The position numbers and the translations under genes were made by a program. The notes under the pieces were generated by a model. The model was not told where the DNA came from. It made no database searches and saw nothing but the letters and a program-made list of their open reading frames with translations. This document shows positions 1 to 64,000 of a stretch of DNA of 64,000 nucleotides, one piece after another (positions within the stretch are counted from its first letter, which is position 1; each line of letters opens with the position of its first letter). Source of the DNA: an uncultured Bacteroidota bacterium (GTDB lineage Bacteria; Bacteroidota; Bacteroidia; Chitinophagales; LD1). The DNA lies in NCBI GenBank assembly GCA_903861145.1, contig CAIOTH010000134.1, forward strand, positions 12,969-76,968, in the 5' to 3' direction.

Positions 1-14
1 GGCATTAGCTCTTA

Positions 15-881
15 CTAAAAATTATACCCTTCAAACCCTTTCGTAAATTCGTTACTCTTAAAGGCAGGGTTTATTTTCAGGTTAAAAAACTGGTAGCGTT
101 CAAAAACACCGCGGTCGTCTGTCAGCTCCTGAAACACAGGGAAGTTATTCTCTTTATCCACGTAAAACACGCTCTTCTTAGCATAGCTGCTGGGTACCTT
201 TAATGTTTTGCCGCCTAAATCATCTTCAAAGCTTTTTACCCCGTTCAAATCAGCAATACTGTATTCCGATATCAAAAGTTTATTGGCAATCGTTAGCATC
301 GTCTCTCCCTTTTGCGCCTTATAGGTGGTATAAGCCCATGTTGGGTCTTCAATCACCAGTTTATAGCAGGCTCTATTGTTCCAGGTTACATCACCGGCAT
401 ATTTAAACACCTCATCAAATTTGCCTTGCTCATCACTCCTCTTCATCCCCGCCTTAACTATACGTGCTACTAATCTAAATCCGGCTGAGTTGAGGGTATG
501 ATGCTGGTCTTTAGTTAACATGCCACCGGTTGGCGCCAGCGAAATCGAGAAAAAAAGTTTATTGCTTTTTACCGTTGCCTTACCACTGTTTTCGCCATCT
601 GCATACAACACTTCAGTTCCTTTATTAGGGTCTGCAGTCATTTTCATGTATATCTTACGGGGTGTTTCGTTCACCTTGGTAAAAATTTCACCACCGCGTA
701 AATCCTTCATGTCAGGCAACCTCTCTTCGCTTTTCATGGTGTATTGGCAGGTTTGGTACGATTCCATAGCTGCAACCATTTTATTGGCAATAGCGCGGTT
801 TTGGCTTTCGGGTGTGCGGGCCGAAAAATTTAATGCACAAATAGCAATCAGCACCAGCGAAATTGAAAGGACTTTTTTCAT
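15..881 (-). CDS. secreted hypothetical protein with a LysM-like segment
   Basis: 288-aa ORF with signal peptide MKKVLSISLVLIAICALNFSA. The segment YKAQKGETMLTIANKLLISEYSIADLNGV...GGKTLKVP fits the LysM pattern. The rest is unrecognised. Confidence 0.7.
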   Translation of the reverse strand: MKKVLSISLVLIAICALNFSARTPESQNRAIANKMVAAMESYQTCQYTMKSEERLPDMKDLRGGEIFTKVNETPRKIYMKMTADPNKGTEVLYADGENSGKATVKSNKLFFSISLAPTGGMLTKDQHHTLNSAGFRLVARIVKAGMKRSDEQGKFDEVFKYAGDVTWNNRACYKLVIEDPTWAYTTYKAQKGETMLTIANKLLISEYSIADLNGVKSFEDDLGGKTLKVPSSYAKKSVFYVDKENNFPVFQELTDDRGVFERYQFFNLKINPAFKSNEFTKGFEGYNF

Positions 882-934
882 GAATTAAATTATGTGTGGT
901 TTAAAATTTATTTGGTCAAATACGGTTTTAAAAA

Positions 935-1402
935 CTATAAGGCAATGCCCAGCTTTTTATAAACAAAACTCATTAACCAGGCAGGCCCAATCATAAGGTA
1001 CTGCAGGTCTTTCAAGAAAGACGGTTTCTTTCCCTCAATATTGTGCCCGTAAAATTGCCCTATCCAGGCCAATACAAAAATGCCTATACAAATAGCCCAT
1101 AACGGAATGGCGGTAATTTGAGTTATCTCGTAACACAGGCCAATACAAACCAACGAAAACACCAGCATACCAACCGATAATGATTTAGAAAGCAAAAAAT
1201 AGTAACCGGTCACAAACACCAAAATAATAATTGCAAGGTTAAGGTTCATTTGCCCAATTAACTTAACCGGAAACTGAACGTTATACAGTAAGCCAATAAC
1301 GCTAAAAAATATTAGCGGCACACATATCCAGTGTATGGTTTTGTTGGTGGGGTTTTGGTGGCTTACTCCGTATTCATCAAGCCATTGTTGAATGCTCTTC
1401 AT
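935..1402 (-). CDS. Mpo1-like (DUF962) membrane protein
   Basis: 155-aa ORF. The N-terminus (WLDEYGVSHQNPTNKTIHWICVPLIFF) followed by 3-4 hydrophobic helices is typical of DUF962/YGL010w-like proteins. Confidence 0.7.
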   Translation of the reverse strand: MKSIQQWLDEYGVSHQNPTNKTIHWICVPLIFFSVIGLLYNVQFPVKLIGQMNLNLAIIILVFVTGYYFLLSKSLSVGMLVFSLVCIGLCYEITQITAIPLWAICIGIFVLAWIGQFYGHNIEGKKPSFLKDLQYLMIGPAWLMSFVYKKLGIAL

Positions 1403-1443
1403 GTTTTGTGTTTTATGGTGCTAAAATAGAGATGTGCGGATAT

Positions 1444-1477
1444 AAAACAAAAAAGGCCCTGCAATAGCAGAGCCTTT
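1444..1477 (-). terminator. rho-independent terminator (after 1501-2340)
   Basis: On the minus strand, the hairpin aaaggctctgc-tatt-gcagggccttt (one mismatch) is followed by TTTTTTGTTTT. Confidence 0.7.
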
Positions 1478-1500
1478 AAGTAAGTTTTTGACTTTATTTA

Positions 1501-2340
1501 CTATTCAACAATGGTAAACTTGCGTGTAACGCTCGATACCCCGTCAGAGATAGATAAAAGATAAATACCCGCTGAAAGATTTCCCCTTTCAATACTAGAA
1601 GTATTTACACCCGGGTTAGCTTGAATTTCTTTAACCGAAATAATTTTGCCCATTATGTCGGTAACCTTAACTGAGTAGTTGGCATTCTTTTCAGCAACAA
1701 ACGATAGTTGAGCAGATGTACCCATTGGGTTAGGCACAATATTAACCGATGCTACATTAGCTTCAACCTCATTAATACCCGATGGGCAACTGGTTGCAGC
1801 AACCTGATTTTGCCCGGTTATTGAAGACGTATCTGTGGCAGTGCACGGGCCTGCTGGCGCAGCAACTCTTAACCATAATTTTATACCGGCGGCATCAACT
1901 GTATTAGGGTTCTGTATAAACTGGCCGGTTGGGCTATGGTTAATATAGGCGGTAACCTGCAATCTCAAATTATATTGACCAACAACATCGTTGGTGGTGC
2001 CGGTAAAATATAAAACACCAAATTCATTCGCAGCATAGGTTCGGCTAACTTTATTCATATTCCAGCACAATCCGCAAGGCAGGTTCCAAATGGTATCAAT
2101 GGTAACACTATCAATTGATTGGGTTCCAAGAAAAATAAACCGAGAATACATTTGAAATGAAACAGTATCCTTATAAGCAACCCCTTGCACCGCGCATGGC
2201 ATCGAATCAGGATAAGGAAAACCCACTTGGGCATTGGGATTGGCTATAATGTTGTTTACCGTTCCGCACCATTGCGCATTGGCGGTATTTATAGCAAACG
2301 ATGCTGATATGGTTAAAAGGGCTAGTAATATTTTCTTCAT
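1501..2340 (-). CDS. secreted protein with T9SS C-terminal sorting domain
   Basis: Signal peptide ending ANAQ. The C-terminal ~80 aa (VNIVPNPMGTSAQLSF...AGIYLLSISDGVSSVTRKFTIVE) matches the Por/T9SS CTD pattern. Paralog of the adjacent gene at 2463-3305. Confidence 0.85.
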   Translation of the reverse strand: MKKILLALLTISASFAINTANAQWCGTVNNIIANPNAQVGFPYPDSMPCAVQGVAYKDTVSFQMYSRFIFLGTQSIDSVTIDTIWNLPCGLCWNMNKVSRTYAANEFGVLYFTGTTNDVVGQYNLRLQVTAYINHSPTGQFIQNPNTVDAAGIKLWLRVAAPAGPCTATDTSSITGQNQVAATSCPSGINEVEANVASVNIVPNPMGTSAQLSFVAEKNANYSVKVTDIMGKIISVKEIQANPGVNTSSIERGNLSAGIYLLSISDGVSSVTRKFTIVE

Positions 2341-2385
2341 TATTTAGTTTTTAGGATTTAGAAATAGCGAATATTTCGCGGCACA

Positions 2386-2425
2386 AAACAAAAAAGTCTT
2401 TCCATAACCGGAAAGACTTTTTTGT
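2386..2425 (-). terminator. rho-independent terminator (after 2463-3305), bidirectional shape
   Basis: Stem agtctttcc/ggaaagact, flanked by an A-run and a T-run. Confidence 0.75.
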
Positions 2426-2462
2426 TAAAGTTTTCAACACCTATAAAGGCGATTGAAACTTA

Positions 2463-3305
2463 TTACTCGATGATTAATCTCTTAGTGAATGTAGATACTC
2501 CGTCAGTAATAGAGTAGAAGTATACACCAGCAGAAAGTGTGTTTCTTGTAATAACGTGTGAGTTAGTACCCATTTTCACATCAACTTGTTGGCTGTAAAC
2601 TTCGTTACCAATAATGCTGGTAATTTTTTCAGTCATCATACCTGCTTTAGCAGAGTTGAAAGAAATCATCGCCTGGCTGGTGAAAGGATTAGGATAAACG
2701 CTTAACGATTGGATATTCTGATCTACATTGTTAATGCTGTTTATTATACAACCATTGCTACCGTTATAAGCAATAATACCGTTTGCATCGGCTTGGGTAG
2801 TATCAATTACATGCCAGCAAGACGAATCAGTAGCATTTACTCTAACAAAATATTTTAAGCCGGCTGCATCTGCATTTGTAGTTATAGGGAAACCAATGTT
2901 GGTCCACGCTCTAACAATAATGTGCAGTTTGTATTGACCAGGCGTTGCAGTTGTTGTTCCTGTTACTTTGATACAACCATTTTGTTGGTTGCCAAAAGTG
3001 TTAGTGTTACTATTTGTAGCCCAGCAAAGACCTGAAGGCAAATTGCTGATGGTATCAACTTGCAATGAATCCATGGTAAGTGTTTGACCGCTGAAGGTAA
3101 GCGTATCATAGTTCTGAAACTCGATAACTGTTGATGTTGCAACATTATCAACTATCGGAGCCAAACTATCAGATATCGGGCTCAAACCTGGCTTAGCTAA
3201 AATTGTAGGAGTACAAACCGAAGAGCCTGAACCGCCACAATATTGTGCGTTTGATTTAACTGCGATGATACAAAATAGTGAAAGAGTAAAAATTAATTTT
3301 TTCAT
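2463..3305 (-). CDS. secreted protein with T9SS C-terminal sorting domain (paralog of 1501-2340)
   Basis: Signal peptide ending SNAQ. C-terminal LSVYPNPFTSQAMISF...AGVYFYSITDGVSTFTKRLIIE. Shares the blocks DTI.NLP.GLCW, TGTT...GQY.L and DAAG.K....RV with the neighbouring gene. Confidence 0.85.
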   Translation of the reverse strand: MKKLIFTLSLFCIIAVKSNAQYCGGSGSSVCTPTILAKPGLSPISDSLAPIVDNVATSTVIEFQNYDTLTFSGQTLTMDSLQVDTISNLPSGLCWATNSNTNTFGNQQNGCIKVTGTTTATPGQYKLHIIVRAWTNIGFPITTNADAAGLKYFVRVNATDSSCWHVIDTTQADANGIIAYNGSNGCIINSINNVDQNIQSLSVYPNPFTSQAMISFNSAKAGMMTEKITSIIGNEVYSQQVDVKMGTNSHVITRNTLSAGVYFYSITDGVSTFTKRLIIE

Positions 3306-3342
3306 AGGTTTTTTAGTTTTTGATTTTTAGTTGTTTACGCGG

Positions 3343-3350
3343 CAAATTTA
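3343..3350 (-). promoter_or_regulatory. -7 box TAAATTTG
   Basis: Exact TAnnTTTG on the minus strand, 38 nt upstream of the ATG at 3305. Confidence 0.4.
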
Positions 3351-3625
3351 AGTAACGATTTCATTAAATCACAATAGTTATTCACAAAAAAATAAAACTT
3401 TATGATTATTATAATGAACAACGCTGCCTTTCGTCTGGGCTGATTAGCACCTTTATATAACTTTTCGCATATTAACGGGCTTAAAATTATGGATTCCGCA
3501 AAAGAGCACACAAGTTTTCAATGCAATTTATTGCACCAAAAGCATATTTATTTGCATAAATAACATCCCTTTCAATCATTAAATTAACAAAGCAACAAAC
3601 CGCTACCTTCGTTTCAAAAAAAATC

Positions 3626-3633
3626 TATTTTTG
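3626..3633 (+). promoter_or_regulatory. Bacteroidota sigma-A -7 box (TAnnTTTG): TATTTTTG
   Basis: Exact match to the TAnnTTTG consensus, 22 nt upstream of the TonB-dependent receptor ATG at 3655. Confidence 0.5.
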
Positions 3634-3654
3634 TCCAAAACAAAAACGAACCGC

Positions 3655-6243
3655 ATGAAGTTGAACCTCTACTTGTTACTCGCTTTTATTTCCTTGTCTT
3701 TTAGCGCATTTTCTCAAAATGCCAAAGTTAGTGGCAAAGTAACCGAAGACAACGGAGATGGATTAATAAGCGCCAGTGTTGTAATTGATGCAAGCAAAGG
3801 ATTTGGAGCCGTAACCGATATAGACGGCAATTACACCATCAGCCTTCCTGCCGGGTCCTATACCGTAACATTTACCTACCTGGGCAAAGAAACCCAAAAA
3901 GTAAATGTAACCCTTACCGATGGGCAAACTAAAACCCTAAACGTGGTTTTGCACGAAAAGCAAAAGCTGATGGATGATGTGGTAATTAGCGGTAGCAAAT
4001 ACGAACAAAAACTAAGCGAGCAAACCATTAGTATGGATGTGATTAAGGGTAGCTCACTTGCAAAAGATAACATTGTAAGCCTTGACGAAGGTATGAACAA
4101 AGTACCCGGTGTTACCATTGCCGATGGCCAGGTAAATATACGTGGTGGTGCCGGTTGGAGTTACGGCGCTGGTTCGCGCGTGCAGGTATTGGTAGATGAC
4201 CTGCCTATTTTAAGTGCCGATGCTGCCGATGCCAAATGGAGCATAGTACCCATGGAAAACGTTGAGCAGGTAGAAGTTATTAAAGGTGCCGCCTCGGCGT
4301 TATACGGCTCGGGTGCTTTAGATGGAATTATTAACGTGCGCACTGCATACCCTACCGATGTGCCTTACTTTAAAGTTTCAGCTTATGGTGGAATTGATGA
4401 AAGCCCTACCCGCACACCCGATATGAGTGACTGGTGGAACGGAAAACCACCCTATAGCCAGGGCATCAATTTTGCATATCGCCAAAAATTCGGGCAAAAC
4501 GATTTACAAATTGGTGGCGCTTTTGATGGTGGAACCGGCTATGTCGACTCAAGCGGCGGGTACCAAGTACGGGCCAATGTAAAGTATCGCCATCGCTTTA
4601 AAAAGATCCCCGGCTTAAACATGGGCGTTAATGTAAGCGGTCTATACGATTGGGGTAAAACCTTCTTTTTCTGGAATGGACTGGGTGACAAGGCTTACAG
4701 GCCTTTCCCTAACACCGTTACCATTTATCGCGATTACCGTTTTACAGTTGACCCTTTTATTGATTACTATGATAAAAACAATAACCAGTTTAAGTTTATA
4801 GGCCGTTTCTTAAACTCAACTAACACCAATAGCACCGGTCAGGGTTCTGTGCCAAATAAGTACTACGCCGAAATTCAATACCATCGTAAATGGGACTTTA
4901 ATAAGTTTACTATGAACCTGGTTTCGGGTGTTGTTAACCAATACGATGATGTAAACGCGCCACCGGGTAACCACGGAAGCCTTTTTGGAAAAAATAATGA
5001 TGAAAATTTCTCTATATATGCACAAACAGATTTTAAATTCTTTAAAAAACTAACCGTTAGTGTGGGTGCCCGTTGGGAATATTTTTACATGAGGCATTAT
5101 GTTAGCGATACTACCGGCGAAACCATCAGTGGCACCGATACAACGTTCGCTACCACCCAAAAATTACAACTTGCTCAAAACTCGCTTAAGCAATTATATT
5201 ACCCGCTATTCCGTATAGGCCTAAACTACCAGGCTGCCGAAGCTACCTTTATTCGCGCTTCATTCGGCCAGGGCTTCCGTTACCCAAGTATTGCCGAGCG
5301 TTATGTTACTACCAATGTGGGTGCGCTCACTATTGCCTCAAACCCACAGTTACAACCCGAGCAGGGTTATAGTGCCGAAATTGGTATAAAGCAAGGGTTT
5401 AAAATTGGTAGTTGGACCGGCTTTGCCGATTTATCGGGCTTCGCCAACTTCTATACCAACATGACTGAATTTTCGTTTGGCCAATTTGGCCCTCAGTCCG
5501 AATGGAACAACTACAATAAGGAATTTGGATTTGGCTTTGCCTCGCAAAACATTGGTAAAACAAGAATATTGGGTACTGAACTTGTTTTAGCCACTCAAGG
5601 CAATGTAGGTCCTGTTCTTATGGAGATAATGACCGGGTATACCTTTATTGACCCACGCTCATTAAACTGGAACGATTCCTTAGCGCTTTATAACTACCAG
5701 GGCTACCAGCTTTCCAGTCCCGTGGTTGATCCAAATAACCTCTCTCCTATTTCGCGGGCTTATAACCAGGCTAACCGGGCTAATCCGGCTTCCTCCGAAA
5801 TTACCTATGCCCAAACATCAACAAGCTCAACCAATCTCCTTAAATACCGCAGCCCACACACATTAAAAGTAGATATTACAGCTAGCTGGAAAGGGCTTGA
5901 ATTAAATACCAACCTGCAATACTCCAGCTACCAAAAAAATATCGATTTTGCTTTTATAAGCCCTCTTTTCCGCTTTAATGAGGGAACAGCCTTTCAGGGT
6001 TTATATCAATGGCGTTCTGCTAAAGAGGCTATTCCTATAGGCATGGGTCGTGGAGATATCATCTGGAATGCACGCATAGGATACTCATTTAAACAAGGCG
6101 TTAAAATTGCCCTATTGGTTAAAAACCTGTTGAATTGGGAATATACCCCGCGCCCTGCCTATTTTGGCGAGCCGCGCAATTTTACGCTTCAGGTATCATA
6201 CACTATGCAGCCTCCTAAAAAGAAGAAAAAAGTAAGCGAATAG
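3655..6243 (+). CDS. TonB-dependent receptor (carboxypeptidase-regulatory-like N-domain, plug, beta-barrel)
   Basis: Signal peptide MKLNLYLLLAFISLSFSAFSQ, then SGKVTEDNGDGLISASVVI...DGNYTISLPAGSYTVTFTYLG (CarboxypepD_reg), a plug (VEVIKGAASALYGSGALDGIINV) and a C-terminal barrel ending NFTLQVSY. Start moved from the track TTG at 3631 to the ATG at 3655, because 3626-3633 is a TAnnTTTG promoter box. Confidence 0.9.
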   Translation: MKLNLYLLLAFISLSFSAFSQNAKVSGKVTEDNGDGLISASVVIDASKGFGAVTDIDGNYTISLPAGSYTVTFTYLGKETQKVNVTLTDGQTKTLNVVLHEKQKLMDDVVISGSKYEQKLSEQTISMDVIKGSSLAKDNIVSLDEGMNKVPGVTIADGQVNIRGGAGWSYGAGSRVQVLVDDLPILSADAADAKWSIVPMENVEQVEVIKGAASALYGSGALDGIINVRTAYPTDVPYFKVSAYGGIDESPTRTPDMSDWWNGKPPYSQGINFAYRQKFGQNDLQIGGAFDGGTGYVDSSGGYQVRANVKYRHRFKKIPGLNMGVNVSGLYDWGKTFFFWNGLGDKAYRPFPNTVTIYRDYRFTVDPFIDYYDKNNNQFKFIGRFLNSTNTNSTGQGSVPNKYYAEIQYHRKWDFNKFTMNLVSGVVNQYDDVNAPPGNHGSLFGKNNDENFSIYAQTDFKFFKKLTVSVGARWEYFYMRHYVSDTTGETISGTDTTFATTQKLQLAQNSLKQLYYPLFRIGLNYQAAEATFIRASFGQGFRYPSIAERYVTTNVGALTIASNPQLQPEQGYSAEIGIKQGFKIGSWTGFADLSGFANFYTNMTEFSFGQFGPQSEWNNYNKEFGFGFASQNIGKTRILGTELVLATQGNVGPVLMEIMTGYTFIDPRSLNWNDSLALYNYQGYQLSSPVVDPNNLSPISRAYNQANRANPASSEITYAQTSTSSTNLLKYRSPHTLKVDITASWKGLELNTNLQYSSYQKNIDFAFISPLFRFNEGTAFQGLYQWRSAKEAIPIGMGRGDIIWNARIGYSFKQGVKIALLVKNLLNWEYTPRPAYFGEPRNFTLQVSYTMQPPKKKKKVSE

Positions 6244-6284
6244 TTTAGAAACAAGAATTGAAGAAAAATTCAAACCAAGCAAAA

Positions 6285-6650
6285 ATGATAAAAAAGCAAA
6301 TCCTGTTATTACTGATAATAGTTGCCCTTATTTCAGGCTGCACCAAAACCGACAGGTTGCCTGTAACCGCAACCTATGTTTTAAAGGGCGACCACGCTAC
6401 TTTTTCTACCAACGGCATTGTCGAATTTAAAGGTGTTAGTAATCGTTTAATAATTGTTAGCGGTAAAACGGGGGCAGCATATTTTTGGTCTACCAATAAC
6501 GATACACTTTTTAAAGACATGTGGATTGGTGATACCCTAAGTGTAAGCGGTGCTACAAGTTACACCTCCATATATTATCAAACTGCTACAACATCAGGCT
6601 ATCTGGTCGATTCCAGTTCAAACACAACTGCTTCGGCAACCATTAAGTAA
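6285..6650 (+). CDS. lipoprotein, function unknown
   Basis: MIKKQILLLLIIVALISGC lipobox. Lies immediately downstream of the TonB-dependent receptor. The track start at 6258 is a TTG, so the ATG at 6285 is preferred. Confidence 0.6.
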   Translation: MIKKQILLLLIIVALISGCTKTDRLPVTATYVLKGDHATFSTNGIVEFKGVSNRLIIVSGKTGAAYFWSTNNDTLFKDMWIGDTLSVSGATSYTSIYYQTATTSGYLVDSSSNTTASATIK

Positions 6651-6689
6651 TCAAAATTAATAATGAGATTAAACGCAAAATATAACAAC

Positions 6690-6944
6690 ATGAAATTAAA
6701 ACTCATATTGGCTATCCTTACTCTTACAGTGGCATTTTCATCATGCAAAAAGTGCCAAACCTGTGTTCCATATCATTACAATATGGGCGTAAAAGGAGCC
6801 ATTGATAATAACACCACGCAAACACTTCACGGTTATGGTGCCCAGCAATTAACCCTGTGCGATAAAACAGATATTGATGCTTACGAAAGCCTAACCACTT
6901 TTACCGATGCGCAAAGAGATTCTGTACGGTTTTATTGCAACTAA
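6690..6944 (+). CDS. small Cys-rich lipoprotein (SSCKKCxTC family)
   Basis: MKLKLILAILTLTVAFSSCKKCQTC lipobox followed by 4 more Cys. Paralogous to 56309-56509. A strong hairpin terminator follows at 6971-7005. The alternative start at 6663 cannot be excluded. Confidence 0.6.
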   Translation: MKLKLILAILTLTVAFSSCKKCQTCVPYHYNMGVKGAIDNNTTQTLHGYGAQQLTLCDKTDIDAYESLTTFTDAQRDSVRFYCN

Positions 6945-6970
6945 ATCTTGCACAAAGCCTTTATAAAAGC

Positions 6971-7005
6971 AAAATGCTCCGAATTAACCGGAGCATTTTG
7001 ATTTT
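6971..7005. terminator. bidirectional hairpin terminator between convergent genes
   Basis: An 11-bp perfect stem aaaatgctccg/cggagcatttt with a 7-nt loop and T-rich tracts on both strands. Lies between the 6944 (+) and 7018 (-) gene ends. Confidence 0.75.
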
Positions 7006-7017
7006 ATAGATACGCCA

Positions 7018-7740
7018 TTACACATCATATCTCCGTAATAACTTCAGTACAATCTCCATATCCTTAGGCAGCTTAACCTCAAACGTCATTTCCCTCTCAG
7101 TTACCGGGTGAACTATAGTAAGCGCCGATGCGTGTAGCGTTAACCTTGCAATAGTAGGCCGCTCCTCCTCATCTGTCTGCTTGTAGTTCTTCTTCTTAAT
7201 ACTCGAAAAATAAAAGGCATCAGCTTTTGCATAAACCTCATCAACCAACAAAGGGTTTCCCAACGATGCCATGTGCACACGTATCTGGTGTGTTCTCCCT
7301 GTTTTTATTTCAAGCCTAACCAGGCTGGCATGCTTAAACTCCTCCTCTACCGCATAGTGTGTTAGCGCATCCTTCCCACGCTTATGAATAAGCATGGTAC
7401 CGGGCCTCACCGTATTCTCTGCTATGGGTGCGTTAATAATACCTTCGTGCTGCTTCAATCTCCCTTTTACAATAGCCCGGTAAACCTTCTTCACCGTATG
7501 GTTCTGAAACTGCAACGAAAGGTGCCTGTGCGCGGCCTCATTGCGCGCAAAACACATTACGCCGCTGGTGCCCTTATCTATGCGGTGCACAACAAACAAT
7601 TTGCCGTAATCCTTTTCCAATATACTCTGCACGGTAGGCCTTTCGGTATGTATTCTGTCGGGTATAACAGTTAAGCCAACAGGTTTAACCACCACAATAA
7701 TGTCGGCATCTTCAAAAATTACTTCAGGTTTTTCAATCAC
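7018..7740 (-). CDS. RluA-family pseudouridine synthase
   Basis: HRIDKGTSGVMCFARN catalytic-Asp motif and a TGRTHQIRVH motif. The 240-aa length is typical. Confidence 0.9.
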   Translation of the reverse strand: MIEKPEVIFEDADIIVVVKPVGLTVIPDRIHTERPTVQSILEKDYGKLFVVHRIDKGTSGVMCFARNEAAHRHLSLQFQNHTVKKVYRAIVKGRLKQHEGIINAPIAENTVRPGTMLIHKRGKDALTHYAVEEEFKHASLVRLEIKTGRTHQIRVHMASLGNPLLVDEVYAKADAFYFSSIKKKNYKQTDEEERPTIARLTLHASALTIVHPVTEREMTFEVKLPKDMEIVLKLLRRYDV

Positions 7741-7852
7741 TTCAATTAGCGCTTAAGGCGTGCAAAATAAGGGGTTCTGCCATATTTTAAAGGTATAAAA
7801 GCCAATAGAGACAATAACCAAGGGTTCCTGTTCCCCTTTTAACTATTAAACT

Positions 7853-10282
7853 ATGCTCAATAATTTATCTTCGATGCGCTTTATGGCCACCGTGTTTAAT
7901 ATGCGCTTTATATCCTTATGCTTTCTTTTTGTTGCCTTCAGCTTTAGCCTAAAAGCGCAAAACCTTACCGAAACCGTTCGTGGCCGTGTAATTGATAAAG
8001 ATTCACGTCAACCCCTATTCGGTGTAAATATTTTGGTGCTTAATACTAACCCGCCACAAGGCGCCGTTACCGAAGCAGATGGCACATTTAAAATTGAAAA
8101 AGTAAGCGTAGGCAGGCACACGCTTCGCTTTTCGTATGTGGGCTATGACGAAGCCATCCTTGCCGAACTATTTGTAAGCTCAGGTAAAGAAGTGCTGGTA
8201 ACTGTTGAGATGCAGGAAAAAGTAAACACCATGAACGAAGTGGTGGTTACCAGCGAAAAAGATAAATCAAAAGCCAATAACGAATTTGCCTCAGTAAGCG
8301 CGCGTTCTTTTTCAGCCGAAGAAATGAGCCGCTTTGCCGCCACGCAAAACGACCCTGCCCGCGTGGTACAATCATTTGCGGGAGTAATGACCGCCGGTGA
8401 TGATGATAACCAAATAGTAGTGCGCGGCAACTCGCCCCGTGGCTTGCTTTGGCGCATGGAGGGCATTGAAATACCCAACCCCAATCACTTCGCCGGTTCC
8501 GAAGGCTCAACCGGTGGCGGGGTTAGCATTTTAAGCGCAAACGTACTAACCAACACCGATTTCTATTCAGGGGCCTTTCCCGCCGAATATGGTGATGCCT
8601 TATCAGGCGTTTTCGATTTGAACTTACGTAAAGGAAATACCGATAAATACGAGTTCACATTTCAAGCCGGTGTGCTGGGTTTAGAAGCAGCACTTGAGGG
8701 CCCTTTCTCTAAAAACTATAATGGCAGCTATTTGATTAATTACCGGTATTCAACATTGCAATTGCTGGGCTATATGGGTTTAAAAATTGCCGGTGACGTA
8801 TTGCCCAAATACCAGGATATTGCTTTCAATTTTAACTTCCCTACCCCGAAGATAGGCACATTTACCTTATGGGGCATCGGTGGTTTAAGCGGCCTGGGGC
8901 AAAACGCGGTGCACGACACCACCAAATGGCACGATATAAACGACAAAACCGAATACACTCAAAACCAAATGATAGGTGTTATTGGCGCCACTCATTTGTT
9001 TATGCTTAAAGATGCCAAAACCTATATCAAAACGGTAGTATCATACAGCTACACCAATAACCAGGATACCAACGATACACTTAGCAATAGTTTTGCGCCT
9101 TTTAACCTGGGTGGCGATAAGTTTATATACAAAACCCTGCGCGCAACGGTTATGCTCAACAAAAAGCTGAACAGCAAAAACCTGGTAAGGGCAGGCGTAG
9201 TATTCAGTAATACGGCTTACCAGTTGTTCAGCAACTCTTACTCATACCAATACAACGTAATGCAAACGCAGGTAAACAACATTGGTAATACATCAATGCT
9301 GGAAGGCTATATACAATGGAAACACCGGTTTAACGACAGGCTGCAACTAAACGCCGGTGTGCATTTTACATATTCAGTTTTCAACGATAAGTTTTATGCC
9401 GAGCCACGCATTGGCGGCGACTGGAAAGCCACTGAAACACAAACACTCAGTTTCGGATTAGGCCTGCATAGCCGTATTGATGCCATGTCAACTTACTTTT
9501 CGTATATCGATACCACCGGTGGCGTAAAAAAATACCCCAACCAAAACCTCGATTTCTCAAGGGCGTTTCACGCCGTGCTGGGTTATAACTTCAGCTTTAA
9601 AAAGGATTTTCGCTTAAAGGTAGAGGCATACGCACAGTATTTATTTAGTGTGCCTATCGGCGCCGATTCTGCTAATTCTACTTACTCCATTGTAAACTAT
9701 ACCGATGGTTTTGTAAACGTGCCGCTAATAAGCAAAGGCACCGGTTACAATTACGGGCTTGAAATAACACTGGAGAAGTTCTTCTCTAATCACTACTTCT
9801 TTATGTACACTGCCTCGCTGTACCAATCTAAATACCGCGCATTAGACGGCGTTTGGCGTAGCACGGCTTACGATGTTCATTATGTTATGAACTTGTTGGG
9901 AGGAAAGGAGTTTGTGCTTGGTAAGAAGAAAAACAACATACTGGGTATTAACCTTAAACTTATTTGGCGTGGTGGCGAAAGATACACCCCCGTTGATTTA
10001 GCGGCTTCTACACTGGCCAACCAAACCGTTTACGAAAACAACAATGCCTTCACTCAAAAATTTCCCGATTATTTTAGGATGGATGCCGGCGTTTATTATA
10101 GGAGGAATACGAAAAAATACGCCTGGACCTTGTCGTTTGACGGGCAAAACGTTGTTAACCGGCATAATGTAGAAGCAGAAATTTACGACCCAATAACACG
10201 AACGGTAATTATTCAAAAAAACCTGGGCGTTATACCCGTGTTTACATGGAAAATTGAGTTTGGGGTAACGCCTAAGTATTAA
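7853..10282 (+). CDS. TonB-dependent receptor (CarboxypepD_reg N-domain)
   Basis: VRGRVIDKDSRQPLFGVNILVL...DGTFKIEKVSVGRHTLRFSYVGY, then a plug (QIVVRGNSPRGLLWRMEGIEIPNPNHF) and a long barrel ending in aromatic residues. The true start may be the ATG at 7901 (MRFISLCFLFVAFSFSLKAQ signal peptide). Confidence 0.88.
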   Translation: MLNNLSSMRFMATVFNMRFISLCFLFVAFSFSLKAQNLTETVRGRVIDKDSRQPLFGVNILVLNTNPPQGAVTEADGTFKIEKVSVGRHTLRFSYVGYDEAILAELFVSSGKEVLVTVEMQEKVNTMNEVVVTSEKDKSKANNEFASVSARSFSAEEMSRFAATQNDPARVVQSFAGVMTAGDDDNQIVVRGNSPRGLLWRMEGIEIPNPNHFAGSEGSTGGGVSILSANVLTNTDFYSGAFPAEYGDALSGVFDLNLRKGNTDKYEFTFQAGVLGLEAALEGPFSKNYNGSYLINYRYSTLQLLGYMGLKIAGDVLPKYQDIAFNFNFPTPKIGTFTLWGIGGLSGLGQNAVHDTTKWHDINDKTEYTQNQMIGVIGATHLFMLKDAKTYIKTVVSYSYTNNQDTNDTLSNSFAPFNLGGDKFIYKTLRATVMLNKKLNSKNLVRAGVVFSNTAYQLFSNSYSYQYNVMQTQVNNIGNTSMLEGYIQWKHRFNDRLQLNAGVHFTYSVFNDKFYAEPRIGGDWKATETQTLSFGLGLHSRIDAMSTYFSYIDTTGGVKKYPNQNLDFSRAFHAVLGYNFSFKKDFRLKVEAYAQYLFSVPIGADSANSTYSIVNYTDGFVNVPLISKGTGYNYGLEITLEKFFSNHYFFMYTASLYQSKYRALDGVWRSTAYDVHYVMNLLGGKEFVLGKKKNNILGINLKLIWRGGERYTPVDLAASTLANQTVYENNNAFTQKFPDYFRMDAGVYYRRNTKKYAWTLSFDGQNVVNRHNVEAEIYDPITRTVIIQKNLGVIPVFTWKIEFGVTPKY

Positions 10283-11292
10283 AGCGGCACTTTTTGTACC
10301 AGTGGATTCACCTTAATCGCCCCTTGTTCTACCAGCATACCACTAAAAGGGTCGTTAGTAATTAAATAGGGGCCATCTAAATCGGCATAATCTGCCAGCG
10401 GGGTAAGATGAGATGCAGCAGTGCAACCCACTGAAGACTCGCTCATACAGCCAATTAAAACCGATAGCCCTAATGCTCTTGCTCTTTCAATCATCGCAAC
10501 AGCCGGCGAAATGCCGCCACACTTCATTAACTTTATATTTATTCCATCAAAATAATCCGGCAACTGTTCTACATCCTTCAGCGTTTGGCAACTTTCATCA
10601 GCGTAAAAAGGGATTTGGAATTTGGCCATTAACTGTTGCATTACCTCTTCATTACCCACCGGTAAAGGCTGCTCAATAAGCACCGGGTCAAAACGCTCAA
10701 TTGCGCTTATAGCGCCCTCTGCTTCGCCAATAGTTTTCCAGCCCTGGTTTACATCAATTGCAAAAGGCTTGTGCGTTAGCTTTCTTAAATTTTCAACCGT
10801 CTGAAAATCATTTCTGCCGTTTAGCTTGATTTTAAAAAGCTCAAAACCGAAGCGGTCAGCTTCATTTACTTTTGTCCTCATCTCATCAAACGACGATACA
10901 CCCAAAGTATAAGTGCAAAGAGGAAAGGGTTTGGATGGAATACGTAACAACTCTCCTATCGTATGGTTTTCCATTCGCGCTTTTAAATCCCACAAAGCCA
11001 TATCAAGAGCGGCTTTTGCCGACAGATTACCCGGGTAGCGAGCGTCCATTTCTTTAAATATTTCGAACGGATTATAAGGAATTTGAATTCCTGTAATATC
11101 AACTTTCGAAAGAAATTCAATGACCGATTGCTGCGTTTCGGGCAGGTAAGGTGGTAAGGTAGCCTCACCCCAGCCAACAACCTTATCGAGGGTAATACGC
11201 ACATAAACTACATCAGTAGTGGTACGAATGCCATGCGCAATTTTAAACGCGTGTTTGAATTTAAGTTGAAAGGGGAAGAGTTCGAGCTTCAA
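10279..11292 (-). CDS. dipeptide epimerase (enolase superfamily, L-Ala-D/L-Glu epimerase-like)
   Basis: 337 aa. FKIKLNG, IDVNQGW, IEQPLP and ADES motifs are laid out as in the mandelate racemase/muconate lactonizing enzyme family. Confidence 0.8.
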   Translation of the reverse strand: MKLELFPFQLKFKHAFKIAHGIRTTTDVVYVRITLDKVVGWGEATLPPYLPETQQSVIEFLSKVDITGIQIPYNPFEIFKEMDARYPGNLSAKAALDMALWDLKARMENHTIGELLRIPSKPFPLCTYTLGVSSFDEMRTKVNEADRFGFELFKIKLNGRNDFQTVENLRKLTHKPFAIDVNQGWKTIGEAEGAISAIERFDPVLIEQPLPVGNEEVMQQLMAKFQIPFYADESCQTLKDVEQLPDYFDGINIKLMKCGGISPAVAMIERARALGLSVLIGCMSESSVGCTAASHLTPLADYADLDGPYLITNDPFSGMLVEQGAIKVNPLVQKVPL

Positions 11293-11312
11293 TTGTATGC
11301 TTTGTTTATTTC

Positions 11313-11344
11313 AAAAATAAAAAACCCCGCCTTGCAGACGGGGT
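11313..11344 (-). terminator. rho-independent terminator (sucC)
   Basis: On the minus strand, the hairpin accccg-tctgcaagg-cggggt is followed by TTTTTTATTTTT. Confidence 0.75.
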
Positions 11345-11369
11345 CCAATTTTATCTTACTAAGTGTAGA

Positions 11370-12581
11370 TTATCCTAAAGCCGCCTTTACTTCGGCAGCT
11401 GCTTCTTTTAATTGAATAGCGCCCCGTACTTTTAAACCGCTTTCGTCAATTATGCGTTTACCCTCCTCAGCATTGGTGCCTTGCAGGCGCACAATAATTG
11501 GAACCGGTATAGTACCTATTGATTTATAAGCATCAACTATACCCTGTGCAACCCTGTCGCAACGTACAATACCACCAAAAATATTTACCAGTATCGCCTT
11601 TACATGTGGGTCTTTCAAAATAATACGGAAGGCCTTTTCAACGCGTTCTGCGTTAGCTGTTCCACCTACGTCAAGAAAGTTTGCAGGGTCGCCACCGCTT
11701 AGCTTAATAATATCCATGGTGGCCATGGCAAGGCCCGCGCCGTTAACCATACAACCTACGTTACCGTCAAGTTTCACATAGTTCAAATCTGCTGCTGCTG
11801 CTTCAATTTCTGTAGGGTCTTCTTCGTTCAAATCGCGCATGGCTTCAATATCCTTATGGCGATAGAGGGCATTGTCATCTAAACTAATCTTTCCGTCAAC
11901 AGCAATAATTTTACTATCCGAAGTTTTAAGCACGGGGTTAATTTCAACCATGCTGGCATCTGCACCTATGTAGGTGTTATACACTGCGCGAACAAATTTT
12001 ATCATTTCCTTATTCGCATTGCCGCTCAACCCAAGGTTAAAGGCAATTTTACGGCACTGGAAATCCAGCAAGCCTGCACCCGGCTCAATCCATTCTTTCA
12101 AAACCTTATCAGGTGTATGTTCAGCAACTTCTTCAATATCCATACCACCTTCGGTGCTGTAGATAATTACATTTTTACCGGTTCCGCGGTCTAACAGGAT
12201 AGAGAAATATAATTCCTTGGTCGGGCTTTCGCCGGGGTAGTAAACATCCTGGGCAACCAGTATTTTATTCACTAATCTGCCATGGGCGCCGGTTTGTTTG
12301 GTAACCAAAACATGGCCCAAAATGTTGGTAGCAATTTCTTTAACCTTATCGTGGTTTTTGGCTAAAGCAACCCCGTGTTGCTCGGTGCCTCCAATGGTGC
12401 CTTTACCCCGACCGCCGGCATGTATTTGCGATTTTACAACAACCCAGTCGCTATTATAAAGTTCTTTCATTTTTTGGGCCGCAGCAACAGCCTCTTCGGG
12501 TGTTGTAGCCACAATTCCTTCCTGAATGGCCGCACCATTCTTTTTCATTAATTCCTTAGCCTGGTATTCGTGTAGGTTCAT
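11370..12581 (-). CDS. sucC: succinate--CoA ligase (ADP-forming) beta subunit
   Basis: MNLHEYQAKELMKKNG N-terminus, ATP-grasp region and C-terminal GIVRCD...ILVNIFGGI motifs. 403 aa. Terminator at 11313-11344. Confidence 0.95.
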   Translation of the reverse strand: MNLHEYQAKELMKKNGAAIQEGIVATTPEEAVAAAQKMKELYNSDWVVVKSQIHAGGRGKGTIGGTEQHGVALAKNHDKVKEIATNILGHVLVTKQTGAHGRLVNKILVAQDVYYPGESPTKELYFSILLDRGTGKNVIIYSTEGGMDIEEVAEHTPDKVLKEWIEPGAGLLDFQCRKIAFNLGLSGNANKEMIKFVRAVYNTYIGADASMVEINPVLKTSDSKIIAVDGKISLDDNALYRHKDIEAMRDLNEEDPTEIEAAAADLNYVKLDGNVGCMVNGAGLAMATMDIIKLSGGDPANFLDVGGTANAERVEKAFRIILKDPHVKAILVNIFGGIVRCDRVAQGIVDAYKSIGTIPVPIIVRLQGTNAEEGKRIIDESGLKVRGAIQLKEAAAEVKAALG

Positions 12582-12656
12582 GTATTTTGTTTAAGCAGAA
12601 CGAAAGTAATATTCTGCCATGAATAGCCAAATAATTTTCAGCCTTGGGCTATGGGC

Positions 12657-12689
12657 AAAAAAAAAGAGGCCGCTATTTTGCGACCTCCC
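12657..12689 (-). terminator. rho-independent terminator (zinc-finger mini-gene)
   Basis: On the minus strand, the hairpin gaggtcgc-aaaata-gcggcctc (one mismatch) is followed by TTTTTTTTT. Confidence 0.7.
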
Positions 12690-12735
12690 CTTTAACCCAA
12701 TGCTCTGCTGACACTATTTTATTAAAAAGAATAAT

Positions 12736-12948
12736 TTAATCCCAATCTCCCTCATGTGTGGGGCAAAGGTTTCCGTGGCCTTTACATGGTTTGCATTCGG
12801 CATCTCGAAACTGCCCGCTGCCTTTGCACATGCCACATTCTCTTAATCCATGGCCGCACCAATAGCAATATGCACGTTTTGCAGTAATCATTACACTTAA
12901 CTGTAGTATCTTTTTTGCGGTATATCCTTGTGGTGCATTTGCTTTCAT
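12736..12948 (-). CDS. small DnaJ-type zinc-finger protein
   Basis: 70-aa ORF with CYWCGHG, CGMCKGSG and CKPCKGHG (CxxCxGxG-type repeats). A rho-independent terminator lies downstream at 12657-12689. Confidence 0.55.
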   Translation of the reverse strand: MKANAPQGYTAKKILQLSVMITAKRAYCYWCGHGLRECGMCKGSGQFRDAECKPCKGHGNLCPTHEGDWD

Positions 12949-13030
12949 TTTACCGTATTTATACTGTTATGGATATAATATCGAACCTATTAATTTGGTA
13001 GTGCAAAGATGCTTAACCAGTTGCCTGGTA

Positions 13031-13251
13031 CGTTACACAATTCCTAAAAGGAGTTACACAATTCCCACATATTGCAATTTAACAAAAGATAAAGCCGCTT
13101 CAATACCAGTTGCTAAAAGACATCGCTCACCTGCAACATTCGCCGTTATAGCAAAGTTCATTCCATCCTGGTAAATAATCCATAACCCAATGCTTGCATA
13201 GCAAGTGTTTTAAGTGGGAATTGTGTAACTCCTTTAAAGAATTATGTAACG
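13031..13251. repeat. 38-bp imperfect inverted repeat pair (13031-13068 / 13214-13251) flanking a 145-bp segment
   Basis: The left arm is cgttacacaattcctaaaaggagttacacaattcccac. The reverse complement of the right arm is cgttacataattctttaaaggagttacacaattcccac (35/38 identical). Each arm carries two copies of GTTACA(C/T)AATTC spaced 20 bp apart. Confidence 0.9.
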
Positions 13252-13312
13252 CATGCGCTTATAAAGGCATCAACTTTACATGGTGAAGGTTATTCACAAA
13301 TAAAAAACAGAA

Positions 13313-14068
13313 ATGAAAAACAATCAAAATAAACCTGGCAATAAAAAGGAAGGAAAAACGAATAGTGGTACTTTCGAAACAGGAATACCCGACACAGATG
13401 TATTGGGCATGCAAAATACTAACCAGGCTACAGCCGACAAAATTCATTCATCAAGGCCGATAATAAGCAAAGAGAGTAAAAACGGTAAGAACAACCTAAA
13501 AAATACAAGCCTTTTGGTGGGTCTTATTATTACGTCAATGTTGTTTAGTGCATGCAATTCAAACGGTACAATAGAAAAAACTGAAGCCGCCACTGTAGAA
13601 AGCATTGAATCGGCTAATGGAAAGGTAAATGCCGATGACGCCCGGTTTGCTATAGAGGCAGCAAGCGGAGGCATGCTTGAAGTTGAATTAGGTAAGCTTT
13701 GCCCCATGCAGGCTAATAATTTTCATGTAAAAACCTTTGGGGCTATGATGGTAGACGACCATACCCAGGCGAATAACGAATTAAAAAGCATAGCAGCCAA
13801 CAAGAACTTAACATTACCGGTTACAATGAATAATAAGGATCAGAAAATGTACGATGACCTGAAAAAGAAAACAGGAAGTGATTTTGACAACGCCTACATA
13901 CAGATGATGGTGAGTGATCACGAAAAGGATTTAAGCGATTTCAAAAAAGAATCTGCAGAAGGCAAAGATGCCGATATAAGTTCTTTCGCTACTAAAACAC
14001 TACCTGTTTTGCAAAAACATATGGAGGCGGCAAAAGCTGCGCAGCAAGCCATTATGGGTAAAAGTTAA
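13313..14068 (+). CDS. DUF4142 domain-containing lipoprotein
   Basis: Lipobox LFSACNS. DARFAIEAASGGMLEVELGKL...MMVDDHTQANNELKSIA...MVSDHEKDLSDF matches the duplicated four-helix DUF4142 pattern. Confidence 0.75.
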   Translation: MKNNQNKPGNKKEGKTNSGTFETGIPDTDVLGMQNTNQATADKIHSSRPIISKESKNGKNNLKNTSLLVGLIITSMLFSACNSNGTIEKTEAATVESIESANGKVNADDARFAIEAASGGMLEVELGKLCPMQANNFHVKTFGAMMVDDHTQANNELKSIAANKNLTLPVTMNNKDQKMYDDLKKKTGSDFDNAYIQMMVSDHEKDLSDFKKESAEGKDADISSFATKTLPVLQKHMEAAKAAQQAIMGKS

Positions 14069-14129
14069 TTGAATTTATTTTTCGATTGCCTTGTAACGGG
14101 CTAATTGATAACTATCTAAATCTGGCCCA

Positions 14130-14567
14130 ATGAATTACTTAAAGGTATTTTTAGCCGGGCTAATTGCCACCGGTGTTATGACGGGCTTTATGGCCCTTGC
14201 ACCATACATCGGTCTCCCAAATATGAATGCGGGTGAAATACTCGGCTCGATGTTTGGTGGAAACAGGATTATAGGCTGGGCAGAACATTTTGTAGCAGGC
14301 ATTATTTTTGCATTTATATACGCCAAATTTGTTAACCGGTTATTGCCGGTTGAAAACAATATAGCCCGGGGCACAATTTATGGCATCCTGCTATTCATTC
14401 TTTCTGAAATAGTTTTTACCGCCATCAACGTTTTAGGATACCTAAGCTGGCATCAAAAAGAATCAATGGCATTAATGGTTTTTGGCGAAATATTGGCTTG
14501 CCTGCTATATGGCGCGGTGTTAGGGGTTTTTATAACCAAAGTAAGGGATGCCCCGCGAGGCAAGTAA
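14130..14567 (+). CDS. small integral membrane protein (4 predicted TM helices)
   Basis: 145-aa hydrophobic ORF with four long hydrophobic stretches. No family recognised. Confidence 0.6.
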   Translation: MNYLKVFLAGLIATGVMTGFMALAPYIGLPNMNAGEILGSMFGGNRIIGWAEHFVAGIIFAFIYAKFVNRLLPVENNIARGTIYGILLFILSEIVFTAINVLGYLSWHQKESMALMVFGEILACLLYGAVLGVFITKVRDAPRGK

Positions 14568-14630
14568 TGGGTTGAATAGCCAGCGTAGTAGCTGCTTCTA
14601 TTGTATCAGTCATTATTTTATCTTCACGCA

Positions 14631-15290
14631 ATGATTTTAGAAGCAACGGATATACGCAAGCGCTATGGAGCGCTGGAAGTATTAAAAGGCGTATCGCTTT
14701 CAGTTAAAAAGGGAGAGATAGTATCGTTGGTGGGGCCATCGGGTGCCGGCAAATCTACACTGTTACATATTATGGGCACGCTTGATAAACCAGATGCCGG
14801 AAAAATAATTATTGAAGGCAAAGAAGTTGCCATGCAAAATGAAAAAGCGTTATCGGCTTTTCGCAATAAAAGCATTGGCTTTATCTTCCAGTTTCACCAC
14901 CTGTTACCCGAGTTTACAGCTATTGAAAATGTTTGTATACCCGCATTTATAGCCGGAGTTTCAAAAAAACAAGCCGAGCAAAAGGCGACCGAACTACTTG
15001 ACTTATTAAAACTAAGCCATCGCATTAACCATAAACCAACCGAGCTATCGGGCGGAGAGCAACAACGCGTGGCAGTAGCCCGTGCCTTAATCAATAACCC
15101 TTCGCTAATAATGGCCGATGAACCCTCAGGCAACCTTGATACTAATAACGCCCATGATTTACACAAGCTGTTCTTCGAGTTACGTGACCGGTTAGACCAA
15201 ACTTTTGTCATTGTAACACATAATGAGGACTTAGCAAACATGGCGGATAGGAAAGTGAATATGAAGGATGGGCTAATTTCAAGTTCCTAA
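14631..15290 (+). CDS. lolD: ABC transporter ATP-binding protein, LolD/MacB-type
   Basis: Walker [10 protein letters not shown], signature [15 protein letters not shown] and Walker [12 protein letters not shown]. The ATG at 14631 is preferred over the track TTG at 14601. Confidence 0.88.
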
Positions 15291-15342
15291 TTACGAGTTT
15301 GCCATTTTAAACTCGGAACTAGAAACCCGAAACTCGAAATTT

Positions 15343-16704
15343 TTATGCCATCGCTTCAATCAAATCAAACTCGGTAATAATGTTTATTGAGCCGCTGTTT
15401 GCTTTAACGAGTACTGCTGTATTTTCTTTCGATATGTGTTTTGAAATATCGGCTGCTGTAGAAGTAATAGCCACAAAAGGAAATGGCTTGCCCATTACTT
15501 TGCCTACTTCTTCATCGCGGTGATATGGATTATCCATCAGTAATTGAAGTATCTGGTGTTCGGTAATACTGCCGTTGTTGTTAGCCCCATCCATTACCGG
15601 TAATTGTGTAATGTGCAGGTCCTTCATTTTACGGAAAGCAGAAACCACTGTTTCTTTCGGGTCGGCAAAAACAAGCTCGCGTATTTGTTTGCGCTCGATG
15701 ATGGTTTTAGCGGTTATAATTTCATCCACTAAAAATCCGCGTTCGCGCATCCAATCGTCGTTATAAATTTTGGCTAAGTAGCGGCTGCCGTGATCGTGCA
15801 GAATAATTACAACTACATCATCCTTTTTAAACTTGTCTTTAAGCTGCATTAAGCCCTGCATTACCGTGCCTGCGCTATAGCCACAAAACAGGCCTTCTTC
15901 GCGGGCCAGTTTGCGGGCCATAATGGCGCCATCTTTATCAGTAACCTGCTCAATGTGGTCAATGTATTTCATATCGTAATTCTGGGGAATAAAGTCCTCA
16001 CCTATTCCCTCTGTTACGTATGGGTAAACCTCCTTGTCATCTAATTCTCCGGTATCATGAAATTTCTTTAACAAAGAACCGTAAACGTCAATGCCATAAA
16101 CCTTAACGTTCGGGTTCTTTTCTTTTAAATACATGGCAACACCCATTACCGTGCCCCCGGTACCAATAGTGGTAACATAGTGTGTTACCTTTCCTTCAGT
16201 TTGTTCCCAAATTTCGGGGCCGGTGGTTTCGTAGTGAGCGGCGCGGTTGCTTAGGTTATCGTACTGGTTCATGTGCACCGAATTCGGTATTTCTTTAGCC
16301 AGCCTTTTGGCGATAGAATAATACGAACGCGGGTCTTCAGGCTCAACATTAGTAGGGCATACAATCACTTCTGCACCTAGCGACCTTAAAATATCCAGCT
16401 TTTGTTTCGATTGTTTATCGGTGGTGGTAAATATGCACTTATAACCTTTAATAACCGAAGCCAGGGCCAGGCCCATACCGGTGTTACCCGAAGTACACTC
16501 AATAATAGTTCCACCCGGCTTTAAACGCCCATCGCGCTCGGCGTCTTCAACCATCTTAATCCCAATACGGTCTTTAATCGAGTTGCCGGGGTTGAAATAC
16601 TCTACCTTGGCTAAAAACAAACCAGGCACATCTTTAGTAATCTTATTGATTTTAACCAGCGGTGTTCTGCCAATGGTTTCTACTATGTTATTGAAGTATT
16701 GCAT
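15343..16704 (-). CDS. cystathionine beta-synthase-like PLP enzyme with C-terminal CBS pair
   Basis: GRTPLVKIN...EYFNPGNSIKDRIG (PLP lysine), TSGNTGMGLA, and a C-terminal ~120 aa with two CBS-like modules. Confidence 0.85.
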   Translation of the reverse strand: MQYFNNIVETIGRTPLVKINKITKDVPGLFLAKVEYFNPGNSIKDRIGIKMVEDAERDGRLKPGGTIIECTSGNTGMGLALASVIKGYKCIFTTTDKQSKQKLDILRSLGAEVIVCPTNVEPEDPRSYYSIAKRLAKEIPNSVHMNQYDNLSNRAAHYETTGPEIWEQTEGKVTHYVTTIGTGGTVMGVAMYLKEKNPNVKVYGIDVYGSLLKKFHDTGELDDKEVYPYVTEGIGEDFIPQNYDMKYIDHIEQVTDKDGAIMARKLAREEGLFCGYSAGTVMQGLMQLKDKFKKDDVVVIILHDHGSRYLAKIYNDDWMRERGFLVDEIITAKTIIERKQIRELVFADPKETVVSAFRKMKDLHITQLPVMDGANNNGSITEHQILQLLMDNPYHRDEEVGKVMGKPFPFVAITSTAADISKHISKENTAVLVKANSGSINIITEFDLIEAMA

Positions 16705-16730
16705 ACTGCTTTATTTAAAAAATAATTAGG

Positions 16731-16815
16731 CCACGAAGGCACAAAGACACTACGAAATACAAATCTATAAAATCAGTCGCCATCAAAAACTTTGTGCCTT
16801 AGTGTCTTTGTGGCA
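16731..16815. repeat. hairpin-forming element made of inverted CTTNGTGN octamer triplets
   Basis: The left arm ccacgaag gcacaaag acactacg and right arm ctttgtgc cttagtgt ctttgtgg share a 13-bp perfect complementary core: cacaaagacacta at 16740-16752 and tagtgtctttgtg at 16800-16812. Confidence 0.8.
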
Positions 16816-16825
16816 GGGTATTATC

Positions 16826-17335
16826 TTATAAATCAGCCTCAACTAATTCTTTCATTTTTTCTACAAACACCAAAGTAGCCGGGCAATGTGCTAAGTTATT
16901 AATGTAAGTCTTCTCCTCGGCCTGGTATAAAAAGTCACGCCTAACAAAATGCGGAAACTGGGCGCAATCATCAGGCCTTATTTCGTAAATACTGCACATG
17001 TTGTTTTTACCCAAAAACTGGCATGGCGTACTTTGATTAACGATATCCTTATTTTCATCCACTTTCAACCACTTATCATAAAACTGCTGGTAGCTCAATT
17101 TAAAGTGCTTCGAAATACGGTTAATATCTTTACGGGTATAAGTGGGGGTCATGGTTTTGCAGCAATTTCCGCAGCTAAGGCAAGCCACTTCTTTCCATAC
17201 TTCCTTATCGGCAGCAACAACGGTTTTTAATATCCCCTTTGGCTTGGATTTTGCAAGTTTCTTTAAAAATTTACCCAGGTCTTTCCTTTTTCTATAAGCC
17301 CTGCGTTTGTATTTCTTAATGTCGAGTTCGGCCAT
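16826..17335 (-). CDS. YkgJ-family cysteine-cluster protein (UPF0153)
   Basis: CLSCGNCCKT motif plus later C..C residues, typical of the YkgJ zinc/iron-chelating family. 169 aa. Confidence 0.75.
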   Translation of the reverse strand: MAELDIKKYKRRAYRKRKDLGKFLKKLAKSKPKGILKTVVAADKEVWKEVACLSCGNCCKTMTPTYTRKDINRISKHFKLSYQQFYDKWLKVDENKDIVNQSTPCQFLGKNNMCSIYEIRPDDCAQFPHFVRRDFLYQAEEKTYINNLAHCPATLVFVEKMKELVEADL

Positions 17336-17448
17336 AAATTAATTTAAATGAAAGGGCCGAAAATAAGGATTTGGTTTGTGTATCATAATAAATGAGCAAA
17401 GTGGTTTTGCACCGTGACGTTTATCATGCCTTTTTAAGCTTTATGAGC

Positions 17449-17456
17449 TATTTTTG
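17449..17456 (+). promoter_or_regulatory. -7 box TATTTTTG
   Basis: Exact TAnnTTTG, 65 nt upstream of the usp ATG at 17521. Confidence 0.4.
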
Positions 17457-17520
17457 CATTATATTTAAACGAAACAGGGTTTTTATTTGTTAGTTTAAAA
17501 CAATCTCTAAAAAACACTTT

Positions 17521-18357
17521 ATGAGCAAGAAAATATTAGCCGCCTTCGACGGCACCAAATACTCGGATGGTGCTTCGAAATATGCCATTGAAATTGCCAA
17601 GGTTACCGATTCGCTTTTGGTAGGTGTTTTTGTTCAGGATATGCGTTACATCAATTTTACCTACGCTTACGCCTGGGACCAACCCTTTGTTGATTTAAGC
17701 TCGATTGAAGCCTCGCAAAAAGAAGAGAAGGAAAAAATTGATTTAAACATTAAGCTTTTCCACCGCGCCTGCGAGGAAAAAGGAATAAAACATAAAGTCC
17801 ACTTAGACCGGGGCGTACCGCTACAGGAACTATTGCATGAAAGCGCTTATTCCGACCTTATTATTATCGATTCGCACACCAGCTTTTTTACAATTGGCAA
17901 TAATCAACCAAGTCCTTTTCTAAAAGACTTCCTTACCGATTCGCATTGCCCGGTGTTAATTGTGCCTCATACTTATTCGTTTTTTGATAAGGCCGTTTTG
18001 TGTTATGATGGAACCCCATCAAGTGTCCACGCCATTAAGGCATTCAGTTACTTATTCCCCCAGCTTGAAGACTTAAAAACTGTGGTGTTGACCGTTAACG
18101 AACAATCAACCAACCATTTAAAAGAAGGGCATAATTTTAAAGATCTGGTTAACATGCATTTTAAGAATGTAGATTACGAAGTGCTAAACGGTAACGCCAA
18201 TGAGGAGCTGATTAAATACCTTAAATTAAACAGCGAACACTCGATTGTTGTAATGGGCGCTTACGGACGAAACGCTATTTCAAGGTTGTTTCATCAAAGT
18301 CTTAGTAATAAAGTTATTCAAGAGGTTAGTTCGCCGGTGTTTATTACTCACCAATAA
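17521..18357 (+). CDS. tandem universal stress protein (UspA) domain protein
   Basis: Two Usp-like halves (ILAAFDGTKYSDGASKYAIEIA... and VLCYDGTPSSVHAIKAF...VVMGAYGRNAISRLFHQS). Promoter box at 17449-17456. Confidence 0.8.
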   Translation: MSKKILAAFDGTKYSDGASKYAIEIAKVTDSLLVGVFVQDMRYINFTYAYAWDQPFVDLSSIEASQKEEKEKIDLNIKLFHRACEEKGIKHKVHLDRGVPLQELLHESAYSDLIIIDSHTSFFTIGNNQPSPFLKDFLTDSHCPVLIVPHTYSFFDKAVLCYDGTPSSVHAIKAFSYLFPQLEDLKTVVLTVNEQSTNHLKEGHNFKDLVNMHFKNVDYEVLNGNANEELIKYLKLNSEHSIVVMGAYGRNAISRLFHQSLSNKVIQEVSSPVFITHQ

Positions 18358-18386
18358 CGTATATTTAAACCACAAAACCCCATACT

Positions 18387-18764
18387 ATGAAAGCATCAAT
18401 CAACTCACTACACCACCAGGACATAGATTGGTTACGCGAACTCGACTTTTACAAAGGCGAAATAGCCATACTTGCCAAACGCCTTGAAGAAATAATTTCC
18501 GCTAATACCCACACCGAGGTAACCAGTCAGGTTGAGCATTTTCAAAACAAATTTATTGTATTGAGAGAAGTGATTGACACCCTTGGCCACGACATTAAAG
18601 GCCGCGAAGGTGCGGTTGAAAGGGCCTCTGAAAAGAACCCCAATCATGTTAACGAACATAGCCAAAGGTTGAACAACGAACTTTTTAACAGGATGAAAAA
18701 CCTGGCCGCCGATTTTGCCAATAGCAGGTTTGAGCTTAACCAGTTTTTATTTAAAGCAATGTAG
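18387..18764 (+). CDS. hypothetical protein (helical)
   Basis: 125-aa ORF, 29 bp downstream of the usp gene and followed by a 14-bp-stem terminator at 18788-18837. No family recognised. Confidence 0.55.
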   Translation: MKASINSLHHQDIDWLRELDFYKGEIAILAKRLEEIISANTHTEVTSQVEHFQNKFIVLREVIDTLGHDIKGREGAVERASEKNPNHVNEHSQRLNNELFNRMKNLAADFANSRFELNQFLFKAM

Positions 18765-18787
18765 AGATTACAGCTTTACAGTTTTTA

Positions 18788-18837
18788 TACGAAAGCCGTC
18801 GTATTGCTCTGCAAACCGACGGCTTTCGTACTTTTTA
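18788..18837 (+). terminator. rho-independent terminator (usp / hypothetical gene unit)
   Basis: A 14-bp perfect stem tacgaaagccgtcg/cgacggctttcgta followed by CTTTTT. Confidence 0.75.
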
Positions 18838-18839
18838 AA

Positions 18840-20252
18840 CTAAGCTGCTTTGTAAATAAGGGTTGGTTGTTCAACCTGCATTTCGGATACTTTTACAACA
18901 GGTATACTAACCAGTGCCTTAGGCAGAGTAAAATAGAATGTGGTGCCTTTACCCGCTTCGCTTTCGTACCAAATTTCGCCGTGGTAATAATTAACTACCT
19001 TTTTGCTGATGGCCAGGCCTATGCCGGTGCCCTCAAATTTTTCCTGGGTATGTAAGCGCTTAAACATTTGGAATAGCTTACTCTCAAAACCGGGGGCAAT
19101 ACCAATGCCGTTATCGGTTACACTAAATCTTACCATGTCGGCTTCTTCGGTAAAATCAATCCTTACTTCGCGATTGGCATTTTCATTAAACTTAATTCCG
19201 TTAGCCACCAGGTTTTGAAACACATGGTGCAGCATGCTTGAGTGCACACCCTTTAGTACCGGAAGTTCGTGCTCAATAATAACTTCAACATTGGTTTCCT
19301 TTATCTTACTGTTCAGTTCCATTCTTATAGTCCGTATCATTTCATTCAGGTCAACCGTAGATGCCGGCGAAAGGTTTCTATCAACCCGGCAATAAGATAG
19401 CATATCATCAATTTGCTTAGCCAACCTATCTGAACATGTTTTTGACATAGTGGTTAATTCAAGCGCATCAGGTGGCAACACTTTGGTATACCGCGTAGAA
19501 AGCATAGCCATAAAGCTGCTTATGTTTCTAACCGGTGCCTTTAAATCGTGCGAGATGATATAGGCAAATTGCTCAAGGTCGTGGTTACTGCGTTTTAATT
19601 CGGCGGCTTGTAATTCAAGCTTGATGTTGCATTCGGCCAGTTCGGTTTCGCTGTTATGGTTGTAGTAAGCCAGAATGTAAATGGCAAGCCCAAATAGTAC
19701 AAACTTCATCCAAACATTAATATCATAAATGTACATTTGGTCGGCTATGCTTAGGTTGTAAGCTGTAAAGTGAGGATACAGCACCTGAAAAATGTTGTAC
19801 GAAAATATTGCCATAAAAACTCCGGCAACAATGTTTTTATAATCCTTAACCCTGAAAAGAAGAAAAGGCAGTACATAGGTAAAATAGAAGAAATCGTGCA
19901 CCCGGCTTTCAAACCCGATTAAGCAGGCATTAGCAATTACAAAAACGTTTACCACGGCCATATAGGTTTGGCGAGCAACGCCATGGTTGCCGGTGTAATT
20001 GAGCCACAAAACGGCTAAAACACAAACTAAATCAACCAGCTGAAGCCCGGCTAAAATGAAATTTCCTTTAAGAATTGAAAAAGGTATGTAGCTAACTATG
20101 ACTACTGCCGTTAGCGCTGCTACAACATTAGCAAAGCGCACATAGCGCCTTTCTTCACCGGCTACCTCATCGTTAACGCCTACGTTAATAAGGCACGACC
20201 AAAAATTTTTGAGATAAGTGATAACTCCCTGGGTAAAATTTTCCATAAACAA
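18840..20252 (-). CDS. membrane sensor histidine kinase (multi-TM N-terminal domain)
   Basis: About 6 TM helices, a coiled coil, the HisKA H-box ISHDLKAPVRNI, and HATPase_c N/G boxes (NLVANGIKF, DNGIGI, GTGIGLAI). No response regulator is adjacent. Confidence 0.9.
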   Translation of the reverse strand: MFMENFTQGVITYLKNFWSCLINVGVNDEVAGEERRYVRFANVVAALTAVVIVSYIPFSILKGNFILAGLQLVDLVCVLAVLWLNYTGNHGVARQTYMAVVNVFVIANACLIGFESRVHDFFYFTYVLPFLLFRVKDYKNIVAGVFMAIFSYNIFQVLYPHFTAYNLSIADQMYIYDINVWMKFVLFGLAIYILAYYNHNSETELAECNIKLELQAAELKRSNHDLEQFAYIISHDLKAPVRNISSFMAMLSTRYTKVLPPDALELTTMSKTCSDRLAKQIDDMLSYCRVDRNLSPASTVDLNEMIRTIRMELNSKIKETNVEVIIEHELPVLKGVHSSMLHHVFQNLVANGIKFNENANREVRIDFTEEADMVRFSVTDNGIGIAPGFESKLFQMFKRLHTQEKFEGTGIGLAISKKVVNYYHGEIWYESEAGKGTTFYFTLPKALVSIPVVKVSEMQVEQPTLIYKAA

Positions 20253-20443
20253 TAGCTTTTGTTATCGTGTTTAACCAAGCCAGGGAAATTTGGAAAACAC
20301 TTATTCTGCATTGTTATATACGGCACGTTTAAAAAATCGGTTCACAATCCTTTTACTACTGTAAAAAGCGTGCATTGTATTGATAGCAATACACTTGTAT
20401 TTGGCCGTTTTTTCGTGTTAAAATTTGAAAGGGCACCAATTAG

Positions 20444-21340
20444 CTAGCGGTTTATAACCACATAGTTGTTGTACGTTTTGCCATTAGATAGGCTGAGAAT
20501 ATAAAAATAAGTGCCATCGGGCAGCGGATGGTGGCTGTCGCTATCGGTTCCGTCCCAATTATTGAGGTAGTTGGCGTTGGTATAAACCGAGGTTCCGTAG
20601 CGGTTAAAAACATTAATGCTGGCGGGGCTAAAATATTCGAGGCCCGGAAACACCAAAAAATCATTCTTCCCGTCGCCATTCGGCGAGAAGCCCTGGGGCA
20701 AAAAAATACTATCGGGGCACGTAACGTTAATGGTAATAAGGGCAGTATCGCACTTAACAATGTTGCAGACAACATAGGCAAAAACCTCGCTGCCACAGGT
20801 TAAGGGCATGTGCGTAAACGTTACTGACTGCGAGCCGGAATCAACAGTAAGCGTTCCCAAATTGGTGGTAGTATCTATGTTCAAAATTGTGGAAACAAAC
20901 AGAGTGTCGTTACCGGGGTCGGTAGCTCCATCTAAAACGGGCAAAAAGCCCTGCAATACATTATCGCCAAAGGTGTAGCTATGGTTTATAATCACCGGGG
21001 GCAGGTTATCGCCCCTAATCTTTACATAAACCTCGGCGGTCGAGCTAAGGTTGCTGGTATCGGTAATGCGGTATTTAAATGAGTCAACCCCGAAAAAATC
21101 GGGTTGTGGAGTGTAAAGAATATTAAGCCCGTTTACCGAGGCCGTGCCGCTAATTGGGGTAGTGATTACATTAAGGGTAAGCACGCCGCCTGTGGGATTT
21201 AAATCGTTGGCTGTAACTGCTATATTAACCTGAGAGTTTTCCTGAACGCTGGCACTATCGTTATTTGCCACAGGGCCCGATGCGCGAACCAAAAGCCCGC
21301 TAAGCATCAAAACCAAACAAACTGAAAATTGCCGCATCAT
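20444..21340 (-). CDS. Ig-like/cadherin-like repeat protein with T9SS type B (gliding-motility-associated) C-terminal domain
   Basis: PVANNDSASVQENSQVNIAVTANDL (tandem-95/VCBS-like) and C-terminal PQGFSPNGDGKNDFLVFPGLEYF...VFNRYGTSVY...WDG...LPDGTYFYIL. Confidence 0.85.
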   Translation of the reverse strand: MMRQFSVCLVLMLSGLLVRASGPVANNDSASVQENSQVNIAVTANDLNPTGGVLTLNVITTPISGTASVNGLNILYTPQPDFFGVDSFKYRITDTSNLSSTAEVYVKIRGDNLPPVIINHSYTFGDNVLQGFLPVLDGATDPGNDTLFVSTILNIDTTTNLGTLTVDSGSQSVTFTHMPLTCGSEVFAYVVCNIVKCDTALITINVTCPDSIFLPQGFSPNGDGKNDFLVFPGLEYFSPASINVFNRYGTSVYTNANYLNNWDGTDSDSHHPLPDGTYFYILSLSNGKTYNNYVVINR

Positions 21341-21360
21341 AATACCATGGGTGCTGTAAA

Positions 21361-22344
21361 TTAAACCGCCTTGCTTCCCCGCATAAACTCCCCAACTTTC
21401 TCAACTAAATTCTTCGAACCTATATAAATAGCCGACCGCTCATGAAAACCCGTTGGCTGCAAATCTAATATGCGCTCGTTGCCGTCTGTGGCCTCACCGC
21501 CTGCCTGTTCGGTAACAAACGACATGGGGATGCATTCATATAGTAACCTTAACTTCCCCTTTGTTTCGCCCTTATTGGCAGGGTAAATAAAAATGCCCCC
21601 TTTCAATAAATTACGGTGTATATCACCAATCATCGATCCTATATAACGCAACGAGTAAGGCCTTGAACTTTCTTTATCAACGGTTGAACAGTGTGCTAAA
21701 AAGTCTTTCAAGCCATCATCAAATTTCTCGATGTTGCCCTGGTTAATAGAGTATATTTTACCCTTGGCTGGTATGTGTATGTGGGGATGCGATAAATAAA
21801 ATTCATTGTCTTTGGTGTTTAAAGTAAAGGCGTTTACACCTTTGCCTACAGTTAATACCAGTATGGTTGAACTACCATAAATAAAATACCCCGCAGCTTT
21901 GGCGTTTTTGCCCTTTTGCAAAAAGTCGGCTTCAACAACATCACCACCTTTTAAACTAATCCTTTCGTTAATGCAAAAAATAGTGCCTATAGGGGCTGCT
22001 ACCTCAATGTTCGATGAGCCATCAAGCGGGTCGGCGGCAACGGTGTAAGTTCCATTCACATTAATCGTCTCCAGGTGTTCATTCTCTTCGCTTACGTAAC
22101 CCGCGCAGGTTTCGCTGCTTCTCAGGTAATCCATCAAAATCTTGTTGGTCAGGTCGTCCAGCTTCTGCACTTCCTCGCCTTGTACGTTGGTAGTATCGTG
22201 CGAGCCAAGTACATCCAACAGGCCGGCATTATTAACCATGTGCGAAATAACCTTGCAGCCATCAGCCATACCCTCCAGCAACTTAGCCAGCTTAACGTTG
22301 GTGGCGCCTGCCAGGTAATCATTAAACTTCATTCCCTTTGTCAT
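21361..22344 (-). CDS. fbp: class 1 fructose-1,6-bisphosphatase
   Basis: Conserved blocks DPLDGSSNI, GSSTILV, YSINQGN, SLRYIGSMIGDIHRNLLKGGIF.YP and GKLRLLYECIPMSF. Start trimmed to the ATG at 22344 because a TAGGTTTG -7 box lies at 22371-22378, inside the track ORF extension. Confidence 0.92.
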   Translation of the reverse strand: MTKGMKFNDYLAGATNVKLAKLLEGMADGCKVISHMVNNAGLLDVLGSHDTTNVQGEEVQKLDDLTNKILMDYLRSSETCAGYVSEENEHLETINVNGTYTVAADPLDGSSNIEVAAPIGTIFCINERISLKGGDVVEADFLQKGKNAKAAGYFIYGSSTILVLTVGKGVNAFTLNTKDNEFYLSHPHIHIPAKGKIYSINQGNIEKFDDGLKDFLAHCSTVDKESSRPYSLRYIGSMIGDIHRNLLKGGIFIYPANKGETKGKLRLLYECIPMSFVTEQAGGEATDGNERILDLQPTGFHERSAIYIGSKNLVEKVGEFMRGSKAV

Positions 22345-22370
22345 AATAGTAAACAGTTTCTCAATTCGGG

Positions 22371-22378
22371 CAAACCTA
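22371..22378 (-). promoter_or_regulatory. -7 box TAGGTTTG (fbp)
   Basis: Exact TAnnTTTG on the minus strand, 27 nt upstream of the fbp ATG at 22344. Confidence 0.5.
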
Positions 22379-22586
22379 CATGATTCGAGGCTGAAAGACA
22401 AGCGCAAAATGAAACAGCGCTCTGCTAGGCGCTCTAACTACCTAGTATAGCCTCAACAAATTAGCTAAAGACGCAAGGCATCGCATCTCTACACTAAGAC
22501 TTTGGGTTGCAATTGGTAACCTCAAAATAGCCACTGTCTGAGCTGTAATTCCGGCGACCAAAGGATGGCCTGCCCGATTAAATCAA

Positions 22587-23984
22587 CTAATAACGCCTAA
22601 CCGCCCTAACCTTGTAACCTGAGTACTTACGAGCAGGATTATCGGTACCAGACCCAAAATCTCTTATCACCGCTTCGGTGCTATTAAATTCGGTCGAACT
22701 CCAATAAAAGTCTTCTGCAATACCCGATAGCCTGAACTTAAAGCCATTTGCATTGCCTATAATATTATTAACAATCATAGCCGCACTATAACATTGTTGA
22801 AGCTCCCATATAGCTGGCAAATACCAATCGTTATAACCACCGCCCGAATAGTTGATACAAAGTAAAGCGGCGCTTGAGGTTTGGCCAAATTGCCAAAAAA
22901 TAGATGCCGTGTTACCAATTCCATTACTCCAATCCTGAGCATTTGCACCAATCGCATTAGTTGTTACATTGCTCCATGGTACGCTATCAGCAATATCAGT
23001 TAAAGAAGCTATCAGACCATGTTCAACACCTCCACCATCTATCCAAACCGAAACTACAATACCACCACCCCAAAGCTGGCCAATATAATGGCTAAAAGCA
23101 CCTGTACCGGTTGGCCCTGTTGCACCTATTCCATCTGTACCGGATGCTCCGTCTGCACCTGTTGCTCCGGTAATACCATCAATCCCATCATTTCCGGTAG
23201 GGCCGGTAATACCCATGGCACCGTTATTACCGGTTAAGCCGTTGGGGCCGACGTTACCGGTTAAGCCGGTTATACCCGTTTCGCCAGTTGCTCCTGTATT
23301 GCCATCTGCTCCGGCGTTCCCTACCGGCCCTGTATTACCCTGAATTCCCTGTGGCCCATTGGAGCCGGTTGCACCATCTAAACCTGTCACTCCCGTAGTA
23401 CCGGTAGGCCCCGTGTATCCAATAATACCCTGTTGGCCTGTAACCCCTGGGGTGCCTTGCTGCCCGGTTGGCCCCATAGCCCCGGTTAAGCCTGCCGCAC
23501 CTGTTGGCCCGGTAACACCGCTCAAACCAGGTTGACCGGCAACACCGGTTGCGCCTGTTGTACCCTGCAAGCCTGTAGCTCCAATAGGGCCTGCTGTACT
23601 GTTACCCGAAAAAAGAGCATAGGGCACACTTAGCAATTGCGAGGTTCCCATATTGGTAAAGTTATTTCCACCGGTGGGGTCAAGCTCTACCTCCAAATAC
23701 TTAACTCCGCTTGACCAATTAACCACACCCAGGCTATTTATAGCACCTATTTTAACGCTTACCAAACCAAATTGATTGGCAGTGTCCGTTTGTATTTCGG
23801 TAAATACAACGTTCCCTGTTTCCGACCCATCGTGAATAATAAACCGGAGGGCGACTACTGCGCCATTAATTACCGGTTGGCCATTGACATTACGTACCAC
23901 CGCCTGGTAGTTGATTAGTTGAGGTGCCTGCGCACAAAGGGTTGTAATAGCCAGAATAAGAAAGAATGAAAATATGGCCCGCAT
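22587..23984 (-). CDS. collagen-like triple-helix repeat protein with C-terminal DUF1566 (Lcl C-terminal)-like domain
   Basis: Signal peptide, ~110-aa N-domain, 51 uninterrupted G-X-Y triplets (mostly G-X-T) plus 3 more after a GI break, then a C-terminal domain with [14 protein letters not shown]...FYWSSTE...YKVRAVRRY. Confidence 0.85.
23097..23591 (-). repeat. collagen-like G-X-Y triplet tract (coding)
   Basis: 51 consecutive GXY triplets ([12 protein letters not shown] ... GAS GTD) plus 3 more after a two-residue break. Coordinates were derived from residue numbers, with an uncertainty of a few bases either way. Confidence 0.85.
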
Positions 23985-24111
23985 ATTTGCTTATTTATCA
24001 AACCAATTTATCGAAAAGAAACGTCCAGCTTAACCCTATTGACAAATTTACAAAAAATTAAAATACGTTGTCCTAAAACCTACCCCCTCTTTTAAAATCC
24101 CCCTCTCTGAA

Positions 24112-24119
24112 TATCTTTG
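24112..24119 (+). promoter_or_regulatory. -7 box TATCTTTG (GNAT-lysC unit)
   Basis: Exact TAnnTTTG, 21 nt upstream of the ATG at 24140. Confidence 0.5.
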
Positions 24120-24139
24120 CGCCTCATTAAATTTAAAAA

Positions 24140-24625
24140 ATGAGTTTTATTATACGGCACGGCGATGAAAAGGACATACACGGTATGTTCAAACTGGTAA
24201 AAGAACTGGCCGAATTTGAGCGCGCCCCTGAAGCCGTAGTGAATACCGAAAAAATGCTGCGCGAAGACGGCTTTGGTAAGCACTCTATTTACAATGTATT
24301 TATTGCTGAGGAAGTTGCCACAGGCGATGTAATAGGCATGGGGCTATACTACACTGCCTACTCAACCTGGAAAGGGAAAATTGTTTACCTGGATGACCTG
24401 ATAGTAACCGAGCGTTTTAGAAAATACGGCATCGGCCAAAAGTTGTTAGATGAGGTATTAAAAGCGGCACACGAAAGAGGGGTAAACCAAATACGCTGGC
24501 AGGTACTGGATTGGAATACGCCGGCCATTAACTTTTACCAAAAGCTGGGTGCCGATTTAGACGCTACCTGGATTGACTGTAAAATGAGTAAAGAGCAGAT
24601 AGAAAATTACATTAATAAGCTATAA
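24140..24625 (+). CDS. GNAT-family N-acetyltransferase (diamine/spermidine acetyltransferase-like)
   Basis: 161 aa. LVKELAEFERAPE, RKYGIGQKLL (acetyl-CoA P-loop-like Q/RxxGxG/A) and AINFYQKLGA. Confidence 0.85.
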   Translation: MSFIIRHGDEKDIHGMFKLVKELAEFERAPEAVVNTEKMLREDGFGKHSIYNVFIAEEVATGDVIGMGLYYTAYSTWKGKIVYLDDLIVTERFRKYGIGQKLLDEVLKAAHERGVNQIRWQVLDWNTPAINFYQKLGADLDATWIDCKMSKEQIENYINKL

Positions 24626-24634
24626 GCACACAGT

Positions 24635-25900
24635 ATGCAAGTATACAAATTTGGAGGGGCCTCGGTAAAGGATGCCGATGCGGTTAAAAATGTAACAACC
24701 ATTTTAAAAGAAAACAGCACGAACGAAAAGGTAGTGGTTATCTCCGCAATGGGCAAAAGCACCAACGAGTTAGAGAACGTGGTAAACCTATACTATGCCA
24801 ACAACGCCGCTTGGGAAAATGCTTTGGACGGGCTTTTTGATAAGCATGTAGCTATCATGAAAAACCTTTACACCAACGGTAGCTTTAACCAGGCTGTTGA
24901 AGATGTAAAGAAGCTGATTGAAAGCGGCCGAGAGTTTTTAAAACATAATAACTCGCGCAACTACAATTACATATACGACCAAATAGTTTCGTTGGGCGAG
25001 TATATTTCAACCACAATAGTAAGCGACTATGCCAACTCTATAGGACTGAAGAATACATTGCTTGACGTTAAACAGGTTTTGTTTACCGACAATGCTTATA
25101 CCGAAGGCAAGGTTGAATTCAAAAAAACCGAAGAGGCTATTGCCAAAAAAGTAGCCGAGTTGGTTAAAACAGGCTTTGTAATTACCCAGGGCTTTGTAGG
25201 AAGCACGCCTGAAGGTTTTGCAACTACATTAGGCAGAGAGGGTTCTGATTACACCGCCTCTATATTTGCCTACTCGCTTAACGCCGAACGTATGACCGTT
25301 TGGAAAGACGTGGAGGGTATAATGAATACCGACCCTAAGGAGTTTCCTGACGCGCAGTTTTTAAGTGAAATAACTTACCATGAGGCCATTGAAATGACTT
25401 ACTACGGAGCCAGCGTTATACACCCAAAAACCATTAAGCCTATTCAGAATAAAAATATACCGTTAGAGGTGCGCAGCTTTGTTAACTACAGCAAGCGCGG
25501 TTCGGTTATTTCGGCCAATGCCAATACCAGCTTTTTGCCGCCAATTATTATTTGGAAACGCGGACAGGTGCTCCTCTCCTTTTCGGCAAAAGACTTTTCG
25601 TTTATTGCCGAGGACCACTTAAGCAAAGTGTTTGCCACTTTTGCCGAAAACCGCTTGCGCATTAACATGATGCAGAATGCTGCCATTAGCTTCTCAATCG
25701 CCGTTGATTTTAAAAAGGAAAAGATTGATAACATTGTTGAGCAACTGCACAACGAATTTTCGATCACCCGCAACGAAAATCTTTCGCTCCTTACTATTCG
25801 CCACTATAACCAGGGCATTATTGACAAGCTAACGCAAAATAAAGATGTGCTGCTGCGCCAAATATCGCGCACAACCATACAGCTGTTGGTGAGAGAATAA
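24635..25900 (+). CDS. lysC: aspartate kinase
   Basis: MQVYKFGGASV N-terminus, GREGSDYTA, DVEGIMNTDP, and a C-terminal ACT-like region. 421 aa. Confidence 0.9.
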   Translation: MQVYKFGGASVKDADAVKNVTTILKENSTNEKVVVISAMGKSTNELENVVNLYYANNAAWENALDGLFDKHVAIMKNLYTNGSFNQAVEDVKKLIESGREFLKHNNSRNYNYIYDQIVSLGEYISTTIVSDYANSIGLKNTLLDVKQVLFTDNAYTEGKVEFKKTEEAIAKKVAELVKTGFVITQGFVGSTPEGFATTLGREGSDYTASIFAYSLNAERMTVWKDVEGIMNTDPKEFPDAQFLSEITYHEAIEMTYYGASVIHPKTIKPIQNKNIPLEVRSFVNYSKRGSVISANANTSFLPPIIIWKRGQVLLSFSAKDFSFIAEDHLSKVFATFAENRLRINMMQNAAISFSIAVDFKKEKIDNIVEQLHNEFSITRNENLSLLTIRHYNQGIIDKLTQNKDVLLRQISRTTIQLLVRE

Positions 25901-25905
25901 TGGGG

Positions 25906-26667
25906 TTAACCTTTTCTCTTTGGAAAGTTAAAGAGTGCCGAAGTGATTATTGGCAGAAAAAAGATAGCCGCGGTAAGCATTGAGAAATAAAAATCAACTG
26001 ATTCTTTATTCAACTCAACGCAAACAAAATTTTCAGTAGCCAAGGTGCATGCAAACTCTGAACATAAGCGAAGGCCCAACATACCAATTATTAAAAATGC
26101 AACGGTATCTAAAAACGGAAAGCGCTCCATTAGCTTTACAAAATAACCGGCAACAATGCGCATGGTTAGTATACCAATAAACACACCCAGGTATATAAGC
26201 GCCATGTTTTTAGTAAGCGCAACCGCCGCAAAAACGTTATCTACCGAAAAGGTCATATCCATCACCTCAACCATAATAACGGTACTCCAGAAATAATTAA
26301 AACCCGGAATACTGAATTTCTTTTTGGCATTATGGTTTTCGCTACTACCCTTAAATAACTTGCGATAAAAAAACTGGCAAAACAGGTATATCAAATAAGC
26401 CCCGCCAACCAATTTAAGCCAGGCAATTTTTATGAGCCAACTGGCAAAAAGCAACGCGATACCTCTGAAAATGTAAGCAAAAATAAGTCCTATGCGCAAG
26501 GCGCGTTTGCGCTGGTTAGCAGGCAAATCGAGCACCATGGCGGCAAGCACCGCAGCATTATCAATTGAAAGCAGCCCTTCAATCAAAATGAGGTTAAGAA
26601 TAACCAGCAAAGCCGTTTTGGGATCGGGCTGAAGAAATTGTGAAAAGAAATTTGAAATAATGTCCAA
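25906..26667 (-). CDS. TerC/DUF475-family integral membrane protein
   Basis: Multi-TM protein with paired SIDNAAVLA and SVDNVFAAVA motifs. Apparent TTG start. Confidence 0.72.
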   Translation of the reverse strand: MDIISNFFSQFLQPDPKTALLVILNLILIEGLLSIDNAAVLAAMVLDLPANQRKRALRIGLIFAYIFRGIALLFASWLIKIAWLKLVGGAYLIYLFCQFFYRKLFKGSSENHNAKKKFSIPGFNYFWSTVIMVEVMDMTFSVDNVFAAVALTKNMALIYLGVFIGILTMRIVAGYFVKLMERFPFLDTVAFLIIGMLGLRLCSEFACTLATENFVCVELNKESVDFYFSMLTAAIFFLPIITSALFNFPKRKG

Positions 26668-26730
26668 CCAGGATTGTTTATTAGTTGTAAAATTACGGCA
26701 ATTTTAATTTAACCGGTTACAAATGCAATT

Positions 26731-27384
26731 ATGTTGAAATATTTTGAGCTTGTGATTTTTGATATGGACGGGGTCCTTATAGATTCTGAACCATTTTGGC
26801 GCCAGGTTGAAATTAAGGTATTTGCTACTGTAGGCCTTACCCTTACCGAAAAAGATTGTAGGGAAACCACTGGTTACCGGTTTGATGAGGTGGTGAACCA
26901 CTGGTGGCACAAACAACCATGGCAAGGTAAAACACAGCAACAAATACATGATGAGGTAATTGAAGAAATGGTAAACGCCATTACCCACCACGCCGAACCA
27001 ATCGCGGGAGTGCATGATGCCCTGGAGTTTTTTAAAAGCAAGGGTTTGCGCATTGCGCTTGCATCATCATCGGCAATGCAATTAATTAAGGCAACTGTGG
27101 TAAAACTCAATATTGAAAGTTACTTTGAATTACTGGTAAGCGCCGAACATGAACGCTACGGCAAACCCAACCCGGCAGTTTTTTTGCGCACCGCTGAAAC
27201 CCTAAAAGTGCGCCCCGAAAAATGTTTGGTTATTGAAGATTCATTTTATGGCCTGCTTGCCGCTAAATCCGCAAAAATGAGTTGCGCGGTAGTGCCCGAC
27301 CCATCCAACTTTGATAACCCCAAATTGGTAATTGCCGATTGGAAATTGAAGAACGTGCGAGAGATACCGGAACAATTTAGATAG
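26731..27384 (+). CDS. HAD-family sugar phosphatase (HxpB/YniC-like)
   Basis: FDMDGVLIDSEPFW motif I, SSS motif II, and GKPNP...IEDS motifs III/IV. Confidence 0.85.
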   Translation: MLKYFELVIFDMDGVLIDSEPFWRQVEIKVFATVGLTLTEKDCRETTGYRFDEVVNHWWHKQPWQGKTQQQIHDEVIEEMVNAITHHAEPIAGVHDALEFFKSKGLRIALASSSAMQLIKATVVKLNIESYFELLVSAEHERYGKPNPAVFLRTAETLKVRPEKCLVIEDSFYGLLAAKSAKMSCAVVPDPSNFDNPKLVIADWKLKNVREIPEQFR

Positions 27385-27398
27385 TAAAAACCAAAGCG

Positions 27399-28001
27399 AT
27401 GATGAAAACAAAAGTCCTTTATGCGATACTATTTATATTAAGCACAAGTTACGCAATAGCACAGGGAAGTGAAAAGGATACAGCTATAGTGAACTCATAT
27501 AATTATATCTCGGTGTTTTATAATTGCGTGCCTCTGCACTCCTATAAAACTTTGGGAACCGGCAGAGGATTTGGCATCAGCCTTGAGGGTTTAATAATTA
27601 CCGCACCCAAAAATTTAGACGGTTTATATGAATTATACACCGCTGCCGCCAAGGGACATTACCGAAATTGCACCGGAATAATCTTTAAAGATTTTCATTT
27701 GGGGCGCGATGTTTTTGAAGCAATTCAGACGATACATCCCGATAGTAAAGAAGATACCGCGATATTTTCTACGCCAATTTTTGTTAGCGCAAAACCAATA
27801 AGAGCTTACGATATATTAGGAAGTATAAATGGCAACATAGGTTTTTTTAAGTCCCTAAATTCAACTTTGAGGCACAAATTCCAGAAAGCAAAAAAACGGT
27901 ATCCGGCCTGCGATGGAATTATTATAGATAACATCGACTTTATATTTGGAACTTATAACGCTGTGGTAATTCGATGGAAAAAACCTGATAAGGGGATTTA
28001 A
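27399..28001 (+). CDS. secreted hypothetical protein with internal two-fold duplication
   Basis: Signal peptide ending AIAQ. Two related halves (KDTAIV...Y.TLG...C.GIIFKDF and EDTAIF...YDILG...CDGIIIDNI). Possibly YbjQ/DUF74-like, at low confidence. Confidence 0.6.
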   Translation: MMKTKVLYAILFILSTSYAIAQGSEKDTAIVNSYNYISVFYNCVPLHSYKTLGTGRGFGISLEGLIITAPKNLDGLYELYTAAAKGHYRNCTGIIFKDFHLGRDVFEAIQTIHPDSKEDTAIFSTPIFVSAKPIRAYDILGSINGNIGFFKSLNSTLRHKFQKAKKRYPACDGIIIDNIDFIFGTYNAVVIRWKKPDKGI

Positions 28002-28486
28002 ACTTCTCTTAAAAACGTAATTAAATCCTGGCTTGGGAAAGAAGTAAAACCTAATTCGCGTAGCATGGTTAAAATCTGCCCGCGATGAAAGGTTCCATGA
28101 TTAACAACATGGAATAAAATGCCTTCAACGCCATTTTTAAACTCAACACCCTTCATGTTCTTATAAACAATCTCACCGTCAAGATATGCATGGTCTTTGC
28201 CCGCAATAAAATCGGCAAATGCCTGCGAGTCGTGAATAAAAGCTTTGTAAAGCTCCTCGGTGCTACCTGCAAAATCCTGGCTGGGCCATTTTGTAGTCGG
28301 CTGGCCCTGTAAACGTAAAAGCCATATTTGCTGGGCATCCCAAACGTGCATCAAAGTCTTTCTAATAGTTGGGAAACTACTCTTCATCTCGGTATCCAAA
28401 GTATTATCATCTACGCTGGCTAAAATTTCTACTGTTTTTTGGTTTGCCCAGGTATTGTACTGCATGAATTTTTGAATGGTGAACAT
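27998..28486 (-). CDS. DinB-family protein
   Basis: YNTWANQKTVEIL, LMHVWDAQQIW and FHVVNHGTFHRGQILTMLRELG (DinB four-helix bundle His motifs). Confidence 0.8.
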   Translation of the reverse strand: MFTIQKFMQYNTWANQKTVEILASVDDNTLDTEMKSSFPTIRKTLMHVWDAQQIWLLRLQGQPTTKWPSQDFAGSTEELYKAFIHDSQAFADFIAGKDHAYLDGEIVYKNMKGVEFKNGVEGILFHVVNHGTFHRGQILTMLRELGFTSFPSQDLITFLREV

Positions 28487-28643
28487 TGATTTATCGGTTT
28501 AAAATGATTTAAACATAATTTCAAGAACAAAAAAGTGCTGTGTTTGTTAGGAGCTATCCAAAAATAGCAAAAGCCGTGAAATCAATCCATACGGTTAGAT
28601 TACTGTTTAAGGACAAAATAAACCGATAAAAAGTATTGGTAAA

Positions 28644-29132
28644 TTAAAGCAGCCTGAAGTAGCTGCTTAAGTCCATATTTTCAAATGACGTATATCCCAA
28701 TTCCCTCATCATAGTTATAAATTGCCCCCGATGGAAGGTGCCGTGATTAACAATATGAAATAATATTTCCTCTACACCATTGGTGTATTCAATCAGTTTC
28801 ATGTTGTGGTAGGTAATGCTACTGTCCAAAAATGCCTGATCTTTAGAAGCAACAAAATCAGCTAAATCCTGTGCGCTTTGTACAAGCCCTTTCAATAGTT
28901 CTGCTTTTCCGCCGGTAAATTCTGTACTGGGCCAAATAGGCGTTTTGCCGCCTTTTAGGCGGGTAAGCCACAACAGTTGGGCATCCCAAACGTGCAGCAA
29001 GGTTTTTTTAATGGTAGGAAAACTGCTTATCACTTCTTTTTCAAACACCGCTTCATCAACATTGGCCAAAATCTCAACCACTTTTTGATTAGCCCAAACA
29101 TTAAACTGCAGGTGACGGTGAATGGTATACAT
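28644..29132 (-). CDS. DinB-family protein (tandem paralog)
   Basis: Same motifs as above (FNVWANQKVVEIL, LLHVWDAQLLW, FHIVNHGTFHRGQFITMMRELG). Start trimmed from 29306 to the ATG at 29132 to match the paralog N-terminus. Confidence 0.8.
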   Translation of the reverse strand: MYTIHRHLQFNVWANQKVVEILANVDEAVFEKEVISSFPTIKKTLLHVWDAQLLWLTRLKGGKTPIWPSTEFTGGKAELLKGLVQSAQDLADFVASKDQAFLDSSITYHNMKLIEYTNGVEEILFHIVNHGTFHRGQFITMMRELGYTSFENMDLSSYFRLL

Positions 29133-29202
29133 ATTTTGCGTTGTTTTAAATTCCCAAATTCTATTTTCGGAATGCGAATTTATTTTTTCTGAATTAATAA
29201 TT

Positions 29203-30429
29203 ATGAAAAACAAATCTAAAGCCCAAAAAGCAGTTGCCCATAAAGGGTTTAACTCTATTACATCGCAGGATGTTTTTGACAAAGAGCTTAAAGCATTTCC
29301 GCACACGTTGCCTATTTACACAACATCAACATATGTGTACGAATCGCCCGAGATAGCACAACAAATTTTCGGGCGTAAAGTTGATGGCTTTGTTTACAGC
29401 AGATTTTCGCATCCCAATGCGCAACTGGTTGAAGAAAAGTTGGAGAAGATGGAAACGTTTGGATTAGACATAAAAGCCAAGGCACTCATCTTCTCATCGG
29501 GCATGACGGCAATTTCAAACCTGTTTCAAAGCCTGTTGCGGCCCGGCGATTGCATTATTGCACAGGGTAACATTTATGGTACCTCGGTAGATTTCTTTTC
29601 GCACTTTACCGAAGTGTATAAAATGGAAGTGATATACGCTGACTTTAAGAATTTAGATGAGATAGAGACTTTACTCAAAAGTAAAAAGAACGTAAAACTG
29701 CTTTACGCCGAAACTCCATCAAACCCAACTATTAGTTGCTACGACCTGAACGTGCTTGGTAAGCTTGCTGCGAAATACAAAGTGAAGTTTGCTGTTGACA
29801 GCACCTTTGCATCGCCGTATTTACAGCAACCTATGAAGTATGGGGCCGATTTTGTTATTCATTCTGCTACCAAATACTTAAATGGTCACGGCACGGCACT
29901 GGGCGGAATACTAGTTGGCCGCGATTATGAATTTATGAATACCAACGTTTGGAAAACGCGTAAAATAACCGGTGGCATTTGCAGCGCTTTCGATTCGTGG
30001 CTATTAAACAATGGTATGAAAACATTGAGCCTGCGTATGGATAAACATTGTTCAAACTCGCTTACAGTGGCCAAATACTTACAATCGCATCCAGCGGTGA
30101 AAGAGGTGCATTATCTCGGCCTAAAAAACCATCCCGATCATGCGCTTGCAAAAAAGCAAATGAAAGATTTTGGCGGCGTTTTGGCCTTCGATTTAAAGAA
30201 TGGTTACAAAGCGGGTAACAAGCTAATGAAGAAGATAAAGTTCTGTCAACTCACCGCTTCGTTGGGCACTATTGATACTTTGTTGCAGCACCCGGCATCG
30301 ATGAGTCATTCTTTTGTATCGAAAGAACAGCGGGAGAAATTTGGTATAACTGATGGACTGGTCCGTATGAGCGTTGGTATTGAAAACGCAGCAGATATTA
30401 TTGCCGATTTAGAACAGGCGTTGAAATAG
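29203..30429 (+). CDS. Cys/Met-metabolism PLP-dependent enzyme (cystathionine gamma-lyase / methionine gamma-lyase / O-acylhomoserine sulfhydrylase family)
   Basis: SGMTAI, DSTFASPY, HSATKYLNGHG (PLP-Lys) and LGTIDTLLQHPASMSH. Start trimmed to the ATG at 29203, since the track ORF overlaps the divergent DinB gene. Confidence 0.9.
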   Translation: MKNKSKAQKAVAHKGFNSITSQDVFDKELKAFPHTLPIYTTSTYVYESPEIAQQIFGRKVDGFVYSRFSHPNAQLVEEKLEKMETFGLDIKAKALIFSSGMTAISNLFQSLLRPGDCIIAQGNIYGTSVDFFSHFTEVYKMEVIYADFKNLDEIETLLKSKKNVKLLYAETPSNPTISCYDLNVLGKLAAKYKVKFAVDSTFASPYLQQPMKYGADFVIHSATKYLNGHGTALGGILVGRDYEFMNTNVWKTRKITGGICSAFDSWLLNNGMKTLSLRMDKHCSNSLTVAKYLQSHPAVKEVHYLGLKNHPDHALAKKQMKDFGGVLAFDLKNGYKAGNKLMKKIKFCQLTASLGTIDTLLQHPASMSHSFVSKEQREKFGITDGLVRMSVGIENAADIIADLEQALK

Positions 30430-31177
30430 TTGCCGATTGGGTTATAAATTTAGATATCTGTTCAGCCATAAATAAATGAGCGGCATCAGTAAGATGTTTT
30501 CCATCGTTTTCTAAAAACCGGTTACCATTTTCGTCAAAACTTCGTGCAATATCAATATGAGGAATTTTATGCAGCGCTGAAAATATTTCAACCTTCCGGT
30601 TCAAATCAATACAAATATTATTGATTCTATCATTGGCCGGATATAGCATTGGCCCCACCAACACCAGTTTTGTTTTTCTTTGTTGAGCGGTATGGTTCAA
30701 ATCGGCCATCATCTTTATTACCTCATTTTTCGTCCATTGTGGCAAGCGAAGTTGATTACCGGCAAAATCATTGAGGCGTTGGAGTATTTTATGCAAAAGG
30801 CTATCTCCACCATTAGCTTGCGCTCCAATCTTATACTCCTTAATCATGTGGTCGTAGTACTTCTCTTTCGAAAAACGCGGATGTAATGCCAGCCTGGCTT
30901 GCTTGTCTTTATCGGTATACCGGATGATTGGCTTGGTTAAAGCTATCATGGGGAAAGGCCTTAGAAAAATGACAACATAATCATAATGCATTTCTCGATT
31001 CAACATCGATAATGATTCGCGATGCAATTCATGGTAAGATGAGTAAAATCGCAACCATGTTTTAGGCGCAATACCGGTTTCGTCCTCAACCAAACGCTTT
31101 ATGGCAACATGGTAATGCATTTCAGCCCTTACATTGGACTGGCGATTGACACAGCCTCCCCAAAATACAACATTCAT
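30398..31177 (-). CDS. hypothetical protein, possibly SGNH/GDSL-hydrolase-like
   Basis: 259-aa ORF. C-terminal DGKHLTDAAHLFMAEQI resembles the SGNH block V (DxxH), but no clear N-terminal GDS block is present. The 3' end overlaps the convergent gene by 32 bp. Confidence 0.5.
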   Translation of the reverse strand: MNVVFWGGCVNRQSNVRAEMHYHVAIKRLVEDETGIAPKTWLRFYSSYHELHRESLSMLNREMHYDYVVIFLRPFPMIALTKPIIRYTDKDKQARLALHPRFSKEKYYDHMIKEYKIGAQANGGDSLLHKILQRLNDFAGNQLRLPQWTKNEVIKMMADLNHTAQQRKTKLVLVGPMLYPANDRINNICIDLNRKVEIFSALHKIPHIDIARSFDENGNRFLENDGKHLTDAAHLFMAEQISKFITQSATISTPVLNRQ

Positions 31178-31268
31178 GTGCTATAAAGTATAAATACAAG
31201 ATAAGCCCTAAAAACGATACTTAAAATAAAATTATAAATAAAATTTAGCGTAAGAAAAAACCGGGGCG

Positions 31269-31745
31269 TTATAATAACTCCTTTCCGGCAGCGGCGGCTT
31301 CAAACCCATGGTCAATTAACAAACCACCGCCATCGGCGGCAGTAGTGGCAAGCACATCGCAACGCTCGTTATAATAATGTTCGTTATGCCCTTTTATCCA
31401 ATGAAATTTAACGTGGTGCTTAGGATACACTTTTAAAAAGCGTTGCCAAAGATCGGGGTTCTTTTTGCCTTTAAAACCCTTTTTCTGCCAACCAAAAACC
31501 CATTTTTGGTTAACCGCTTCAACCACATATTTTGAATCAGAATAGACATCCACATCCAACCCATCCTTTGTAAGCGATTCGAGCGCTACAATAACAGCCA
31601 GCAGCTCCATGCGGTTGTTGGTAGTACGCCGGTAGCCTTGCGATAGCTCTTTTTCGTGCTTACCATATTTTAATATGGCCCCGTAACCACCGGGCCCTGG
31701 GTTTCCCCTTGCCGAACCATCTGTATATATTTCAACCACCGCCAT
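31269..31745 (-). CDS. rnhA: ribonuclease HI
   Basis: VEIYTDGSARGNPGPGGYG, TNNRMELLA, SDSKYVV and KGHNEH..NERCD. Start trimmed from 31883 to the ATG at 31745. Confidence 0.92.
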   Translation of the reverse strand: MAVVEIYTDGSARGNPGPGGYGAILKYGKHEKELSQGYRRTTNNRMELLAVIVALESLTKDGLDVDVYSDSKYVVEAVNQKWVFGWQKKGFKGKKNPDLWQRFLKVYPKHHVKFHWIKGHNEHYYNERCDVLATTAADGGGLLIDHGFEAAAAGKELL

Positions 31746-31783
31746 ATTGCGCACTAAGTAATAAATAAAGTATGAGAAATTTA

Positions 31784-31819
31784 CCACCAAGGCACTAAGG
31801 ACACGAAGAAACACTAAGA
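31784..31819. repeat. CTTNGTGN-family octamer array (single arm)
   Basis: The array is ccaccaag gcactaag gacacgaag aaacactaag a. The 16-nt core cgaagaaacactaaga (31804-31819) is identical to 49897-49912. Confidence 0.75.
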
Positions 31820-31875
31820 TTTTGCAGTCGAGTTCTTTATGCTTTTCTTTAAAAGAATATTTTTGCCGGTATCTC

Positions 31876-32796
31876 ATGCTCAAAAGCTATAATTCAAAAT
31901 CAGACATAACCAAGGCTTACCTGCAAATGCACCTGTCAATTATACTATGGGGTGCAACCGCGGTTTTGGGCAAAAGCATAAACCTGAGTGAAGGGTTACT
32001 GGTATGGTACCGCATGATTATTACCACCCTCTCGCTTTTTACCTTCATTTTAATAACCGGTAAAAGTTTCAGGGTATCGAGTAAACAGTTTATGGCATTG
32101 TTTGGTATTGGAGTGCTATTAATGGTGCATTGGTTGTTTTTTTACGGGGCTATTAAATACTCCAACGTTAGCATCACACTTAGCCTGTTCTCGTCAACCA
32201 CGCTATTTACAGCGCTGATAGAGCCAGTCATTACGGACAAAAAATTCAACCGGGTTGAGTTGCTTTACAGTATTATGGCCATTGCCGGCATCTGCATCAT
32301 TTTCTATTCTGATACCAATTCGTACACCATTGGTATTGTGCTGGCAATACTGGCTGCATTTGTGGGTGCATTTTTCAACATCTTAAATAAAAATGTGGTT
32401 AACGAGGTTAGCAGCGATGTAGTTTCGTTTTACGAACTCGCCTCGGGACTTTTAGCGCTTACAATTTTTCTGCCGCTTTACATTCATATTTTTCAACCGG
32501 CACAACTGGTTCCTACCACGCAGGATTGGGTATTGCTTTTTGTATTGGCTGTTTTTTGCACGCACGCGCCGTTAGTATTATCACTAAATGCACTTCGGCA
32601 TCTATCTGCCTTTACGCTTAACCTCTCCATCAACCTCGAACCGGTTTATGGCATCGCCCTTGCCTTCATAATATTTGGAGAGAATAAAAGAATGGGCCCG
32701 GGATTCTTTGTGGGCACGGCCCTGATTATGTTATCGGTAGTGCTGCACAGCTATTTTTCAAGTAAAGGAAAAGAAGCTGTATTACCTGAACCCTAG
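31876..32796 (+). CDS. DMT/EamA-family transporter
   Basis: 10 predicted TM helices in two EamA-like halves. Start trimmed to the ATG at 31876. Confidence 0.8.
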   Translation: MLKSYNSKSDITKAYLQMHLSIILWGATAVLGKSINLSEGLLVWYRMIITTLSLFTFILITGKSFRVSSKQFMALFGIGVLLMVHWLFFYGAIKYSNVSITLSLFSSTTLFTALIEPVITDKKFNRVELLYSIMAIAGICIIFYSDTNSYTIGIVLAILAAFVGAFFNILNKNVVNEVSSDVVSFYELASGLLALTIFLPLYIHIFQPAQLVPTTQDWVLLFVLAVFCTHAPLVLSLNALRHLSAFTLNLSINLEPVYGIALAFIIFGENKRMGPGFFVGTALIMLSVVLHSYFSSKGKEAVLPEP

Positions 32797-32867
32797 TTGT
32801 TGGAATTAATTCAGTTGTTTAATACGGTTGCTCAACTCCTTCCGTCCCTAAACCGGGAAGTAATGGT

Positions 32868-33764
32868 TTAGACACTTTTATTGCTAATCTCGAGTTTATA
32901 GCCTTTACCATGAATGTTTAAAAGGGCTACATCCGGATCATTTTCGAGCTTTTTTCTAAGCCTTGAAATGAACATGTCCAGGCTCCTGCCTACTATTACA
33001 CCCTCGTCTTCCCATATCTCCTTTTGAAGCCTTTTTCTGTCAATGATCTTATTGGGCGCATTGGCAAAAATGCTGAGTATTTTAGCTTCCTTCACCGTTA
33101 ATATCGCATCCGCTTCATTAAACCTCAGTATTTGCTCATCAGCAAAGAAAAGGTATTGGCCAATTGCTATCCCCTGCTTTTCGCTTACAAGTGTATCACC
33201 CTCTTTTGCATTTGGTATTTCTTTTCCCTTTTTACGTCCATTCACCACAAATAGCACTAAGCCCAATCCCAGTATGCCGAAACCGCCCAGGTAAAGGCCT
33301 TTGAAAGCATACGATCTGTTTTCCTCAAACTTAATATCGATGTAATATGGCCTGGCGGGCTGGTCCCTGCCCTTACAGGGCACAATACTTTGTTGTTCGG
33401 GGCCCATTACGGCATATCCGTAAATCACCTTGTCAGATTTACGCTCGCGCACAGTTACTATATACTTTGAAGGAAGTTTGTTATTTGCAATAACTTTGTC
33501 GATAATATTCACCAAGGAATCTGGCTTAAACGAAAATGGGCTCTCAAACGGGATGCAAAATTCAGTGGCTGAGAGCCGGCTAACAGGCGCAATGGGTGAA
33601 GTACTGTCGCCGGTATATTGTAAAATCTGGTGGGCGACGTTTCTCATCACGATCATTTCTTTCGAAGCATCAAAATCGCTTTTACCTGCTTTATCAGCGG
33701 CAAAAGCAGTCAAAATAACGAGTAACCCAATAACAATAGAAATGAGAGGCAATTTCCTTATCAT
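32868..33764 (-). CDS. membrane-anchored winged-helix (OmpR/PhoB-type DNA-binding domain) transcriptional regulator lacking a receiver domain
   Basis: TM1 (LPLISIVIGLLVILTAFAA), ~150-aa predicted extracytoplasmic domain, TM2 (GLYLGGFGILGLGLVLFVV), RKKGKE, then a trans_reg_C-like domain (LTVKEAKILSIFANAPNKIIDRKRLQKEIW...VGRSLDMFISRLRKKLE...IHGKGYKLE). The ATG at 33764 is preferred; 33812 is possible. Confidence 0.75.
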   Translation of the reverse strand: MIRKLPLISIVIGLLVILTAFAADKAGKSDFDASKEMIVMRNVAHQILQYTGDSTSPIAPVSRLSATEFCIPFESPFSFKPDSLVNIIDKVIANNKLPSKYIVTVRERKSDKVIYGYAVMGPEQQSIVPCKGRDQPARPYYIDIKFEENRSYAFKGLYLGGFGILGLGLVLFVVNGRKKGKEIPNAKEGDTLVSEKQGIAIGQYLFFADEQILRFNEADAILTVKEAKILSIFANAPNKIIDRKRLQKEIWEDEGVIVGRSLDMFISRLRKKLENDPDVALLNIHGKGYKLEISNKSV

Positions 33765-33919
33765 ATTCAAAAGTAGAAAGTTAATAGCGTTTGTAGCCTC
33801 ATTTGCAATCATTTTACAACGTCGTTACACTTGTTTTACAATTATTTTGCTCCTATCCGTTCTCGCTCAAGTACTTTTGTGTGGTTCAATAAAACTTCGT
33901 TCACCAAAACAAGCCATTT

Positions 33920-35347
33920 ATGTTTAAGCTAACCTTTTTATTGCTGCTCTTAACGGTTTTTGCTTCTCCCTTTTATTGTCAAAACAAGCCATCCAAAATC
34001 AACTCCACACCATCCCAAAATAATGACGGGAAATCAAAATTACTTAATCCTGAGGCCAAAACGCCATTCCCTTACAATCACTCCGTTGACAAAGGTTTGC
34101 CAGACAAATCCGGAAATCTATGGTTCGCTACTTCCGAAGGTATATATCGCTATGATGGGAAATTGTTTACCAAATATCAGGTTATGGATGGCTTACTTGC
34201 AGACCACGTTGCCTGTATGTTGCAGGATAAAGCAGGCAATATTTGGTTTGGTGCCCGTTGCGGAATCGTTCGCTATAGTCCTTTTGCAGTAACCGGCTCA
34301 GGCTCTCCATTATTTACCGGTGTAAAAATGCGAGAGGCCAACGGTAACGGTTTTCTGGCTGATGTAAAAGGCAATGATGTACCGGATGCAAAAAACACAG
34401 TAACACAAATGATTGAAGATCCGCATGGCGCTATATGGTTTTGCGTAGGCTTCAATCTATATCGCACCGATGGCAAATCACTGGCGGCCATTACTACCGC
34501 GGTTGGAGACTATTTGAAAAGTGAAAGAGCCCAGTATCACTGCACTTACCCTGACGATTTTGGCATTGCCGGTATATATCAAGACAAACAGGGAAACATA
34601 TTGATATCTACCATAGCTTGTAGTTGTGGCCCTAATGTAATTTATCGTTTGGATGGAAGCAGGACAAACCATCCTTGTATTTTAAACTCTTGCAAACACG
34701 ATTTGCACAATCCGCAGGAGCTTGCAGCGCATAATAAAGAAATCGCTTCTTCCTTCAGCAAAATAAGTAATGAAGAAGGCAATACTAAAATTGCCTTTAC
34801 TACTGTATTGGAGGATAAGTCAGGCACTATATGGATTGGTAGTGATAGCGGTGTTTACAGGTATGATGGCATGCACTTAACCCATTTCACAAAAGGTGAT
34901 CTTCTTAGCAAGAGTGTTGTGAACAACATCTATGAAGATAAAAAAGGAAATATCTGGTTCGGCACAGCCGAAAGCGCCGATTTTAAGGGCAATGGTGTAT
35001 TCCTTTACGAACCTTCGGCTTCGGCAAAACCGGGCTCTTCATCAATCACTCAATTCACTACCAAAGATGGACTTTGTAATAATGGCCCTTTTAAAAGCAA
35101 TATCGTTTCATCTATTGCAGAAGACAATATGGGAAAACTTTGGATTTCGGGCGATGGAGGAGTAAGCTATTACAATGGCAAAGGCTTTACCAGCTTGACA
35201 AAGAAAGATGGCTTCACCAATCAGCCCGTCAAATGCATGGCAAAAGACAAAGTCGGCAACCTTTGGTTTGGCACATGGTTATTGGGTCTGTACCGTTATG
35301 ATGGAATATCACTGATCTGTTTTACGGAAAATATGCCTGAGCTATAA
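33920..35347 (+). CDS. secreted two-component-regulator-propeller (Reg_prop) repeat protein
   Basis: Signal peptide, then at least 7 repeats of the G(N/T)(I/L)W(F/I)G(T/S)..G(I/V).RYDG type (for example GNLWFATSEGIYRYDG, GTIWIGSDSGVYRYDG, GNLWFGTWLLGLYRYDG). Confidence 0.8.
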   Translation: MFKLTFLLLLLTVFASPFYCQNKPSKINSTPSQNNDGKSKLLNPEAKTPFPYNHSVDKGLPDKSGNLWFATSEGIYRYDGKLFTKYQVMDGLLADHVACMLQDKAGNIWFGARCGIVRYSPFAVTGSGSPLFTGVKMREANGNGFLADVKGNDVPDAKNTVTQMIEDPHGAIWFCVGFNLYRTDGKSLAAITTAVGDYLKSERAQYHCTYPDDFGIAGIYQDKQGNILISTIACSCGPNVIYRLDGSRTNHPCILNSCKHDLHNPQELAAHNKEIASSFSKISNEEGNTKIAFTTVLEDKSGTIWIGSDSGVYRYDGMHLTHFTKGDLLSKSVVNNIYEDKKGNIWFGTAESADFKGNGVFLYEPSASAKPGSSSITQFTTKDGLCNNGPFKSNIVSSIAEDNMGKLWISGDGGVSYYNGKGFTSLTKKDGFTNQPVKCMAKDKVGNLWFGTWLLGLYRYDGISLICFTENMPEL

Positions 35348-35388
35348 TGTAATCCACTTAGTTCGCAACTTCACTATATACGGCCGGC

Positions 35389-36612
35389 CTACAAATTAGT
35401 GGCAAACAACAAATCCAGGTTACTGCTTTTAATGCTGAACAAGCCAGCAAGGTGCTCGTTAGTGAGGTTGCCTTTGTAGAGGTAAATACCGCTGCGTATA
35501 CCCGCATCCTGGTATATCAGGTTTTTCATGCCGCTCATTTCGCCGCAGCGAAGTAGAATGGGTGTAAGGATATTTGAAAACGCGTGCGATGCCGTACGCG
35601 AAACACGCGATGGAATATTGGGCACGCAATAATGTATTACATCAAACTTTTTAAAAGTGGGTTCAGCGTGCGAGGTAATCTCCGAGGTTTCAAAACAGCC
35701 GCCCTGATCAATGCTGACATCAATAACCACGCTACCGGGTTTCATTTTACGCACCATATCTTCGGTAACTATTACCGGCGTGCGGCCTTGTTTTGAGTGT
35801 ATGGCACCTATTGCTACATCGGCTGCCTGTAATTCAAGCTCAAGTATTGTAGGCGAAATGGTAGAGGTAAAAACACGCGCATTTATCTTCTCTTGCAAAC
35901 GCATCAGTTTGTAAACGTTGTTATCGAATACGGAAACTGTTGCGCCCAAACCAATAGCAGCTCGTGCAGCATAAGTACCAATTACACCGGCACCCAAAAT
36001 AACTACCTTGGCAGGCGGAACGCCAGATATACCGCCTAACAAAATCCCTTTACCCTCGTTGGCATTGCTCAAAAACTCGGCGGCCAATAGTATTACGCTA
36101 CTACCGGCAATTTCGCTCATGGCCCTTACAAACGGAAACATGCTGGCATCATCCTTTGTATATTCAAACGCCAGCGCCGTAACCTTTTTGCGCATCAGGC
36201 GCTGTATATATTCCTTTTTAAGCGTAGGCAAATGTATTGGCGAAATGAGGGTTTGGTTCACCTGCATTAATTCAATTTCTTCCAATAACGGAGGGGCAAT
36301 TTTTATAATAACATCTGCTTTATAAACCTCTTCGGCGGTATCTGTAAGCTCCGCTCCTGCTTCGGAGTAGTCGGCATCGGAAAAATGTGAATCGCGGCCG
36401 GCACGGCGTTCAATTAATATACGGTGGCCATTGGCAACCAGGGTTTTTACCGATTCGGGCGTTAAGCCTATTCTATGCTCCTGAAAACTATTTTCTTTGG
36501 GGATGCCTATAAACAGCTTGGCCTTTTTTTGTGCCACCATAACCGACTGTTCCATGGGCTGCAAGCCTAACTTGCTTGTTATTCCTTCAAAACCTTTTTT
36601 TCTTTCAGCCAT
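35389..36612 (-). CDS. alanine dehydrogenase / PNT-family NAD(H)-binding dehydrogenase
   Basis: AlaDh_PNT N and C domains, with Rossmann motif VVILGAGVIGTYAA. 407 aa. Confidence 0.82.
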   Translation of the reverse strand: MAERKKGFEGITSKLGLQPMEQSVMVAQKKAKLFIGIPKENSFQEHRIGLTPESVKTLVANGHRILIERRAGRDSHFSDADYSEAGAELTDTAEEVYKADVIIKIAPPLLEEIELMQVNQTLISPIHLPTLKKEYIQRLMRKKVTALAFEYTKDDASMFPFVRAMSEIAGSSVILLAAEFLSNANEGKGILLGGISGVPPAKVVILGAGVIGTYAARAAIGLGATVSVFDNNVYKLMRLQEKINARVFTSTISPTILELELQAADVAIGAIHSKQGRTPVIVTEDMVRKMKPGSVVIDVSIDQGGCFETSEITSHAEPTFKKFDVIHYCVPNIPSRVSRTASHAFSNILTPILLRCGEMSGMKNLIYQDAGIRSGIYLYKGNLTNEHLAGLFSIKSSNLDLLFATNL

Positions 36613-36623
36613 TCGCTACAAAA

Positions 36624-37082
36624 TTACTCCATAAAGATAGAAATTTCACGCATATCATCTTCCTGGTTTATTTGCACATTTACCACATCGGCAGGTAATA
36701 GGCCCTCAATTAGTTCGGGCCACTCAATAAAACAATAGTGCTCGCCACTGATGTAATCTTCAATGCCAATGGCCAGGGCTTCGTTCAAACCCTTTAAACG
36801 GTATAGGTCGATATGATAAATTTTGCTACCACCTTCTATCAAATACTCGTTTACAATGCTATAGCTGGGGCTGGAAAAACTGTCGACGCTACCCAACAAG
36901 CTACACAGTTGCTTGATGATGGTGGTTTTACCGGTACCCATTTGCCCATGAAATGCAAATACCTTCCGGCCTGCGGCGAAAGCCAACATGGATTGGCTTA
37001 AGCCGGGTATTTCATCAACACTATTAACGGTAAGCTGCAATTTTTTCACGCTGCAATTTCGGGAAAAAGTGCGAATACCCAT
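36624..37082 (-). CDS. tsaE: tRNA t6A37 biosynthesis ATPase TsaE
   Basis: GQMGTGKTTIIKQLC P-loop, SPSYSIVNEY and HIDLYRL motifs. The start is uncertain: ATGs at 37082, 37112 or 37211. Confidence 0.8.
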   Translation of the reverse strand: MGIRTFSRNCSVKKLQLTVNSVDEIPGLSQSMLAFAAGRKVFAFHGQMGTGKTTIIKQLCSLLGSVDSFSSPSYSIVNEYLIEGGSKIYHIDLYRLKGLNEALAIGIEDYISGEHYCFIEWPELIEGLLPADVVNVQINQEDDMREISIFME

Positions 37083-37400
37083 GGACGCTATTACTGCTTT
37101 AAAAGCCGGCATAGCCGAGTTTGGTAAAGAGTATATTATACCTGAAATAATGCTGGTGCCCGTTTTGTAATGAAAGCCACAATTGTTTTCCGCTTTCATT
37201 TTTCGGGTCAAAAACCCATTAAAACCGCTTCAAAACAAACTTATTCAAAGGCCAACAATCGAATTAGTAAGAAAAATAACCGATTATTACCACATAGACA
37301 ATTGAAGCTATAATTGCCTTACGCTCCGCTAAAATATCCTTACCTATTCAAAAACATTATATTAAATAACTATTTGTGCATACAACCACTAAAAGCCTCT

Positions 37401-37408
37401 TATCTTTG
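37401..37408 (+). promoter_or_regulatory. -7 box TATCTTTG (PKD-repeat gene)
   Basis: Exact TAnnTTTG, 62 nt upstream of the ATG at 37470. Confidence 0.45.
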
Positions 37409-37469
37409 GACCGTAGTTGGTGAAACAATTAGAAGCACCAACTCATTAAACAAAATAAAACCATACCCC

Positions 37470-40400
37470 ATGAGAAACAAGTTTACACGGTTTTCTTTAT
37501 CAACGGTTTTTGCAAATTACACTGTGGTGCTTTTTCTGCTACTGGCAGTTGGCTCTTTGCGGGCGCAAACTGTGTGCGATGCGCACTTTGCACATTACTC
37601 GCTTCACAACCCTGATAGCCTGCACTTTTATCCATCATCGGCACACGCGGTGGGGTATAGCTGGAATTTTGGCGATGGTGGTACTTCAACCAATCAAGAC
37701 CCTTGGCATTTCTTTACAACCGCCGGCACCTATAATGTATGCTTAACGGTAGCCGACAGCAACGGAACCACATGCACCTGGTGCGACACCGTGCATATAG
37801 GCACCGTGCCAACGTGCAATGCTGCCTTTAGTTATTATACTATACACAACCCCGATAGCCTGCATTTTTATCCCAATGGGTCAGCGGGCACAGCATACTA
37901 TTGGAATTTTGGTGATGGCACAACTTCGCCGCAACAATATCCATGGCATTATTACGCGCACGCCGGTACTTACATCGTTTGCTTAACGGTGGCTGATACA
38001 TCGGGTGTAACCTGTAGTAAGTGCGATACGGTAACTGTGGGACCTGCGCCAACTTGTAGCGCTGCTTTTAACCACTACGCTTTAACTAATCCTGATAGTT
38101 TGCATTTTTACGCAACCGCAACTTCAGGTATCACCTCTTACTATTGGAATTTTGGCGATGGCACAACATCTCCTCATAACACACCTTGGCACCTTTTCAG
38201 TGGGCCGGGCACTTATAATGTATGCTTAACGGTTGTTGACAGCAATGGTAACACCTGCACCAGTTGCGATAATGTGCATGTAGGCCCTGCAACTACCTGC
38301 AGCGCAGCTTTTAGTCATTATAGCATCAGCAATCCGGATAGTATGCACTTCTATCCAATTACTACTACTGCGGTCGCTTCATACTATTGGAATTTTGGAG
38401 ATAACACAACATCAACGGTTCAATATCCATGGCATTATTACCCGCATGGCGGCACTTATTATGTATGCCTTACCGTAGTTGATACCAATGGCGTAACATG
38501 CACCAGCTGCGATACAATTAGCGCGGGCCACGCATCAACCTGCAGCGCAGTATTTGTGCATTATGTTGTAAATAACGATAGTATTCACTTTTACCCAACC
38601 GGGTTACACGGCCTTAGTTATTACTGGAGTTTTGGTGATGGTACCACAAGCACTATCTTCAACCCATTTCATACCTACGCAACACCAGGTACTTACAATG
38701 CCTGCTTAACAGTAGCAGATAGCAATGGACAAACATGCACATCATGCGATACGGTAGTATTTGTGGGTCCAAACGCGAGTACATGCAGTGCCTCGTTCAG
38801 CCATTACGCAGGTAGCAATCCTGATAGTTTGCACTTTTACGCAACCGGTGAGCATATAGCCACTTATAGCTGGAGTTTTGGCGATGGTAGTACATCACCG
38901 CACGGTAATCTATGGCACGTTTTCAGCGGGCCGGGTACTTATTATGTTTGTTTAAGTGTGGTTGACAGTTCGGGACAAAGTTGCTCGAAGTGCGATACTA
39001 TTCATATAGGTACGGTATCGCCTACATGCAACGCCCAGTTTAGTTATTATACGATACACAATCCCGATAGCCTTCATTTTTATCCAACCGGCACAGCGGC
39101 CCATTCTTACTACTGGAATTTTGGCGATGGAACAACCTCGACACAGCAGTATCCATGGCACTTATATAGTGGCCAGGGTACTTACCGCGTGTGCTTGTAT
39201 ATGGCCGATACAGCAGGTGTTACCTGCGACCAGTGCGATACGGTGCATGTTACCGGTGTAACAACAACCTGCATTGCCCAATTTGCGCATTATAACCTTA
39301 CCGGTGTTAATATTGACAGCGTTCATTTTTATGCTACAGGTCCACACGCCGCATCGTATTACTGGACATTTGGTGATGGCGCGACCTCACCGCACAGCGA
39401 CCCATGGCATTATTACGCTCATCCGGGTGTTTACACTGCATGCTTAACGGTAGTTGATAGCGCCGGCACCAGTTGCACCAACTGCGATACCGTTACTATT
39501 ACTGCGATTAACAGCTGCAATGCGCAGTTTAGCTATTACACGATACACAACCCAGATAGCCTTCACTTCTATCCTACCGGTGCGCCGTCGGCATCGTATT
39601 ACTGGAATTTTGGTGATGGTACTATATCAACACTTCAATATCCATGGCACTTTTATAGTAATGCCGGCACCTATTATGCCTGCCTTACAGTTGCCGACTC
39701 GGCGGGTATAACTTGTACTCATTGCGATACGGTACGTGTAGGGCCGCCAACTACCTGTAATGCGCAGTTTGCTCATTACTCTATGGGAACCAATGTTGAC
39801 AGTGTTCATTTTTACCCTACCGGTACACATGTTGCTTCGTATTACTGGAATTTTGGCGATGGAACCACATCTACCAACATGGACCCATGGCACCATTATG
39901 CAGGGCCGGGCACTTACTATGCTTGCTTAACGGTTGCAGATTCAGGTGGTGTTACATGCACCAACTGCGATACGGTTTATGTGGGTTCGCCACATACCTG
40001 TAACCCGGCATTCAGCCATTACAGCATTAACAACGCGGATAGTATACACTTCTATCCCACCGGTACCGGTTCAACGGCATGGTACTGGAGCTTTGGCGAT
40101 AGCACCACTTCTACATCACAATATCCTTGGCATTATTATACCAGCGATGGTATTTATTATGTGTGCTTAACGGTTGTAGGCCCATCGGGTACCACCTGCA
40201 CCCAATGCGATACCGTACATGTAGGCACACAGGGCTTTGGCGTACATGCCCAGCACCACCCGGCAAGTAATAGCAATAACCCCGACAGCGTTCAGTTTAC
40301 GCCGATAGGCTCGCCGGATGCCGTGGCTTGGTACTGGGATTTTGGTGATGGCTCATACGCCTGCCAGGAAAGCCCAATACATTACTACGCCAGCGTGGGT

Positions 40401-40751
40401 ATTTACTACGTAACACTTACAGCTGCCGATACAGCCGGTGCAGTTTCGGTTTCGTACGACACGGTTAACACAGGCACTACCGGTGTAGTAAATGTGCAGC
40501 CAACAGCGGCAGTAGCCAAAATATACCCTAACCCGATGAACGACTTTGCTATAGTGTATATGAAAAACATTACCGGCACTGCTGTTTTAAGGTTGTATGA
40601 CATTACCGGCCAATTGGTATATGGTAAAGATAACCTGGGCGATGGCAGCTTTACGGTTAATACGCACAACTTTACAGCAGGTGTTTATTTCTACACTATT
40701 GGCGATAGCAGTGAAATTATAGCCCAGGGTAAATTGATGGTTATCCATTAA
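37470..40751 (+). CDS. T9SS-secreted protein with 12 tandem PKD-like repeats
   Basis: Signal peptide MRNKFTRFSLSTVFANYTVVLFLLLAVGSLRAQ, 12 repeats of ~81-83 aa containing W.FGDG and H.Y...G.Y.VCLTV, and a C-terminal T9SS CTD (KIYPNPMNDFAIVYM...AGVYFYTI...GKLMVIH). A TATCTTTG box at 37401-37408 supports the ATG at 37470 rather than the track start at 37314. Confidence 0.9.
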   Translation: MRNKFTRFSLSTVFANYTVVLFLLLAVGSLRAQTVCDAHFAHYSLHNPDSLHFYPSSAHAVGYSWNFGDGGTSTNQDPWHFFTTAGTYNVCLTVADSNGTTCTWCDTVHIGTVPTCNAAFSYYTIHNPDSLHFYPNGSAGTAYYWNFGDGTTSPQQYPWHYYAHAGTYIVCLTVADTSGVTCSKCDTVTVGPAPTCSAAFNHYALTNPDSLHFYATATSGITSYYWNFGDGTTSPHNTPWHLFSGPGTYNVCLTVVDSNGNTCTSCDNVHVGPATTCSAAFSHYSISNPDSMHFYPITTTAVASYYWNFGDNTTSTVQYPWHYYPHGGTYYVCLTVVDTNGVTCTSCDTISAGHASTCSAVFVHYVVNNDSIHFYPTGLHGLSYYWSFGDGTTSTIFNPFHTYATPGTYNACLTVADSNGQTCTSCDTVVFVGPNASTCSASFSHYAGSNPDSLHFYATGEHIATYSWSFGDGSTSPHGNLWHVFSGPGTYYVCLSVVDSSGQSCSKCDTIHIGTVSPTCNAQFSYYTIHNPDSLHFYPTGTAAHSYYWNFGDGTTSTQQYPWHLYSGQGTYRVCLYMADTAGVTCDQCDTVHVTGVTTTCIAQFAHYNLTGVNIDSVHFYATGPHAASYYWTFGDGATSPHSDPWHYYAHPGVYTACLTVVDSAGTSCTNCDTVTITAINSCNAQFSYYTIHNPDSLHFYPTGAPSASYYWNFGDGTISTLQYPWHFYSNAGTYYACLTVADSAGITCTHCDTVRVGPPTTCNAQFAHYSMGTNVDSVHFYPTGTHVASYYWNFGDGTTSTNMDPWHHYAGPGTYYACLTVADSGGVTCTNCDTVYVGSPHTCNPAFSHYSINNADSIHFYPTGTGSTAWYWSFGDSTTSTSQYPWHYYTSDGIYYVCLTVVGPSGTTCTQCDTVHVGTQGFGVHAQHHPASNSNNPDSVQFTPIGSPDAVAWYWDFGDGSYACQESPIHYYASVGIYYVTLTAADTAGAVSVSYDTVNTGTTGVVNVQPTAAVAKIYPNPMNDFAIVYMKNITGTAVLRLYDITGQLVYGKDNLGDGSFTVNTHNFTAGVYFYTIGDSSEIIAQGKLMVIH
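37575..40483 (+). repeat. 12 in-frame tandem repeats (~243-249 bp each) encoding Cys-containing PKD-like modules
   Basis: Each unit begins with C(N/S)A.F.HY and contains NPDS(L/M/I)HFY, YYWNFGDGTTS, PWH.Y..GTY.VCLTV.D..G.TC..CDTV. Unit 12 is degenerate and lacks the Cys residues. Confidence 0.9.
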
Positions 40752-40776
40752 TCCCGATAAATTCCCTGTATTAGCA

Positions 40777-40810
40777 AAAGAGCCGCGAAATATTTCCCGG
40801 CTCTTTTTTT
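40777..40810 (+). terminator. rho-independent terminator (PKD-repeat gene)
   Basis: Stem aaagagccg/cggctcttt around the cgaaatatttc core, then a T7 run. Confidence 0.8.
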
Positions 40811-40969
40811 ATGAGCGATGCAATGTGAATGAACCTCATTAGCGTAGAGTTACTAATTTGGACAGAACGTAAATGATGCAATTTTTCAAAGTAATTGTGT
40901 AATGCTATTGTAGTGAATGGGTGGCATCTTTGTATCACCAATTTATTCAGTTTCCATAAATACACAATT

Positions 40970-41434
40970 ATGAAAAATATAACTCTCCTCGCCGCAGCAA
41001 TTACCTTCGCAGTAAGTGCCGGTGCTCAAAATTCACGGCCAATCGCAAGCACGCAACATACCCCGGTTTATTCAGAAGACAAATCGGTAAGCATGTATCA
41101 CAATATTGGGAACGACCATTTTTCGGTCATTAACCGCGATTGGGAAGTTATGACTGCGGCCAAGGCTCCTTATACTCTTTTAACAGCATCAACTGCTACC
41201 AGCGATTGCTATAAGATGATTGGCACTAGTATGTTTGAAGTAAGGGGCGAAACACAAACCGGCATGTGTAAGTACGCTACAGTTAAGAATGGGGCCGTAG
41301 TACTTATAAATGGTGTAGTAATAACCGATAGCGGCAAAGTATTGCACCTTAAAAGTGGCGATAGCATAAATATGAAGGGCATTCTAACACGGAACGCAGA
41401 ACAAGAAAGTAATATTGTTGCTGAGAAGTTATAG
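40970..41434 (+). CDS. secreted hypothetical protein
   Basis: MKNITLLAAAITFAVSAGAQ signal peptide. 154 aa, bracketed by two similar hairpin terminators. Confidence 0.6.
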   Translation: MKNITLLAAAITFAVSAGAQNSRPIASTQHTPVYSEDKSVSMYHNIGNDHFSVINRDWEVMTAAKAPYTLLTASTATSDCYKMIGTSMFEVRGETQTGMCKYATVKNGAVVLINGVVITDSGKVLHLKSGDSINMKGILTRNAEQESNIVAEKL

Positions 41435-41460
41435 ACTTAGTATTATATCGTCAGTAAGTA

Positions 41461-41494
41461 AAAGGGCCGCGAAATATTTCGCGGCCCTTTTTTT
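41461..41494 (+). terminator. rho-independent terminator (40970-41434)
   Basis: The perfect palindrome aaagggccgcgaaatatttcgcggcccttt is followed by TTTT. Confidence 0.8.
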
Positions 41495-41600
41495 GTTCGC
41501 ACGAACAGAGGCCCACGAACTTAACAGGGCCGGTTACGTAAACAAATTGGGCTACATTACATTCACTTATTAAACGCTTCGGAATTTATAAAATCATATT

Positions 41601-42803
41601 ATGCAGTTTCCCGAAATTCCGGACAATGACAATGAACGATTAAAGAATATTGCCGAATTTTCGATTCTGGATAGCATGCCCGAGCGGGAATACAACGAGA
41701 TTACCAAGCTGGCCTCGTATATATGCAACACGCCAATGTGCCAGCTTAACATTGTGCACCAAAAAACTCAGTTTACCAAATCAAATTATGGCATACCCGG
41801 TGTTTATACACCCAGAGAGCTATCGGTTTGTGCGCATGCCATTAACATGCCCACTGAAATTTTAATTGTGCCAGACCTTAGACAAGACGAACGGTTTTAC
41901 GACAACCCTGCCGTGGTGGGCGAAGCTGCGCTGGTGTTTTATGCCGGTGTGCCTTTAATATCGCCGGAAGGGTTTGCACTGGGTACCCTTTGTGTTTTAG
42001 ATAATAAACCCCGTGAGTTAAGCGAACTACAACTTGATACGCTTAAGGCGCTGGCAAACCAGGTTATTTCACTGTTAGAGTTACGGCGAAGTAAAAAACA
42101 GCTTGAAAAGGCAAAGGCAGAATTGGAAGAAAAGAACCAGGAATTGGAGAAGTTCAGTTATGTAGTAGCGCATGACCTAAAATCGCCGTTAAACAACATT
42201 ACAGGATTGGCAAAGTACGTAGTAAAAAAGCATGCTGCAGCGCTGGACCCGGAAATTCAGGAAATACTACAAACAATGGCTGATTCATCGGAACGCTTAA
42301 AACGTTTGGTGGATGGAATACTTGAGCATAGCCGTTGCGAAAAACAAATAACTGAAAGCAAAAGCGAACTTGACACGGCAGTTTTTATGGCTGAAACAGC
42401 GCAGTTTTTTAGCTACTATAAAGATTGCAGCTTTAACATTACGCCGGGTAGCAGTAAAATAAACGTAAATAAAACTGCCTTATCGCAAATACTCATTAAC
42501 CTTATTTCGAACGCTATTAAGTATAATGACAAAAGGGAAATAACCATAAATATTGGATTTACTGAAACTGCGAGCGACTTTACATTTTCGGTAGGTGATA
42601 ATGGGCCCGGTATTGAGCAAAAAAACATGGCCGATATTTTTGGCATATTTAAAGTGTTTGCCAGCAGCGACCGGTTTGGCCAACAAGGCACCGGCATTGG
42701 CTTAGCCACGGTAAAAAAGCTGGTGACCAGGTTGAGTGGCGATATATCTCTTGTTTCGAATATTGGGAAGGGGACGGTTTTTAGTGTTACGTTGCCTAAA
42801 TAA
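41601..42803 (+). CDS. cytoplasmic GAF-domain sensor histidine kinase
   Basis: N-terminal GAF-like region (PDLRQDERFYDNPAVVGEAALVFYAGVPL), coiled coil, H-box VAHDLKSPLNNI, and HATPase N/G boxes (NLISNAIKYN, DNGPGI, GTGIGLA). No partner response regulator is nearby. Confidence 0.9.
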   Translation: MQFPEIPDNDNERLKNIAEFSILDSMPEREYNEITKLASYICNTPMCQLNIVHQKTQFTKSNYGIPGVYTPRELSVCAHAINMPTEILIVPDLRQDERFYDNPAVVGEAALVFYAGVPLISPEGFALGTLCVLDNKPRELSELQLDTLKALANQVISLLELRRSKKQLEKAKAELEEKNQELEKFSYVVAHDLKSPLNNITGLAKYVVKKHAAALDPEIQEILQTMADSSERLKRLVDGILEHSRCEKQITESKSELDTAVFMAETAQFFSYYKDCSFNITPGSSKINVNKTALSQILINLISNAIKYNDKREITINIGFTETASDFTFSVGDNGPGIEQKNMADIFGIFKVFASSDRFGQQGTGIGLATVKKLVTRLSGDISLVSNIGKGTVFSVTLPK

Positions 42804-42917
42804 TCTCATACCACAAACCCCGGCACCATAAAACTCTATTAGCGGACTACTATTTTAAACCCTATCTTTATAAAACAGGGTTTATGTAATTATTTTTAAA
42901 TATCTAAACGCCGTAAT

Positions 42918-45236
42918 ATGAAAAAAATATTCTCCCCGATTTTTTGTTGCCTGTTGTTGAGTTTGTCGTGTTTCAGTCAATCTATTAACTGGGAGTGGGC
43001 CGTGGCTACCAGCAATACTAATGGCCAACAAGAAGGCTACGATGTTACCACAGATAGCACTGGTAACGTTTATATAACAGGAAGCTTTAACGGAACCACC
43101 ATAAACTTTGGCAGTACCATACTAAACAACGGAGGAACTACAAATGGCTTTTTGGCCAAATATTCTACCGATGGAAATGTGATTTGGGCAGTAAGCCCCA
43201 CCACCAATATCGGCGATGTAGTTGAACCTACCCATATTGCAATTGACGGCGAGGCCAACGTTTATATCGCCGGTACATACTTCGGTACTGGCGTGGTATA
43301 TGAAACCACCGTTTTACCGGCTACGTTTCCAAATAGTTCTAATGCTTTTGTTGCGAAATACGATTCGTTGGGTGGCCTTATTTGGGTAAGAACTGCCGGA
43401 ATTAATAGCTACGCCGCTGCTACCGGGGTTGCCACTGATATGGGCGGCAATGTTTATGTAACGGGATATTTTCAGAACGATTCAATAAACTTTGATAATA
43501 TAATTTTACACAACTATCTCAACAACCCATCGCACTATTCTGTATTTGTAGTAAAATACGACTCGCTGGGGCAAGTGGTTTGGGCAAAAAGCCCGAGGGC
43601 GCTCTCGAGCCAAGCTGTGGCCGCCAGCAGGGGTATTGTGACCGACCTGGCGGGTAACGCTTATGTTACCGGCTATTACTCCGATTCTATCAGGTTTGGC
43701 AATACTACTTTACACGCTGTAGGTTCGGCCAATACCTTTCTAGCGAAATACGATGGCCAGGGCAATGTAGGCTGGGCCAAAAGTGCGGGCTTTCAGGATG
43801 ACTTACCGTTTGGTATTGCCACCGATGGTAACAGCCACGTTTATATTACGGGAGATTTTTCGAGCACTTATACTTATTTCGATACTATAAAGTTGACTAA
43901 TACCACCCCCAACGGACAGCGAGACGCATTATTTATTACCCAATATGATACCGCGGGTAACGCCATTTGGGCCAAAACGGCTGGCGCTCAATTAACCACC
44001 ATCGGTTATGGCCTTGCTACAGATGGTTGCGGCAATGTTTATTGCACAGGTGGGTTTGCGGGGCCATCTATTACTTTCGATACTTTTGCTATGGCCCCTA
44101 CCAGTGGTATTGCCGACGCACTATACCTGGTTGAGTTTAGTCCAGCCGGCAAACTTATTAGTGCAGGGGTATTGGGAAGCGGCGGCGATGACCAAAGTGG
44201 TATCCACATCGATTCAAAGGGCAATTCGTACCTAATTAGTGATTTTGAAAACCTGAATCCATTTGTGGTAGGTAATGATTCGTTAGTTTTAAGCGGCGGA
44301 GAAACTGTTTTCCTTGCCAAGTTTAGCTGCACGGCGTGTTCGCAAGATAGTTTAGGTTACAATTTGCTGTTGCCCGCAATTTGCAAGGGAGACATAGCCG
44401 TGCTTAATTTTACAGGGGGCTCGGGAATTAACGTTTCGCCATTAAGTGATGTTTTCCTCATCAATACCCAACAAGCCTGGCTGGATCCTGATACTACCAC
44501 GGTTTTTACCATTACCGGTTACCAATATTGCGATGATTATGTTAGGCAAACGTTTACGGTGCCGGTATTAGATAGCAACGGAATTAGCATTAACGCCAGC
44601 AACCCGGGTCTTTGCCCCAACGATTCGGCGCAGTTGTGCGTTCCATCTGGGTTTTCAACTTATAACTGGAGCACCGGTGATAGTACGGCCTGCATTCATG
44701 TACATAACGGCGGGAATTATAGCATAACAATTACCAATATAGGGCAGTGCTCAGCAACCGGTAGCCACGCTATTATTAGCTATGAAACGGCAGCCTTTAA
44801 CGTAAGCCAACAGGGTGATACCCTGTCATATTCCACCGGTAGTAACTACCGATGGTTGCTAGATGGCGACACCATTGCCGGAGCTACTTCATCCGCTTAT
44901 ATTACACATGCCGCTGGTACATATATTCTACAAATTACAGATTCGAATGGATGTACGGAGACTTCAAATCCTGTGGTTATTTTGGGAGTTAGTGACATAA
45001 CCGACCGCAACATTACGGTTTATCCGAATCCATCAGCGGGTATTTGGCAACTGGATTTAGATAATAATTTGCCGGGAGGCGTGGCCGAAGTGTTTGATGC
45101 CGAAGGGCACCTGGTTTTTAAAACAGAAATTAAAGCCAGGCAATCTGAAATAGGTATTAATGCCGCCAGCGGGATTTATATTTTGCGCATAACTTCAGTA
45201 GGTGTAACTGTTGTGAGGAAGCTGGTTAGAATGTAA
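42918..45236 (+). CDS. SBBP (beta-propeller) repeat protein with T9SS C-terminal sorting domain
   Basis: Repeated D..GN.Y(I/V)TG.F......F blocks (SBBP type) and a C-terminal ITVYPNPSAGIWQLDL...SGIYILRITSVGVTVVRKLVRM. Confidence 0.85.
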   Translation: MKKIFSPIFCCLLLSLSCFSQSINWEWAVATSNTNGQQEGYDVTTDSTGNVYITGSFNGTTINFGSTILNNGGTTNGFLAKYSTDGNVIWAVSPTTNIGDVVEPTHIAIDGEANVYIAGTYFGTGVVYETTVLPATFPNSSNAFVAKYDSLGGLIWVRTAGINSYAAATGVATDMGGNVYVTGYFQNDSINFDNIILHNYLNNPSHYSVFVVKYDSLGQVVWAKSPRALSSQAVAASRGIVTDLAGNAYVTGYYSDSIRFGNTTLHAVGSANTFLAKYDGQGNVGWAKSAGFQDDLPFGIATDGNSHVYITGDFSSTYTYFDTIKLTNTTPNGQRDALFITQYDTAGNAIWAKTAGAQLTTIGYGLATDGCGNVYCTGGFAGPSITFDTFAMAPTSGIADALYLVEFSPAGKLISAGVLGSGGDDQSGIHIDSKGNSYLISDFENLNPFVVGNDSLVLSGGETVFLAKFSCTACSQDSLGYNLLLPAICKGDIAVLNFTGGSGINVSPLSDVFLINTQQAWLDPDTTTVFTITGYQYCDDYVRQTFTVPVLDSNGISINASNPGLCPNDSAQLCVPSGFSTYNWSTGDSTACIHVHNGGNYSITITNIGQCSATGSHAIISYETAAFNVSQQGDTLSYSTGSNYRWLLDGDTIAGATSSAYITHAAGTYILQITDSNGCTETSNPVVILGVSDITDRNITVYPNPSAGIWQLDLDNNLPGGVAEVFDAEGHLVFKTEIKARQSEIGINAASGIYILRITSVGVTVVRKLVRM

Positions 45237-45470
45237 AAGCGTAGTGCAGATCGACCGGCGAGAACAGGAAGCCGGCAATGAACAGCTGGCCATTCTCATC
45301 TGTCTTCTACATCTTCTCTCTCAACAATACTTATCCCCACCCCATTGCAGTAATTAAAAGTGTAACTACCTTTGTTACTATATTACGAAATAACAAAATT
45401 GTATTTTAAGCGTTTTGCTGTTTTGTCTCCGTTCTTTGACATGAGGAATTTCTGTTTTCGGGCTAGGTCA

Positions 45471-45501
45471 GCTTTGACAACTTTTAAAAAGTTGTCAAAG
45501 C
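45471..45501. repeat. perfect 31-bp palindrome
   Basis: gctttgacaactttt-a-aaaagttgtcaaagc. All 15 position pairs were checked by hand and are complementary. The word CTTTGACA also occurs at 45434-45441. Confidence 0.95.
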
Positions 45502-45833
45502 ATGTTATGGTTGAGAACGGTTGAAAAACAACGTTCAGAAACCTGTATATATTATTCAAAAACAAAATAACTAAAGACACCTTTCAACAAATTGAACATC
45601 AACAAGTTGCGAAATATAGGTTTGGAAAAGGTTTAAAAAAGTTTAGAGATTTTGCGGGACTAAAGGCCTTAAAGTAATACTTTAAGTGCGGCTATATTAG
45701 CAGGCTTGTGCAGGACAAAAAAGGTAACAAAAAGGTTACAGTTTTTTTGATTGCAGAGGCAATTGTCTGAACTGTGATTTATTTGATTTTTATGATTGCT
45801 GTGATTGCATTTGAGTGCCAGGTGCCGGGCATC

Positions 45834-45873
45834 TTTAAAAACAAAAATCCCCGCCATAGGGCGAGGATTTTTT
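45834..45873 (-). terminator. rho-independent terminator (rpoD)
   Basis: On the minus strand, the hairpin aaaaatcctcgcc-ctat-ggcggggattttt is followed by GTTTTT. Confidence 0.75.
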
Positions 45874-45936
45874 AGGTGGTGGAATTGCGGTGTTGTTTAT
45901 CCTAAAGCAGGTGCCTTGCAGCACGCTGTATTTTTG

Positions 45937-46794
45937 CTATTGTATGTAAGCCTGTAGTAAATGCGGGCTGGTACTTTCTTTTAACTGGCGTATGCACTTT
46001 TCTTTTATCTGGCGCACACGCTCGCGGGTTAAATCAAAACGATCGCCTATTTCTTCCAAGGTCATTGGTATTTTACCATTCAAGCCGAAGTATGAGCTGA
46101 TGATTTCTGATTCTCTTTCGGTAAGGCCGGCGAGGGCTGTGTTTAATTGGCTCTCTACGGTTTTGTGCATCAATTGGTCTTCGGCTGATACTGCAGTGCT
46201 ATCGCTTAACACATCGCTTAGCGAGTCGTCCATATCACCCATTTTAAAATCGGTAGATAAGGTGTGGGTGTTTACGCGGAAGTATTCGTCAATTTCTTCT
46301 TTGGTCATGCCCAGCATTTCCATCAACTCTTCAACATCGGGCTCGCGCTGGTATTCTTGTTCGAATGAGTGGAATGCTTTGGTAATTTTAGTGTAGGCGC
46401 CTACCTTACTAACCGGTAAACGTATAATGCGCGATTGTTCTACAATGGCCTGCATAATTGCCTGGCGAATCCACCACACTGCGTAGCTAATAAATTTAAA
46501 GCCGCGGGTTTCGTCAAATTTATGGGTAGCACGTATTAATCCTAAATTTCCTTCGTTAATTAAATCGCTTAAAGGCAGTCCTTGATTTTGATATTGTTTG
46601 GCCACGCTAACCACAAAACGCAAATTGCCTTTTACCATGGCTTCAAGCGCGTCGCTATCGCCCATGCGTATTTTTTTGGCTAATACAGCTTCGTCTTCGG
46701 CACTGAGGAGTTCGTTTTTCGAAATCTCACTCATATACTTATCCACCTGGCTATCTCTCTGCGAAATGTTATGGGTAATTTTTAGGGGCCTCAT
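45937..46794 (-). CDS. rpoD: primary RNA polymerase sigma factor (Bacteroidota short RpoD/SigA)
   Basis: MRPLKITHNISQRDSQVDKYMSEI N-terminus, region 2 (NLRFVVSVAKQYQNQGLPLSDLINEGNLGLI.A...FD...GFKFISYAVWWIRQAI) and region 4 (TLEEIGDRFDLTRERVRQIKEKCIRQL). The ATG at 46794 gives 286 aa. Confidence 0.92.
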   Translation of the reverse strand: MRPLKITHNISQRDSQVDKYMSEISKNELLSAEDEAVLAKKIRMGDSDALEAMVKGNLRFVVSVAKQYQNQGLPLSDLINEGNLGLIRATHKFDETRGFKFISYAVWWIRQAIMQAIVEQSRIIRLPVSKVGAYTKITKAFHSFEQEYQREPDVEELMEMLGMTKEEIDEYFRVNTHTLSTDFKMGDMDDSLSDVLSDSTAVSAEDQLMHKTVESQLNTALAGLTERESEIISSYFGLNGKIPMTLEEIGDRFDLTRERVRQIKEKCIRQLKESTSPHLLQAYIQ

Positions 46795-47052
46795 AATGGG
46801 TGTTTTTGTTTTCAGGAACTTGTTTCCTACAAACATTTACGCCTAAATCACTGTAAATGTTACACCGCCCCCCACGGAAAACCGTGTATGACTATTGTCA
46901 TGTTAACTAAAAATAGTGTATAAATAATTGATAGTCAACACTATAAAAACAAGATAAATGCGTGACTTTTGTAACAACCTTACTATTTCTGCTTTGCTAT
47001 ATACACCAACAAAGGTGTTTTGCCCTACGATTAATGACTGAATGAGGCTTAT

Positions 47053-47086
47053 ACAAAAAGAAAAGGCGAACCGAAGTTCGCCTTTC
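47053..47086 (-). terminator. rho-independent terminator (pnp)
   Basis: On the minus strand, the hairpin aaaggcgaac-ttcg-gttcgccttt is followed by TCTTTTT. Confidence 0.8.
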
Positions 47087-47113
47087 ATTTTAATAGCTTA
47101 AAGTTTGATGATA

Positions 47114-49231
47114 CTACTCAGCAGCTTCAAGCAACGCCTTGCGCGATAACTTGAACTTACCTGTTTTATTATCTATACCAAGTAGTTTAACTTTAATTAC
47201 TTCGTTCTCTTTCAAAACGCCTTCCATAGTTTCAAGACGTTTGTTGCTTATTTCGGAGATGTGGAGCAAGCCTTGTTTGCCAGGCATAAACTCAACAAAC
47301 GCACCATAAGGCATAATTGACTTAACGGTTGCTTCGTATACATCACCAATTTCAGGAACAGCCACAATGCCTTTGATACGGCGAACGGCAGCATCAATAC
47401 CTTCTTTGTTTGGCGAGAAGATCTCGATTTTACCCTGGTTACCAACTTCTTCAATAATGATGGTTGTACCGGTTTCCTTCTGCATTTCCTGGATAACCTT
47501 GCCGCCGGGTCCTATGATAGCACCAATGTATTCTTTCTCAATCATGATCTGTTCAACACGTGGTGCATGTGGTTTGTAATCTTCACGTGGAGCAGAAAGG
47601 GTTTTGTTCATTTCGCCCAGAATGTGTAAACGTCCACGTTTAGCCTGCTCAAGTGCAGCAGCTAATAGTTCGCGCGAAAGGCCTTTGATTTTAATGTCCA
47701 TTTGGCAAGCGGTAATACCATCGGCAGTTCCGCATACTTTAAAGTCCATATCACCCAAGTGATCTTCGTCCCCCAGGATATCTGAAAGGATAACATACTT
47801 GCCGGTCTCTTCATTGGTGATAAGACCCATTGCAATACCCGAAACCGCTTTCTTAACCTTAACACCGGCATCCATCAAAGCCAGGGTTCCTGCGCAAACA
47901 GTTGCCATAGATGATGAACCGTTCGATTCAAGGATATCGGAAACAATACGGATAACGTAAGGAGTATCCTGAGGCATCATTTTCTCCAAAGCACGGTGTG
48001 CTAAGTTACCATGGCCTACTTCTCTCCTGCTGGTTCCGCGTGGTGTGCGCGCTTCGCCGGTGCTGAATGGTGGGAAGTTATAGTGTAACAGGAACTTCTT
48101 ATCGTAATTGAAGATTGCGCCGTCAATTAACTGCGCATCCAACTTAGTGCCTAATGTTACAGTGGTTAATGATTGAGTTTCGCCACGGGTAAACAAAGCC
48201 GAACCGTGAGGGCCAGGCAGATAACCCGCTTCGCTCCATATAGCACGAACTTCATCCATCTTACGGCCATCCAGACGTTTGTTTTCCGTCAACATCACCT
48301 CGCGCACTGCGTTCTTCTCAACATCGTGCCAGTAAAGGCTCAGTTGGAAGGCGTATGTCTTCTTTTCTTCGTCGGTAAGGGTCGCCATAAACTCGTCTTT
48401 GATAGCGCCGAAAAGGTCGCCGCGAAGGTGTTTATCAGCTAATTGTTTTGCGGCTACTTCTTTGCACTTATCAAAGCAGAAAGCATTTAAACGTGCCCGA
48501 AGGTCTTCGTTATGTGTTTCGTGCTGGTAAGTTCTTTTTACAGTTTTGCCAGATTCAACTTCAAGTTCCTTTAATACAGCAACTTGTTTCTTAATCATTT
48601 CATCAGCAAATATGATGGCTTCAACCATGTCAGCTTCGCTAACTTCAGCCATTTCGCCTTCAACCATAATAATTGATTCAGCCGAAGCTGCAACTATCAG
48701 GTCAATTTCAGCTCCGCTGTTTACTTCACTTATAGATGGGTTGATAATCAACTTACCACCAATTTTAGCAACACGAACTTCAGATATAGGACCGTTGAAA
48801 GGAATATCAGATACCGCCAATGCCGCAGATGCGCCTAAACAAGCTAATGCATCAGGCATTTCGTTCAAATCGCCTGATATAAGGGTTACCTGAACAACTA
48901 CGTTTGCATGGTAATCATCCGGGAAAAGTGGACGTAAGGCGCGGTCAATTAAACGGGCAACCAATATTTCATCATCGGTGCTACGGCCTTCGCGTTTAAA
49001 GAAGCTACCAGGAATACGGCCAACTGAAGCCATATTTTCGCGGTACTCAATCGTTAAAGGCATAAAGTCAACGCCTTCTTTAGCGTTCTTATCTGCACAC
49101 ACGGTTGCAAGTAACATAGTGTTACCATACTTAATAACGGCAGCGCCATCAGCCTGTTTGGCTAATCTTCCCGTTTCGATCTCAACGATCCTGCCTCCTC
49201 CGAGGTCAATGGTCTTTTTAATTACGTTCAT
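47114..49231 (-). CDS. pnp: polyribonucleotide nucleotidyltransferase (PNPase)
   Basis: 705 aa with two RNase PH domains, a KH domain ([16 protein letters not shown]) and a C-terminal S1 domain ([20 protein letters not shown]). Lies downstream of rpsO, as in most bacteria. Confidence 0.97.
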
Positions 49232-49500
49232 CGTTTATAGTTATATAGTTAATTACAATTCAGTTCAAACCTTTATAAATCCTGTATAGCCCCCGCAAGG
49301 CTTTATACCGGAAAGGTTTTTTATTCAACATTTAGGTGGGAAGATTGCATCTGTCCCTCCGTGGGACAGTTTGTATTTATCGCCTGAGTCCATCCCAAAA
49401 CCTACTCAGTCGTTTTCATCCTTTGCTTCGCGTTATGCCCTGATGTAATTGAGGGCTTTTTTTATGGGAGGTCTTGCCGGGCGAAGCAAGTGGAAAGACC

Positions 49501-49537
49501 TAAAAAAACAAAGGGATGGCAGTTAGCCATCCCTTTA
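49501..49537 (-). terminator. hairpin plus T-run after rpsO (terminator/attenuator ahead of pnp)
   Basis: On the minus strand, the hairpin aaagggatggc-taact-gccatcccttt is followed by GTTTTTTT. Confidence 0.75.
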
Positions 49538-49544
49538 CTATGTG

Positions 49545-49814
49545 TTATTTTCTGATACCTAACTTTTCAATTAAGATACGGTAACCAGCTAAATCCTGTT
49601 TCATTAAGTAGTTTAACAGTCTTCTTCTTCTACCAACCAAACGTAGCAACGAACGTGTGTTGCTGTGGTCTTTACGGTTAGTTTCCAGGTGCCCACTCAT
49701 GTGGTTGATTCTCTCTGTATACAGTGCTATTTGAGCCTCGGTAGAACCTGTGTTTTTTTCAGAACCACCGTAGGTTTTGAATATCGTTTTCTTTACTTCA
49801 GATGTAACTTGCAT
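49545..49814 (-). CDS. rpsO: 30S ribosomal protein S15
   Basis: GSTEAQIALYTERINHMSGHL..N.KDHSNTRSLLRLVGRRRRLLNYL. The ATG at 49814 gives 89 aa, and the -7 box TATCTTTG at 49839-49846 overlaps the longer track ORF. Confidence 0.95.
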   Translation of the reverse strand: MQVTSEVKKTIFKTYGGSEKNTGSTEAQIALYTERINHMSGHLETNRKDHSNTRSLLRLVGRRRRLLNYLMKQDLAGYRILIEKLGIRK

Positions 49815-49838
49815 TTCGAACTTTTTTATTTGAGCGTG

Positions 49839-49846
49839 CAAAGATA
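49839..49846 (-). promoter_or_regulatory. -7 box TATCTTTG (rpsO)
   Basis: Exact TAnnTTTG on the minus strand, 25 nt upstream of the rpsO ATG at 49814. Confidence 0.55.
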
Positions 49847-49884
49847 ACAGGAGTTTTTAAAAATGCAAATGGGGAAGAGAATTT

Positions 49885-49917
49885 ACTACTAAGGCGCGAA
49901 GAAACACTAAGACTTAG
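49885..49917. repeat. CTTNGTGN-family octamer array (single arm)
   Basis: The array is ctactaag gcgcgaag aaacactaag actt. It shares a 16-nt identity with 31804-31819, and the 12-nt acactaagactt (49904-49915) is identical to 22491-22502. Confidence 0.75.
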
Positions 49918-50084
49918 AGGATTATTGGGTTAACCAAAGTTCAGGACAGTCATTATTCAGACCTCATCCCCTGTTGCCGGGAGAAAAAGGAAACCATGTT
50001 GAAAAGGAGTTCAAAAGCATGCAGGGATTGGTCACGATTTCAAGCATAAAAATATTCCGTTTATATTCATAATCAAATCTCTAT

Positions 50085-50618
50085 ATGCGAAAACTACCGC
50101 TACTACTAATAATTACTGCACTCATGCCCGCCATAATACATGCGCAGGTAGCTAGTTCTATTGCCGATAGCATAAAAATGGCCTCAAAATCTGTTTATAA
50201 AAACCTGACTGTAAAGAAATTCTATAAGGTTAATATGACTGCTGATATTTCGAGCAATGGTCCCTCCGTATATAAAATAAACGACAAACCAGTATCAAGG
50301 CTAACCTATAACAGGTATTTAAGCTTTTGGGAAAATATGGAAACCTGCAAGCCCTGCGTACTAAAGGCCTATGACGAAAACGATGTATTGTTAAGCGAAT
50401 CTGTTCAATACACCGATTGCCCAATGGGTTATTACATAACCTATTACTCCAATGGTAAAATAGAAATGACCGGCTATTACAAAGACTACTCCGGTAACGA
50501 CTGGACCAACATTTATAACAAAGGCTACTGTCGCCAGCATGGCACCTTTACCTATTATGATATCAATGGCCAGGTAATCAAAGTCGAACATTATACCAAT
50601 GGGGTTTTGGATAACTAA
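50085..50618 (+). CDS. secreted protein with MORN-variant (YwqK-like) repeats
   Basis: Signal peptide ending IHAQ. GYYITYYSNGKIEMTGYYKD and HGTFTYYDINGQVIKVEHYTNGV resemble MORN repeat variants. Confidence 0.62.
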   Translation: MRKLPLLLIITALMPAIIHAQVASSIADSIKMASKSVYKNLTVKKFYKVNMTADISSNGPSVYKINDKPVSRLTYNRYLSFWENMETCKPCVLKAYDENDVLLSESVQYTDCPMGYYITYYSNGKIEMTGYYKDYSGNDWTNIYNKGYCRQHGTFTYYDINGQVIKVEHYTNGVLDN

Positions 50619-50995
50619 GACTAAGCCTTTAATGATTTAATGATAAGAAATCTGGATAGCGGTTTCTCCAGGGCTAATCATCCCTTTTGTTCTTGCAAAA
50701 GAGGATGCTAGTGGGTAGAAAAACTCCTGGCAAGGGTTAGCATTTATCAAAATAAAATCGATAACAGTATATTGGTTATCAATTAATTAATGGCAAAGTA
50801 TCCAAAAGTGCCAATTATTTTTCCATCTGCCGCAAGCCTTAATTGCGCGCTTGTTACCTGCGCCATTACAGATGCAAACATGTTCCTGAGGTCCCTTTCA
50901 AACTAAAAAATCCCCATATTCATTGTATCTCCGCTCCAAAAAATTAGCTTCGCATCCCTGATTTTCTCAAAAAACCTTGAAATTCGGCTTTAAAT

Positions 50996-51958
50996 ATGAT
51001 TTCACCTGCTAAAGAACCTGTCAACAAAATCGAGCTGCATTATTTCTTTGCAGATACCTCGCACAGCATGAATGCGCTTATCCGCAACAAGTGCGAAATT
51101 AACCTGCTGGGTATTTTAAAGGAAATATCAACGGTGCTTAATGCCCGCCTGCAAATTGAAACTGAAGCCTACGCCGAAGGCGGTTTAAAAGAGCGCTTTG
51201 TATTACGTAGCAAAAGCGAGTTTATCCGTAGCTATGCAGCAGCTGTTTTTCATTATGTATTATCGTTAGAAGTTGATATTGAAAAAACTGTAAGTGAAGA
51301 AGATAAAGAAGCAACCCGGTTAAGCATTGACAAACTGCGCCGCGAGTTGAAGGAACATGAAAGAAACGGAACCGGTGCTATTGATAAAGAAAATGCCGCT
51401 AACATCTTCCGCAACAACTTAAAAATCATTAAGCTTAAGAGTAACTTTTACCGTCATATCAATAATTGCGAAAAGGTTACCAAACTTTCGGTTCAACAGG
51501 TTAATGTTGACAATACTTTAGTAGGTAAACCCAATACTATTATTCGCAAAAAATTCGACACATACCTGTTAGTTGCTGATACCCTTAAACCTGAAACTGA
51601 CGAAGCCGCTGTAATTGAAATTATATCCCCCGTGCTTAAAGTGGGTAATTATAAGTGGAAAGGCATTTACCATGCTACGGGTAAGATTATCAATTTCCGG
51701 ATGAATGATGATGGCTTTAAGAACGAAGTGATTAACCAAAACATGCAGTTTAAAAACGGCACCCGCATTGAGTGCGTGATGGAAAGCACCCGTAAAATGA
51801 GCGAGTTTGGCGAAGTGGTGGTAACCGGTTATACCGTGCATACCGTTATCAAAAAACTAGACGACCAGGTTGTAACCGAAATGCCCCAGCCACGAACCGT
51901 GAAGAAGAAAAAGGTTGTTGAAATGCAGCAGTTAGATTTGTTTGGTAGTTTGTTTTGA
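50996..51958 (+). CDS. hypothetical protein ending in a consensus beta-clamp-binding-like motif
   Basis: 320-aa ORF with no signal peptide. Helical N-half with a charged coiled coil, beta-rich C-half, a Lys-rich linker, and C-terminus ...KKKKVVEMQQLDLFGSLF. No family recognised. Confidence 0.6.
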   Translation: MISPAKEPVNKIELHYFFADTSHSMNALIRNKCEINLLGILKEISTVLNARLQIETEAYAEGGLKERFVLRSKSEFIRSYAAAVFHYVLSLEVDIEKTVSEEDKEATRLSIDKLRRELKEHERNGTGAIDKENAANIFRNNLKIIKLKSNFYRHINNCEKVTKLSVQQVNVDNTLVGKPNTIIRKKFDTYLLVADTLKPETDEAAVIEIISPVLKVGNYKWKGIYHATGKIINFRMNDDGFKNEVINQNMQFKNGTRIECVMESTRKMSEFGEVVVTGYTVHTVIKKLDDQVVTEMPQPRTVKKKKVVEMQQLDLFGSLF

Positions 51959-51975
51959 TAACAAGCTTTCGTGTA

Positions 51976-52923
51976 TCAGTAATACTCAATTACCCTTGTA
52001 GTCACTGAGCCTTTTTTACTATTATCAAATGAGGTTGCCTTTATCCAGTTGCCCGTTTTGTCATTTTCGTAAACAACCGCTTTCAACAAAACAACTGCTC
52101 CATCGGCTTTAATCCGGTAGGAATCTTCTTCAATTTTAAAGCCGTTGTCATCGTAAGTATCAGTGCGCTTTTGGCCCATGTCGCCACCGCCCACAAAATA
52201 ATAGGCATCGCTTACATCAACCCGGTTGCCGTGGCTATCAAATTGGGCGCTTACTTTTCGGCTAAGTGTACTATCGGTATTATAAATATCGGTTTCAATT
52301 TCGTTGCCCTTTTTATCGTATTTATGAATGTATTTGTTTAACAGGCTTCCATCCTCGTTAATATGGCGTTCTTCTGTTAATCTGCCAAGCGAATCATAAT
52401 TGTAGTTATAGCTTATCCGCGTTTTTTGCGGCCAGCCGTTATGCCTTTTAAACTGGGTAACACTACATCGGTTGCCTAATCCATCATATTCCGAAACAGA
52501 ACTCTTCAACCCCTCCGGGGTAAAGTAAATCAGCTTCACCAACTTGCCATTTTTGTCGTAGGTCTTTACCTCCGATCTTCGTTTTCTGCCTTTCCGAAAA
52601 TCTTCAGTGTAAACTACCCGCTTCTTGGCGTTATGAATATTCTGGACACTTATTCGACGCAACAACGTTGAATCGCCCGGTTTATAGTATAATATTTCAA
52701 TAATGTCTCCTTGCTCATTAAACCGGCCGGCTGTTTTTCCGTAGGCGTTGCTTATCGGAGTTCCTGTTGCGGTATCAAAATAGACTTTCGTTTCCTGGAA
52801 CGCGTTTACCTTTCCTTTCATTTGATAGGGATAGGAGTCAATATCATGGCTGCCTTTTTCTTTTGAAAAGGCAAACAACATAAAGGCTACCATTAATAAA
52901 CCAATTATACGGGGGCAGTTCAT
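51976..52923 (-). CDS. secreted YD/RHS-like repeat protein (short)
   Basis: Signal/anchor MNCPRIIGLLMVAFMLFAF and six YD-type repeats (YDKNGKLV, YDGLGNR, YDSLGRLT, YDKKGNEI, FDSHGNRV, YDDNGFKI). Confidence 0.65.
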   Translation of the reverse strand: MNCPRIIGLLMVAFMLFAFSKEKGSHDIDSYPYQMKGKVNAFQETKVYFDTATGTPISNAYGKTAGRFNEQGDIIEILYYKPGDSTLLRRISVQNIHNAKKRVVYTEDFRKGRKRRSEVKTYDKNGKLVKLIYFTPEGLKSSVSEYDGLGNRCSVTQFKRHNGWPQKTRISYNYNYDSLGRLTEERHINEDGSLLNKYIHKYDKKGNEIETDIYNTDSTLSRKVSAQFDSHGNRVDVSDAYYFVGGGDMGQKRTDTYDDNGFKIEEDSYRIKADGAVVLLKAVVYENDKTGNWIKATSFDNSKKGSVTTRVIEYY

Positions 52924-53089
52924 AAATTTTCTCCTTGTTTACTAATTGCCCAAACACAAAATATCGGGGCGTTGCAAGCATAATAAAAATAGTACAATAC
53001 CGAACCTGCAAATAATTAACGTACAAACACGCCGGTGCCATATTTTATGGAATTAAAAACGTTTCGCATCTATCTATAAATCACATTTT

Positions 53090-53647
53090 ATGGCCGAAGT
53101 AACAAACCAAAGTAGCAGCGGTAATCGCAAAAGCCGTGGCCACCGAATGCCTAAAGTTGCACCCCGAGTAGATATGACACCTATGGTTGACCTGGGATTT
53201 TTGCTAATCACTTTTTTTATGTTGAGCATGAAAATGAGCGTTCCTAAGGCTATGCTTTGGGTAAAGCCAATTGAAGATCCACATCCTCAGGTTGTTTCTG
53301 AGTGTTGTGTTTTAACGGTCCTGGTTGATTCCGCGGACCGCGTTTATATCTACGAAGGTGACGATTTTAAAACCCTTACACCATCATCGTTTAATGATAA
53401 CACCGGCATAATGCACAGCCTTATGCAAAAGGGCAAAAAAGTTAAAACCGAGTGCGGGTTAATGAAAAACGGTAAGCCTCACGAACTTGTTTGCCTTGTT
53501 AAGTTGCTTCCCGGTACCCGGTATCAAAACCTAACTGATGTGGTAGATGTAATGAACATAACACAAACGCATTACTCCATACAAGAACCACTCGCAGAAG
53601 AAATTACGGCCCTTAAGGCTAAAGAGAAAGAGTTAACACCCTTGTAA
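53090..53647 (+). CDS. ExbD/TolR-family biopolymer transport protein
   Basis: RVDMTPMVDLGFLLITFFML is the ExbD TM signature. 185 aa. No exbB or tonB is adjacent. Confidence 0.78.
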   Translation: MAEVTNQSSSGNRKSRGHRMPKVAPRVDMTPMVDLGFLLITFFMLSMKMSVPKAMLWVKPIEDPHPQVVSECCVLTVLVDSADRVYIYEGDDFKTLTPSSFNDNTGIMHSLMQKGKKVKTECGLMKNGKPHELVCLVKLLPGTRYQNLTDVVDVMNITQTHYSIQEPLAEEITALKAKEKELTPL

Positions 53648-53654
53648 TAATCTA

Positions 53655-55286
53655 TTATTTCAACTTCTCTATCGCAGCCTTAACAACGTTATCGGTTGGA
53701 TTAAGAATATAGTAAAAGCCATCCATGCGCCATGTTTGCTTGGCCAAAAAGGCTTTAAGGTTTAGTTTAACCTTATCAGTTATTTTACCCTGCTTAGCTT
53801 CGTTAGTTTTAAGCCCTGCCGCAAAAGCGTATTTATAAAAGTCGCTCAGCATTTGGTCAGATACTACATAATCGTTTTTAAACTCCTCCTCGGTCTTAAA
53901 CTTGCCCAAAATATCACCATGCTGCGATGAGTATTTATATACAAACTCAGGAATAAAAGAGCGCACCGCATAAAAGTATTCGCTTTCACCACTCGTATCC
54001 ATTGGCACAAAAATATCGGGGCGTATGCCGCCTCCACCGTAAACCCTTTTACCCTTGGATGTTTTATACACAGTTGTGTCAAGGCTGGTTATCGAATCTT
54101 CATGCACAAACTCTCCACGGCTATACCGGTCGTAAATTTCGTTATAGTACTGGTCGGCACCTTTATCGTATGGCCGCTGTATGCATCTGCCAGATGGTGT
54201 GTAATAACGTGCTATTGTAAGCCTTAGCGCCGAACCATCCTTTAAATCGTATTGCTCCTGCACAAGGCCTTTACCAAACGATGTGCGGCCAATAATAGTC
54301 CCCCGGTCCCAATCTTGAATCGCGCCTGACAGGATTTCACTGGCCGATGCCGACCCCTGGTCAATCAAAATACACAAATCGCCTTTTTCGAAAAGGCCGG
54401 GTTTACCCGCAAGGTAATCCTGCCTATCGTAAGCTTTACCTTTGGTGTAAACCAATAGCTTCTCGCCCGATATTAATTCATCAGCAATTGAGGTTGCCGC
54501 CTGCAAATAGCCGCCGGGGTTACCTCTTAAATCAATAACCAACTTCTTCATGCCTTTATCTTGCAGTTGATGGAGTTTCTCCACAAACTCCTGGTGGGTA
54601 TTTGCACTAAAGCTTGTTATGCGGATATAGCCAATATCGCTTGTTGCCATATAGGCGGCATCTATACTGTAAAGCGGAATTTTATCGCGGGCAATCTGAA
54701 ACGCTAAAAGTTTAGGGCTGCCACTGCGCATAACACTTACCCTCACCTTTGTCCCCGCAGGGCCGCGCAGGTGTGACTTAACGGCCGTATCTTTAATTTT
54801 AACGCCAGCCACAACGCTATCTTCAATTTTCACAATGCGGTCTCCGGCTTTAAGGCCGGTAAGTTCAGCAGGGCCTCCTGCAATAGCAGTAACAACGGTA
54901 ATGGTGTCCTGAACAATAAAAAACTCGATACCAATGCCCTCAAAATTCCCTTCCAGAGATTCATTCATTTCTCCTAAATCCTTGGCCGGTATATAAACCG
55001 AGTGGGGGTCGAGGTTTGAAAGTATTTTATCAATGCTTTTATCAACCAATTGCGCCCGGTTAATAGTATCTACATACTTAAAGCTGATATAGTTGAGCAC
55101 ATCCTCAATCTTATCGTAATTACGGTTACCCATGGCCTGCTTGCCAATGGTTATGGAGTTAATAACAAACCCCAGCATTACGCCAAAGGCAAGTATCAAA
55201 GCATATATAAACGGGGCATAGGGATTTGTGGTTGACGGTTTGCGGATATTTGAATACCCGGGTAATTTCTCTTCGTTATTATCCAT
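53655..55286 (-). CDS. S41-family C-terminal processing (tail-specific) peptidase
   Basis: PDZ region (GLKAGDRIVKIED), DLRGNPGGYL and the catalytic GSASASEI...GKGLVQ blocks. 543 aa. Promoter box at 55304-55311. Confidence 0.92.
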   Translation of the reverse strand: MDNNEEKLPGYSNIRKPSTTNPYAPFIYALILAFGVMLGFVINSITIGKQAMGNRNYDKIEDVLNYISFKYVDTINRAQLVDKSIDKILSNLDPHSVYIPAKDLGEMNESLEGNFEGIGIEFFIVQDTITVVTAIAGGPAELTGLKAGDRIVKIEDSVVAGVKIKDTAVKSHLRGPAGTKVRVSVMRSGSPKLLAFQIARDKIPLYSIDAAYMATSDIGYIRITSFSANTHQEFVEKLHQLQDKGMKKLVIDLRGNPGGYLQAATSIADELISGEKLLVYTKGKAYDRQDYLAGKPGLFEKGDLCILIDQGSASASEILSGAIQDWDRGTIIGRTSFGKGLVQEQYDLKDGSALRLTIARYYTPSGRCIQRPYDKGADQYYNEIYDRYSRGEFVHEDSITSLDTTVYKTSKGKRVYGGGGIRPDIFVPMDTSGESEYFYAVRSFIPEFVYKYSSQHGDILGKFKTEEEFKNDYVVSDQMLSDFYKYAFAAGLKTNEAKQGKITDKVKLNLKAFLAKQTWRMDGFYYILNPTDNVVKAAIEKLK

Positions 55287-55303
55287 TCAGCTAAATTGAG
55301 CGG

Positions 55304-55311
55304 CAAAAATA
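55304..55311 (-). promoter_or_regulatory. -7 box TATTTTTG (S41 peptidase gene)
   Basis: Exact TAnnTTTG on the minus strand, 18 nt upstream of the ATG at 55286. Sits back-to-back with the murQ box. Confidence 0.5.
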
Positions 55312-55315
55312 AAAT

Positions 55316-55323
55316 TAACTTTG
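55316..55323 (+). promoter_or_regulatory. -7 box TAACTTTG (murQ)
   Basis: Exact TAnnTTTG on the plus strand, about 104 nt upstream of the murQ ATG. The hairpin leader lies between them. Confidence 0.5.
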
Positions 55324-55333
55324 TGATTGAGAT

Positions 55334-55418
55334 GTGTTAAGGTGCGAATGTGTTAACGTATTAACGTAATATAGTCGCTAATCAACATTAACACCTTAGC
55401 ACATTCGCACCTTAATAC
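55334..55418 (+). promoter_or_regulatory. long hairpin / 9-mer repeat array in the predicted murQ 5' leader
   Basis: gtgttaaggtgcgaatgtg (55334-55352) pairs with cacattcgcaccttaatac (55400-55418) as 18 Watson-Crick pairs plus 1 G-U. Four more pairs are possible (55353-55356 with 55396-55399). The element lies between the TAACTTTG box (55316-55323) and the ATG at 55427. It is built from GT(G/A)(T/C)TAA(G/C/T)G 9-mers, three per strand. Confidence 0.6.
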
Positions 55419-55426
55419 GTTACCCA

Positions 55427-56236
55427 ATGAAAATTACAGAATCACCGTCCTTATACCGGCAATTGGAGAAAATGAGCACTGGAGAGTTATTGGTGAACAT
55501 TAACGCCGAGGACCATAAAGTGGCTGGGGCAGTAGAAAAAGCTATTCCACAAATAGAAAAACTAGTGGACGTTATTGCCGATAAAATGCTTGCCGGCGGG
55601 CGATTGTTCTACATAGGTGCAGGCACCAGTGGACGATTAGGCATTGTAGATGCCAGCGAATGCCCCCCAACCTATGGCGTACCACAAGGCCAGGTAATAG
55701 GTTTGATTGCCGGCGGAGATAGTGCCATTAGAAAGGCGGTTGAATTTGCCGAAGACAATACCGAGCAAGGATGGAAAGATCTGTTGCCTTACGACATTGA
55801 TATTAAAGATGTGGTAGTAGGCATTGCGGCCTCGGGCGGCACTCCTTATGTAGTTGGTGCCTTAAAAAAATGCCGCGAGCAAGGCATTACTACCGGCTGC
55901 ATAACATGCAACCCTAATACAGCTGTTGCGCAACAGGCAGATTACCCAGTTGAAGTAATAACCGGCCCCGAATTTGTTACCGGCAGTACCCGAATGAAGG
56001 CCGGAACAGCCCAAAAGCTTGTGCTGAATATGATAAGCACAGCAGCCATGATAAAAATTGGTAGGGTGGAAGACAATAAAATGGTGAACATGCAATTAAC
56101 CAACGATAAGCTGGTAGATCGCGGAACAATTATGATAAACGAAGCCACCGGATTGGGATACGACGACAGCAAAAAGCTACTTTTACAACACGGTAGTGTA
56201 AAAAGGGCTTTGGAAAGTTTCGGGCTAATGAAGTGA
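55427..56236 (+). CDS. murQ: N-acetylmuramic acid 6-phosphate etherase
   Basis: GGRLFYIGAGTSGRLGIVDASECPPTYGV (SIS domain), GIAASGGTPYV and TGSTRMKAGTAQK. 269 aa. Confidence 0.92.
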   Translation: MKITESPSLYRQLEKMSTGELLVNINAEDHKVAGAVEKAIPQIEKLVDVIADKMLAGGRLFYIGAGTSGRLGIVDASECPPTYGVPQGQVIGLIAGGDSAIRKAVEFAEDNTEQGWKDLLPYDIDIKDVVVGIAASGGTPYVVGALKKCREQGITTGCITCNPNTAVAQQADYPVEVITGPEFVTGSTRMKAGTAQKLVLNMISTAAMIKIGRVEDNKMVNMQLTNDKLVDRGTIMINEATGLGYDDSKKLLLQHGSVKRALESFGLMK

Positions 56237-56308
56237 TCTTTTTTACATTTATGCCCATAATTCAACCAACAAGTAGTTAAAGTGCACTTGTGTAAATTAA
56301 AGCCCCTA

Positions 56309-56509
56309 TTATTGAGCCGTGCAGGTATAACCCTGTGCTTCGTAGGCTTTAATGGTATTGTTGAGGTCCTTATTGCCATCAGGAAAATCCTTGGTGCAAT
56401 AAGAGCGGACATCACCACTACCGAAATTACACGTGTAGCATTTCTTGCATGAAGAAAAACTTAAAACAGTAGCACAAAAAATGAAAAAAAGTAACGCTGA
56501 ACGTTTCAT
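56309..56509 (-). CDS. small Cys-rich lipoprotein (SSCKKCxTC family)
   Basis: MKRSALLFFIFCATVLSFSSCKKCYTC lipobox plus 3 further Cys. Paralog of 6690-6944 (shared FSSCKKC.TC, AYE and terminal YxC). Confidence 0.5.
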   Translation of the reverse strand: MKRSALLFFIFCATVLSFSSCKKCYTCNFGSGDVRSYCTKDFPDGNKDLNNTIKAYEAQGYTCTAQ

Positions 56510-58394
56510 AAGCAGGTTTAATAGCTACAAATTTGAAAGAAAGAATCGTATTTCCAAAATTTATGCAATTAGCATTAAGTCCCTACTTTACGTTGGGCTG
56601 GTTATTTTATGCCTGGCGCCCGCTTTTTTAAGTGCTCAAACCGAAACAACAGTTGCAGGAGACCTGATTTACGCAAGAGAAGGTAGCGGCCTTAACGCCG
56701 TACTTATGCCCCGTCCTCAGGATAATAATACTGAAATTATTTTCTATCTGCAGGCAGGTACTATGTACGAGAGTGATTCACTAAACGGAGTTACAAGTCT
56801 GTTGAATAAGATTTTGAGCGATAAAATTGCGAATGCTATAAAGAACGACAAAAGTGGACTTAATCAACAAAATACAGCCTTCAGTTCCTACTCAAATACC
56901 GAACAAACAGTCTTCAAGTTTGTAACAACGAGCCAAAATATGCAAACATGCTTTCAATTGTTTCGCGATTCGGTGCTCTTGAGTAATATTTCAATGGCAG
57001 AAGTTGCAAGAGCCCGAAATACCACTTTACAGCAAATTGAAGATGCGAAGCACGACTTGGGTAAGATTTTTGAAGACAAACTTTATAAAGGCCTCTATGT
57101 TCAGGATCATTATCGATTTGAAATTCTGGGGAATCCAACCCGGCTAAAAACCTTTGATCGCAACTTAGTTTTAGCTGCATTTAAAAAATATTATGCTGTA
57201 AATAACACAGTTATTGCGATTACCGGAAATTTTTCGGCTTTGAGCGCCGAGGCCTCAATGGATGTAGTGTTCAAAGATGTTTTGAAAAATGAGTTTAATC
57301 CAGAAACGATAACAAAAATTGTTGACCTAAGGCCAATGACGTACAACACCCAGTTTGTTATTGAGGATACAATAAATAATCCCGAATTTCAGATGTGCTG
57401 GCAGTTTCCGGGCACAAACAATAATTTGCACGAAAGTTATTGCGCGTTTCTTCTAAATGCCATGTTAAATGATAAAAATAATTATATACAGGTTAAGGCG
57501 GCAAAATTAGGTTGCAAAAAATTTACGGTGCAGTACGAGCCAAACAATTTTAGCGGCGTCATGCGTATTACATTTCAACCTTCCAGGCAAAATATGTTAG
57601 CCACGTATCAATTTATAACAAATGAAATGTTGAGGTTGGACAAAACCATGTTAAACGAAGTGATGATAGGTGCAGCAAAAATACAATTCAAAAAAGAATA
57701 CAACGCCTTGAAGAAAACCAAAGACTATCCAAAATGGATTGTAAAACATTGGGTATTTAACAACGATGCCTATTTTCCCGACATGTGCGATAGCGTTGTG
57801 TCTATCGGTGCAAACCGGCTTGAAAAATTCATTAATAATTACTTTACCCAGGCTCCGCATATTACCGGCTTAAAAATTAGTAAAGCCGATCGCAACGCTT
57901 TAAAAGTAGATTCCTTTTTCACCGATCTTGACCAAAACGTTGGTAAATATGTATTTACTTACCCCGAGAATATTACTTCGATAGTAGGTAACGATAACAA
58001 CACAAAACTGCAGAATCTTCTGCAATGGCTGATCCTTAACCCGGATATAAATATTCAGGTTAATGGTTTTAGTGATGAACATGAATACCGTAAGGCCACC
58101 GATGAAGATTCAATAATCCAGTTCATGGATTCGATGCCCACGTTTCATAAGGTAACTTCCGAGTTAATAAAACACAAACCAAGCATAAGGCCCGAATTAG
58201 CCCGCTCGGCAAAAGTAGTACGCTATTTATACGAGCATGGTATAGTGGCAGAAAGAATAACGGGAACGGCCATGATGTTCAAATCGTCAAATAACCAGGA
58301 AGCAGATGATAACAGAAAATGCACCTTTACGCTAAATAAAATACATAAAAGCCCTTCGCTTTTTGAATACCATTATGGCAAAAAGAAGGAATAA
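56481..58394 (+). CDS. inactive M16 (insulinase)-like domain protein fused to an OmpA-like C-terminal domain
   Basis: The M16-like N-region has NGVTSLLNKIL where active enzymes carry G.AHFLEHM (no HxxEH). The C-terminus INIQVNGFSDEHEY...LARSAKVVRYLYEHGIVAERI matches the OmpA_C pattern. The start is ambiguous (ATG 56445 or 56481), and both overlap the divergent small gene. Confidence 0.72.
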   Translation: MKKSNAERFISRFNSYKFERKNRISKIYAISIKSLLYVGLVILCLAPAFLSAQTETTVAGDLIYAREGSGLNAVLMPRPQDNNTEIIFYLQAGTMYESDSLNGVTSLLNKILSDKIANAIKNDKSGLNQQNTAFSSYSNTEQTVFKFVTTSQNMQTCFQLFRDSVLLSNISMAEVARARNTTLQQIEDAKHDLGKIFEDKLYKGLYVQDHYRFEILGNPTRLKTFDRNLVLAAFKKYYAVNNTVIAITGNFSALSAEASMDVVFKDVLKNEFNPETITKIVDLRPMTYNTQFVIEDTINNPEFQMCWQFPGTNNNLHESYCAFLLNAMLNDKNNYIQVKAAKLGCKKFTVQYEPNNFSGVMRITFQPSRQNMLATYQFITNEMLRLDKTMLNEVMIGAAKIQFKKEYNALKKTKDYPKWIVKHWVFNNDAYFPDMCDSVVSIGANRLEKFINNYFTQAPHITGLKISKADRNALKVDSFFTDLDQNVGKYVFTYPENITSIVGNDNNTKLQNLLQWLILNPDINIQVNGFSDEHEYRKATDEDSIIQFMDSMPTFHKVTSELIKHKPSIRPELARSAKVVRYLYEHGIVAERITGTAMMFKSSNNQEADDNRKCTFTLNKIHKSPSLFEYHYGKKKE

Positions 58395-58476
58395 TTTATG
58401 TGGTGTGCAAATGCTTTGCATCAAACCCTTGTAATACTTTCGCATATTAATACACTCATACATTAACGTTATAAAA

Positions 58477-58992
58477 ATGCAATCAAAAACACCCAAAGAT
58501 TCGACGGTTATTATGACCGAAATAGTACTTCCCAATGATACCAATGCACTAGGTAATTTGCGCGGAGGAAGAATCCTGCATTGGATGGATATAGCATCGG
58601 CTATTGCAGCAGGGAAACACTCAAACGCAGTAGTAGTAACCGCTTCGGTTGACAACGTATCATTCGAAAACCCCATTAAAATTGGCGATGTGGTAACCAT
58701 AACCGCCAATGTTACGCGCGCTTTTAATACATCGATGGAAACGCATATTGAAGTTTGGGCCGAAAATCTGCCATCGCAAACGCGCTATAAATGCAATGAA
58801 GCCTATTATACATTTGTTGCACTGGATAGTAATGGTAGGCCCAAAAAGGCCCATGAGTTAGTGCCCGAAACGGATGCCGAAAAAAAGATGTTTGATTCTG
58901 CAATGGCGCGAAGAGAATTGCGCTTAGTACTTGCCGGTAAATTAAAAATGGCCGACTCGAAAGAACTGAAAAAAAGCTTCGAAATTAATTAG
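58477..58992 (+). CDS. acyl-CoA thioesterase (hotdog fold, YciA/BFIT-like)
   Basis: IVLPNDTNALGNLRGGRILHWMDIASAIAA...VVTASVDNVSFENPIKIGDVV. Confidence 0.85.
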   Translation: MQSKTPKDSTVIMTEIVLPNDTNALGNLRGGRILHWMDIASAIAAGKHSNAVVVTASVDNVSFENPIKIGDVVTITANVTRAFNTSMETHIEVWAENLPSQTRYKCNEAYYTFVALDSNGRPKKAHELVPETDAEKKMFDSAMARRELRLVLAGKLKMADSKELKKSFEIN

Positions 58993-59504
58993 GTAGGTTT
59001 TTGAATCATTCTGTGTCCACGGCGTTTAAGACTGGTTTTTTGTTTAAAGTCGTTTGATACTACGCTCACGTTACCATCTACCTCTAAAACTGCAAGGTCC
59101 ACACCCTCAATTTTTTCAATACCGTGCTCTCTTACGGCTGCTTTCAACTCATCCATAGTAAAAAGAGCATGGTCGCAATTGGCATGCAACACCTTCCCTT
59201 TATAAATAAGCAACACAGCATGCCCTTGAACCAGGTTGCTGAACGCTTTCGATTTTTTTAAGAAAAACTTAAATACATAATTCACAACAAAAAGGCCCGA
59301 TGCTGCAGCTATGCCCCCGGGAACCGAAGTATCCTGGCCCACCATAGCGTTTTGCACAGCATTACTTATCAGTAAAATAAAAACCAGGTCGATAACCGAT
59401 AGCTGCGCCAGTTCCTTTTTACCAAATATCCTTATGGCAAATACAATAAACACATAAATAACTATCGACTTGCCACTAATAATAAGTAGTGATAAAATAT
59501 CCAT
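58989..59504 (-). CDS. DUF421 (YetF-like) membrane protein
   Basis: IRIFGKKELAQLSVIDLVFILLISNAVQNAMVG is the DUF421 signature. The C-terminal soluble domain has LAVLEVDGNVSVV. Confidence 0.8.
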   Translation of the reverse strand: MDILSLLIISGKSIVIYVFIVFAIRIFGKKELAQLSVIDLVFILLISNAVQNAMVGQDTSVPGGIAAASGLFVVNYVFKFFLKKSKAFSNLVQGHAVLLIYKGKVLHANCDHALFTMDELKAAVREHGIEKIEGVDLAVLEVDGNVSVVSNDFKQKTSLKRRGHRMIQKPT

Positions 59505-59511
59505 GCCTTTG

Positions 59512-61344
59512 TTAGTTAAAATTCTTTAGCCAATAATCCATACATGCCAATCTCCAGACAAGGGCAGCATTTTTACTTTTGCCTTTCTTGTAATCTTCAA
59601 CAGTTTTACGGGCTACGCCCTCGTTTATCCAACCCATTTTTTTGTAATCAATATCCAGCAAAAACTTAAGCGGGCCATTTAACCATTCAACTTCGCCGGG
59701 AGTAACAAAGCCTTTTTTGTCCTTGCGGACATAAACAGCTTCGGGCAAAATATCTTTTACCGATTCGCGCAAAATATATTTTGTTTCGGCTCGTGGGCTA
59801 ATCCGGTCTTCATCGGTTAAGCTAAAAGCAAACTCAATTAATTGATGATTCAAAAACGGCACACGCGACTCAATCGAATACTGCATCGATTTTCTATCTT
59901 CAAAATAAAGAATTGGCTGTAAAGTGGTATTAAATATAAGGTGATACAAAAAGTTATCCAGCTTACTTCCCGGTTTCTTCTCTACGTGTATACTCATTTC
60001 ATCCTGAAGCAGAGATTTATACTTCCCATATTCCAATCCCAGCATCATGTTTTCATCGCCAAAGGCACTGGCTATACCTTTACTTAAAAAATCAAGCTTT
60101 TTCGCTCCGCTAAAATGTTCACGGCTGGCAACCCCGTTTAAAAGACCCTGCGCCTGTCCAAATTTGCCTTTACTAATCTGTGAACCAAGTATGCGGTAGA
60201 TAGAGTGCAAATAACCGCCAAGGTATTCATCGGCACCCTGGCCATCGTTAACCACGGTAACACCGTTTTGCTTAGCCAATCGCATAACAAAAAAACCTGC
60301 AAGATGGCTTGAACCCCAAATAGGCACATCGCTTTGGTAGGCGGCATCATGCCACAAGTCGGTCACATCATTAGCCCTTGGCTCGTAATAATACGGCACA
60401 ACGTTGGGGTATTTCTTCACAACCTCTTTTACAAAAGGCCGTTCGTCAACTTTACCGGCGCCTTCAAAGTAAATAGTAAAGCTCTTAATTTTTGTTTCAG
60501 GATAAAGCGTGCAAAATGCTGAAGCTATAGCCGAGCTATCTAAGCCACCACTTAAACAAATACCATTTGCCACATCACTACGCGAATGCAGTTTTACAGA
60601 ATCAAGAAACAGCGAGCGGAAAATTTCTTTCTTCTCATCCCAGCTATAATTGCTCTTCTTAATTTTATTCAAATCAATATCCCAGTATTGGCTGATAGTA
60701 ATCTTGTTGTTTTGCCACACCAGGTTATGTGCAGCAGGTAAGGTCTTTAAATGCCGGTAAACCGTTTGTTCTTCATTCTCAACCCAACCAAAAGCCAGTC
60801 CACGGTTAAGCTGTGCTGTGTTCAGTTCGAAATTAAAACCAGGAATAAGCTTCAGCGCTTTAACTTCGCTTGCAAACCACATCCCCTCCCCTATCTGGTA
60901 ATAGTAAAAGGGTTTTATGCCAAAACGGTCGCGGCTGCAAAAAAGTTTTTGGGTGCGTTTATCCCACAAAGCAAAACTCCACATGCCAATAAAACGATCA
61001 ACACAGCTTTCACCCCATTCCTTGTAGGCAGCACATAGCACCTCGGTATCAGATGATGTTCTAAACTGGTGCCCCGCCTGCTTTAACGTCTCCTTTAACT
61101 CTATGTAATTATAAATCTCGCCGTTAAAAACAATCACCAAATCATCGTAATGAAATGGCTGGTTGGCTTCTTCCGACAGGTCGATAATTTTTAAGCGGTT
61201 GTGGCCTAAACAAATCTGGTTTTCAATAAAAAACGACGATGCCTCAGGCCCTCGATGATTGATGGACTTGAGCATTCGCCCAATTAACCCTGCTTTTTCA
61301 TCAGTAGATGAACGCCCGTCTACCATTCCGGCTATACCACACAT
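59512..61344 (-). CDS. asnB: asparagine synthase (glutamine-hydrolysing)-family amidotransferase
   Basis: MCGIAG (Cys2 Ntn amidotransferase), HRGPE, NGEIYN, and the PP-loop SGGLDSS. 610 aa. Confidence 0.88.
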   Translation of the reverse strand: MCGIAGMVDGRSSTDEKAGLIGRMLKSINHRGPEASSFFIENQICLGHNRLKIIDLSEEANQPFHYDDLVIVFNGEIYNYIELKETLKQAGHQFRTSSDTEVLCAAYKEWGESCVDRFIGMWSFALWDKRTQKLFCSRDRFGIKPFYYYQIGEGMWFASEVKALKLIPGFNFELNTAQLNRGLAFGWVENEEQTVYRHLKTLPAAHNLVWQNNKITISQYWDIDLNKIKKSNYSWDEKKEIFRSLFLDSVKLHSRSDVANGICLSGGLDSSAIASAFCTLYPETKIKSFTIYFEGAGKVDERPFVKEVVKKYPNVVPYYYEPRANDVTDLWHDAAYQSDVPIWGSSHLAGFFVMRLAKQNGVTVVNDGQGADEYLGGYLHSIYRILGSQISKGKFGQAQGLLNGVASREHFSGAKKLDFLSKGIASAFGDENMMLGLEYGKYKSLLQDEMSIHVEKKPGSKLDNFLYHLIFNTTLQPILYFEDRKSMQYSIESRVPFLNHQLIEFAFSLTDEDRISPRAETKYILRESVKDILPEAVYVRKDKKGFVTPGEVEWLNGPLKFLLDIDYKKMGWINEGVARKTVEDYKKGKSKNAALVWRLACMDYWLKNFN

Positions 61345-61433
61345 GCATACTGTTTAAGATGATACAAGAATAATAATATTGGCAAAGAAGTGCCTTTAAA
61401 ATAAAGATTTAGCCGTATTTTGAGCCCGTTAAA

Positions 61434-62723
61434 ATGAACAGCCCCATAAACATTTACATATCGCCCGATACGGCTTTTCAAAACCTGATAAAGCATACCC
61501 TACAAACTGTTTTTTTTAATAAAGGGCTTCAATGTTTGTTTACAGCTACCAGAGACGACGCCCTGTTAACCGTTGGTTACGCCGAGCAAAACGACCTTGT
61601 AATTTCTGAACGGTTTCATCAACTGCTCAGTCAAAACATTTTCAGCCATACTCAACAACTTACCGAGAACGGAAATATTGTGAATAAGTTTGGCAACACC
61701 GACTTTATTAGCACAATTTCATATTTGGTTAACTCTTTTCAGGAATATTACGATAACGACCCCGACCAATACGGGCGTTTTAAGTATACCAATAGCCTGC
61801 AACACAAGCTTAACAGCATCGAAAACAACACGGTTCAACAAATTATTGACCATTTGTTTATCAGCCATCCAAAACTTCAAGGTTTAACCACTATGCAACG
61901 GAAGTCAAGGGTATTTTTGACGCACGATATTGATTCAGTTTACGGCTCGGTGAAAGAGGATGGTCGTTACTCGTTAGACAATATGTTACCCGGGCAAATA
62001 ACAAGGCTAATCTATAATGCAACCATAGGCACCCCCGACTGGCTGAACATGGATAAGATTATGAAGGTTGAAGATGAGTTTGGCTTTAAGTCCACCTTCT
62101 ACTGGTTGCTGGTTAAAAACAAGCAAAACAGCGATTACGATTTTCATTCGCCGACAATTACCAAAGTATTTAATGAGGTAAAAAGCAAGGGCTGGGAATG
62201 CGGCATACACAAAAGCTTGGGCGATAGCAGCTTTACCGATGAGATTAAAACCTACGGAAGCCAGCCACAGGGTAACCGCTTTCACTTTCTTAAATTTACT
62301 TTGTCCGGTGGATATGATTTGATTGAACAACACGGTTTAAAGCTTGATACATCGCTTGGTTTTAGCCCGGCTTTTGGTTTGCGCAATTCATTCGGACAGC
62401 CGTTTGTACCTTTCAACCTTAAAGAAAACCGGCCATATCATTTTGTTGAAGCACCGCAAATGATGATGGACCGCACTTTCTTTAATTTAAACATGCCGGT
62501 GGGCGAAGCCAAAAAGAAGTTGTTTGATTTCGTTGAAAAAAATAAATACAATTGTGTGTTTACCATAAACTGGCACAACAACTTTTTTACCGAATTAAAA
62601 TACAAAGGCTACCTGCAGCTTTATCGTGATATACTTACAGGCTTTAAAGAGATGGGCATTGAAGGAATAACCCAAAGCCAGATTATTGATGAATATTATA
62701 AACCAATGGCACTAGCATCCTGA
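61434..62723 (+). CDS. hypothetical protein, polysaccharide-deacetylase-like (CE4-superfamily-like C-domain)
   Basis: 429 aa. FLTHDIDSVYG, FKSTFYW, GWECGIH and NRFHFLKF resemble the metal/catalytic blocks of deacetylase-fold proteins. The N-terminal ~150 aa are unrecognised. Confidence 0.55.
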   Translation: MNSPINIYISPDTAFQNLIKHTLQTVFFNKGLQCLFTATRDDALLTVGYAEQNDLVISERFHQLLSQNIFSHTQQLTENGNIVNKFGNTDFISTISYLVNSFQEYYDNDPDQYGRFKYTNSLQHKLNSIENNTVQQIIDHLFISHPKLQGLTTMQRKSRVFLTHDIDSVYGSVKEDGRYSLDNMLPGQITRLIYNATIGTPDWLNMDKIMKVEDEFGFKSTFYWLLVKNKQNSDYDFHSPTITKVFNEVKSKGWECGIHKSLGDSSFTDEIKTYGSQPQGNRFHFLKFTLSGGYDLIEQHGLKLDTSLGFSPAFGLRNSFGQPFVPFNLKENRPYHFVEAPQMMMDRTFFNLNMPVGEAKKKLFDFVEKNKYNCVFTINWHNNFFTELKYKGYLQLYRDILTGFKEMGIEGITQSQIIDEYYKPMALAS

Positions 62724-62727
62724 ATAA

Positions 62728-63873
62728 ATGAATACTGAAGCGAAGAAGATACTACTACTGGATGCAGCGAACCAAAATACTCTGGCCATTTTAAGGCATT
62801 TGGGGAAAAAGGGTTATACCATCGATTTATGCAGCCACCAAAAGGCTTGCCTATCGATGTTTTCAAAGTATGCCGAAAAAAAGTTCATTATCAGGGAACC
62901 GGCAAAAGATGAGGCTGGGTTTATTGAGGACCTTATAAAAATTCTCTCTACTGAGAAATATCACCTTGTAATGCCGGTCGGTTTTAAATCGTACCGGGCC
63001 TGCGCGCGCCACCAGGATTTGATAAAAAAATACACCAACCTCATTATTACCTCTAACGAGAATATTGAACTGGCTGCTGATAAAAGAAGAACCAACGAGT
63101 TTGCAGAAAAGATTGGCGTACCGGTGCCAAAAACATTTGTGCCTTTATCTGCACAGGAAGTTGAAGGGCTACAACTATCGTTTCCTTGCGTGGTAAAAGC
63201 GCCTTTTGAATCGGGCAAAAACATTGTTGAGTATGCGCAGAACCGTGAAGAGCTTTTAAGCAAGTTCAACGCCATGGTGGCCAAAAACAATTTCAAATCG
63301 CCCGATCTGCCCATAGTGCAGGAATATATAGTTGGCGGTGGCTACGGCTTTTTTGCTTATTACGATAACGGTGTTTGTAAAAGAAGTTTCAGCCATCATC
63401 GCATTCGGGAGTACCCGGTTACCGGTGGTGCGAGTGTTTGCGCCGAATCGTTCAGAGACCCGAAGCTTACTGAGTACGGTAGAAAAATGCTGGATGCTTT
63501 AAAGTGGAATGGTGTTGCTATGGTTGAGTTTAAGCAGGATAATAACGACGGCATTTACAAGCTGATGGAGATAAACCCCAAGTTTTGGGGCTCGCTTGAG
63601 CTGGCACTTACATCAGGTGTTGAGTTTGACCAAATGCTTGTTGATAAGGCTGATGGCAAAGAGATTGCTACATCAGATGAGTTTGCAGATGTAACTTTTC
63701 AGTGGGTATTGAATGGCGAACTTTTTCATGGCCTGGAGCGCCCATTGGCCATACCGAAAATTATAAGCACCCTGTTTTATTCGAAAAAAGATATTCGCTT
63801 TTTTGACCCGATGCCTAATTTGTATCAACTGGCTTACATATTTGTGCATTACTACAAAAAACTGAAGGGCTGA
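62728..63873 (+). CDS. ATP-grasp domain protein
   Basis: FPCVVKAPFESGKN, IVQEYIVGGGYG and MVEFKQD...YKLMEINPKFWGS are the typical ATP-grasp nucleotide-binding blocks. Starts 5 bp after the upstream gene. Confidence 0.8.
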   Translation: MNTEAKKILLLDAANQNTLAILRHLGKKGYTIDLCSHQKACLSMFSKYAEKKFIIREPAKDEAGFIEDLIKILSTEKYHLVMPVGFKSYRACARHQDLIKKYTNLIITSNENIELAADKRRTNEFAEKIGVPVPKTFVPLSAQEVEGLQLSFPCVVKAPFESGKNIVEYAQNREELLSKFNAMVAKNNFKSPDLPIVQEYIVGGGYGFFAYYDNGVCKRSFSHHRIREYPVTGGASVCAESFRDPKLTEYGRKMLDALKWNGVAMVEFKQDNNDGIYKLMEINPKFWGSLELALTSGVEFDQMLVDKADGKEIATSDEFADVTFQWVLNGELFHGLERPLAIPKIISTLFYSKKDIRFFDPMPNLYQLAYIFVHYYKKLKG

Positions 63874-63874
63874 A

Positions 63875-64000
63875 ATGTTTGCCATAGATTTTCACACCCA
63901 TACCCATCAATCCTACGACTCGATGATGCGGCCTGAAAAAATATTGCGACTGGCAAAAGCGCAGGGTTTAAACGGCATTGTTATATCAGACCACGATACT
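63875..64000 (+). CDS. PHP-domain metal-dependent phosphoesterase (5' fragment, runs off window)
   Basis: Absent from the ORF track. My own translation from the ATG at 63875 gives MFAIDFHTHTHQSYDSMMRPEKILRLAKAQGLNGIVISDHDT, which shows the PHP N-terminal H.H...D and (I/V)TDHD motifs. It starts 2 bp after the ATP-grasp stop. Confidence 0.6.
   Translation, partial: MFAIDFHTHTHQSYDSMMRPEKILRLAKAQGLNGIVISDHDT

Follow-up and report, generated by a model that had tools for sequence, protein, structure and literature searches.

The 221-bp inverted repeat (13031-13251) that lies between a small zinc-finger gene and a DUF4142 gene in the 64-kb window, by which we mean the whole stretch of 64,000 nucleotides that was analyzed, is best explained as two activator-dependent promoters placed back to back. 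From sequence comparisons we hold this reading with considerable confidence, the binder most likely being an AraC/XylS-type activator of ~180 amino acids. Each arm consists of a tandem pair of 12- to 15-bp sites with the core GAATTGTGTAAC, arranged as a 21-bp direct repeat and reading toward its own gene, and the inverted repeat would exist only through the back-to-back placement of the zinc-finger promoter and the promoter of DUF4142 (with DUF6789). Upon a signal, the regulator would fill both tandem sites, and the bound protein would contact and recruit RNA polymerase at two promoters that lack a -33 element, such that both directions would be switched on together, leftward through the zinc-finger gene and rightward through DUF4142 and DUF6789. 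Both genes would belong to a wider stress-type regulon and, judging by its content, the inducing signal may be stress, cold, starvation, or dormancy. The four motif copies are very likely protein-binding sites, and they probably form two independent tandem sites for an activator, one per promoter.

Divergent genes and their transcription units

The element occupies a 364-bp intergenic region. To its left, a minus-strand ORF (12736-12948) encodes a 70-amino-acid CxxCxGxG zinc-finger protein with weak similarity to Anti-TRAP and DnaJ zinc fingers; to its right, the plus strand carries a DUF4142 gene (13313-14068; Pfam E=3e-42) and, downstream of it, a gene for a DUF6789 membrane protein (14130-14567). 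These ORF and Pfam results bear out the flanking genes and the divergent gap as they were described in an earlier note on this DNA. The 61-nt gap between DUF4142 and DUF6789 and their shared strand make an operon probable (13313..14567, +). On the other side, a GC-rich hairpin with nine consecutive Ts behind it (12655-12691, -) lies just 3' of the zinc-finger stop codon and is probably the intrinsic terminator of that gene, which would make the zinc-finger gene a single-gene unit. The same hairpin gave a weak, sub-threshold Rfam match to ctRNA_p42d (E=0.09).

The DUF4142 ORF begins (window 13313-13620) with a low-complexity, K/N-rich N-terminal extension of ~100 amino acids that precedes a lipoprotein-like signal (…LFSACNS). 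Because one related assembly annotates a 206-amino-acid DUF4142 product instead, translation may actually begin downstream of 13313.

Homologs of the zinc-finger protein were found in a few metagenomic species. In the nearest strain, whose zinc-finger protein is 93% identical, the locus has a similar gap of 366 nt, and the homologs of other species sit downstream of the same tandem pair. For the DUF4142 protein, the best match in reference genomes was only 41% identical, and none of the DUF4142 relatives in those genomes carried the motif.

Four sites and two predicted promoters

A repeat finder placed the arms at 13031-13071 and 13211-13251, each 41 nt long, 90% complementary, and separated by 139 nt, making this the longest inverted repeat of the 64-kb window among those with arms no more than 500 bp apart. 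The repeat described in the earlier note was thus recovered with slightly longer arms. Its count of two motif copies per arm and four in total also stood, whereas its spacing of 20 bp did not: the two copies of GGAATTGTGTAAC in each arm recur with a start-to-start period of 21 bp. The sequence GTTACACAATTCC is exact at 13032 (+), 13053 (+), and 13217 (-) and has 2 mismatches at 13238 (-); there is no further match with 0 or 1 mismatch anywhere in the 64-kb window.

Oriented toward DUF4142, the distal regulator site (13216..13230, +; GGGAATTGTGTAACT) is near the consensus, with a weight-matrix (PWM) score of 22.3, and aligns with 166 non-redundant pairs found elsewhere; the proximal site (13237..13251, +; AAGAATTATGTAACG; PWM score of 18.3) follows 21 bp past it. 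The zinc-finger promoter has the mirror arrangement, with a distal site at 13052..13066 (GGGAATTGTGTAACT on the minus strand; PWM score of 22.3) and, at the same 21-bp period, a proximal site at 13031..13045 (AGGAATTGTGTAACG on the minus strand; PWM score of 20.9). The identity of the two arms is matched position by position by the near-consensus sites, the T-rich spacer between the sites, and an upstream tGTG; the arms are alike because both follow the consensus of the pair family in these features. Between the two distal sites lies a 149-bp spacer (13067..13215) without conserved content, longer than two back-to-back promoters need, in which no extra site with a PWM score of at least 9 was found. 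The -7-like sequence that the earlier note had pointed out on the minus strand within this spacer is present there, in imperfect form (TATCTTTTG, 13083-13091).

The -7 element of Bacteroidota housekeeping promoters is TAnnTTTG. A predicted -7 box for DUF4142, and probably for DUF6789, was located at 13271..13278 (+; CAACTTTA), and one for the zinc-finger gene was located at 13004..13011 (-; CATCTTTG). At both promoters, A..TTT, which forms the core of this element, lies 21 nt past the C of the proximal GTAAC, and in both boxes the first base is C where the canonical element has T. The corresponding transcription starts are predicted near 13284-13286 (+) and 12996-12998 (-). Relative to these, the proximal sites would fall at about -45 to -33, the position of the -33 element, and the distal sites at about -66 to -55. 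Neither -7 box is within the inverted repeat, and the predicted promoters point away from the arms. A scan for sigma-70 promoters was uninformative, since Bacteroidota use other promoter elements. A role for the element as RNA was considered and dropped because transcription from the predicted promoters would run outward from the arms; its low folding energy simply mirrors the inverted repeat itself, and Rfam at a permissive threshold matched nothing relevant in 12500-13800.

The tandem pair recurs upstream of stress-type genes

Ten instances of the pair from four species, aligned after each had been oriented toward its downstream gene, shared one layout: distal site, 21-bp period, proximal site, 19-20 nt, (C/T)AnnTTTG, 30-90 nt, and ATG. 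A metagenome scan with the pattern GAATTNTGTAAC-N9-GAATTNTGTAAC matched at least 120 stretches, and a weight-matrix scan of these yielded 229 pairs, 166 of them non-redundant. Tandem direct repeats about two helical turns apart, the arrangement of class II activator sites, were found in both window arms and in nearly all of the non-redundant pairs (165/166 with the 21-bp period). The placement and direction of the pairs with respect to the core promoter, with overlap of the -35/-33 region, were likewise fixed: A..TTT lay exactly 21-22 nt past the C of the proximal GTAAC in 138 of the 166 pairs (83%), against a background of ~1% at each other offset. Such exact spacing suggests a stereospecific contact with RNA polymerase.

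Most pairs stand by themselves. Head-to-head arrangements numbered 11 among the 229 pairs, and ~90% of pairs were solo, upstream of single genes. The head-to-head gaps measured 40, 48, 62, 69, 70, 113, 118, 149, and 224 bp, with a further one of 8 bp at locus L145, and no sequence similarity was found among the inner segments of these loci, the window spacer included. At locus L018, one pair precedes a DUF5670 operon that includes a zinc-finger homolog, and a second, opposite pair 224 bp away faces the gene for an ABC-transporter ATPase (ABC_tran). Locus L021 has three pairs, ahead of a zinc-finger homolog, an AraC-type gene, and a short paralog of the N-terminal domain of the latter; locus L024 also has three, one of them ahead of a small gene and then a ferritin-family gene. 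In the set of 72 distinct ORFs found downstream of pairs, HTH_18/AraC was the commonest Pfam assignment (n=6); next came the ice-binding, CsbD, cupin, dodecin, and YtxH families, outer-membrane barrels, and response regulators. The genes downstream of pairs are of a stress type (CsbD, YtxH, dodecin, DUF5670, cupin, and ice-binding).

These distributions bear on two other ways of reading the element. One is a single four-site operator, in which a multimeric repressor bound to both arms would loop the 149-bp spacer and shut both promoters. AraC itself forms a known repression loop, O2-I1, that offers a precedent, and the window has four high-scoring sites in two inward-facing pairs, the proximal ones overlapping the -33 region in a way that would also be workable for a repressor. 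Against it, most pairs lack a partner pair, the head-to-head centre distances range from about 23 to 239 bp with no common length or helical phase, and the exact -7 spacing in 83% of promoters fits activation better than occlusion. We therefore consider a looping operator unlikely. Of the two-plus-two operator that the earlier note had listed, which came closest among its readings, the protein-binding sites very likely hold, while the evidence favors two independent sites over a single looping repressor unit.

The other reading, also named in that note, is a miniature transposable element (MITE) with 41-nt terminal inverted repeats. The element is indeed small, intergenic, and bounded by inverted repeats; however, it occurs as a single copy in the window, other inverted-pair loci differ from it in length and have unrelated inner sequences, and its arms are accounted for as regulatory sites tied to promoters. 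Its flanks (...ctggta / catgcg...) show no target-site duplication, in agreement with what the earlier note had seen. A transposable origin is accordingly so improbable that we give it next to no weight.

Comparison with invertible promoters

The reading preferred in the earlier note was an invertible promoter, here in the form of a site-specific recombinase that flips 13072-13210 and turns an internal promoter away from the zinc-finger gene and toward DUF4142. The resemblance to the invertible promoters of Bacteroides (Mpi or tyrosine-recombinase invertons) is real in outline: 41-nt inverted repeats flank a short intergenic segment of 139 bp beside a putative envelope gene, as inverted repeats in those systems surround intergenic segments of 140-220 bp in the same kind of neighborhood, and one repeat motif is common to many loci. 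The segment also contains the imperfect TATCTTTTG, and the contig of one sample breaks just outside the right arm (L009/L017). Yet that imperfect sequence is the only promoter-like one found inside the segment, and the conserved -7 boxes (13271-13278, +; 13004-13011, -) lie outside the arms. Where the repeats of invertons bound the promoter, the arms here are composite tandem sites that occur mostly singly, at the solo frequency given above, and the spacers of their few head-to-head cases can shrink to 8-48 bp without conserved content. As for the contig break, a k-mer assembler is expected to break at a 41-nt inverted repeat.

A comparison of orientation across assemblies, akin to the comparison of related genomes that the earlier note had proposed, was made with the contigs that encode exactly this zinc-finger or DUF4142 protein and that reach the region. 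All spanning contigs (L005-L008, L010, and L011, reverse views included) and the partial contig L017 had the inner segment in a single orientation, a result that for assemblies describes the majority state only. The earlier statement that no recombinase gene lies nearby agreed with our survey of the 64-kb window: neither an integrase, nor a resolvase, nor a transposase was seen among the Pfam families listed for ORFs of at least 150 amino acids, which were all but four low-ranking families per batch; an enzyme encoded outside the window is conceivable. The inverton literature distinguishes ordinary inverted-repeat promoters from true invertons, such that non-inverton promoters with inverted repeats are a recognized class (PMC11602134). 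Taken with the unrelated spacers, these results leave the invertible promoter a very slim chance, smaller still than that of the looping operator.

Two of the contigs, L008 and L009, which come from other samples, were identical to the window (11473-17352) over most of the locus and ~10% divergent in blocks within sucC (11473-12400) and a CBS/PALP gene (15480-16280), a pattern that suggests either related strains assembled into chimeras or conserved genes that have recombined. Their use as a strain comparison for intergenic selection was abandoned, as the clustering of mismatches in sucC and the CBS gene suggests mosaic assembly.

A candidate AraC-type regulator

The pairs are strongly associated with a conserved AraC-type protein of ~180 amino acids that starts with MVSxRCKM. 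By tblastn, a homolog was found in 40 of the 120 motif loci listed (736 kb in total), and a pair often lies immediately past the end of the gene or ahead of its start. The reciprocal test gave the same association: loci L145 and L147, fetched through the protein alone, contained four pairs each per 20 kb, and one of those in L145 lies upstream of the regulator gene, with 85 nt between them. The neighbors there are genes for CsbD, YtxH, DUF5670, ice-binding proteins, and glycogen phosphorylase.

The protein belongs to a very large and very highly conserved family (at least 8000 scored candidates, all with E<=1e-10), of which the best 120 homologs are at least ~74% identical to the query. The homologs are named only generically, and NCBIfam gave no match to any specific model. 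An AraC-type double helix-turn-helix domain was identified (HTH_18, E=2e-15), and structure prediction returned the C-terminal half as a confident AraC-type DNA-binding domain; the N-terminal ~80 residues matched no named family and were modeled with low confidence. No homolog was detected within the 64-kb window, so the gene would lie elsewhere in the genome.

In the textbook arrangement known from AraC (araI1-I2), RhaS, MelR, and XylS, two half-sites follow one another as direct repeats with a period of 21 bp, and the proximal one overlaps -35. Because the pairs described here share this classical layout, and given the genomic association, the ~180-amino-acid protein is most likely what binds the pairs and activates transcription. 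The likeness to AraC and its relatives extends over the two 21-bp direct repeats, the placement of the proximal one on -35/-33, the fixed distance and orientation to the core promoter, and the double helix-turn-helix of the candidate. The differences are that the N-terminal ~80 residues of the candidate match no named family, that the promoter is of the Bacteroidota -7 type, and that the putative targets are small stress-type proteins and no sugar operon. Alternatively, the regulator gene could simply be a frequent member of the regulon, with a different protein binding the sites.

Two other systems offer partial parallels. The MarA/SoxS/Rob marbox, too, is an asymmetric site of the AraC type, and throughout a stress regulon it keeps one orientation and one distance relative to the core promoter; marboxes, however, are single sites for a monomer, whereas the sites described here are nearly always two in tandem. 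In the agr P2-P3 region of Staphylococcus aureus, divergent promoters have one tandem direct-repeat pair each for AgrA, of the LytTR family, and the whole divergent region similarly reads as an inverted repeat of pairs. This second parallel is an analogy of layout only, as the regulator family and the phylum differ.

A response regulator was considered as a partner of the AraC-type gene and set aside: the two were adjacent only in L147 and L148, which share the same gene arrangement and an identical regulator protein. Two features of the AraC-type genes themselves may be recorded. At L021 (1247-1810), the gene beside the zinc-finger homolog appears frameshifted near position 1530, and the head-to-head spacers of L026 (973-1090) and L040 look, by eye, like the remnant of the 3' end of an AraC-type gene on the opposite strand.

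A possible stress regulon

To our knowledge, no general stress regulator comparable to RpoS or SigB has been defined for Bacteroidota. It is conceivable, and we offer it only tentatively, that the tandem GAATT(A/G)TGTAAC site and the ~180-amino-acid AraC-type protein together act as the master switch by which environmental Bacteroidota mount a general stress or dormancy response. Among the targets could be CsbD, YtxH, dodecin, Dps/ferritin, DUF4142, DUF5670, ice-binding proteins, a desaturase, and glycogen phosphorylase. If this were true, the zinc-finger and DUF4142 genes of the window would count among the core members of the regulon. When the searchable literature, outside of which subscription journals fall, was queried with the motif strings and for an AraC or stress regulon of Bacteroidota, only unrelated primers and papers came back, and within the literature searched the regulon seems undescribed.

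With two back-to-back activator-dependent promoters as the preferred reading, the element amounts to a regulated divergent promoter of an ordinary kind, and the locus drops out as a false candidate for a phase-variation switch. The trap is a general one, in that back-to-back activator-dependent promoters mimic an inverton. What is gained is a precise and testable cis-element, in terms of site, spacing, and promoter geometry, together with a candidate regulator. Together they delimit a set of small stress-type genes, widespread among soil and freshwater Bacteroidota and of unknown function, and they provide a handle on the conditions and functions of DUF4142, DUF6789, DUF5670, and the CxxCxGxG mini-protein.

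Further repeat elements in the window

A third, weaker tandem pair (GTAAATGATGCAATT / AGTAATTGTGTAATG) was observed at 40869-40904 (+), again with the 21-bp period. It is followed by CATCTTTG at 40925-40932, at the family-typical offset of 22 nt, and by the ATG of a secreted DUF6799 protein at 40970. Shuffled controls gave ~1 weak pair per window by chance, without a matching -7 box. The DUF6799 gene is probably a further member of the regulon in the window.

A second strong inverted repeat was found at 55334-55418, with 34-nt arms that are 85% complementary and a 17-nt loop. It lies between an S41 peptidase gene (53655-55286, -) and a SIS-domain gene (55427-56236, +), and repeats resembling GTGTTAA/CGTATTAAC are present in each of its arms; the element could serve as an operator or form a hairpin.

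What the first reader, a model, noticed from the sequence alone, without database searches (positions are those of the whole stretch)
32868..35347. Divergent pair: a receiver-less, membrane-anchored winged-helix regulator and a secreted Reg_prop beta-propeller - a possible split sensing module
The regulator has predicted N-in topology: TM1, a ~150-aa periplasmic domain, TM2, then a cytoplasmic C-terminal OmpR/PhoB-type DNA-binding domain. It has no receiver domain or phospho-acceptor Asp region. ToxR and CadC place the DNA-binding domain at the N-terminus, so this arrangement is inverted relative to them. About 155 bp away (33765-33919; 107 bp if the upstream ATG at 33812 is used), divergently transcribed, is a 475-aa signal-peptide protein made only of two-component-regulator-propeller repeats. 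That fold normally forms the periplasmic sensor of Bacteroidota hybrid two-component systems, but here it lacks Y_Y_Y, kinase or AraC parts. Inference: the free propeller may bind a ligand and signal to the regulator's periplasmic domain.
Basis: partly seen in the sequence, partly recalled or inferred. Interest (0 to 1): 0.55.

Follow-up and report, generated by a model that had tools for sequence, protein, structure and literature searches.

The report
Membrane-anchored regulator with partner propeller gene
A membrane-spanning DNA-binding regulator and an exported beta-propeller gene beside it form a conserved, apparently self-regulating module found across Bacteroidota, and it belongs to a large regulator family that has not been studied.

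Summary
A 298-aa protein (true start 33764) has TM1, a ~130-aa periplasmic domain, TM2 and an OmpR/PhoB-type winged helix, with no receiver domain. It lies 155 bp from, and divergent to, a 475-aa signal-peptide protein made only of Reg_prop repeats.

- The regulator belongs to a large, uncharacterised Bacteroidota family (>=595 species loci). Its sensor domain has no Pfam model and no PDB structural neighbour, and in the 150 best hits it occurs only in this architecture.
- The intergenic region holds four TGTAA direct repeats at an 11-bp period. Equivalent arrays sit at the regulator's 5' end in 65 of the 80 related loci, at a fixed distance from a Bacteroidota -7 box and a leaderless ATG. A second -7 box faces the propeller.
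- All 15 assessable relatives in the window's clade keep the divergent propeller. Elsewhere in the family the same slot holds other exported proteins (YceI-like, BNR propeller, unknown families).
- All 10 propeller homologs looked up sit next to a transmembrane signalling module of one of three kinds.

Best reading: an autoregulated transmembrane one-component regulator controls the propeller gene through a shared operator. Feedback by the propeller on the sensor (as with CpxP or ZraP) is possible but untested. This is a new variant of a known kind.

The parts
32868..33764 (-). Regulator gene (298 aa from ATG 33764; the longest ORF runs back to 33812): a transmembrane one-component regulator with no receiver domain
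   Evidence: ORF. Pfam Trans_reg_C only. Start supported by the -7 box 3-4 nt upstream, conserved in relatives. Full-length homologs at ~50% identity in >=595 species loci.
33696..33752 (-). TM1 (aa 5-23 of the 298-aa protein)
   Evidence: Kyte-Doolittle peak of 2.64. Helix 2-25 in the AF2 model.
33309..33695 (-). Periplasmic sensor domain (aa 24-152), an alpha-beta-beta-alpha-beta4 fold with one invariant Cys (VPCKGR)
   Evidence: AF2 pLDDT 87.7, pTM 0.83. No Foldseek PDB neighbour: best E 0.02, TM 0.42. No Pfam hit and no PDB sequence hit. 700 representative clusters; the top 150 are all <=332 aa with the domain in the same position. Invariant residues.
33243..33299 (-). TM2 (aa 156-174), followed by a K/R-rich, low-confidence linker
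   Evidence: Kyte-Doolittle peak of 2.2. Helix 150-180, then pLDDT <50 for residues 180-195.
32880..33170 (-). Cytoplasmic OmpR/PhoB-type winged-helix DNA-binding domain (aa ~199-295); closest family model is RprY
   Evidence: Pfam E 1.7e-16. NCBIfam RprY E 6.6e-24, matching the C-terminal part of the model only. Foldseek TM ~0.8 to SaeR, CadC, ToxR and PhoB DNA-binding domains.
33797..33840 (-). Probable operator: four direct repeats at an 11-bp period (TGTAAAACAAG TGTAACGACGT TGTAAAATGAT TGCAAATGAGG)
   Evidence: Unique in the window, 0 expected. Repeat coordinates. TTGTAAA occurs in 72/77 family upstream regions vs 2 control segments. 65 of 66 arrays found in 1.2 Mb of related loci lie at the regulator's 5' end on its strand. 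Binding itself is inferred.
33768..33775 (-). Bacteroidota-type -7 promoter box (TACTTTTG) of the regulator, 3 nt before the ATG (leaderless mRNA); no -33 TTTG upstream, where the proximal repeat lies instead
   Evidence: In relatives the spacing from last repeat to -7 box is conserved at 32 nt, and the box lies 3-4 nt from the ATG. The promoter consensus comes from established knowledge of Bacteroides promoters.
33846..33879 (+). Probable propeller promoter: -33 TTTG (33846-33849) and -7 TACTTTTG (33872-33879), the latter 31 nt from the distal edge of the array
   Evidence: The same ~32-nt distance from array to opposite-strand -7 box is seen in L001, L004, L011, L012, L082 and L085.
33920..35347 (+). 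Exported free beta-propeller (475 aa; signal peptide aa 1-~20; about eight Reg_prop repeats; no other domain)
   Evidence: Homologs share contigs with regulator homologs. Cys20 is not conserved in the closest homologs, so the protein is probably soluble in the periplasm rather than a lipoprotein.

Best explanation
The pair is a self-contained envelope-signalling module built around a transmembrane one-component regulator.

Shown:
- The regulator has an N-in topology: TM1, a periplasmic alpha/beta sensor domain of an unclassified fold, TM2, a flexible linker and a cytoplasmic OmpR/PhoB-type winged helix.
- Four TGTAA direct repeats at helical (11-bp) spacing lie between the two genes.
- A -7 box faces each gene at a conserved distance from the repeats.
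- The arrangement is conserved across Bacteroidota.

Inferred:
- A periplasmic or envelope cue changes the oligomeric state or orientation of the membrane-anchored protein, so that its DNA-binding domains occupy the four repeats head-to-tail, as PhoB does on pho boxes.
- The proximal repeat replaces the missing -33 element of the regulator's own leaderless promoter, which would give positive autoregulation.
- The distal repeats lie at about -44 to -85 of the propeller promoter, which would give co-regulation of the exported propeller.

On this reading the propeller is first of all the regulated output of the module. It may also feed back on the sensor in the periplasm, as CpxP does on CpxA and ZraP on ZraS, but that step is untested.
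For: - Architecture and topology.
- Operator: unique in the window. TTGTAAA is present in 72/77 family upstream regions against 2 control segments. 65 of 66 arrays in 1.2 Mb lie at the regulator's 5' end. The one exception lies upstream of a detached gene of a neighbour class, as expected if these genes are operator-controlled.
- Fixed geometry: last repeat, 32 nt, -7 box, 3-4 nt, ATG. An opposite-strand -7 box sits ~32 nt from the array in 7 of 17 clade-A loci plus L082 and L085.
- Census: the regulator is constant, its divergent neighbour is always an exported protein, and no other flanking gene is conserved. In the window's clade 15/15 have the propeller.
- Cassette class does not affect sensor conservation, as expected for interchangeable cargo.
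- The same propeller family lies divergent from RprY-like two-component operons that carry an analogous TGTTA array at 11-bp spacing. The propeller gene is thus repeatedly wired to OmpR-type regulators with the same promoter logic.
Against: - No binding, expression or interaction data exist, so operator function is inferred from conservation and from analogy with PhoB and OmpR.
- The propeller promoter has its own -33 TTTG, so it need not depend on an activator.
- Whether regulation is activation or repression is unknown.
- Only 7 of 17 clade-A loci show a perfect opposite-strand -7 box at the fixed distance.
- The stable 15/15 pairing in the window's clade, and the 10/10 association of propellers with signalling modules of three kinds, fit an accessory-sensor role equally well.
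- A shared Gly-Cys C-terminal tail in several neighbour families hints at a direct common interaction that a pure target model does not explain.
Confidence: 0.6

Rival explanations
1. Split sensor: the free propeller is the ligand-binding module. It docks on the regulator's periplasmic domain and switches it, as the fused propeller does in hybrid two-component systems or as TorT and LuxP do for their kinases. Co-regulation by the operator would be secondary. The CpxP/ZraP-like variant, in which the propeller is both target and modulator, overlaps with the best explanation.
For: - 15/15 adjacency in the window's clade over deep divergence.
- 10/10 propeller homologs lie next to a transmembrane signalling module of three unrelated kinds.
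- The fold is that of a known ligand-binding sensor.
- The regulator's sensor domain is small and matches no known ligand-binding fold.
- The Gly-Cys tails of many neighbour proteins, together with one invariant periplasmic Cys in the regulator, could mark a common docking or disulfide mechanism.
Against: - Neighbour classes are interchangeable among near-identical regulators, and sensor identity does not track cassette class.
- The propeller would have to dock on three unrelated periplasmic domains. The kinase sensor shows no detectable homology to the regulator's sensor domain.
- The window's propeller lineage lacks the Gly-Cys tail.
- No fusion of the propeller with this regulator was seen among the top hits.
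- No interface prediction was possible.
Confidence: 0.25
2. Coincidental neighbours: two unrelated genes that happen to be divergent, with independent expression and function.
For: In the window each gene is followed by a convergent gene, so each is a separate transcription unit. No experimental link exists.
Against: The pair is conserved across Chitinophagales, Cytophagales, Sphingobacteriales, Flavobacteriales and Kapaibacteria while every other flank varies. A conserved operator with fixed geometry lies between the genes.
Confidence: 0.03
3. Degenerate relic: the regulator is a decayed remnant of a kinase/response-regulator fusion or of a hybrid two-component system, and no longer signals.
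For: Its DNA-binding domain is closest to RprY-type response regulators. RprXY-like systems occupy the same position next to homologous propellers in other genomes.
Against: The family has 700 representative clusters with a uniform length of ~290-310 aa. Both the sensor domain and the DNA-binding domain contain many invariant residues. Its own operator is conserved. This is the pattern of purifying selection on a working protein.
Confidence: 0.02

Closest known systems
ToxR / CadC / TcpP / PsaE-type transmembrane transcription regulators (TTRs)
   Same: A one-component membrane-anchored regulator with an OmpR/PhoB-type winged helix (Foldseek TM 0.72-0.77 to the ToxR and CadC DNA-binding domains) and a periplasmic sensor. 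It would bind tandem repeats while tethered to the membrane. These regulators often work with a second exported or membrane protein (ToxS, TcpH, PsaF, LysP), and periplasmic cysteines matter in ToxR and TcpP (own knowledge; PMC7496328 and PMC7017273 listed).
   Different: The order is reversed. Here there are two TM helices with the sensor between them and the DNA-binding domain at the C-terminus. ToxR-type proteins have an N-terminal DNA-binding domain, one TM helix and a C-terminal sensor. The sensor fold is unrelated and unclassified.
CpxP-cpxRA and ZraP-zraSR (a divergently transcribed periplasmic accessory protein beside an autoregulated envelope sensor system)
   Same: An exported protein gene is transcribed divergently from the regulator, with the OmpR-type binding sites in the shared intergenic region. 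In those systems the exported protein is both a regulon member and a periplasmic modulator of the sensor (own knowledge).
   Different: Those are two-component systems with small helical accessory proteins. Here the transducer is a single polypeptide without kinase or receiver, and the partner is a ~450-aa beta-propeller. Feedback is not shown.
Bacteroides hybrid two-component systems (e.g. BT4663; PDB 4A2L/4A2M, 3V9F)
   Same: The propeller is built of the same Reg_prop repeats as their periplasmic sensor (E 4.5e-29 to 4A2L).
   Different: It is a free, single, signal-peptide propeller. It has no Y_Y_Y domain, TM helix, kinase, receiver or AraC domain.
RprX/RprY-like two-component systems of Bacteroidota
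   Same: The regulator's DNA-binding domain scores best against RprY (E 6.6e-24 against 1.5e-12 for the next model). RprY-like kinase/regulator operons sit divergent from homologous propellers, with an analogous array of 3-4 TGTTA repeats at 11-bp spacing followed by a -7 box.
   Different: There is no kinase core and no receiver domain. The sensor domain is not detectably homologous to the kinase's periplasmic region (hhalign probability <0.2). The DNA-binding domains are only 30% identical.
PhoB on pho boxes
   Same: Direct repeats at an 11-bp period lie immediately upstream of a promoter that lacks its upstream element, oriented towards the gene (own knowledge; geometry).
   Different: PhoB is soluble and activated by phosphorylation. 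Here the repeats number four, the promoter is of the Bacteroidota -33/-7 type, and the mRNA is leaderless.

Membership tests
OmpR/PhoB response regulators | C-terminal winged-helix Trans_reg_C DNA-binding domain | tested here: met
   Pfam E 1.7e-16. Foldseek TM ~0.8 to SaeR, PhoB and OmpR DNA-binding domains.
OmpR/PhoB response regulators | N-terminal receiver domain with a phospho-acceptor Asp | tested here: not met
   No Response_reg hit at E<=1. NCBIfam response-regulator models align only from about position 130 onward. The N-terminal 190 aa consist of TM1, the periplasmic domain and TM2.
ToxR-like transmembrane regulators (ToxR, CadC, TcpP, PsaE) | N-terminal cytoplasmic winged helix, a single TM helix, C-terminal periplasmic sensor | tested here: not met
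   The winged helix is C-terminal and there are two TM helices with the sensor between them.
Transmembrane transcription regulators in the broad sense (PMC10269533) | At least one TM region plus a DNA-binding domain in one polypeptide | tested here: met
   Definition as read.
PDC / Cache / PAS-type periplasmic sensor domains | Structural similarity to PhoQ, DcuS, CitA or Cache folds | tested here: not met
   A confident model (pLDDT 87.7) has no such hit among its PDB matches: best E 0.02, TM 0.42, to unrelated proteins. No Pfam hit.
Hybrid two-component system sensors (propeller protein) | Reg_prop beta-propeller repeats | tested here: met
   Pfam E 1.3e-35. PDB 4A2L E 4.5e-29.
Hybrid two-component system sensors (propeller protein) | Y_Y_Y domain, TM helix, HisKA/HATPase, receiver, AraC output | tested here: not met
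   None detected at E<=1. The protein ends after the last propeller repeat.
CpxP/ZraP-type accessory arrangement | Exported protein gene divergent from an autoregulated envelope sensor, sharing its operator region | tested here: met
   Divergent arrangement with a shared repeat array and -7 boxes on both sides. Operator function itself is inferred.
CpxP/ZraP-type accessory arrangement | The exported protein binds and modulates the sensor's periplasmic domain | not testable with these tools
Indirect evidence is mixed.
Bacterial lipoproteins (propeller protein) | Conserved lipobox Cys at the end of the signal peptide | tested here: inconclusive
   The window protein has Cys20 (SPFYC/QNK), but the closest homologs have Gly or Ser there (P0122, P0123, P0126). 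More distant propellers have S-C lipobox-like motifs.

The most novel reading that the evidence does not exclude
A phylum-wide plug-and-play envelope sensor. A constant membrane transducer, with an unclassified periplasmic fold bearing one invariant cysteine and fused directly to a winged helix, would read out exchangeable exported adaptor proteins encoded next to it (Reg_prop propellers, BNR propellers, YceI-like proteins and unknown families). Many of these end in a shared Lys-x-Gly-Cys-COOH tail that could dock on, or form a disulfide with, the transducer. The adaptor would supply ligand specificity and the transducer the output, so the propeller would be a true detachable sensor. The same propeller family would serve RprXY-like kinases and BlaR1-like proteases in other genomes.
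Probability: 0.12. Interest if true: 0.8.

Novelty: new variant of a known kind. Interest (0 to 1): 0.55.

Why it matters
Transmembrane one-component regulators are known to be enriched in Bacteroidota (PMC10269533), but almost all mechanistic knowledge comes from ToxR and CadC in Proteobacteria.

This locus exemplifies a large family (>=595 species loci, 700 clusters at 50% identity) with several distinctive features:
- an architecture reversed relative to ToxR;
- a sensor fold absent from Pfam and the PDB;
- a clearly predicted operator and a leaderless autoregulated promoter;
- a fixed slot for exported partner or target proteins.

This gives an immediately testable regulatory module in genetically tractable soil and water Bacteroidota. 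It also assigns a first functional context to free Reg_prop propellers and to several unannotated exported families. If the partner proteins prove to be detachable sensors, it would be a new modular logic for envelope sensing.

Tried and rejected
- The word-indexed protein search with the sensor domain alone returned nothing. The exhaustive HMMER search replaced it.
- I expected a PDC/Cache-type fold for the sensor. Foldseek gave no significant PDB neighbour and phmmer against the PDB gave nothing.
- By eye the periplasmic region of the L083 kinase looked similar to the regulator's sensor, including a Cys at a similar place. hhalign rejected this with one sequence (probability 0.2) and with a four-sequence profile (probability <0.1).
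- RprY papers were checked for a binding motif to compare with TGTAA. None is reported there.
- Literature searches for the family, for free Reg_prop proteins and for the TTGTAAA motif found no description.
- The sigma-70 promoter and terminator scan found no more hits than in the shuffles and does not model Bacteroidota promoters. A direct search for TAnnTTTG was used instead.
- A complex prediction by fusing the two chains was considered and dropped. The tool returns no PAE or coordinates, so the second structure job went to the isolated sensor domain.
- The upstream ATG at 33812 was rejected as the start because it lies inside the operator.
Full report

Yes. The window holds a 314-aa ORF at 32868..33812 (-) and a 475-aa ORF at 33920..35347 (+).

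The regulator:
- Its only Pfam domain is Trans_reg_C at aa 237-307 (E 1.7e-16). No receiver domain appears even at E<=1.
- NCBIfam response-regulator models align only through their C-terminal ~100 positions. RprY is clearly the best match (E 6.6e-24; next is PhoB at 1.5e-12).
- Hydropathy shows two transmembrane segments, aa 21-39 and 172-190 of the 314-aa ORF. The flanks MIRK and NGRKKGK are K/R-rich.
- An AlphaFold2 model (67-sequence alignment, pLDDT 81.5) shows helix 2-25, a folded alpha/beta domain, helix 150-180, a disordered linker and a winged helix.
- The winged helix superposes on the SaeR, CadC, ToxR, PhoB and OmpR DNA-binding domains at TM ~0.7-0.84.
- With two TM helices and a DNA-binding domain that must be cytoplasmic, the topology is N-in and the central domain of ~130 aa is periplasmic.

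The propeller:
- It carries Reg_prop repeats (E 1.3e-35), about eight by eye, and nothing else.
- It has an N-terminal signal sequence.
- Its closest solved relatives are the periplasmic sensors of Bacteroides hybrid two-component systems, 4A2L at E 4.5e-29 and 3V9F.

**2. The regulator belongs to a large, uniform, uncharacterised family.**

- Full-length homologs at ~50% identity occur in Emticicia, Lacibacter, Chitinophagaceae and others.
- A scan of one genome per species found at least 595 loci, covering Chitinophagales, Cytophagales, Sphingobacteriales, Flavobacteriales and Kapaibacteria. The best 80 were fetched.
- Both the sensor domain and the DNA-binding domain contain many invariant residues. 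These include a single invariant periplasmic Cys.
- The sensor domain modelled alone is confident (pLDDT 87.7, pTM 0.83).
- It has no significant Foldseek neighbour in the PDB (best E 0.02, TM 0.42; no PDC, Cache or PAS hit). It has no Pfam model and no PDB sequence relative.
- An exhaustive HMMER search of 1.84 billion representatives found 700 clusters. The 150 best are all 332 aa or shorter, with the domain at aa ~25-150. Among those hits the domain occurs in no other architecture.
- Source names are generic, such as 'winged helix-turn-helix domain-containing protein'.
- The general class of transmembrane transcription regulators is known and reported as enriched in Bacteroidota (PMC10269533). 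I found no description of this family.

**3. A conserved operator and promoter architecture.**

- Upstream of the regulator genes, TTGTAAA is present in 72 of 77 regions, against 2 control segments. It occurs as direct repeats.
- In the window the repeats are TGTAAAACAAG, TGTAACGACGT, TGTAAAATGAT and TGCAAATGAGG. They lie on the minus strand at 33840-33797 with an exact 11-bp period.
- The three-copy pattern is unique in the 64 kb, with 0 expected from shuffles.
- Across 1.2 Mb of related loci, 65 of 66 arrays (three or more copies, 9-13 bp apart) lie at the regulator's 5' end on its strand. The exception, L006 11220-11245, sits upstream of a detached gene of one neighbour class.
- In the window's subfamily the geometry is fixed. 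The start of the last repeat is followed after 32 nt by a Bacteroidota -7 box, TAnnTTT[G/A], and the ATG lies 3-4 nt beyond that.
- This geometry has three consequences.
  - The mRNA would be leaderless.
  - The start codon is fixed at 33764. The ATG at 33812 is inside the operator, and the 'MIVK...' extension that gene callers give many homologs is simply ATG-ATT-GTA-AA translated.
  - The proximal repeat occupies the place of the missing -33 element, as in PhoB-dependent promoters (own knowledge).
- On the other strand a -7 box (33872-33879) and a -33 TTTG (33846-33849) face the propeller gene. The -7 box is 31 nt from the array.
- The same ~32-nt distance recurs in L001, L004, L011 and L012, and in L013 and L016 after allowing for their extra repeat. 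It also recurs in L082 and L085.
- A second subfamily uses three repeats spaced 12 and 9 bp apart.

**4.

- With an HMM built from propeller homologs, a divergent Reg_prop propeller lies directly upstream of the regulator in about 22 of 73 assessable loci. It lies within the same divergent block in 4 more.
- On a regulator tree, all 15 assessable members of the window's clade have the propeller immediately adjacent. So do a Pedobacter clade and a Kapaibacterium locus.
- No other flanking gene is conserved. The window's own flanks (EamA and RNase H on one side, AlaDH-like and TsaE on the other) are not found elsewhere. This is a functional linkage, not residual synteny.

**5. The propeller is not the only occupant of that slot.**

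- In the other large clade (the 12+9 operator), the divergent neighbour varies. It may be an unknown ~180-aa exported protein (30 loci), a YceI-like protein (13), a BNR/Asp-box propeller (about 8), another unknown 190-aa protein (4) or a Reg_prop propeller. Several are often stacked.
- Near-identical regulators carry different cassettes. For example, L044 (propeller) and L058 (180-aa protein) are 86% identical in the sensor domain and 96% in the DNA-binding domain.
- Sensor identity is the same for pairs with the same cassette class and pairs with different classes (74.4% vs 75.4%).
- This pattern suits interchangeable regulated cargo better than class-specific docking partners.

**6. Reverse census.**

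Ten free propeller homologs (34-56% identity) were looked up.
- Two are divergent from a ~300-aa Trans_reg_C-only regulator carrying the same operator.
- Four are linked to a HisKA kinase plus RprY-like response-regulator operon. Three lie directly divergent from it; in the fourth (L090) three small genes lie between. Upstream of these operons are 2-4 TGTTA repeats at about 11-bp spacing, followed by a -7 box.
- Four lie directly downstream, on the same strand, of a BlaI-like repressor and a BlaR1-like protein with M56 and Amidase_3 domains.

So 10 of 10 sit beside a transmembrane signalling module. The one-component regulator and the RprXY-like two-component systems appear to be alternative transducers wired to the same kind of gene with the same promoter logic. 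The kinase's periplasmic region is not detectably homologous to the regulator's sensor.

**7. Interpretation.**

The best-supported mechanism is an autoregulated transmembrane one-component regulator. It would bind the four direct repeats and control both its own leaderless promoter and the divergent propeller gene.
- Shown: the architecture, the operator's conservation and geometry, and the gene linkage.
- Inferred: DNA binding, the direction of regulation and the cue.

- In favour: the invariable pairing in the window's clade, the association of propellers with three kinds of sensors, and the sensor-type fold.
- Closest precedents: CpxP/cpxRA and ZraP/zraSR, where a divergently encoded periplasmic protein is both target and modulator (own knowledge).
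- Against a specific docking role: the cassette interchangeability, and the need to fit three unrelated periplasmic domains.

I put the regulated-target core at 0.6, a genuine co-sensor or feedback role at about 0.25, and coincidence or decay at 0.03 or less.

**8. Side observation.**

- At least four unrelated neighbour families end in Lys-x-Gly-Cys-COOH. These are all 30 of the ~180-aa proteins (where it is usually their only Cys), the short BNR propellers, about 10 Reg_prop propellers and two small proteins.
- They account for 49 of the 61 Cys-terminal ORFs among 1196 ORFs, and 44 loci have at least one.
- Together with the regulator's single invariant periplasmic Cys, this suggests a shared, possibly disulfide-based interaction.
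- The window's propeller lineage lacks the tail, so it cannot explain this particular pair.

**9. Verdict and limits.**

It is a new variant of a known kind (transmembrane transcription regulators), with a reversed architecture, an unclassified sensor fold, a defined putative operator and a conserved slot for exported partner or target genes.

Limits:
- The 80 loci are the best-scoring subset of at least 595.
- Gene calls are simple ORF calls.
- Orthologs and paralogs are not separated in clade B.
- No multimer prediction or experimental data were available.

Noticed in passing
L001-L080, divergent block upstream of the regulator (e.g. L001 6041-6583, L012 5596-6699, L006 6779-7966, L046 7436-7861): At least four unrelated exported-protein families end in a Lys-x-Gly-Cys-COOH tail. 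They account for 49 of the 61 Cys-terminal ORFs among 1196 ORFs. In the ~180-aa family it is usually the only Cys. The regulator's sensor domain has one invariant Cys. The window's own propeller lacks the tail.
   Followed up: partly
window 33765-33812 and homologs P0008, P0018, P0034, P0069: Gene callers add a 16-aa 'MIVK...LFL' (in the window, MIAN...) N-terminal extension to many family members. This is the conserved operator (ATG ATT GTA AA) being translated, and the real start lies 3-4 nt after the -7 box.
   Followed up: yes
L006 11220-11245: An orphan array of the second operator type (12+9 spacing) lies upstream of a detached ~180-aa Gly-Cys-tail gene, with no regulator ORF beside it. 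The locus's own regulator uses the 11-bp type.
   Followed up: partly
L083 2867-3000, L088 1588-1988, L089 3254-3500, L090 1092-1228: RprY-like kinase/response-regulator operons next to homologous propellers (directly divergent in L083, L088 and L089) carry TGTTA direct repeats at about 11-bp spacing followed by a TAATTTTG-type -7 box. This parallels the TGTAA array of the one-component family.
   Followed up: partly
L084, L086, L087, L091 (propeller at 3001 or 3501 onward): Homologous free propellers lie directly downstream, on the same strand, of a BlaI-like repressor and a BlaR1-like protein with Peptidase_M56 and Amidase_3 domains. A repeated ACTAnAAATATAGTTTTAG element lies upstream of the repressor gene in L084, L086 and L087.
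   Followed up: no
window 37314-40751 (+): A 1145-aa protein made of about a dozen near-identical ~75-aa PKD-type repeats (FSHY..NPDSLHFYP...WNFGDGTTS...CLTV.D..G.TC..CDTV).
   Followed up: no
L034 8001-8825 and the next gene downstream: Two regulator paralogs lie in tandem with a ~180-aa Gly-Cys-tail gene between them, which shows that the family duplicates locally.
   Followed up: no

Follow-up and report, generated by a model that had tools for sequence, protein, structure and literature searches.

A modular non-coding locus beside rpoD in an uncultured Chitinophagales bacterium, a candidate for lineage-specific small RNA genes

The closest described counterparts of the locus reported here are intergenic, trans-acting small RNAs (sRNAs) of Bacteroidota, such as Rfp18 of Flavobacterium psychrophilum (PMC9723704) and GibS of Bacteroides thetaiotaomicron (PMC7366714). 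We analysed a 64-kb stretch of DNA (the window) from an uncultured member of the Chitinophagales, and our favoured, though tentative, reading of the segment at 45326-45878 is that of a lineage-restricted modular non-coding locus which would most likely comprise one or two plus-strand ncRNA genes. The lineage-specific intergenic sRNAs already listed for Flavobacterium and Bacteroides (PMC9723704, PMC7366714) are elements of a similar kind. Like Rfp18 and GibS, the locus is intergenic, has a sigma-A -7 box of the TAnnTTTG type and an intrinsic terminator, is confined to a narrow lineage, and contains a predicted single-stranded stretch that could pair with mRNAs. Unlike these two RNAs, the predicted transcript is larger (up to ~500 nt) and is built from repeat modules, and no secondary structure was supported for it. 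No similarity to any described sRNA was found, and there was no match in Rfam. The element is known from few uncultured Chitinophagales, and a probable, uncharacterised regulatory RNA gene is its most likely identity.

The locus lies between two convergent genes. A plus-strand SBBP/Por_Secre_tail gene (772 aa, a T9SS cargo) ends at 45236, and the minus-strand rpoD gene, encoding the primary sigma factor (sigma-70), has its stop codon at 45937-45939; pnp and rpsO are found upstream of rpoD in the window. Since rpoD homologues are 285 aa in length, the true start of rpoD is probably at 46794 rather than at 46836. A sequence-only reading of this DNA had described about 600 AT-rich bp without a convincing ORF between the two gene ends, and had considered such a distance unusual for convergent genes. 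This description was borne out, as the two ends are 700 bp apart with no conserved ORF between them, while the other 12 of the 13 convergent pairs in a crude gene map of the window are separated by -32 to 75 bp, and G+C is 31-35% in the gap core compared to 42% for the window. An imperfect hairpin followed by a C/T-rich run was predicted by folding at 45260-45297 on the plus strand, 24 nt past the SBBP stop codon. It is possibly the 3' end of the SBBP mRNA and lies outside the conserved element; this stretch could not be aligned with the gap of a close relative, L149 (54% identity when the alignment was forced), where the upstream gene differs. At the opposite end, the minus-strand sequence at 45874-45936 is the 3' UTR of rpoD, a part of that gene and also outside the element, and the 3' UTR and terminator together show 84-85% identity in L149 and in a second relative, L082.

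Closer variants of rpoD were drawn from its 90% cluster, and a search of genome contigs with rpoD yielded relatives at 52-57% identity among the matches listed. Contigs of the same species (L081, L088 and L092) were identical across the gap, and hence uninformative. The rpoD of L149 differs at 3 residues from that in the window and is followed by a 643-bp gap. Alignment to L149 defined a conserved promoter block at 45326-45443 on the plus strand, which we call block A. It contains a -33 TTG (45345-45347), 19 nt before a -7 box, TACCTTTG (45367-45374), that agrees exactly with the Bacteroidota sigma-A box, and it ends in TTTGACATG (45435-45443), which is common to the window and L149. The sigma-A box of Flavobacterium spans positions -12 to -5 (PMC9723704), and transcription from block A is therefore predicted to start near 45379, with ~65 nt of conserved sequence downstream of the start. 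Outside the gap, ~15 of the 18 intergenic exact TAnnTTTG boxes in the window sit 7-104 nt upstream of a start codon on the same strand, and boxes within genes are about as frequent as base composition predicts; going by their positions, the intergenic exact boxes of the window are mostly real-looking promoters. In silico, block A appears to have a housekeeping-sigma promoter of its own, as an independent sRNA gene would.

The conservation of block A was compared with that of the neighbouring genes. Positions 45326-45401 are 94.7% identical to L149 6407-6332 over 76 nt (72/76, E = 1e-28), and the promoter itself (TTG, 19 nt and TACCTTTG; 45345-45374) is identical. As a neutral yardstick, 115 of the 411 four-fold degenerate sites of rpoD and pnp differ between the window and L149 (28%; ~72% identity). 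The 95% identity of block A against ~72% at neutral sites indicates that, on this comparison, it is either under constraint or very recent, and that neutral drift is excluded. The pnp-rpoD intergenic region, which contains the rpoD promoter region, is 93% identical to L149, and block A is equally conserved. The remaining extension of block A (45402-45443 against L149 6331-6296) is ~67% identical, with 1 of 500 shuffles aligning equally well.

Blocks A and B (the second module, described below) are kept in L149 in the same order and orientation despite different upstream genes, the far side of the L149 gap being occupied by genes of 232 aa and 226 aa and a DUF4397-T9SS gene, followed by the 3' end of a kinase gene. 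L149 has ~150 extra nt after block B, and it carries a duplicated copy of the 50-nt kinase 3' end. In L151-L153 (rpoD 97% identical) the gap is 242 bp long and contains no blocks, and the gene after the kinase orthologue encodes a DUF4397 protein. In L082/L090 (rpoD 95%), L083 (92%), L091 (89%) and L084 (87%), the rpsO-pnp-rpoD order is kept, the downstream genes differ, and similarity to the window ends just past the terminator, at ~45832; L082 also lacks block A. The element is thus dispensable, and its absence at this position from L151 and, as far as block A is concerned, from L082 counts against an RNA gene. The content between the kinase gene and rpoD varies across the relatives (the SBBP gene, a DUF4397 gene, the 226- and 232-aa genes, or a 936-aa gene), and this difference in every relative, together with the duplicated kinase 3' end in L149, points to frequent rearrangement here. 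Two L082 genes of 487 aa and 936 aa were considered as SBBP orthologues and rejected. A metagenome search with the kinase protein recovered a sister contig with an SBBP orthologue (L096), which ends 325 bp into the SBBP gene. According to the sequence-only reading, conservation limited to the flanking genes would be the mark of decayed DNA. That pattern is seen in L151 and L082, whereas L149 and L093, a second locus, carry the element; random decay is not borne out, given that blocks A and B are kept in L149, although the rest of the gap is unalignable.

The L093 locus was found when a profile of block A was run over 1.29 Mb of collected loci (L093 1536-1424, nhmmer E = 1.9e-5). This third copy of block A, which has an imperfect -7 box (TACTTTCG), is located in L093/L094/L095, where a 248-aa gene and a DUF885 gene converge on a gap of 1585 bp that is free of genes. 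Downstream of it, on the same strand, are B modules lying inside a 228-bp tandem duplication, ATTGTCTGAAC, five GATT words, a GC-rich stretch of ~200 nt, and an intrinsic terminator that is predicted to work on the element strand only. The order A, B, C, GATT matches that in the window, with no coding sequence, and no Rfam families were found in the L093 gap. Conserved modules are therefore seen in a fixed order and orientation, A and B at L149 and A, B, C and GATT at L093. For blocks A and B, conservation in L149 exceeds the neutral level independently of the flanking genes, as would be expected of an sRNA gene, and L093 holds a homologue. The sample sets that yielded the window species also yielded the L093/L094/L095 contigs, which have a tetranucleotide correlation of 0.92 and may or may not belong to one genome with the window.

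The 3' part of the element begins with block C (45751-45779, plus strand), a predicted stem-loop whose 3' arm contains ATTGTCTGAAC (45762-45772). Window positions 45733-45779 are 72% identical to L093 887-847 over 47 nt (E = 0.003), and among the collected loci ATTGTCTGAAC was found only in those of the window species and in L093/L094, where two copies stand as the 18-nt arms of an inverted repeat, 85 nt apart. Next come four TGATT words with an exact 9-nt period (45775-45806, plus strand; words at 45775, 45784, 45793 and 45802; period 9 by TRF), and a fifth copy at 45748 lies outside the 9-nt series. Nowhere else on either strand of the 64 kb are at least four TGATT found within 65 nt; the five copies at 45748-45806 had been overlooked in the sequence-only reading. 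In L093, GATT is found at 850, 842, 834, 825 and 819, 6-9 nt apart. On the plus strand the TGATT stretch is G/U-rich and is predicted to be mostly unpaired, and a small GC hairpin lies between it and the terminator.

The terminator itself (45843-45873) is a bidirectional intrinsic terminator common with rpoD, with a 13-bp stem that is preceded by A5 and followed by T6 (45868-45873) on the plus strand. The stem is kept in L082, L149 and L151, and the T6 would give plus-strand transcripts a clean tail in the window, with a poor U-tail in L149. An intrinsic terminator on the same strand, another feature of sRNA genes, is thus predicted in the window (stem 45843-45867 and T6) and in L093, and is weak in L149. 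As in bidirectional terminators between convergent genes, one hairpin with an A-run and a T-run would serve both strands. Unlike ordinary shared terminators, the partner on the plus strand is not a protein gene, the SBBP end being ~600 bp upstream.

In keeping with the view that the gap holds no known RNA family, a search with 4227 Rfam models gave no matches at the gathering threshold across the whole window, and searches of relatives yielded no real match either. The best sub-threshold match was to GcvB (RF00022) at 45715-45875 on the plus strand (22.8 bits compared to a gathering threshold of 42, E = 0.011), and the other matches obtained in E-value mode were terminator look-alikes. GcvB is a gammaproteobacterial, Hfq-dependent sRNA encoded beside gcvA. 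The locus is similar to GcvB in that a small hairpin and a terminator come after a G/U-rich unpaired stretch. It differs in that the R1/R2 and five-stem architecture of GcvB was not found, and neither the gcvA nor the Hfq context applies at this locus. Membership in this family was rejected, as the score is far below threshold, the alignment contains large unaligned insertions, and only the terminator and the U/G-rich run align. A likeness of another sort is to CsrB/RsmZ (GGA) and to the trp leader ((G/U)AG, TRAP), in that four to five UGAUU words follow one another at regular intervals, with the motif constant from copy to copy, the spacers divergent and the number of repeats variable. The motif differs from those of the known systems and no cognate protein is encoded nearby, so that this is a resemblance only.

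We considered a mechanism in which RNA polymerase would start near 45379 and produce an RNA of up to ~500 nt, stopping at the T6 tail. Block B may provide a second, activator-dependent promoter, a possibility raised by its spacing from a real gene in L082, which would suit a promoter. The RNA from this promoter would be ~125 nt long (roughly 45753-45878) and would consist of the block C hairpin, the UGAUU repeats, the small GC hairpin and the terminator. In either transcript, the UGAUU stretch would be the working surface, which may pair with A-rich translation start regions or bind a protein. 

RNA folding was also evaluated. Fold z-scores were ordinary for 45751-45880 (-0.66), for the conserved 5' part (-0.9) and for its L149 counterpart (+1.4). 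The gap as a whole was more structured than shuffled sequences on both strands (z = -3.5 and -5.5, 20 shuffles each), largely because of its many hairpins. RNAalifold predicted no pairs for the block A transcripts when two sequences were used; with three, it gave 12 weak pairs (-2.8 kcal/mol), among which there was one compensatory change, from only two to three independent copies. A consensus RNA structure for block A was not supported, and no covariation was found in these alignments. A pairing of AAAUAACAAA with UUUGACAU is proposed as a candidate 5' stem.

The lack of support for RNA structure is one of the points that favour the main rival to an RNA gene, namely that the gap contains regulatory or relic DNA. 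The modules would then be promoter and transcription factor sites left behind by a lost plus-strand gene, or would still function as DNA sites (response-regulator repeats, curved A-tracts), with any transcripts as by-products. This is possible, and we consider it the less probable of the two. Much of the argument concerns block B (45717-45749, plus strand), which reads A6-GGTAAC-A5-GGTTAC-AG-T7-G followed by a degenerate -7-like box, TTTTTTTG. It is a direct repeat with an 11-bp period (TRF) and the unit A5-6-GGTWAC (11 bp). Positions 45717-45747 are 90% identical to L149 6232-6203 over 31 nt. L093 has at least two B modules, and L149 and L093 are 80% identical over 65 nt (E = 2e-11). When the 1.29 Mb of collected loci were scanned with a regular expression for the B motif, A3+-G[GT]T[TA]AC-N3-6-G[GT]T[TA]AC, its matches were confined to these gaps, apart from a single one in L082/L090. 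The L082/L090 copy precedes the ATG of a 936-aa T9SS cargo gene by ~80-110 nt, and in those relatives this gene takes up exactly the present place beside the rpoD terminator. The changing gene content between the kinase gene and rpoD in every relative favours the same explanation.

Sites of the OmpR/PhoB type are made up of 6-7-bp direct repeats with a 10-11-bp period. Block B has this shape: as in the Pho box and other activator-dependent promoters, two 6-7-bp repeats stand right upstream of a -7-like box, and in L082 they are at promoter distance. Unlike at such sites, no gene follows block B in the window, in L149 or in L093. With its 10-11-bp direct repeats, its phased A-tracts and its location upstream of the L082 gene, block B would pass for a DNA site at least as readily as for an RNA feature. 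The palindrome of this gap (see below) was rejected as a widespread operator when a scan of viral sequences with a 9-nt spacer gave 6 unrelated contexts, and in a viral scan for the tandem B decamer, which found 31 contigs, the match was limited to the tandem decamer itself.

The possibility that the gap is a relic is more difficult to reconcile with the data. The 95% identity of block A would be unexpected in a relic while the surrounding sequence was being replaced. No translated similarity was seen to the 936-aa gene or to any neighbour, and a pseudogene remnant was rejected when six-frame tblastn against the collected loci and the window found nothing. Similarity to sequence downstream of the 936-aa gene was insignificant (172 of 300 shuffles scored as well), and L093 has the modules in the same order, ending at a terminator of their own and without a gene. 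We therefore ranked an RNA gene, itself a tentative assignment, above DNA modules.

It is improbable, in our view, that the locus was assembled from small, non-autonomous MITE- or REP-like elements (mobile or repetitive) spreading among intergenic sites, and that it owes its conservation to recent copying. The modules are indeed present at two or more unrelated loci, with block B alone at a third, and internal duplications have occurred, as seen from the 228-bp tandem in L093 and from a further repeat, B', beside block B in the window. In L149, inspection showed block B to be bracketed by a 14-nt direct repeat, GTTGAAAGGCAGAT. Against copying, only one copy was found in the 64-kb window, the copies at different loci are only ~70% identical, the unit as a whole is not bordered by terminal inverted repeats or target duplications, and the modules keep their order and orientation. 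Collections of phages and plasmids contained no similar sequence, and a phage or plasmid origin was rejected; a MITE or other mobile element was rejected on this ground and on the first two given above. An origin or terminus of replication (oriC, dif) was also discarded, as DnaA boxes do not cluster (one with 1 mismatch in the gap, and 17 in the window compared to 18.6 expected) and GC skew was uniformly negative over the 64 kb, with no switch.

Between blocks A and B, a segment at 45444-45716 has no counterpart in L149 (273 nt in the window vs 63 nt in L149). Several features that had been picked out from the sequence were confirmed. A perfect 31-bp palindrome (45471-45501) is unique in the window and was matched in 0 of 100 shuffles; three CTTTGACA words, all within 45434-45500, are the only copies in the window; and a 7-bp hairpin is present at 45668-45686, inside the 273-nt segment. 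Tandem-repeat analysis identified B' (about 45618-45653), an 11-nt tandem repeat containing a second TAnnTTTG box, TAGGTTTG, at 45617. That box is the first unit of the repeat, which the sequence-only reading had overlooked. B' is 79% identical to block B, and one arm of the palindrome, AAAAAGTTGTCAAAG, matches a B unit of L093, AAAAAGTTTACAAAG, in 13 of 15 positions. We read both the palindrome and B' as later internal duplications of B-like units.

The same reading had proposed a different transcript, an sRNA of 115-125 nt running from the 45617 box to a 5-bp GUAAC/GUUAC hairpin followed by T7 (45724-45748), which we regard as still less probable than mobile elements. Both TAnnTTTG boxes it had named, at 45367 and 45617, are exact, the latter with a TTG 22 nt upstream, compared to 19 nt for the former. 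The hairpin and T7 are present, and outline a weak terminator (z = -2.7 for the 43-nt piece). However, the box and most of the RNA fall within the 273 nt that are absent from L149, the box is a unit of the AGGTTTNNNNN tandem repeat, and the conserved promoter is that at 45367. The hairpin arms correspond to a direct repeat (GGTTAC-N4-GGTTAC or GTTTAC-N5-GTTTAC) in L149, L082 and L093, and so there is no conserved terminator stem in these relatives. The proposed transcript (45632-45750) folds no better than shuffles (z = -1.3), and it has no Rfam match. Thus, the suggestion of a small RNA in the gap held to the extent that there is functional non-coding content (blocks A and B are conserved above neutral and have a homologue at an unrelated locus), and was not borne out for the proposed RNA itself.

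Coding capacity in the gap was assessed as well. The two weak minus-strand ORFs of 62 aa and 65 aa that had been reported exist, and the 62-aa ORF is annotated by gene callers in public assemblies; its start falls within the terminator stem. A plus-strand ORF of 33 aa (45774-45875) has a hydrophobic N-terminus and crosses the terminator stem. No Pfam domain was detected in the ORFs of the gap or in any of its six frames, and no tRNA or tmRNA genes were found. The 62-aa ORF had no homologues, being a singleton among 5.8 billion proteins, and no real homologues of the small ORFs were found among the 5.8 billion proteins or among 1.8 billion representatives; the sole match to the 65-aa ORF was a repetitive low-complexity protein, and P0242 was judged a low-complexity artefact. 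A peptide after TTTGACATG is 27 aa long in the window and 8 aa in L149, and is absent in L093. In a 21-aa minus-strand ORF, 4 of 4 substitutions were non-synonymous by inspection. On these comparisons, the small ORFs that cross the conserved parts are not conserved. The least probable explanation, that one or more small proteins are encoded, can be set aside in spite of the existing ORFs, the annotation of the 62-aa ORF and the hydrophobic N-terminus of the 33-aa ORF, given the absence of homologues and Pfam domains, the overlap of the 62-aa ORF start and of the 33-aa ORF with the terminator stem, the GATT spacing of 8, 8, 9 and 6 nt in L093 that breaks the reading frame, and the fact that the hydrophobicity follows from the U-rich repeat.

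We return to the RNA-gene reading. Its boldest form, to which we give little credence, is that the locus could represent a new family of modular repeat RNAs in Chitinophagales, in which (UGAUUN4)n would titrate an RNA-binding protein as a counterpart of CsrB/RsmZ, and a response regulator acting on the GGTTAC repeats would switch expression. To our knowledge, CsrA is absent from Bacteroidota. What appears to be new here is a candidate RNA family, or non-coding element, whose known range is very narrow; its construction from repeated modules and its periodic UGAUU platform are unusual. Next to rpoD there is a hotspot where one T9SS cargo gene is exchanged for another while the flanks stay conserved. 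If no transcripts are made, the locus would mark a family of conserved promoter/operator modules and the scar of a lost gene. We know of almost nothing about regulatory RNAs in Bacteroidota beyond Bacteroides and Flavobacterium, and of nothing in uncultured Chitinophagales. With a conserved promoter without a gene, a UGAUU platform and a bidirectional terminator, this locus is a concrete candidate, and its three independent copies can seed a wider search for homologues.

The open reading frame called mechanically for rpoD in the window (45937-46836) encodes 299 amino acids, as against 285-288 in all close homologues, and for this reason translation probably begins at the ATG at 46794. Comparison of the window with two further contigs, L088 (from the same species) and L089, revealed a pair of 1-nt differences, one a deletion and one an insertion (46057 and 46061), along with three substitutions in the 3' part of rpoD, which may stem from the assembly or from a difference between strains. 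Relatives at a greater distance (rpoD 87-92%) have in common a conserved motif in the rpoD 3' UTR, ATGGAAGCGTCCTTCAATCTCGGTTCCAATAGAAA, placed directly before the terminator. The region containing it lies downstream of rpoD at 4925-4965 in L083 and 4952-4990 in L084, and is also seen in L139; the motif is absent from the window. Within the L083/L139 lineage, the contigs long enough to cover this part (L083, L139 and L140) end close to an inverted repeat, about 280 bp past rpoD.

The window has another large gap without genes, of 731 bp, at 12582-13312 between divergent genes, and no similarity to block A (the conserved predicted-promoter block) or block B (the direct-repeat module with an 11-bp period) was found in it using nhmmer. 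Across the whole 64 kb (1-64000), there were no tRNA genes and no Rfam matches at the gathering threshold. Two additional features were observed in L093, the contig that carries another copy of block A in a separate gene-free gap. The first, on the minus strand (540-760), consists of about 200 nt of GC-rich sequence located between the GATT-repeat hairpin and the strand-specific terminator. It contains several strong hairpins, for example GGAGCGUCCCGAUAGCUAUCGGGAGCG, and the 351 nt surrounding it gave a folding z of -3.7; the stretch had neither an Rfam match nor a convincing ORF, and has no counterpart in the window. The second is an ORF of 109 aa on the plus strand (1525-1854) that begins with GTG, is divergent from the block A copy and overlaps the first 12 nt of that copy. 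No Pfam domain was detected in this ORF, and it has no counterpart in the window or in L149, the relative whose rpoD differs at 3 residues.

In L149, block B is flanked by a perfect 14-nt direct repeat, GTTGAAAGGCAGAT, with a spacing of about 90 nt (6181-6276, minus strand), which could mark a duplication or insertion junction. Tandem AAAAG(G/T)TTAC decamers, in 2-4 copies, were also seen in 31 viral contigs from IMG/VR (L154-L184), several of which have two copies about 680-790 nt apart. Around 11 of these contigs form one group with identical flanks, and are 90-220 kb where the length is known. The match to block B is limited to the decamer tandem, which may be either a regulatory motif in DNA that has recurred or a simple repeat that arose by chance.

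Comparison of the window (42805-45325) with L149 (6408-10198) and L151 (6101-8097) shows that the DNA from the GAF-HisKA kinase stop codon as far as block A, or as far as the rpoD terminator, is a cassette that can be replaced. It contains the SBBP gene in the window, a DUF4397-T9SS gene in L151, and a DUF4397 gene with genes for 226-aa and 232-aa proteins in L149; in L082, a 936-aa BNR/PKD T9SS gene adjoins rpoD. A 50-nt duplicate (86%) of the kinase 3' end is found between the cassette genes of L149 (8077-8126), and this suggests recombination at that site.
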